A stretch of DNA of 20,000 nt from Reclinomonas americana ATCC 50394 (taxonomy: Eukaryota), in contig PS015039.1 of the NCBI GenBank assembly GCA_048213135.1, positions 230,799 to 250,798 on the forward strand. Reading direction: 5' to 3'. Shown one piece after another: positions 1 to 20,000 of the stretch. The translations under genes were made by a program, and so were the position numbers. Numbering within the stretch: the stretch's first letter is position 1; each line of letters opens with the position of its first letter. The notes beneath the pieces were generated by a model that worked only from the letters and a program-made list of their open reading frames with translations, ran no database searches and was not told the DNA's origin.

Positions 1-1330
1 CAGCGCCTCCCGTCGCTCCGCCTATCACCCACGACCGCAGTCGTCACCGGGCTATCGAGCGGGCGACGTGCTTGCTGCTCGGCCGCGCAGTGCCAACGCC
101 AGTGTGCAGCGCACGAGCACTTCTATCGATCCGTCCTCGTCGGCAAACTCGACCCCTCTTGCCAGTGTCATTGGCGGTTCAAGTGAGGCTGGCGACCTGG
201 TGGACGTGGACGACGTGGAGGGGAGTGACGGAGCGGAGGATTCGTTGGATATTGCGGAGAGGGCCTACCGCAAGGCACGGCCACTGTCTCCACAACAGCA
301 AAAGTCTGACAGGCCGCGCCCGCCGCATCTGGCCTTTGTCACCAGCTCTGTCGATTCCAGCGGCAGCGGCAGTGGTGGTGGTGTTGGTGGTCTTCGCTCC
401 CGCTCCACCGCCATCTCTACTACTGGCCGGCCTGCTACTCCCATCGGTGCGCCGCCGCCGCCACCACCACCGCCCATCCAATCGCCAGAGTCTCCGCACC
501 GACCGCCCGGTGCGCCATCCTCGGCTCGTTCCCCACGTTCTCGTGCTCCGCGCGTCAATCACCATTTGCGAGTGGTACGCTGTAGTCCGTTTGTGTGAGC
601 ACCTTGTGTGTGCGACACTTGTTTACCGATGTGCATGCAGAGTGCGTTTGAAAAGGCGGAAGACGACGACGCCAGCAGCCGGACGAGTGGGAGCAGCAGC
701 GGCGGCGGTGCACCGCCCGTGTGGAAGGCGCTGAAAGAAGTGGTGGCTTCAGCTGACCTCGAACCCGTCTCGCCCATATCGTACACGCTGCGCAAGTGCG
801 TGAAAGCCACTCACGGTTGTCTGGTGTGGCGCACATCTCACGTCATGTTTTTCCTCTTGTGTGAACACAGATCAATGCATCCTTCCGAGTTGATCCTGGA
901 GACAGCGCGTCGTCTTGATGTTGCGCACACCAGCAGTGCATCGTGTCTTTCCCACACCATGTGAGCACTCAATTCGTATTCTTTGTGTATGCAGGTGGGA
1001 GTGTTGACCACGAACACAGCCAATCCTCAACTGTTCAGTCGTCGCCCAGCACGCCCGCCGGATCCAAATTCACCGTCCGAGCGCGAAAAGCGAACGCAGT
1101 CACTCATGCGTGTGGATGTTGGCATGCCGAAGAAGCCGAGCGTCGCCGACGTGATGCGCAGCGTTTCCGCCACCGCGGCCGGCAACACGTTTTTCGGTGG
1201 CGCTGCCTCCGATCGACATGCGGCTCGCCAACCCCGCCGCCCACAGACCGCTGGCTCTCGCCGACCGCCGCCAGCGCCGTCATCGAGGACACTGCCTCTG
1301 CGTCCTAGTTCAGCGCACTTGCGGTACTGA
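1..1330 (+). CDS. 3' part of a spliced gene encoding a Ser/Pro/Arg-rich, largely disordered protein of unknown function (5' end outside window)
   Basis: Phase-consistent exons: <2-574, 641-795, 871-919, 995-1330 (stop TGA). Donors GTACGC, GTGCGT, GTTGCG; CAG acceptors. Contains poly-Pro and Gly/Ser runs; no recognisable domain. Confidence 0.7.
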
Positions 1331-1421
1331 TTCTAGCCAGCGTGGGGACGCAAGCCCTACATAATTGATAATAATAATTCGAACTCTACAAAAAGTTATT
1401 TCTCCGATATTTCCGTATCGC

Positions 1422-4400
1422 TTATACCCTGCGCGCGATTATTGATTGACACACAAGTTAGTGCAGATCACCATAATACTCATGGTGACGGCGATGGCGA
1501 CTGCAACTCACCGCAGAAGGGAGAATGGCCGTCCCTCAGCACCGGCACTAGCTCCAGTTGGTCCCATGACCGCACCGTGCTGTACCAGCAGACGGGTCTG
1601 TCGTGGCAGCAGGCCCTTGACTCCCGCCAGACTCACTCCAACAAGATTAAGTGATCGCAAATCCACCAGCGGCTGTCGGCATCACAGCAAGTCAGGACAC
1701 ATACACACAAAGACGACTCGCACTCCACGCACCGCAGCAGCAGCAACACCGTCACCCTGCGCCGCCAGCGATATCGCTGTCAGCCAGTGGAACGTCAGCT
1801 TGTCGCCCATTATCTGGAAGTGCAGCACATCGACGTGTTCGCCGTCTGGTGTGAAACGATACAGCGCCTTTTCCTTGTCGCTCGTCGGTCTGACAACGAG
1901 GCGGATGGTGTCAAGAGAGCGCACATCCCGAATGCGACCTCCGCGTCGCGTCTCGTACCACGTGCCCTGCAGCACCCCCCTGCAGTCAGCGAGATGTCCC
2001 GAATACAGAATGCCACTACCCACAACGCACCACGAAGAGCGCGCCAGGCGACAAGCACAGGTTCACGATACGAGGTGCGCAGCTGAAACGATGCCAGCTG
2101 CCTCGTTCAACGCCCGATTCGACATCCCACAGTACAACACCGCCGTCGTGAGACAGAGATGCGAGCGTGTTGCCGGATGGATCGAACTCGACACTGCGTG
2201 TTGTCGCGTGAGTCGTGCGCCTCTGCGTTTGTCAATGCAGCGGCGACAACGGATTACCAGGTGATGAATGACCGCTCGTGTTTCGGGCTGCACAGGGTCT
2301 TGCTCCGCCGGTACAGCCGTTTCTCGACGTCCCATTGCCAGATGGTCACCTTGGAATCCATTCCGCCCGACGCAAGAAGCTGCACTCCGTCGGCACGGGG
2401 CTCACAGAATCGCACGCACTGCATGATAGGCAATGAGAAAACGGGAGCGAGTCGACATCACAAGACACATATGAACGCACCGTGACACCGTCGCGGTGGC
2501 CGAGCAGCGTCTGCGCCGGTGACACCAAGGTGTGTACAGTCTGCAACGCGCGAAAGTGAGATCGAATGCAATCAGAGTTCGGGCACAGATTGCTTCACCT
2601 CGCCAGCCAGTGGCAAAGTCCAGATGTCGATGCGATTGTCGCGACGAGCAGTGGCCTGTCCGCCAAGCAAACGTGAACAACGTTGTCAAAGGAAACAGAA
2701 CACGAGTACGCGCTCACCATTGTCTTTCCGTCACTCGACAGCGCCATGCTGACAGTCGAGATACTTCCACGATCAATGTAGAACAGCAGACGCCCGTCGT
2801 TGAGTGCCCACACAAAGGTCTTGCCGCCGGTGCAGCTGGCAGCGAAGAGAACTCGGTCGGATGCCGCGCCAGAGAAACAGCTGCTGATGAAGCGGTTCTC
2901 CATTGTGGAGCGACGCTCCAAAATCACGGTAGGCAACACCGCCTGACCACTGGCGGCCTCCGTGGTCCACGCGCGTGGACGTGGCGATCCGCTCATGTAG
3001 TCGACCGCCACCACGTGGCGCAGGTCGGGAGAGCAGTAGATCGCCCGTTGAGAGTCCGGACGCGGCGGTGCCACGATGCGCTCGTCACCGAGCATCCACG
3101 AGCGCACCGTCTGATCAGCAGACGCGGAGACAAGCCGCTCACGGCCATTTCGCTCGCGGGCAAAGCGAACACTGCGCACCCATCCGCTGTGTGCACTGAT
3201 ACTGCGCAGAAGGCGCCAGCTTTCCGTGTCGAACAGACACACAGTGCAGTCGTTGCCGCAGGACGCAAGATACGAGCCATCGGCAGAGAAGTTCAGATCC
3301 CACACCTGCACTTGCACGTTAGCGGCACGCCACAACGATTGAGAAGCGGGAAGAACGCACCCAGCCGGTGTGCTCTCGCAGCGTGTGCTCCACCACCCAC
3401 GTGCTGTCGTCGGAGGTACTTTGCAGCCACACACGGACGGCCTGATCACGTCCGCCCGTGGCGATCACGGAAGGCAGCTGCGAACGGACGGCGACGGCAT
3501 TGACACTGTCGGAGTGCTTCAGTGGTTTGGAGCGCGGAACCCACACTTGTTCGTCGTCTTGCTGTGAGGTCGAACCGGCGGGCAGCTGCTGCTCCCACAG
3601 GCGCACCATTCCGTCCCAGCTTGCCGACACCAGCACTTCGACGCCGTCAACTACTGCAAACGTCACATCTTGGACGGGACCGGAGTGGCCGTGCAGCACG
3701 CCGTGCGGAAGCAGCTTCAAGCGACCCGCTGCACACTTGTAGAGCCGAATCTGCGCGATCAACCAAGAAAGAATGAGCACTGGCGTGCACAAGAATAGTG
3801 AAAGACTGACAACTCTCGTCATGCCGCCGTCCACCTACCGTGTGATTGGAGAAGCCGACAGCGAGCAAGCCGAGGTGAGGAGTCGAAAATGCCAAGCTTT
3901 CGGTGCAGTACGGGCGCGACGTAGCAGTGTGAGCCAGCTGTGCGACGAATCAATGTCAGGCCGCTGCAAGTTAAGGGTCACGCTTGCCAGTTAAAGACGC
4001 AACCACACGCTCGCACAACATGGGAGCCACTTGCAGGTCACAGAGGTTGACAGCAATATCTGCAGTGGCAATGCGCATTTAAAAACCCCCGTGCAACAAC
4101 AGTCACCCAGTGCTGACCACGCAACAGCTCTCATCGGTGAACGAGAAGGAGCGGTCAAACTCGGTGCACAGTCGATTCATCACATGTTGCAGTTCGGTGT
4201 CATTCACATCGACCAAGTCCGCGTGCGTGAACAGCACCAGCAAGTCAGGCTGCGTGCATCAACATGAGTGCTGTGCGCCACACTCAAGACGATCCCACTA
4301 TGCGAACGAAACTCTCAGTCCGCGGATCGATGCCAGGTGCGGTGCGCATGTTACCAGCATGGACAACCACTGCACTTGGTCCTGCAGTGATCGTGCTGTG

Positions 4401-7400
4401 GCAAGGATGAAGATGTTGAGCAAGAACAATGCAACCCGCCTGCCAGCACAGCAGCATCAAGACGCAACAGGAGCTTAGGTCGACGGTGAGGCACACCAGC
4501 GCCACCGACTGCCCTGTGGAAGGCACTGTATCCCCGCATATGAATGTTGGTCACACGGATTGAAGAAACACACAAGAAATTGCAACGGAGAATGCACACA
4601 CACACCAAATGCGGCCGTCATGTCGGACTCGTTCTCCACGACAACAATCTCGAAGCTCGCCTCCTCCGTATCGATGCGACTCACGCCACCGCTCTCATCG
4701 ACCGACGACGACGTGTGACGACGGAGAACTCCAACCAACTCGGCTTTGCCGGATTCAGGCGGACCGAGCACCACACTGCGAAAAAAATGTGCATGAGCGA
4801 GAAGACGACAGCCACTCAGCGTGCCACACAAACACGCAACATGCGACAAGAAGTCATTGGGTGACGGGCGCGGGTGCCGGGACTTGCAGACTCGGCGGTC
4901 GAATTGCAGCAGCAACTATCGTCGACCTGGTCGACCAATTCCAGCCGGTCGTCGTCGCCTCGTTGGAACAGGCACACATCGCAGCCCTTGCCACCCGACG
5001 CCACGTATCGTCCATCCAGCGAGAATTCGACCACCGGCGGTGCATCCTTGTGTTCGTGCACCACACCGCAATCGACTCCGTCCTCGGCATACAGACGAAT
5101 CGTGCCATCGCTGCAACAGCTCACGCATTCGGATCGAATCACACCATCGCACACGCCACATAAAAATGCTTACCGACACGCCGTGACCATCAATGGTGAA
5201 GTCGGGCAGCAGGCGAGCGAATTGATGCCGACATCGTGACCCGGCTGACACGGCACCTCCGTGACCGGCAGCTGATTGAACGAGCAGCCCTCCAAATTCG
5301 CACCCTCCAGCTTCGCATTCGGCGCCCACACGCCCTCCAAATAGGCACCACGCATGTCGGCACCTCGCAAATCGACGCCCTCCAGCGACGCAAACGAAAG
5401 ATTCGCTCCACATGCCGCCACGTTGCGCATGTCACCGGCCAGTCGCGGATCGGTGGCGAATTCGAAGCCACACCAGTTGAGAAGCGAAATGGCTGAACGA
5501 TGCAAGTTGTGTGCTTTCAGCAACACAAACAGGAAGGCAGAGAGGTTGTGCACGCAGTGCGTCTCACCATTGCCTGACGCGACGCTAATCTTGGCGGCGT
5601 ATTCCTTGTTCTTGGAGAGTCGGACCAAGCGGACGAGCTGATCTTGCAGGCGTGGTGTGTGCTTCAACAGATCCGCATAGAAGACCAACAGAGCGTAGAA
5701 CTTGGTCAGCGGCAGCGTATTCAGGGCAGTCACACCCTGGGCGATCCGAATAAACTCCTCGTCGTCATCATCGGGAGCACTGCATCGCCAGCGCGTGTTA
5801 GACGCTGCTGCACCGCACAGAGGCCACCCCAATCAACGCAACTCCAACAGCACCAGCGTACTGCGCACGTAAAAGTACTGCCGGATCACGTCGTAGCTGA
5901 AGCTCCAAATCTGCGGCAGAATAATACACGTCGGTTGTGCAAGCCCCACAACAACCACGCAGTCGATCCTCACCTCTGACTGGGAGCCAATTCGGTACTC
6001 CAGCACAGTCATCTCGAGTGGGCACGAGTCCAACAGAAGCTCGGGGTCCATGACAGCGCCGTCCTTGTACAGTGGACCAAGGCGCTTGGCTGGATTGTGC
6101 GGCTGCACAAAGACAAACTCGCGCGACACAAACATCTTCAGCGCCAACCGCTGGCAATAGTCGAGCAGTTCGTCCTCGGTGGGCACTCGGTCGTCAACCC
6201 GGCTGCGCGCATCCAGTGCCCGGCGCATGCGCTCGCGAACAAACTGGTCCAACAGGCGCCACTGGAGCGGGATTCGCCCGCCCAACAACGCCGCGTGGCT
6301 CATGGTCGACTCGCACAGCTGGTCAATGACCAGGCGCAAAAACAGCGGGAAACGCATGAGGTCGCTCAGTTCCGTGGCGGCACTCAGCGCCTCGCTAATG
6401 ACATCAAACATGTCCTGGCGCGGCACGTACGCTCGCACGAAATCACGAATCTGCGAGTTGGACAGCGGAGCAAGTGCCACCACGCACAGCCGCCCGGCGT
6501 CCGGCTGACCAGTGCGCGTGGACAGCGGAGCGAACAGAGTCGGCAACTCGGGTTTCACCGGACTCAGCACGAAGCGCTGGCGACACGTGATGACCAACTT
6601 GGCATTCTTCCAATCGGCCAGCTGACAGACGAGCACGGGCGTACAAGAGTGAAAAAATGCGGTTGTGTGTGTGGAAAACAAGGACTCGGCGCAAACCTCA
6701 GGGAACTGAGTGAACACGCTCTTCTCCACCATGAGACTCTCCCAACCGTCCAGGAAGAACACCGTCGGCAAGTTGCGCAGCTCGTTGATTTCGCTGTCGG
6801 AGAAGCTGACGCACTCTGGCGCACGACGCAGCCACTCGCTCGGTCCAATCATGCGGCCGTCGACCCTAGCAAACGACAGCGTCTGGTGCACCGGAAAGAA
6901 ATTCTGCGAGCCTGCACCCCATCGTTCGGCCAGCGAACGAGTTGCCTGCACAGAGAATGTTCTGCGCGCGTGTGCACGAGAAACACATAAGTCAGCTTAA
7001 GGCCTCGCACTCGTCATCCGCTCGCCCCGTTGAGACGCAACGTTTTCCCGGAACCAACATCAGCCAAAACCACCATGACGCTCTGCACAGATTGGATGTG
7101 AGCGAATGGTTGTGGCAACAAGCGGCGGACAAGAAAGCAAGGAGACCTTGTGAGGCGACTGAAGAAAGGTCTCTAGACGGCCAAATAGGTCCTGCAGTCT
7201 GTTGCCTGCACCGGGTGCCTTTGGAGCAATGTACACGTCGGTGGCCTTGAAGCGCTGCTCCAGCAGGGTCTCTTGTGTCATCAGAAACATGTCGAGTTTG
7301 GTACGCACTGCCGCGATGACATATGAGGACAGAGAAAGAAAGCACAGCATTTTTCTCTCGATAGACAACTCACATCCAGAGCCGAGGTTGACATCCGACA

Positions 7401-10400
7401 CCGTACGCGGTAGCACACTGAACGCGTCAGTGTCGGAGCTTGAGGCACCCGCCGAAGGCAGAGTGACTGAACCGCTGCGCTGGTTGAAACTGCGCGCCAT
7501 CCCACCGCTCGCATGCATGTCGTCGTACAGCAGGCACTCGTTCCAGCGCTCTGCGCGGGGCACGATCATGTCAGCACTCGCAAACGGAATGACAAGGAGG
7601 TGAAAACAGGTCGCACACCATTGCGCTCCCGCATGGCCAGCAAGTGGTAGTCACGGTCGGAGAGGCACGGGTCACTGCTTCGTCGTGGCAGCGCCACCGG
7701 CTGCAGAAAGGTGGTGCTGGTGACCGAGCGGGCCAGCGTCGCTCGCTGCGTGTCGGCGTCTTGTTCCGCTGCGGGTGAGGACAGTAAGGCCGCTCCCGCC
7801 GCCGCCTCGTCGTCATCATCGCTGACGTCGATGAACGAATCTGTATCCAGCACGTTGCCGACAGGAACCGTGACGTAGTGGCGGTCGAAGACGTCCAGTT
7901 CGCAATCGTCGTCACCGGCGACACTCACATTGTCGGCACTCACATGTCGCACAGGTGGTGTGGTACCGAGAGACGATGGCGAGCTACTGCGCGAAGCGGC
8001 CGACTTGACCAACACAGGAGTCGGCAACAGACGCAGTGCACGGCTTGCCACGGCGTCGCTGACCAGGGGCAGAACGAAAACGGTGGAGAGCGGGATGTGT
8101 GCCGACTGCTCGGCGCTGGCGGTCAGCACTGCTGACTCGGTGACGGCGGCGGCGTCCAGCGGTCGCACAAGGAGCTCGTCCACTGCGAGCAGGTGGGTGA
8201 GAATCAAAGTGAAGCACCGCTGGAAACGCGTGAGACAGCGACTACTCAACGATGTTGCAGATGCTCGTCCAACACCACGCGGCACGCCTGAATGCGCGCC
8301 TCAAAGGCCAGCTCCTCGAATCGCTGCGAGTCCACTCGAAGGCGAAGCTCAAGAGCAACAAAGTCGGGAGTGGGCGTGGCCGATTGCAGGTCGACAAACT
8401 GCAAAAATAAAAAAAGACGAAACGTGTTAGATCGATCGATGGTTGATCGCAAGTACATCTCAGCACTACGCACCGTCGGATCAACGAATGGTGCTGAGTG
8501 CTCCCGGATTCTGTGCAGCACATGGCACAACAAGGCCGCCACTGCGTAATTGAGATGCACGTACGCCTCGAAGAGGAGCTCCTCCACCAACTGCGGCGGG
8601 AAAGTAATAGAGAGCGGGTGAGAAAGCAAGAAGGGAAGATGGGGATACAAGGAGACGCAACTGCAGCAGCCTGCTCGTCGTCACTCAGCAGCGGCAGTGT
8701 GCATTGCAACACTGTGCCGACCACAGCAATGTCGCAGCGGGCGGCAGCCAATAACAGGGCATGCTGTCCGACGCGATTGCGCTGCACGAGAAGCATTTCT
8801 GCGGCCAGAGTCGGCGGAAGGGCGGCCACAAGAGCCACTGCATTGTGCGAGGTGAGGAAGGAATAAAAAATGGACGGGTAAGAAAAAGAAAAGAGAGAGA
8901 GGAGTGCGACGCACCAAGACCGGCCATCGCTGCAGACTTGCGCTCACTGCTCGCGTCTGTGCGCGAATCGTCCGACCCGCTGTCGTCGGCGGGCGACGAA
9001 ACCTAACAATCAACAAGCAAACCGTGAACAACAACTCGGATGGAGCTCACATGCCACAGAAACCAACGCACCGTAGAGGAGAGGTTGCCCTGCGAGCCCA
9101 CGGCGAGCAGCATGGGAAGATTGAGCAGCTCGCTGGTCATCAAGGTGGCCAGCTGTGCCGGAGGCACGACCGTCAGCTGGAGAATGGCCACGAAAACTTG
9201 CGGATGGGCAAGAGCGGCGAGTGCCAGCGGTGAAAATCCCACACCAACGGCGATTTCGTCGACCAAAGCCGCGCAGCTGGTGGGACGCAGTCAAAAAAAC
9301 GGACAGCGACCGGCCGGTGAGAAGAAGCGGGGAAAATGTGCGCAACAGTTCGGCGGGAGTGACGGTCGAGGCAATGCGGCGCAGCTGAGCAAAGTCGTCG
9401 TTGAGAATGGCCTGTTCCGTCGGCGAGGGGGTCGATGAGTGCACTGCCGATACAATGATGCAATCGAAAAAAAGGCAACGCACCTTGAAGAGAAGCATGC
9501 ACAGAGCTGCATGTGCGCCGCCGGTTCCGTTCGGTGTCTGCGGTGCTGGCGAAGCAGCCGAGACGAAGCCACCGGATCCACTGGCCGAGTGACCGGAGGA
9601 CATGGACGAGGCGCCGGGTGAGCCGTCGGTGGGCATGGAGCGGTTGGACGGGCGCCGGACGGCCACTGCGGGATCAGAAGAAGGGTAAGGAGAAGGGGAG
9701 GAGGGAGGAGAAGGGGGAAGGGGAAGGAGAAGGGAGAAGGAGAAGGGGAAGGAGAGGGAAAGGAGAAGGGGAAGAAAAAGGTGAAGGAAAAAGGGGAAGG
9801 AAAAGGGGGAAGGGGAGGAGAAGGCGGGGGGAGAAGGGGAGGAGAAGGCGGGAGGAGAAGGCGGGAGGAGAAGGGGAAGGAGTAGGGGAAGCAGAAGGGG
9901 GAAGGAACAGAAGTAAGGAGGGAAGGAACAGGGGGAAAGAAAAGGGGGAAGGGAAAGGGGGAAGGAGAAGGGGGAAGGAGACGGAAGAGGGGAGCAGTGA
10001 AGCGAAAATAAACCAAGAAAGAGAGAGAGAGCGAGAGAGTAAAAACGCAACTCTTGCCAGATAGCTGCTGGGCAGGGAGGCGTCTCTCCACCACCAGCGT
10101 CACCCACTGCTCCGACACCTCCACGTGCCCATCTGTGTGCAGCGTCGCAAAGTACACGTGCGTGCGTCCCTCTTTCTGCGCTCCCAGCACCTGTCGTGAG
10201 ATACAGCGCACCGGGGAGCATGAAAGGCACCCACAAAACGCACCTGAGCCAGCACCTGCACCTTGGTCTGCACATCATCGGTCGATGCACCGAGAGGGCG
10301 TACCGTCAACTCGTCCTGATCAAGTGTCGGTCAACAGGCAGTGCGTTGCGAAAAAAGAAGGCAGGCAGCGACTCGCAGCGACGCAACAAGGCGAACAAGA

Positions 10401-12786
10401 GCCGAAGAGTCGGTGCTTGCCAAACCGCGCGCAATCACCGGCGACATGGCAGAGACGAGCGGCGGGTGGCGGAAGGTGACCGACGAGGTCTCACCGACGG
10501 GCAAATCCTTGCGATGGACCTTGAAAAAGTAGTCCGCTGCACGACGGGCATGTAAGACAGGGTGAAGAAGAAAGATACGTGTGCTAGCACACGACTCTTA
10601 CCTCGGCGGACGAGGGCGGCACGGTGGATGGCCGGCACACGCGGGTTCTCGTTGGGCGAAAACAGCCACCACATCTACCGGAGAGTGCGCAAGTCCATAT
10701 TATTCGGCATGCAGAGTCGAGAAACACAGAAACGATGATGCCTACCTTGTGCATGATGGGCTTGTGGTTGGCCTCGGAGTGCGGATTGGAGAGGTGCACG
10801 TCGAGGGCGCCGTCGAGTGAGACCGGCAACTGGCCACCAATCTGTGCACACCACATTAGGCAATCAATTGAGGGAAAAAAGTCTCGCACTCTACGCGACC
10901 ACCTGCGTACCTGCACTTGCACGCGCAGCTTTTCGAGCTCAGAGTGCTTTGGGTTGCCCTTGGTCTGCTTGACCACAAATGCCACATTGCCGTCGGCCTC
11001 GAAACTAGCAATCTGGACATTGAAGAACGGGGAAGCAACGCCCTCCAAGGAAATGAGGATGTCGCTGGGAGTTAGCGTCTGCGACGGTTGCCCGACGACA
11101 TCGTATGGCTCTCGGATCACGGCCAACGTGAACTTGGTGGTTGACTCGGCACGAGCAGGACCCTGCACGTGACGCGCACACGTGACAAGGTGCAATATTA
11201 TGCGCGCTGCGCACTCGGGCCTACGCACCAAGAACTTGACCCAGGCGTATGCTCCCACTGGCTCCTCCTCCTCGCGCGATTTGAGTGCCACAAAGGTGGG
11301 GGTGGAGAATCGCATGACTGCCGGAAAAAGCAAGTGAGTGAGCGAGCGGGCAAGTGAGTGATTGTGTTGGCCAAAAAAAAACAACGCACGGTATCGACAC
11401 TGATGCTGCAGCGCATCAAACACCAACGTATCCAACAACGGCAACGGTTCCACGCGCTGCCACAGCGCCTCGCCATCCCAGCACGACAGGTTCGGTTCGG
11501 GGCAAAACTGCGCACTCGACGCCACCACATGCTGCGTGATATGCAGCGGCAAATCGCTATCCCCACCCATCATCATCATCATTGCCGCCGCACCACCACC
11601 ACCACCAGCACTGCCCGACGCAGCACCCACAGTCCCGCCACCGCCCATGAACGACAAGGACGCCGCCGGCAACATTGGCAACAACATCGGCAGTGTGCCT
11701 CCGCCAACTCCCACACCACCAATGCCAACACCACCTGCGCCCACATGTACAGAAATGAGCAGACAGAGAGTGCGCATCATAGACCGCGCAGCGCACCCAG
11801 CGGTCCTGTAGACACCAGCGACGACACTGCCGAGCCCACCGACGGCACCGTACTCGTCCACGCCGAGCTCGCCCCGCCAAAGCTCGACCCGGCCTGCGCA
11901 AACCGCCCACCAACAACACCGCCACTCGCACCAGGCGCAGTCAACCGCCGACTTGCAGAGGCGATGAGGATGAGCACATACACAGGCGAGCGCGAGGTGG
12001 ATTTGTGTTGCTCACCTCGACGACGACGAGGAAGACGACGATCCCGACGAGGACGACAGCGATGACGGCGGAGGCAGTCCCGCAAATGCATGCTGCTGTT
12101 GCTGCTGTTGGTGTTGGTGTTGCAACAGCTAAAACGCAAGGGCGAGAAGGCATTGAGGAAGAGAAGAGAGGGAAGAGCAAGGTGGAAGACAAGGAGGAGA
12201 AGCAGGCAAGGGAAGAAGACAAGGGGGAAGTGCAAGGAGAGGAGATTGAGGAGAAGAAGAGCAGACAAGGAGGAGAAGCAGGCAAGGAGGAAGAAAGAGC
12301 AAGAGCAGGCAAAGGAGAACGAGCAGACAAGGAGAAAGCGCAAGGGAGAAGACAAGGAGGAGAAGCAGATAAGGGAAGAAGACAATACGGAAGAGCAAGG
12401 GGAGAGATTGAGGAGAAGAAGTGCAAGGGAGGTAGAAGACAAGGAGGAGAAGCAGACAAGGGAAGAAGACAATGAAGAAGAGAAGAGAGAAGACAATAGA
12501 ACAAGAGGAGAAGAGCAAGGAGAAAGAGCAAGGGAGAGGCAATGAGTGCGCCCTGAGACCAACTCACCAATGGTTTATGCTCCACGACTGCTGCAGCAGC
12601 TGCGGCTGCGGCTGCTGCACCAGTGGCGGTGGTGGCCCAGTCGTAGAGTCCCATGGAGTCGGCCACAGGCACACCTCCTCCTCCGCCTCGTGCAGCAGCC
12701 GAGGGCGCAGAGGAGGATGGAGGAGGCAGAGGCGGAGGCGGAGGCAACTGGTGGTTGTGGAAGTGGTGTGTGCGAGAGGCGGCCAT
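1422..12786 (-). CDS. Giant multi-exon NLR-like STAND protein: low-complexity N-terminus, beta-rich region, ankyrin-like repeats, NACHT, pentapeptide repeats, WD40, Roc-like pseudo-GTPase, WD40 array, conserved C-terminal tail
   Basis: ATG at 12786 (MAASRTHH...). Manual splicing gives a continuous frame through more than 30 mostly 55-90 nt GT-AG introns plus two long pyrimidine-rich introns, with no forced stop. Ends at TGA 1508-1510 or, via a last intron with a CTAAC branch point, at TAA 1422-1424 (..FSLLRV*). Some individual junctions are uncertain. Confidence 0.7.
1511..1672 (-). other. C-terminal tail exon of the NACHT-pentapeptide-WD40 protein (absent from the ORF track)
   Basis: Translates PLVDLRSLNLVGVSLAGVKGLLPRQTRLLVQHGAVMGP. 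This resembles the 'I.GV.GLS..N..LL.QRGA' end motif I recall for NACHT-pentapeptide-WD40 proteins, and is preceded by 'LTFHW'. Confidence 0.7.
1735..3937 (-). other. WD40 repeat array (about 9-11 blades) of the giant gene
   Basis: GH..WD-type units: LHGHSGPVQDVTF..LVSASWDGMVRLWE; KHSDSVNAVAV..ATGGRDQAVRVW; EHTGWVWDLNFSADGSYLASCGNDCTVCLFD; AHSGWVRSVRF..VSASADQTVRSW; LLGHRDGVTCVRF..LASGGMDSKVTIWQ; CVEFDPSGNTLASLSHDGGVVLWD. Confidence 0.92.
4004..4850 (-). other. Degenerate Roc/Ras-like GTPase domain inserted in the WD40 region
   Basis: Spliced sequence: RIVVLGPPESGKAELV (G1-like) ..FEIVVVENES (no DxxG) ..VALVCLTVDLSSSRSLQDQVQWLSMLVTCAP..PDLLVLFTHADL (Roc-type G4 THxD) ..YIAVNL. Order and spacing match a small-GTPase fold. 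Confidence 0.65.
4900..5235 (-). other. First two WD40 repeats, immediately after the pentapeptide repeats
   Basis: GHDVGINSLACCPTSPLMVTACR/DGTIRLY and HEHKDAPPVVEFSLDGRYVASGGKGCDVCLF, with a GTAAGC..CAG intron inside the first repeat. Confidence 0.85.
5268..5492 (-). other. Pentapeptide repeat segment (A[D/N]Lxx)
   Basis: ASGN/AISLLNWCGFEF..GANLSFASLEGVDLRGADMRGAYLEGVWAPNAKLEGANLEGCSFNQLP. Confidence 0.92.
5870..7308 (-). other. NACHT-type STAND NTPase domain of the giant gene
   Basis: Pre-domain YIAPKA..DLFGRLETFL. Walker A VVLADVGSGKT is carried by the 41-nt exon 7042-7082 plus the first base of the next exon. Walker B VFFLDGWES; sensor-1 KLVITCR; LAPLSNSQIRDFV; MRFPLFLRLV (GxP-equivalent); LLDQFV; winged-helix WSFSYDVIRQYF. 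Confidence 0.88.
8662..9510 (-). other. Degenerate ankyrin-like helical repeats
   Basis: LLFK/AILNDDFAQLRRI; VGFSPLALAALAHPQVFVAIL; RNRVGQHALLLAAARCDIAVVGTVL. These fit the G-TPLHLAA--G---VV--LL pattern loosely. Confidence 0.5.
9670..10051 (-). repeat. Long pyrimidine-rich (C/T on coding strand) low-complexity intron
   Basis: Almost pure G/A on the + strand; bounded by a GTTGCGT donor (10051) and a CCCGCAG acceptor, both phase 1. Confidence 0.85.
12150..12540. repeat. Degenerate purine-rich minisatellite in intron 1 of the giant gene
   Basis: Recurrent gaagacaaggaggagaagcag(a/g)caagggaagaagacaa near 12185, 12348 and 12436; ggagattgaggagaagaag occurs twice. Confidence 0.8.
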
Positions 12787-13570
12787 GGTCGGAAGACGCT
12801 GAGAGAGAGAGAGAGAGAGTGAGAGAGCACACACGCGCATAGTGTGAGTGTTTTTTTTTTTGTCGCACGTGGTGATCGTCGTCATCGTCGTCGTCGTCCA
12901 TTTCCTCACGACGGCGTCGCATGATTGCTGATGTGTGAGAGAGGGGGTCGTGTTGTGCTCTCTCTGTCTTGTGTGAGTGTGTGAGTGACTGTGTGAAAGG
13001 CGAATCGTGTCTGATTGAGGTCGTGACCACGAGGCTGCCACATGACCGCTCGCTCGTGTGTCTCTCAGAACGCATTGTCGTGGTGGATGCTTGCTCCCAG
13101 TCACGCTCTCTGTGGTGCCCTTGCTGCACATATGTGTGTGAGAGCGAGGGGAGAGAGAAAGTGTGCGGGGAAGGCGGTATTCTTTTTCCGCGCAACGCAT
13201 TGGATTATTCAATGTCGAATGTTGGGCGCATACAAAAGTTGGCATGCGCAGGAGCATGCCGTGGTGGAGAGTGAGAGAGAGAACTGCCTGTCTGTTTGCC
13301 TGTTTTGTTTGCATGGTTCGCAATACGGCCGGAGTTTCATCACATATGCATCCTCGAATCCGCGCCGTGGCCGCGCCGCATCTTCGCATCACCGCACCCC
13401 ACGCGGCCAGTCTGTCAGGCACCGGTCGCTGCAACCGGATCGCATGGGCAGACGCAACTCCAAGGAACAATTATCCGGGCGATGAGGCAGTCGAGCTCCG
13501 AATCGCCACCGCCCGGCAACTGCCTTCCAAATCGTGAAACGAGCGATATAAACACGACCACAGCAGCATT

Positions 13571-16500
13571 TTACGACCGGGGTGGATATTGTTTCCCGTT
13601 CACCGTCCACCGCGTAGGCGTCTGCTTCTCGGCCTCGACTTGCACCTGCGCCAGCAGCTGCGCGTTGCGGTAGACAGCATGCACGTCGGCGTTGGATTTC
13701 TGCACGGCGAATGCTGCAATGACACCGGCTGCGGTGCCGCTGGACCACTCCACCGGGTGCACGCGCGTGGCCGAGTTGACAATGAAACTCTGGCATGGTA
13801 GAGTGTAAGCACTAGCTGATATTCAGCGTTGCACACTGTACAGCGGAGCGCGCAAGCACCTGTGCCATGGTCTTGCCGGCGGCGACCAAGTTGGTGAACT
13901 TGGCGTTGGTGAAGGCGCGGTAGGGCAAGTAGAAGGGCAGGATGGGCCAGTCCTGGAAGACGGGCTTGGGCCACGAACAGCCGAGCACCGGGTGAATGTC
14001 GACATCGTAGCAGCCGATCGCCATGCGGTCGTCGTAAATGTGTGCCACCAGCAGGTCGGGGGTGGGGAGGCCCGAGATCTCCGTCACTTGCATCTGGAAT
14101 TGGTCCAGGCCCACCGAGCGGCGTGTGTCGCGCATGTATGGGTACTGTGCAAAGGGAGAAGGGTAAGGGAAGGGGAGGGGAAGGGGAAGGGGAAGGAGGG
14201 GAAGGGGAAAGGGAAGGGGAGGGGAAGGGGAAAGGGAATGGGAAGAGGAAGGGTGGGGGAAAGGGTGGGGGAAAGGCGGTGAGAGAAAGCAAGAGGGGAA
14301 GATGAGTGGAGAACGGTGGTGAAGAGGAAATGCAAACGGAAAGGGAAGAGAAGGAGAGGAGGGTGGTGGGGGAACGGAAAGGAGAAGGGGGAGGGAAGGG
14401 TGGGGTGAAGGGGAAGGGTAAACAGGAAGGGAAGAGTGGGGCGTTGAGGGAAGGGGAGGAGGACGGTGAGGGAGTGGAAATGGACAGGGAAGAGCGGCGT
14501 GGGGAAGTGAGGGCACGGTGGGAATGGGGAGAGAAGGATCGGTGGGCTGCCGCGAAGACATGAGGTCGATCGACGAGCATACTGGCAAGCTGAGAGGAGA
14601 AAGCAACTGCATGAACAGAAGAGTGCAGCAAGGAGAAGTGATGAGCGTGCTGCCATGCCACGGGCTTGTGCACGTGGCAATGCAACGGAGAAGAGACGAA
14701 GACAGAGTGCGGAGGTGAGCGCGAGACAGAAAGGGCGGAGAGCGAGAAAGAAAGGAGATGACACAACCTTCAGAAAGAGACAGCGTTGCATGAACCGAGA
14801 ACCGAGGACCAAAAGAAAAGAATAGAATGAAGAGACGAGAGGCAGTGACCAACCTTGGCAAGTCCATGACAGGTGCCCACAACGGAGCGAGCGAGTGTGA
14901 CACGGCCGCCGCTCTCCTTCGGGTCGGTGGTGGCGTTCTTGTACCAGAAGTGCCAGCCCATGGCGAGTTCCTCGCCGATGCGAATGGCATCGAGGCTGAC
15001 ACCACCCGTCCACGTACCGTTGCGAACACGCTGTTGCGCGTCAGCCATGCTCTCGAGCGTGTACGCAAACACATTGTCGTTGCCTTTTGACCAGTTCTGC
15101 AGCGTAATGTCGCCCAGTCGCACCGAGCCGTCGTTGGGTGCCGTGGTCTGCAGACGGCGGTACGTCCACACACGATCCCACGCGTACGTGGCCAGCGAGT
15201 AGCGCGACTCGAACTGGGGTGGCGGCGGGCCGAATGGGTTGTCGGGCTCCGGAACGGGTACTTCGTGGAGCTCCTGGTGGAGGGCGAAGGAGAGGGGGGA
15301 GGGGAGGGGGAGAAAAGGGGAGGGCGCGATGTCATTCACTCACAGTTTCCCACCATCCCACATTCCTTCCATCCTCTGCTCCATTCCACTCTATCAGCTC
15401 CAGTCTGCTCCACTCTGTACTGCTCCACATCATTCTGCTCCGCTCCACTCTGCTCCACACCATTCTGCTCCACTCTGCTCCACACCATTCTGCTCCACAC
15501 CATTCTGCTCCACACCATTCTGCTCAATACGCTCCACCTCCTGCACTCCGATATGCTCAACGCCACTACACTCCACGTTACTCCACTCCAGTCCACTCCA
15601 CTTTCCTCCGTTTCTCTCTCTCTCTCACCCTCCCTCCTTTACCCACTTACCTCGGCGAAATCAAACGTCGACGACTGCCCACACACATCCGACGTGCCAC
15701 CCACATCAATTATGCCCTGCGTGTACGGCGCCTCGCTCAACGCCAGCAACTCGCCCCACTCGGTGGCCTCCACAAACACCGCAGCCGTAAACTGCAGCAC
15801 GCGCTTGCTGAAATGCACCGAGTCCACCGGCGAGTACCAGTCGGGCAGCTGCTGGTACATGAACTGGCACGTGGTCGTGTCGAGGCTGGTGCGCTGCACG
15901 GCACGCAGCGAGGTGATGGCAGTGCCGGCGGCATTGGTGGTCACGCCCACCGGCACCGTGTTGTAGTAGATGCGGAGGGTGCTGCCGAGGGCCGCCACCG
16001 CCGGTTGCACGCATTCGGAGAGGAAGCGGAGGGGGAGGAAGCTGATGGAGAGGGGAAGGCATGAGGAGGAGGAGGAGGAGGAGGAGGAGAAGGTGGCGGA
16101 GGAGGAGGAGGAGGAGGAGGAGGAGGAGGAGGAGGAGAAGAAGAAGAAGAAGAAGAAGAAGAAGNNNNNNNNNNNNNNNNNNNNNNNNNNNNNNNNNNNN
16201 NNNNNNNNNNNNNNNNNNNNNNNNNNNNNNGGACGAGCACGTGGAAGGGGTGGAGAAGATGGGAGGAGAGAAAACAGAGGTGGAGAATGAGAAAGATGCG
16301 TGGAGATAGGTGGGAAAGAGAGTGCGGCTGAAGCAAGAACGAGCCGAGAAGTTTGCGATATTGCAGAGAAGGTGAAAGGCGTGGAAATGATAAGAGTGAC
16401 GGTGGGCTGCGTCAGGAAGTTGAAGCAAGATAGAGAGACTGGAAGAATTGATAATGAGCGGGGTCTCCCTTTCTCCGTTGCTCGTTTCTTTGTTATTCTG

Positions 16501-19500
16501 CATCTCCTTGTTCCTCTCTTCCACTCCCTTCCCTCTCCCGCCTCACCTTGACAATGTCCCTCTGATGATGTTCGATCTCCCACGCCACCTTGTGCTTCGC
16601 AAAGGCCTCGTACAGACGCGACCGCGTCACGCGGCACAGACTGGCGTCCAATCGCCGCAGCTCCTCCATCACCAGCACAATCATATTGAGCATGATGGGC
16701 TGCGCATAGTGAGCGCAGCATCGTCAACGAGATGCATGCACGAGCAGACGCACCGATGCCGCCAGGTCGATGAGGCCAGGAATGTGGTCAATCTGCTCGC
16801 GATACTGCGTCCATGGACCGCTGCCGCGGCTACCGGCCGACTTTGACTCGACGAATCTGCGGGGGAGGGGATGAGAGTTGGAAATCGCCGCTGCACTACT
16901 GTGATGCCGGGCGACGGAACTTTTGCAAGAACAAATCAATGTCCTCGAGCGCAAACAGGCGCAGCATGCATCGTGCAAGTGTGCGTTCCGGCTGCATACC
17001 CAATTCCTGTCGCGCCGCGCGTGGATTCACGGGAACAAAGCACTGCTCGGCCCAAAAGTTGCCGATGCGACTAATGTACTCGCGTCGCACGGATACGACG
17101 AGCAGCACGTTGTGCCACGCCTGAATGGGGAGCTGAGTGAGTGACGTACAGAAGGAGGTATGACGGATGGGGAACGGAACATCGAGGCCGTGCGTCACGT
17201 AGAGATTGTCGATGGCGTCGCCGCATTCGTCGTAGCCGTCGAGAACGAGGACCACGGTGCCGATGGAGCGGAGCTGTGGAGACGGGGGTGGGGAAAGAGA
17301 ATGGAGTGGAAGTAATAGAGCACGAGTCGCACCTCATCCTCTGTGAGGTGCAGCGCTTCATCCGTCACCGTCATGTTGCTCTCCTGCAACAGATACGGCA
17401 TCAACTTGTCGGCGGTGCGCAGCACACGCTCGGGGATGCCAGGCAGCCGCGCCGACAGCACCAGGGTGTCCGGTCGCTGCGTGAGGCGTGCGGTAAACTG
17501 TCGCAGCAGCACCGATTTGCCACCTCCGGACCAGCCGGCGACCACCAGGACCTGCGTGCGACAGAGATGGGTGAGCGGAGTGAGAGGGGAAGGGAGGAGA
17601 GGAAAAGACCTTGTCGGTGGGGTTTGTTCGACTGGCAAAGTTGTCGAGGAGGGTGTCGGCGGGCACGGCCACGAGGCGGCCGTTGGTGGAGTCGGCTTCG
17701 GTCTCGGTGCGGTTGGCCCAGAGGGGGACCTGGGAGGGGGAATGGGGAAAGGGGGAAGTGAGGGGAGGCAAAGGAGGAGGGGAAGAATGACAAGCGGAAA
17801 GGAACGAGGGCTGCTGACACATGTCGAGAAAATGCAAGAGGAACAAGTGAAGGAGCTGCATGAGAAGGCGGTGGAGAGCAAGGAGAAGAAGAAGGAGAAT
17901 GAGAGGGAGAAGAATGAGAGGGAGAAGGAGGAGAAGAAAGAAAGAAGAAGGGGATGAAGGAGGTAGAAGTGATGGTAAAGACGGGGGAAGAAGGAGTGGT
18001 GGCAGCAGGTGGAGGATAAAGCAGGGATTGGAGGGGGTGGAGGAAGAAGGAGAAGGTGGAAGAAGAAGAACAACAACAAGGAGAAGGAAGAGAAGATGAA
18101 TAAGGCGAAGGTGGAAGAAGATGAAGGAGGTGGAGAAGCGGAGAGACGAGAGAACACAATCGAGGCTGCATGATGAAGAAGAAGAAGAAGAACAACAAGG
18201 AGGAGGGAGAAGATGGAGAAGGAGAAGGTGGAAGAAGATGAAGGAGGTGGAGAAGCGATTGGATCATGGAGACGAGAAGAGACAATCGAGGCTGCATGAA
18301 GAAGAAGAGGAAGAACAACAACAAGGAGGTGGGAGAAGATGAAGAAGGAGAAGGTGGAAGAAAATGAAGGAGGTGGAGAAGCAATGGGACCACGGAGAAG
18401 AAGAAGAACAACAACAAGGAGGAGGAGGAGGAGGAGGGGAATGAGGAGGAGGAGGAGGGGAATGAGGAGGAGGAGGAGGGAGGAGGAGGAGGGGGAGGAG
18501 GAGGAGGAAGAAGAAGAAGAAGAGAGAGAAGAAGAAGAAGAGAGAGAAGAAGAAGAAGAAGAAGAAGAAGAAGAAGACGAGAAGGTGAAGAGCGACAAGA
18601 CACTGACGGGGAAGAGTGAGGAGAAGGGGAAGGCATGAGGAGAGGAAGACCAGAGATGAGAAGAAGTAGTGGAAGAAGAAGACGAAGGAGGAGGAGGAGG
18701 AGGAGAGACTGACCAGTTCGTGGAGACCCAGCAATGACCCGTGTCGCCGAGCTTCTGCAGGCATTGGAGAAAGTTGGGCGTGACATTGGCCGGATCGTGC
18801 GCCACATCGCTGACGTGATACGTAAAGTTGCCATTGACAAGCGTGTGCCTGCATGCCAACACAGAATGCACCTCAATGACTCCCACTCTCTCGGATCAAT
18901 CACAGTTGGGGAATGTACCATGCAAAGTCCACTGCTGGCACTGCACTCGCTGTCAGCTGACCGCCGACCCAGTCAGTGGGCTCAAGCTGGAAGGCAGAGA
19001 ATGACAATGAGTGAGTGAAAGAGTGTGTGAAAGAGTGCGAGAGTGAGCGGAAGAGTACGAGAGTGAGTGAAAGAGTGAGGGAGTGAGTGAATGAGTGAGG
19101 GAGTGTGTGAAAGAGTGTGAAAGAGTGAGGGTGGGTGAGTGAATGAGTGTGTGAAAGAGTGAGGGAGTGTGTGCGAGTGTGTGAAAGAGTGTATGAGTGT
19201 GCGAGTGAGTGCAGTGAGCGAGCAGAAGGACGTGAGGCTGCGCGAGTGATCATGATGAGATGCACAGTGTGAGACAACATCTTCACAATGCAGACTCCCT
19301 CTTTCCCCCTCTCTCTCCCCCTCTCCCCGCCTGCTCTCACCAGACACGTGCTCACACCACGCGAGGCCGAGGCGAGCGCCGCAGCGAGCGCCGATGTCGA
19401 CCTGATATCGAATCATCATCATGACTCCGCCACAAAAACCAACATGCATCACACAGACACACTCACTCACCCGCCAGCAATCACCACATCGCATTCCTCA

Positions 19501-19568
19501 GCCGCCAACGCCACACAAGCCACAACAAGAAGCACAAGCACAAACGCTGACACACGTCCGCCCACCAT
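13571..19568 (-). CDS. Secreted FAD-dependent oxidoreductase (FAD_oxidored/PF12831-like), 8 exons, 558 aa
   Basis: Exons 19568-19471, 19401-19341, 18986-18919, 18848-18714, 16041-15651, 15273-14854, 14144-13860, 13789-13571 total 1677 nt with all phases matching. Signal peptide, then CDVVIAGGSTSALAAALAS..CLLEPTDWVGGQLT (Rossmann fold), CWVSTNCFLP, VFVEATEWGELL, YPYMRDTRR, AIGCYDVDIH, PFYLPYRAF..NLVAAGK, SATRVHPVEWSSGTAAG. Confidence 0.9.
14150..14540. repeat. Low-complexity G/A-rich tract in an oxidoreductase intron
   Basis: GGGAA/GGGGA-type repeats on the + strand between exons 6 and 7. Confidence 0.8.
15375..15600. repeat. 15-bp minisatellite (ctgctccacaccatt) built from degenerate 5-mers, intronic
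   Basis: Exact tandem copies near 15475-15525 with degenerate ctcca/ctctg/ctccg flanks. Confidence 0.85.
16063..16164. repeat. (GAG)n-(AAG)n microsatellite abutting the assembly gap
   Basis: Directly visible; it forms the polypyrimidine tract upstream of oxidoreductase exon 5. Confidence 0.95.
16165..16230. other. Assembly gap (66 N)
   Basis: Run of N. Confidence 1.
16547..17729 (-). CDS. Partial NACHT NTPase gene (6 exons, 296 codons, no start or stop found) lying inside oxidoreductase intron 4
   Basis: Exons 17729-17610, 17551-17333, 17273-17181, 17120-16921, 16856-16754, 16699-16547 join in frame. Walker A VLVVAGWSGGGKS; Walker B VLVLDGYDE..NLY; sensor-1 LVVSVRREY; LRLFALEDIDLFL; LAASPIMLNMI; VTRSRLYEAF. 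Confidence 0.85.
18040..18580. repeat. Tandem repeat of about 120 bp (about 3 copies) followed by GAG/GAA microsatellites
   Basis: gtggaagaa(g/a)atgaaggaggtggagaagc at about 18111, 18228 and 18354; caatcgaggctgcatga twice; gaagaacaacaa repeated. Confidence 0.88.
19005..19215. repeat. GAGT/GTGA-type degenerate microsatellite in oxidoreductase intron 2
   Basis: Repeated gagtgtgtgaaa and gagtgagt units. Confidence 0.85.
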
Positions 19569-19684
19569 TGCAATCAAACGAGTACAATGCACGCCGAGCG
19601 AGCACAAATCCGCTTGCTTTGCTCTCACGGGGAGCACTTGTTGTTTTGTGTGTTTTCTCGTGTCACATACTCGAGTTTGGTAGT
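19569..19684. promoter_or_regulatory. Probable bidirectional promoter (116 bp between divergent ATGs)
   Basis: Inferred only from the head-to-head ATGs at 19568 (-) and 19685 (+). Confidence 0.55.
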
Positions 19685-19838
19685 ATGAGATCATTTGCGC
19701 TTGTCTCGCTTGTGTTGGTGGTGCTGTGTGTGGCGGTCATTGCCACTGACGCGCAGGTGCGTGTGCTCAAGGCCGCAGTGCCAGTGCCCGCACCGCCTGC
19801 TGATGGAAGCGGGACGTCGATGTCGCCTGGGTTCCCAG
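19685..19838 (+). CDS. First exon of a secreted protein of unknown function (continues beyond window)
   Basis: MRSFALVSLVLVVLCVAVIATDA/QVRVLKAAVPVPAPP.. is a classic signal peptide; donor CAG/GTGAGA after 19838. Confidence 0.72.
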
Positions 19839-19934
19839 GTGAGAGAGAGAGAAAAAAGGAGAGAGAGACAAAGAAAGAGAGAGATGCGCGAACTTTTTGA
19901 TCGTTGACTACAGATGCTCTTATGTGCGTGTGTG

Positions 19935-19935
19935 T

Positions 19936-20000
<65 letters not shown>
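19935..20000. repeat. (GA)n microsatellite
   Basis: Directly visible; runs to the window end. Confidence 0.97.

Follow-up and report, generated by a model that had tools for sequence, protein, structure and literature searches.

The 20,000-nucleotide stretch of Reclinomonas americana DNA analysed here (the window) carries a minus-strand locus which, at a probability of about 70%, is an intact, intron-rich gene encoding a very divergent NACHT-clade STAND NTPase. The NTPase would be followed by pentapeptide repeats and by WD40 repeats, and the protein appears to have acquired two lineage-specific additions, an N-terminal domain without detectable relatives and a P-loop segment in the propeller. 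Animals, fungi and bacteria commonly build their innate immune receptors on the STAND/NACHT chassis. To our knowledge the STAND/NACHT repertoire of free-living protists is poorly charted, and this locus would place a very divergent NACHT-pentapeptide-WD40 protein in a eukaryote not represented in the protein databases searched. Coordinates are positions in the window and all features of the gene lie on its minus strand.

The NTPase and repeat core

The part of the gene from 7307 to 1682 was curated as 16 exons and 15 GT-AG introns that join in frame at hand-checked junctions, and its product is a 1492-aa frame with a stop at its end alone, the TGA at 1684-1682. The NACHT, pentapeptide and WD40 parts read as one gene, as the introns that separate them (55-147 nt) could not accommodate a boundary between genes. 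The order of NACHT, then pentapeptide, then WD40 in one reading frame, which an earlier reading of the DNA (the original prediction) had proposed, thus stands. GC3 was 0.64-0.80 in every curated exon except the 13-codon P-loop exon (0.54), and A3 was 0.06-0.17 in every one except exon 4439-4313 (0.29).

The Walker A motif, GSGKTT, is formed over the junction between a mini-exon at 7082-7042, which was read directly from the DNA, and the exon beginning at 6961, and it aligns with the P-loop of the NACHT profile. Among the donor and acceptor pairs read, only donor 7041 with acceptor 6962 preserves both Walker A and the coding frame, and the introns flanking the mini-exon are 64 and 80 nt. Profile and database matches assign the exon at 6961-5843 to the body of a NACHT-like NTPase and the helical/winged-helix region after it. 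In the hmmsearch alignment the Walker B motif is a variant form (FFLDGWES aligned to LLlDGLDE) in which the second acidic position is the Glu after the Trp, and the T/S-x-R motif is present (LVITCRQ aligned to vvvTsRp). The NACHT profile was built from 10 sequences, nine Myxococcota loci that pass Pfam NACHT and P0001, the best representative match, which carries Pfam NACHT at 38.4 bits. The spliced NTPase scored 27.8 bits on this profile, where 2000 shuffles reached 7.8 bits at most, and 33.6 bits after P0004 and P0005 (described below) were added; as a cross-control, a Roc profile gave -1.2 bits on the same segment.

The NTPase is distant from everything with which it was compared. A search of about 1.84 billion representatives returned only five matches at E 0.001 and none at 1e-10. 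With E allowed up to 0.1, Pfam matched no family, NACHT (PF05729) included, to the unspliced 387-aa ORF, from which the P-loop exon is missing, and PADLOC gave no match. NCBIfam EruA matched the NTPase at E 5.4e-4, its 18.2 bits lying far under the cut-off of 1000. When the NACHT ORF was used as query, the best phmmer match in the PDB was an unrelated PadR protein (E 0.8), and a word-index search of longer proteins found no homologues. The ESM Atlas placed the NACHT exon with bacterial NACHT-type clusters at 0.90-0.95, including NACHT-associated C-terminal families. No homologous locus was found when P0004 was searched in genome contigs. The single metagenome-contig match to the NACHT exon lies on a phage-like contig and was rejected as an unrelated chance word.

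The exon at 5779-5174 encodes a helical linker and the pentapeptide repeats, and the first WD-like blade begins in it. PF00805 matched the pentapeptide repeats in two stretches (E 6e-13, 48.5 bits, cut-off 20.2). Blades 1-2 and a Cys/Ser-rich linker follow in the exon at 5110-4841 (log-odds 0.148 per codon), where PF00400 stayed below its cut-off of 27 bits with 22.5 bits (E 1.6e-4; E 0.03 when the exon was scanned by itself). Blades 3 to about 14, assigned with PF00400, occupy 3937-1682 in exons 3937-3839, 3750-3361, 3305-2673, 2540-2481, 2418-2258, 2193-2031 and 1966-1682. PF00400 reached 47.6 and 46.7 bits on two ORFs and matched below the cut-off on four further exons or ORFs. By eye, the spliced product shows about 14 WD40-like blades, sufficient for two propellers; blades 1-3, 8, 10, 13 and 14 are weak, and the chosen splices rebuild canonical WD repeats over the junctions. 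Pfam scans of the locus found no leucine-rich repeat family, which places the predicted protein outside the strict animal and plant NLRs (NACHT or NB-ARC with LRR).

Relatives and possible role

Two of the five NTPase matches have the same order of P-loop NTPase, helical region, pentapeptide repeats and WD40. P0004 (1259 aa) comes from a JGI metagenome, where it is named 'WD40 repeat protein', and P0005 (1641 aa) comes from ENA. In the whole-library search their NTPase bodies matched at E 5.7e-4 and 8.2e-4; they are about 27-30% identical to the NTPase of this gene. The pentapeptide block is collinear with its counterparts in P0004 (E 6e-8) and in P0005 (E 0.003), which themselves pass Pfam with 40.5 and 46.9 bits, and the phmmer alignment to P0004 runs collinearly from the P-loop through the nucleotide-binding (NOD) module and the pentapeptide block into WD40. 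The two proteins differ from this one in having short N-terminal parts and a single P-loop each, so that they lack the GTPase-like insertion, and P0005 has C-terminal Ank repeats. The strongly matching WD40 begins about 16 residues past the pentapeptide block in P0004 but about 300 residues past it here. The original prediction had not recognised this combination of domains. Its core order, as judged from these alignments, is already in databases, and the predicted protein is an unusual form of a known kind of receptor, not a kind of its own.

Bacterial NACHT (bNACHT) antiphage proteins have LRR, TPR, HEAT, beta-propeller or pentapeptide repeats as sensors and mostly N-terminal effectors, and they likewise place a NACHT module before superstructure-forming repeats, according to the parts of the bNACHT report available to us (Kibby et al., bioRxiv 10.1101/2022.07.19.500537). 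Those parts describe no protein that joins pentapeptide repeats, tandem propellers and an inserted P-loop. The bNACHT proteins are bacterial, whereas the gene here is eukaryotic, intron-rich and without a PADLOC match.

Among established proteins, Apaf-1 and the fungal HET-E-type and animal NWD1/TEP1-type proteins have a STAND NTPase followed by WD40 propellers. This gene has the same layout, for which repeat-mediated autoinhibition and ligand-triggered oligomerisation would be expected, but, in contrast to those proteins, Pfam found no CARD, HET or TROVE domain at its N-terminus, nor any other recognised one. We know of no pentapeptide block before the propeller, and of no insertion in the propeller, in those families. 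From Apaf-1, NLRs and bacterial NACHT proteins it can be supposed that the pentapeptide and WD40 module would hold the NTPase closed in an ADP-bound state. As in established STAND proteins, binding of a ligand to the repeats might then lead to nucleotide exchange and oligomerisation, and oligomerisation would gather the N-terminal parts for signalling. Less securely, these N-terminal parts may be the orphan domain (11610-10734), the helical region and the acidic linker of the same transcript.

By analogy with such proteins, an immune or non-self-sensing role is plausible. TEP1 and NWD1 are NACHT-WD40 proteins with housekeeping scaffold-type roles, and it is possible, though we lean against it, that this protein is a scaffold of that kind and not a receptor. 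In the N-terminal part no known effector domain came up, which fits a scaffold. Extreme divergence and a lineage-specific insertion suit a fast-evolving conflict gene more than a conserved scaffold, and the nearest look-alikes by language model are the bacterial NACHT clusters; neither point is decisive.

The P-loop segment among the WD40 blades

Between blades 2 and 3 lies an insertion of about 173 aa, encoded by exons 4775-4587, 4439-4313, 4249-4126 and 4059-4007 and delimited by its junctions. It contains GPPESGKA and, about 103 residues further on, LVLFTHAD, whose T-H-x-D at the G4 position we take to be a Roc-type variant. The original prediction had named this an integrated Roc-like domain. 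A P-loop-bearing segment is indeed present among the blades, but the Roc label is weak. On a profile of 22 Planctomycetota Roc loci the insertion scored 7.3 bits, below usual thresholds, and 5.4 of the 7.3 bits came from the P-loop stretch; G1 ends in GKA, not GK[ST]; DxxG is absent after the second strand, where the sequence reads V-E-N-E-S; and there is no sequence left for a COR domain, as the segment ends near residue 899 of the curated product and the next WD-like blade has begun by about residue 907.

ROCO proteins such as LRRK2 combine a Roc GTPase with COR, as the parts of two reports available to us describe (PMC11378527, PMC7159879). The likeness to them consists of a small P-loop segment with T-H-x-D at G4 within a large, repeat-rich, WD40-bearing protein. 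With no COR, a Walker A ending in GKA, no DxxG and a Roc score of only 7.3 bits, the predicted protein is not a member of the ROCO family.

We favour, as a reading with less support than the core, a degenerate Ras/Roc-like P-loop fold for 4775-4007. The loss of the Walker A Ser/Thr and of DxxG makes an active GTPase less likely, and such a segment is more likely to be a partner-binding or a structural or regulatory insert. It is also quite conceivable, though less likely than not, that the segment is not GTPase-like at all, being either a lineage-specific insertion with a chance P-loop-like string or partly intronic, with a shorter linker in the protein. Pfam gave no family on the single exons, a PDB search with the GTPase-like exon found only TrmE (E 0.74) and UreG (E 1.5), and global hhalign against Roc returned a probability of 4.3%, which together with the low Roc score, the Ala at the end of Walker A, the missing DxxG and the single P-loop of P0004 and P0005 speak for such an origin. 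However, none of 2000 shuffles reached the Roc score (the best gave 4.9 bits), the hhalign alignment is collinear over 142 columns (P 0.003) with the T-H-A-D string at the NKxD position, and the Roc profile fits the insertion better than the NACHT profile does (7.3 against 3.8 bits). The coding evidence is similarly divided. Leave-out coding scores of the four exons, in the order given above, were 0.134, -0.064, 0.236 and 0.002 per codon. The composition of exon 4439-4313 is poor (-0.064, with A3 at 0.29), and an alternative in-frame splice skips it. Two exons are strongly coding (0.134 and 0.236, A3 6-7%), which argues that at least those two are translated.

If the insertion is GTPase-derived, it would be a rare example outside plants of a domain integrated into a STAND sensor; if not, the locus would be a useful yet ordinary example of STAND architectural shuffling. 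We think it very improbable that the gene encodes an NLR-like receptor with a catalytically dead small-GTPase decoy in its WD40 sensor, a NACHT relay and an N-terminal effector of unseen fold. Were this so, the decoy would serve, like the integrated domains of plant NLRs, as bait for factors with which pathogens or viruses attack Ras/Rab/Roc-type GTPases of the host.

Gene model, N-terminal part and splice sites

Upstream of the curated core the minus-strand frame could be extended, running from 11610 to 1682 as 28 exons and 27 introns with 2412 codons and no internal stop. The exons of 11610-7307 are tentative additions to the curated model, and the exon borders between 10734 and 8399 are likewise tentative. 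In each exon proposed for 11610-7147 only one frame is both free of stops and positive in codon log-odds, and the exons from 8837 onward are linked by introns of 66-144 nt. We infer a single transcript over 11610-1682. In the original prediction exons from 12786 to about 1422 joined in frame with canonical sites. This holds for 11610-1682, where the junctions are GT-AG and the frame is stop-free, and fails for 12786-12015, which has no coding signature, and for the end, here 1682. A terminal mini-exon at 1428-1396, near 1422, appeared only in over-splitting parses and was rejected.

An ATG is present at 12786, as had been claimed, but the 5' exons with the polyQ/Gly/Ser stretch, which share 12786-11781 with a CT-rich tract, have no coding signal. 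The supposed first exon (12786-12580) scored -0.089 log-odds per codon in the ATG frame with an A3 of 0.20, and the polyQ piece (12130-12015) had negative log-odds in all three frames, so this 5' kilobase is probably non-coding. The sliding coding profile over the interval was weak or ambiguous. It is probably 5' UTR, intron or intergenic sequence, and a polyQ/Gly/Ser region in the effector position is not supported.

Coding log-odds place the first large coding exon at 11780-10734, in a stop-free frame at 0.076 per codon with candidate in-frame ATG starts at 11780, 11777, 11687, 11675, 11648 and 11582. A Gly/Met-rich low-complexity stretch opens it and leads into an orphan globular domain of some 280 aa. 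This domain had no match in Pfam, PDB, PADLOC or NCBIfam and no homologue in a word-index search of proteins of near lengths. Its AlphaFold model, made without an alignment, had a pLDDT of 33.8, too poor for a fold search, and the best ESM Atlas match to 11582-10734 was 0.77, with GOLD_2 on 16% of members, under the lead threshold. The beta-sandwich suggested for this region was not confirmed, the GOLD match being the sole lead. Pfam, PADLOC and NCBIfam turned up no death, TIR, nuclease or other recognised effector domain in the N-terminal part.

The dynamic-programming parse gave three small tentative exons next (10674-10593, 10536-10388 and 10190-10052), each with one stop-free frame and positive log-odds of 0.10-0.17. 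They are followed by a CT-rich proposed intron of 386 nt (10051-9666), placed from its donor and acceptor positions relative to the coding signal. An all-helical region comes after it, in tentative exons 9665-9573, 9443-9347, 9276-9068, 8837-8662, 8590-8543 and 8398-8251, whose coding signal is positive in one frame each and whose junctions were enumerated. Ankyrin-like repeats had been read here; Pfam matched no family, ankyrin (PF00023/PF12796) or other, at E up to 1 or 10, in the ORFs containing those exons (8245-8943, 9013-9600, 8249-8680 and 9006-9290), and the claim is not supported. A 69-aa exon of this region was modelled by AlphaFold without an alignment as five helices at a pLDDT of 56.7, too poor for a fold search. 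An acidic/Ser-rich linker exon (8182-7619, 0.157 per codon) and two pre-NACHT exons (7550-7374 and 7307-7147, 0.079 and 0.174 per codon) complete the extension. The introns before and between these three exons are 68, 68 and 66 nt with GCAG acceptors, which ties the linker and pre-NACHT exons to the NACHT exons. The Pfam scan matched neither these exons nor the tentative ones at 10674-10052.

It is rather unlikely that the locus holds two same-strand genes, an upstream orphan-domain gene at about 11780-10052 and a downstream helical-NACHT-pentapeptide-WD40 gene from about 9640. If it does, the boundary is possibly in the CT-rich 386-nt tract, the most likely place for one. The widest gap in coding signal runs from 10052 to 9443 and includes this tract, which is ambiguous in all frames. 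Exon 9665-9573 is nearly without coding signal (0.017 per codon), Met codons lie in its frame just past the acceptor (near 9640), and the uncertain borders between 10734 and 8399 leave room for a break. On the other side, the upstream coding frame closes at a consensus GTTGCG donor without a stop, the unspliced upstream frame stays open across the low-complexity tract as far as 9294, and a GCAG acceptor at 9666, where the coding signal resumes, gives a compatible phase. CT-rich introns of 0.4-2.7 kb are established by homology in a neighbouring FAD-oxidoreductase gene, and the only distance between tandem genes that was measured here, from 13580 to about 11780, far exceeds the tract.

A decaying pseudogene, or chance open frames stitched together in GC-rich DNA, is hardly credible: such ORFs are plentiful (the window contains 160 that reach 80 aa or more) and several short exons have near-zero coding scores, but Pfam-significant repeats are spread over several separate exons, canonical WD units are regained only with the chosen splices, the third-position bias (GC3/A3) holds in nearly all curated exons, and 2412 codons run without an internal stop.

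The splice-site weight matrices were trained on the introns of this analysis, and the usage of GCAG and GTTGCG is therefore partly circular. With these matrices weighted strongly the dynamic program over-split the gene, recovering just 9 of the 16 curated exons and missing the P-loop exon; it served as a guide, and the hand-checked junctions were used for 7307-1682. The gene documents an unusual splice-site style, GTTGCG...GCAG with short introns of 55-90 nt, which gene finders trained elsewhere would miss. In the neighbouring FAD-oxidoreductase gene the homology-defined introns include the same short class (about 47-70 nt) beside the long CT-rich ones. The best homologue of that gene is from Willaertia magna (46% identity), and the GC content of the protist DNA is about 59%.

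NACHT NTPase, pentapeptide and WD40 core

The minus strand carries a real and intact gene at this locus. In the curated model (7307-1682), 16 exons separated by 15 introns (55-147 nt) encode a 1492-aa product in which the sole stop is terminal; the model establishes the order of the domains and shows that they are continuous between the NACHT NTPase and the WD40 repeats. Exons were parsed with a purpose-written dynamic-programming parser, after which every open-frame GT...AG pair was enumerated for each frame change; junctions within 7307-1682 were picked by protein logic. The parser missed the P-loop exon; once the splice matrices had been trained on the parser's own results, it split the gene too finely and recovered no more than 9 of the 16 curated exons. 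A 41-nt minus-strand mini-exon (7082-7042) flanked by GT-AG introns of 64 and 80 nt carries the Walker A motif; among the pairs read from the DNA at 7150-6950, the combination of donor 7041 and acceptor 6962 is the only one to preserve both G-S-G-K-T-T and the long coding frame. Removal of the 62-nt intron 2480-2419 and of the 64-nt intron 2257-2194 each recreates a canonical WD repeat.

The pentapeptide and WD40 repeats of the original prediction both exceed their Pfam cut-offs in unspliced minus-strand ORFs: pentapeptide repeats (PF00805) in ORF 5173-5832 (E 6e-13, 48.5 bits, cut-off 20.2) and WD40 in ORFs 3322-3834 and 2598-3464 (47.6 and 46.7 bits, cut-off 27). ORF 4819-5169 has a WD40 match below threshold (22.5 bits), and later scans added WD-type matches at 2019-2231 and 2257-2457. 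No Pfam family matched the unspliced NACHT-candidate ORF (5836-6996) or ORF 7063-7650.

When the 387-aa NTPase ORF was compared with about 1.84 billion cluster representatives, only five proteins matched at E ≤0.001 and none at 1e-10. P0001 is a Pfam NACHT protein (38.4 bits), P0003 is a fragment (225 aa) to which Pfam assigns no family, and P0004 (1259 aa, JGI metagenome) and P0005 (1641 aa, ENA) are P-loop proteins rich in WD40 repeats; P0002, a repetitive protein, was regarded as noise. A NACHT profile was built from P0001 and nine of the 10 NACHT loci that turned up in 6 of the 151 Myxococcota genomes, each with a script-found P-loop (L068, which had none, was left out). The spliced NTPase domain scored 27.8 bits against this profile, compared with 7.8 for the top of 2000 shuffles, and the alignment covers Walker A, Walker B (FFLDGWES on LLlDGLDE) and the T-x-R motif; enlarging the profile with P0004 and P0005 raised the score to 33.6 bits. 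The NACHT exon adjoins bacterial NACHT-type clusters in the ESM Atlas (0.90-0.95) and has a weak NCBIfam match to EruA; PADLOC and PDB searches with the NACHT ORF gave no match. Judging by these motifs and scores, we conclude that the domain is a very divergent NACHT-clade STAND NTPase, which bears out the predicted NACHT-type NTPase.

Comparison with known proteins and the P-loop insert

P0004 and P0005 share the order NTPase–helical–pentapeptide–WD40 with the product of this gene. P0004 and the spliced product align collinearly along their P-loop, NOD, pentapeptide and WD40 segments, and the pentapeptide blocks of P0004 (E 6e-8) and P0005 (E 0.003) pass Pfam and align at the matching position; unlike the product, neither protein has a second P-loop. 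The accessible text of Kibby et al. includes beta-propeller and pentapeptide repeats among bacterial NACHT sensor modules and argues that eukaryotic NACHTs arose repeatedly from such bacterial forms (10.1101/2022.07.19.500537). A full-text literature search found no eukaryotic NACHT–pentapeptide–WD40 protein, and supplementary tables, which lie outside such a search, may contain these architectures. The domain combination had been put forward as unrecognised: its NTPase–pentapeptide–WD40 core is present in P0004 and P0005, and neither of them has its second P-loop. The core is a divergent representative of a NACHT–pentapeptide–WD40 architecture that already exists but has been little described. 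Novelty lies in the lineage-specific parts, namely the N-terminal orphan domain, the helical region and the P-loop insertion within the propeller, and these are also the least well supported.

This insert of about 173 aa, encoded by four minus-strand exons (4775-4587, 4439-4313, 4249-4126 and 4059-4007), separates WD-like blades 2 and 3. In it, a strand leads into the P-loop string GPPESGKA, and LVLFTHAD stands about 103 residues further on. By leave-out codon scores, two exons are clear coding sequence (0.134 and 0.236 per codon), another is neutral (0.002) and the remaining one is poor (-0.064 per codon, A3 0.29). No Pfam family matched the single exons or the Roc-candidate ORF 4478-4915, and PDB GTPases reached E 0.74-1.5 at best against single exons. 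On a Roc profile of 22 loci from 16 of 201 Planctomycetota genomes the spliced insert scored 7.3 bits, and none of 2000 shuffles exceeded 4.9; the P-loop stretch contributes 5.4 of the 7.3 bits. Globally aligned to Roc with hhalign, the insert was collinear across 142 columns (P 0.003, probability 4.3%), and the NACHT profile gave 3.8 bits. Ala occupies the Walker A Ser/Thr position and no DxxG was found in the insert; the next WD-like blade begins about 10 residues after it, so the COR domain is absent. The product is not a member of the ROCO family. In the bacterial conflict systems described in the accessible text of Kaur et al., Roc is strictly coupled to COR (PMC7159879). A P-loop segment does lie among the blades, as in the Roc-like domain originally claimed; the Roc-like label itself is weak. 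A degenerate small-GTPase-like insert is probable but unproven.

By analogy with Apaf-1, NLRs and bacterial NACHT proteins, the repeat module would keep the NTPase closed. As in STAND proteins, a ligand bound at the surface of the pentapeptide block or of the propeller would allow nucleotide exchange and oligomerisation, which would cluster the N-terminal region and produce a signal; the degenerate P-loop insert might, speculatively, be a regulatory or bait surface and not an enzyme. An immune role would likewise be assigned by analogy.

Upstream exons and the gene boundary

Sliding codon profiles and per-exon scores place every proposed exon in 11610-7147 in one stop-free frame with a positive score, and introns of 66-144 nt connect the exons that lie between 8837 and the NACHT. 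A single giant gene had been proposed; its 28 exons from 11610 to 1682 do join in frame into 2412 codons with one stop, the weakest link being a 386-nt CT-rich intron (10051-9666). That the locus holds two genes split at this stretch is rather unlikely, as a consensus donor where the coding signal ends and a phase-compatible GCAG acceptor favour its splicing. The single gene would be shorter than first drawn: the 5' exon 12786-12580 and polyQ piece 12130-12015 lack coding signal, and translation more likely begins at an ATG within 11780-11582.

The N-terminal domain (11582-10734) had no match in Pfam, NCBIfam, PADLOC or PDB and no homologue was found; the upstream 475-aa ORF (10587-12011) matched no Pfam family. 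The sole lead is a GOLD match of 0.77 in the ESM Atlas, and the AlphaFold model has a pLDDT of 33.8. The domain is an orphan. Pfam scans of the ORFs in the supposed ankyrin-like region found no Ank match, and AlphaFold predicts five helices for its 69-aa exon (pLDDT 56.7).

Intron style and the neighbouring oxidoreductase gene

GC content of the window is 52-62% and it holds 160 ORFs of at least 80 aa; such GC-rich DNA yields many chance ORFs, so open frames are by themselves weak evidence. In the full model 20 of 27 introns measure 55-90 nt, GCAG acceptors number 23 of 27 (background, 114 of 552 AG sites) and of 12 GTTGCG occurrences in the region 8 are used as donors (8 of 27 donors), counts that are partly circular because author and parser favoured those signals. 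An independent comparison comes from the multi-exon FAD-dependent oxidoreductase gene (PF12831) upstream on the minus strand (13580-18986), whose exons were set by tblastn with three database homologues (18986-18918, ~18848-18722, 16061-15651, 15213-14821, 14141-13842 and 13792-13580). Its homology-defined introns comprise short ones of 70 nt (GTACAT...GCAG) and ~47 nt (GTGTGC...CCAG) and long CT-rich ones of ~0.44, 0.68 and 2.66 kb; this genome thus has short introns with C-A-G acceptors plus long CT-rich introns, and the splice features of the gene model recur there.

Across both minus-strand genes (1682-11610 and 13580-18986) the splice style is unusual, with donors mostly GT[TG][GC]CG, few GTRAGT and acceptors almost always GCAG, and short (55-90 nt) and long CT-rich introns coexist. 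CT-rich low-complexity tracts (12100-12560, 9680-10050, 14142-14820 and 17700-18700) leave the minus strand open in two to three frames and look like Ser/Leu/Pro-rich coding sequence; wherever checkable they are intronic. An assembly gap of 66 N (16165-16230) lies in a low-complexity tract of the oxidoreductase gene's long intron. Plus-strand open frames 2-598 and 3-734, which lie 3' of the gene's stop (window 1-1400) and run past the window start, had no Pfam match.

Among the oxidoreductase homologues, a hypothetical protein from Willaertia magna, a heterolobosean, ranks first (46% identity over one exon) and Planctomycetota proteins come next, a pattern that could reflect gene transfer. Within the 2.66-kb intron (18721-16062) lies a minus-strand P-loop ORF (17198-17701) with weak matches to AAA_22, Viral_helicase1, AAA_16 and nSTAND_NTPase5 (E 1e-4 to 3e-3), which may be a nested gene or the remnant of a mobile element.

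Follow-up and report, generated by a model that had tools for sequence, protein, structure and literature searches.

A minus-strand gene of Reclinomonas americana with an NLR-like layout carries a five-exon insertion between two blades of a WD40 propeller. The exons of the insertion are consistent with coding sequence, the signature motifs of a GTPase are largely lost from it, and among seven P-loop families it resembles Ras/Roc. On balance, we favor the explanation that the insertion encodes a degenerate Ras/Roc G domain, a pseudoGTPase that would provide a protein-binding surface on the propeller. The gene lies in a 20,000-nucleotide stretch of contig PS015039.1, here called the window, to which all coordinates refer.

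Results

An NLR-Like Gene with Two WD40 Propellers

On the minus strand, 10 predicted exons running from 5781 to 2650 join into a single open frame of 819 codons with no stops. The gene is laid out as an NLR-like receptor, with a STAND/NACHT-like NTPase, pentapeptide repeats and two WD40 propellers. The Walker A motif of the NTPase (VLADVGSGKT, at about 7040–7080) was read from the translation of an ORF piece at 7014..7172, and a 387-residue NTPase exon (5833..6996) holds a Walker B-like FFLDGWES and the sequence after it. A Pfam search with this exon returned no family at E ≤ 1, and a search of 1.84e9 representative proteins returned only five relatives (E 2.8e-5 to 8.2e-4, none at or below 1e-10), distant relatives of NACHT/WD40 type: P0001 combines ARM and NACHT, and P0004 and P0005 carry WD40 propellers. 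Pentapeptide repeats lie between the NTPase and the WD40 region (5332..5430; PF00805, E = 6e-13, residues 135–167 of ORF 5170–5832).

The preliminary description of this DNA had placed two WD40 repeats before the insert and further WD40 sequence directly after it, and the profile searches agree. Upstream, the WD40 exon at 4841..5110 contains the end of repeat 1, repeat 2 and a Ser/Pro/Cys-rich linker (4905–4849) that precedes the insert; ORF 4816–5169 matches Pfam WD40 (E = 1.6e-4), and a local WD40 profile finds two WD40-like units at model residues 181–210 and 230–245. Downstream, the first part of repeat 3 directly follows the insert at 3839..3937 and continues in the exon at 3750–3361. It is matched weakly by the local profile (i-E 0.2), and the exon alone gave no match in a Pfam search. 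Repeats 4–7 and the start of the second propeller occupy 2650..3750 (Pfam WD40, 1.9e-12 and 3.6e-12), where the local profile finds four clear units (i-E 7.7e-9, 5.5e-4, 1.1e-8 and 1.9e-6). The predicted combination of a STAND NTPase, a repeat sensor and an extra noncanonical domain is that of an integrated-domain NLR.

Five Predicted Exons between WD40 Repeats 2 and 3

The insert consists of five predicted exons (A–E, 4775–4004) encoding about 148 residues between repeats 2 and 3. Across the insert region, seven exons separated by six introns (65, 92, 73, 105, 66 and 66 nt) are read in a single open frame. Each of the six introns has an acceptor ending in CAG, and four of them begin with the donor GTTGCGT. 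On the minus strand of the whole window this heptamer is present 10 times, on the plus strand not once; one further copy of this donor lies at 7041, in the Walker A piece of the NTPase. The upstream WD40 exon ends at AT/GTTGCGT at 4840, and an alternative donor in the same phase, GA/GTCTGC, is present at 4891. GC content at codon positions 1/2/3 is 0.62/0.38/0.73 in the insert, compared with 0.57–0.69/0.43–0.56/0.70–0.74 in four neighboring exons. The codon log-likelihood of the insert is +0.38 bits per codon in the modeled frame versus −0.30 and −0.40 in the other two, and the introns score −0.07 to −0.21 bits per codon. The exon reading thus goes beyond chance and suggests a genuine-looking coding insertion with the predicted splicing.

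The structural assignments of exons A–D follow the hhalign alignment to Ras/Roc domains. Exon A (4606..4775) would form strand 1, the P-loop GPPESGKA (4765–4742), helix 1, the switch I region and strands 2–3, and at the end of strand 3 it reads VVVENES (4654–4625). A DESG tetrapeptide is present at 4699–4688, in the switch I region, which is a noncanonical position for DxxG. Exon B (4469..4513; donor T/GTTGCGT at 4468) would supply strand 4 (VALVCLTVDLS, 4505–4473) and exon C (4355..4395; donor GTAACA) helix 3 with its conserved Trp (WLSML, 4369–4355). Exon D (4126..4249; donor T/GTTGCGT at 4125) would correspond to strand 5, a G4-like THAD (4228–4217, within LLVLFTHADL at 4243–4214) and helix 4. 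Exon E (4004..4059; donor GTG/GTTGCGT at 4003) lies beyond the profile alignment, which ends at G4; by our own reading IAVNL is its likely strand 6, and a short final helix in it would be helix 5. The last codon of the insert is at 4004, and WD40 sequence resumes at 3937, past a 66-nt intron. The motifs GPPESGKA, VDLS, WL and LVLFTHADL, on which the preliminary description had relied, are all present on the minus strand where it had placed them.

A word-indexed protein search with exon A, and one of longer proteins with the NTPase exon, found no homologue. Among metagenome contigs, 96 pattern matches to the NTPase exon and 594 to exon A included none that encodes a relative, and the genome contigs searched with P0004 contained no related locus. 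With homologues absent, conservation gives the insert no support.

Resemblance of the Insert to Ras/Roc G Domains

Profiles of seven P-loop families (Ras/Roc, MMR_HSR1, cobW, AAA, ADK, EutP and NACHT) were built locally from bacterial genomes. The Ras/Roc reference panel comprises 46 G domains, all bacterial; a panel search for Arf (PF00025) gave the same bacterial Ras/Roc proteins, and Arf therefore has no separate panel. The preliminary description had named as one counter-case the lack of any P-loop GTPase fold match. The insert instead matched the Ras/Roc profile in hhalign (P = 8e-5, probability 61%) over 103 columns with G1–G4 in order, a result consistent with such a fold. In HMMER it scored 5.3 bits, which was matched by none of 3,000 full shuffles. 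When the P-loop head was kept fixed and the remainder shuffled, the real Ras/Roc score was reached in 67 of 3,000 cases by HMMER and 2 of 196 by hhalign. The tail of the insert (residues 23–148) gave a score reached by 21 of 3,000 shuffles, and its hhalign match (P = 0.0058, 50 columns in register) spans strand 4, helix 3 and strand 5/G4. The Ras/Roc signal without the P-loop is therefore modest, at P about 0.006–0.02 uncorrected for the seven families tested. The other six families align with the P-loop only, over 19–28 columns, and their tail-only results are 204 of 3,000 or worse (hhalign P at least 0.075). Among the seven, only Ras/Roc gives an ordered alignment through strands 3 and 4, helix 3 and strand 5/G4.

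Because the Ras/Roc match reaches past the P-loop and the other six do not, a degenerate G domain of the Ras/Roc superfamily is favored, and we consider this the likely identity of the insert. The preliminary description had gone further in calling the domain Roc-like: its proximity to Ras/Roc over the six other families holds, but against the bacterial panel Roc is not separable from Ras or Rab. A narrower Roc-only profile gave P = 0.022 (33 of 2,000 shuffles). G domains from large multidomain proteins (n = 28) matched at P = 1.9e-4 over 98 columns (1 of 3,000 shuffles), and small stand-alone G domains (n = 18) aligned over 19 columns only, a hint, and only a hint, that the insert fits the former better.

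In a protein atlas searched with single exons, the neighbors of exon A among the named clusters listed are all of small-GTPase type (0.89–0.93), and exon D had no named neighbor above 0.83. Single-exon Pfam and PDB searches were of little use. In Pfam, exon A matched no family at E ≤ 1 and exon D none of relevance, and Roc (PF08477) was found with neither; in a PDB sequence search the best match to exon A was UreG (E = 1.5), and exon D had none. EutP/PduV, the top atlas neighbor of exon A, was rejected, since it aligns over 22 P-loop columns only and has no tail signal. Also rejected was an origin of the insert as a duplicate of the gene's own NTPase: in a phmmer comparison with the 286 other ORFs of the window, the best E was 3.4.

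Loss of GTPase Motifs

In G1, the Gly and Lys of GxxxxGK[S/T] are kept in GPPESGKA and the Ser/Thr is replaced by Ala; GK[ST] is present in 46 of 46 references. The G3 column reads ENES, within VVVENES, where 45 of 46 references have DxxG, and the switch II of the insert is about a dozen residues shorter than theirs. On the NKxD column of G4 stands THAD, with the Asp kept and the Lys replaced by His; one of the 46 references has THTD, and LRRK2 has a TH-type G4. No G5 motif could be identified in the insert. Both of the losses cited in the preliminary description, the P-loop Ser/Thr and the DxxG, are therefore borne out. Taken together, the P-loop Ala, the ENES and the short switch II argue that the domain would be unable to hydrolyze GTP and that its binding of Mg-nucleotide is probably weak or absent, which would make it a pseudoGTPase. 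Of the earlier pseudo-GTPase assignment, the motif loss stands, and the fold is predicted from profile alignment. The loss of most of switch II and helix 2 could also mean an altered fold.

Discussion

The reading of the insert as a degenerate Ras/Roc G domain has to be weighed against other uses of the same DNA and other identities of the same protein. That the exons are spliced out or used differently, such that the mature protein may lack the insert, is highly unlikely. An in-frame bypass, phase 0 at both ends, is conceivable if a GT after the Gln codon at 4929–4927 is joined with the 3938 acceptor, but its intron would start with GTCGAC and measure 989 nt, against 65–105 nt for the six modeled introns. 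Exons A–E total 436 nt, so that omitting them from the modeled donor would break the frame, and chance would hardly produce five exons that combine matched phases with coding-type GC3 and codon usage, along with four strand-specific GTTGCGT donors. We also think it unlikely that the insert is a P-loop alpha/beta domain of a different kind, either what is left of a nucleotide kinase or AAA-type domain or a lineage-specific Walker A fold. Its P-loop has the GPPxSGK form characteristic of adenylate kinases and AAA+ proteins; when only the P-loop is considered, ADK (P = 7.5e-5) and NACHT (3.8e-5) do as well as or better than Ras/Roc; and its exons match no curated family, UreG being the best PDB match. 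These matches, however, end after 19–28 columns, and their signal is gone once the P-loop is held fixed (ADK 1,497, NACHT 1,704 and EutP 1,621 of 3,000), whereas Ras/Roc alone runs collinear from strand 3 through strand 4 and helix 3 to strand 5/G4.

If the insert is a Ras/Roc-type domain, it might still be a working nucleotide-binding switch that holds GTP or GDP without fast hydrolysis and thereby gates the receptor. It retains the G4 Asp as well as the Gly and Lys of its P-loop, the TH-type G4 is shared with one reference domain in 46, and the published pseudoGTPase classes include nucleotide binders besides class i, the non-nucleotide-binding class (PMC12490416). Against this, the Mg-binding Ser/Thr is Ala, DxxG is absent, switch II is short and no G5 motif was identified, making a working switch distinctly unlikely.

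The pseudoGTPase interpretation suggests the following build and role. The insert would fold as a degenerate G domain that loops out of the first seven-bladed propeller between its repeats 2 and 3, and it would most likely serve as a fixed protein-binding surface on the sensor propeller. It could itself be the ligand-binding module, in the manner of the integrin alpha-I domain, or an integrated bait. In the latter scenario, which the preliminary description had raised and which is conjectural and in our view very unlikely, pathogen effectors whose targets for binding or modification are the host's small GTPases would trip the receptor by acting on a dead small-GTPase copy carried on its propeller. 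Were it true, it would represent an integrated-decoy strategy that arose separately from that of plants and is directed at the most common class of effector targets. A GTPase-like insert inside a WD40 propeller is an unusual build, so far seen only in this single gene, and the present weight of the observation is limited by its being one lineage-specific gene.

Several known systems share parts of this architecture. Like the Roc domains of Roco proteins (LRRK2, DAPK1 and bacterial Roco), the insert resembles a Ras-like G domain within a large multidomain protein, and Roco proteins may carry WD40 repeats too. In contrast to them, the insert has no COR and its G motifs are degenerate; the gene, which lacks LRR, is that of a STAND NTPase and carries the domain inside a propeller. 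By the definition given in the available text of PMC6320773, Roc always adjoins COR. Here the two blades are separated by only about 148 residues, with repeat 3 starting at 3937, so that no COR follows, as the preliminary description had noted, and the insert is therefore not a member of the Roco family.

A further parallel is with the pseudoGTPase domains in the middle of p190RhoGAP and at the N terminus of AAGAB, which, in the accessible descriptions, lack the motifs, bind proteins and lie within larger proteins (PMC12490416, PMC5593906). The insert, with its fold predicted from profile alignment, would likewise be a G-domain-like module without signature motifs inside a larger protein; unlike it, they do not interrupt a repeat domain, and the likeness lies in domain organization and motif loss.

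The placement of the insert recalls the integrin alpha-I (alpha-A) domain, which is also inserted between propeller repeats 2 and 3. That domain differs in having a von Willebrand A fold and a MIDAS site and in belonging to an extracellular FG-GAP propeller, and the parallel concerns architecture alone and does not imply homology. Plant NLRs with integrated (decoy) domains similarly fuse an extra noncanonical domain to an NLR-type receptor. The plant cases are NB-ARC-LRR proteins with an integrated domain that imitates a known target of effectors, whereas here the receptor is a NACHT-like/WD40 protein of a protist and the domain is nested in the propeller. Among the titles and abstract openings listed in the literature search, none described a small-GTPase integrated domain, and the library searched yielded no paper on a GTPase-like domain within the WD40 propeller of an NLR-like protein. 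PseudoGTPase binding modules, insertion between propeller blades, and integrated NLR domains are each already known separately. If confirmed, the R. americana gene would provide a clear example of a STAND/NLR-like WD40 propeller with a G-domain-like module set into it, joining these three themes, and a tractable model for how NLR-like sensors gain recognition surfaces outside plants and animals.

The Host Gene and Its Exons

The DNA of the window is eukaryotic and intron-rich, and the insert is located in a long minus-strand gene. From its upstream end, this gene encodes an orphan N-terminal part; an NTPase module with a Walker B-like motif and a clear Walker A motif (VLADVGSGKT, read from the sequence at about 7040–7080, within the ORF piece 7014–7172), continuing in an exon of 387 residues (5833–6996); pentapeptide repeats (5332–5430; Pfam PF00805, E = 6e-13), which separate this module from the WD40 propellers; and a long WD40 run (ORFs 3319–3834 and 2595–3464; Pfam WD40, E = 1.9e-12 and 3.6e-12), all on the minus strand. 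At E ≤ 1 the NTPase exon matches no Pfam family, and the module shows no NACHT or NB-ARC hit. Among 1.84 billion representative proteins this exon has five relatives only (E = 2.8e-5 to 8.2e-4), none of them at E ≤ 1e-10; one (P0001) combines ARM and NACHT domains and two others (P0004 and P0005) carry WD40 propellers. The predicted product is accordingly NLR-like, a STAND protein whose lineage is very isolated. Elsewhere in the window, minus-strand ORF pieces at 13812–16787 match the FAD-dependent oxidoreductase family PF12831 (E = 2.5e-9 and 1.1e-3) and are probably a neighboring gene, and a minus-strand ORF of 566 residues (17195–18895), with weak P-loop matches to AAA_22 (8.8e-4), Viral_helicase1 (2e-3), and AAA_16 (4.7e-3), may be a second NTPase gene.

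Exons were assembled by coordinate from the minus-strand reading, and their junctions are predictions. In this model an upstream WD40 exon (5110–4841), insert exons A (4775–4606), B (4513–4469), C (4395–4355), D (4249–4126), and E (4059–4004), and a downstream WD40 exon (3937–3839) are joined across six introns of 65, 92, 73, 105, 66, and 66 nt, all six acceptors of which end in CAG. The window has 10 copies of the heptamer GTTGCGT, every one of them on the minus strand and none on the plus strand; these include the sites with first base at 10387, 10051, 8661, 7041, 5842, 4840, 4468, 4125, and 4003; the last four are modeled donors, that is, intron starts behind exons whose last base is T or G. 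Ten predicted exons between 5781 and 2650 give 819 codons with no stop. GC content at codon positions 1, 2, and 3 of the insert exons (0.62, 0.38, and 0.73) resembles that of four neighboring exons, and their codon-usage score is positive in the modeled frame only, the introns scoring negative. Because exons A–E sum to 436 nt, skipping them as a block from the modeled donor would break the frame. Hypothetically, a GT directly behind the Gln codon at 4929–4927 could be spliced to the acceptor at 3938 in matching phase (0 on both sides). The receptor from such a bypass (about 4926 to 3938, minus strand) would lack the insert and have a plausible WD40 junction; the intron would measure 989 nt, and its donor differs from all the others.

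Searched with a small WD40 profile made from six P0004 repeats, the predicted protein shows two units ahead of the insert (model residues 181–210 and 230–245), a weak one right behind it (451–456; i-E 0.2), and four clear ones further on (490–523, 550–579, 598–627, and 640–671). The predicted propeller thus has seven units, with the insert (residues 291–438) between units 2 and 3. A Ser/Pro/Cys-rich linker (4905–4849) precedes the insert, which, by sequence, adjoins the His-containing start of repeat 3 on its upstream side. In WD40 propellers the loop ahead of this repeat start lies on the top, ligand-binding face.

Motifs and Family of the Insert

The preliminary description had read the insert as a Roc-like pseudo-GTPase between WD40 repeats, and the motifs on which it drew are all present there: GPPESGKA, VALVCLTVDLS, WLSML, and LLVLFTHADL, to which IAVNL can be added. 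Also as described, DxxG is missing from its canonical place, where VVVENES stands after strand 3; in the alignment with Ras/Roc references, ENE falls under the DxxG column and THAD under that of NKxD. GK[ST] is found in 46/46 and DxxG in 45 of these reference domains. In the insert, Ala replaces the Mg-binding Ser/Thr of the P-loop and switch II is about a dozen residues shorter, while the Lys of the P-loop and the Asp of G4 are kept. A tetrapeptide that is DxxG by its letters, DESG (4699–4688, minus strand), occurs in the switch I region, 16 residues past the P-loop and not behind a hydrophobic strand.

Single insert exons gave no useful match to Pfam and, in a PDB sequence search, nothing better than UreG at E = 1.5 for exon A and no hit for exon D. 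In a protein-language-model search all named neighbors of exon A were small-GTPase-type clusters (EutP, RagA, Ras, Arf, IFT27, and Roc; 0.89–0.93), which offers a lead toward small GTPases rather than proof; exon D had no neighbor above 0.83. The whole insert was weighed against seven P-loop families, with reference domains taken from bacterial genomes reached by 16S primer match and then Pfam family search, each trimmed to begin 9 residues ahead of the Walker A motif and to end 176 residues behind it (Ras/Roc, n = 46; MMR_HSR1, 29; cobW, 20; AAA, 27; ADK, 9; EutP, 29; NACHT, 29). By hhalign P value, ADK (7.5e-5) and NACHT (3.8e-5) score on a par with Ras/Roc (8e-5), followed by EutP (2.4e-4), AAA (7e-4), MMR_HSR1 (1.2e-3), and cobW (3.7e-3); however, the six other families align over 19–28 columns, the P-loop only, whereas Ras/Roc aligns over 103 columns (probability 61%), from strand 1 to G4 in order. 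With HMMER, full shuffles reached the real score in 0 of 3000 cases for Ras/Roc, against 1 for ADK, 11 for EutP, 48 for NACHT, 60 for MMR_HSR1, 99 for AAA, and 120 for cobW. When the first 22 residues were fixed and the rest shuffled, the count was 67/3000 for Ras/Roc (2/196 with hhalign), compared with 224 for MMR_HSR1, 326 for AAA, 626 for cobW, 1497 for ADK, 1621 for EutP, and 1704 for NACHT. The tail alone (residues 23–148) gave 21/3000 for Ras/Roc and 204/3000 or worse for the other six; by hhalign it aligned with Ras/Roc in register over 50 columns (P = 0.0058; others, P ≥ 0.075). Past the P-loop, then, it is Ras/Roc specifically, of the seven families, that the insert resembles, and the resemblance is modest (about 0.01, uncorrected for the seven tests).

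Within Ras/Roc, domains from large multidomain proteins (n = 28; P = 1.9e-4, 98 columns, 1/3000 shuffles) appear to fit better than small stand-alone GTPases (n = 18; 19 columns, 10/3000 shuffles), which is a hint at most. The Roc label itself is only tentative. A narrower Roc profile of 28 sequences reached only P = 0.022 (33/2000 shuffles), and because the reference domains are all bacterial, Roc is indistinguishable here from Ras, from Rab, and from the remaining branches found in eukaryotes. Duplication from elsewhere in the window, be it from the NTPase of this gene or from another ORF, was rejected as the origin of the insert (best E = 3.4 among 286 ORFs). Overall, a G domain is the preferred reading of the insert, and a G-domain fold is likely.

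Discussion

If the insert adopts a G-domain fold, it should not hydrolyze GTP, given the Ala in place of Ser/Thr, the missing DxxG, and the short switch II, and it would probably hold Mg-nucleotide poorly; the classes in the literature (PMC12490416) would then make it a pseudoGTPase. With the Lys of the P-loop and the Asp of G4 in place, it may still bind nucleotide. Held by a flexible linker in a sensor propeller, between its blades 2 and 3, a fixed domain would most plausibly provide an extra binding surface. The role of bait or decoy raised previously would be a special case of this and is speculation. For the full statement, a degenerate Ras/Roc-type pseudoGTPase nested in a propeller as a binding surface, we lean only slightly in favor.

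As had been noted, no COR follows: WD40 resumes directly behind the insert, which therefore lacks the defining feature of Roco proteins and, irrespective of its descent, does not belong among them. In brown algae, Roco proteins with many partner domains have been proposed as immune receptors (PMC11378527), and algae and bacteria commonly have NB-WD40 proteins (PMC7145615); the portions of these two sources at hand do not describe a propeller with a nested G domain, nor did we find one described in the library searched. The present finding is a single gene, without homologs in protein, genome-contig, and metagenome searches beyond the relatives of its NTPase exon. The parts are known separately, and their combination is seen in this one gene.
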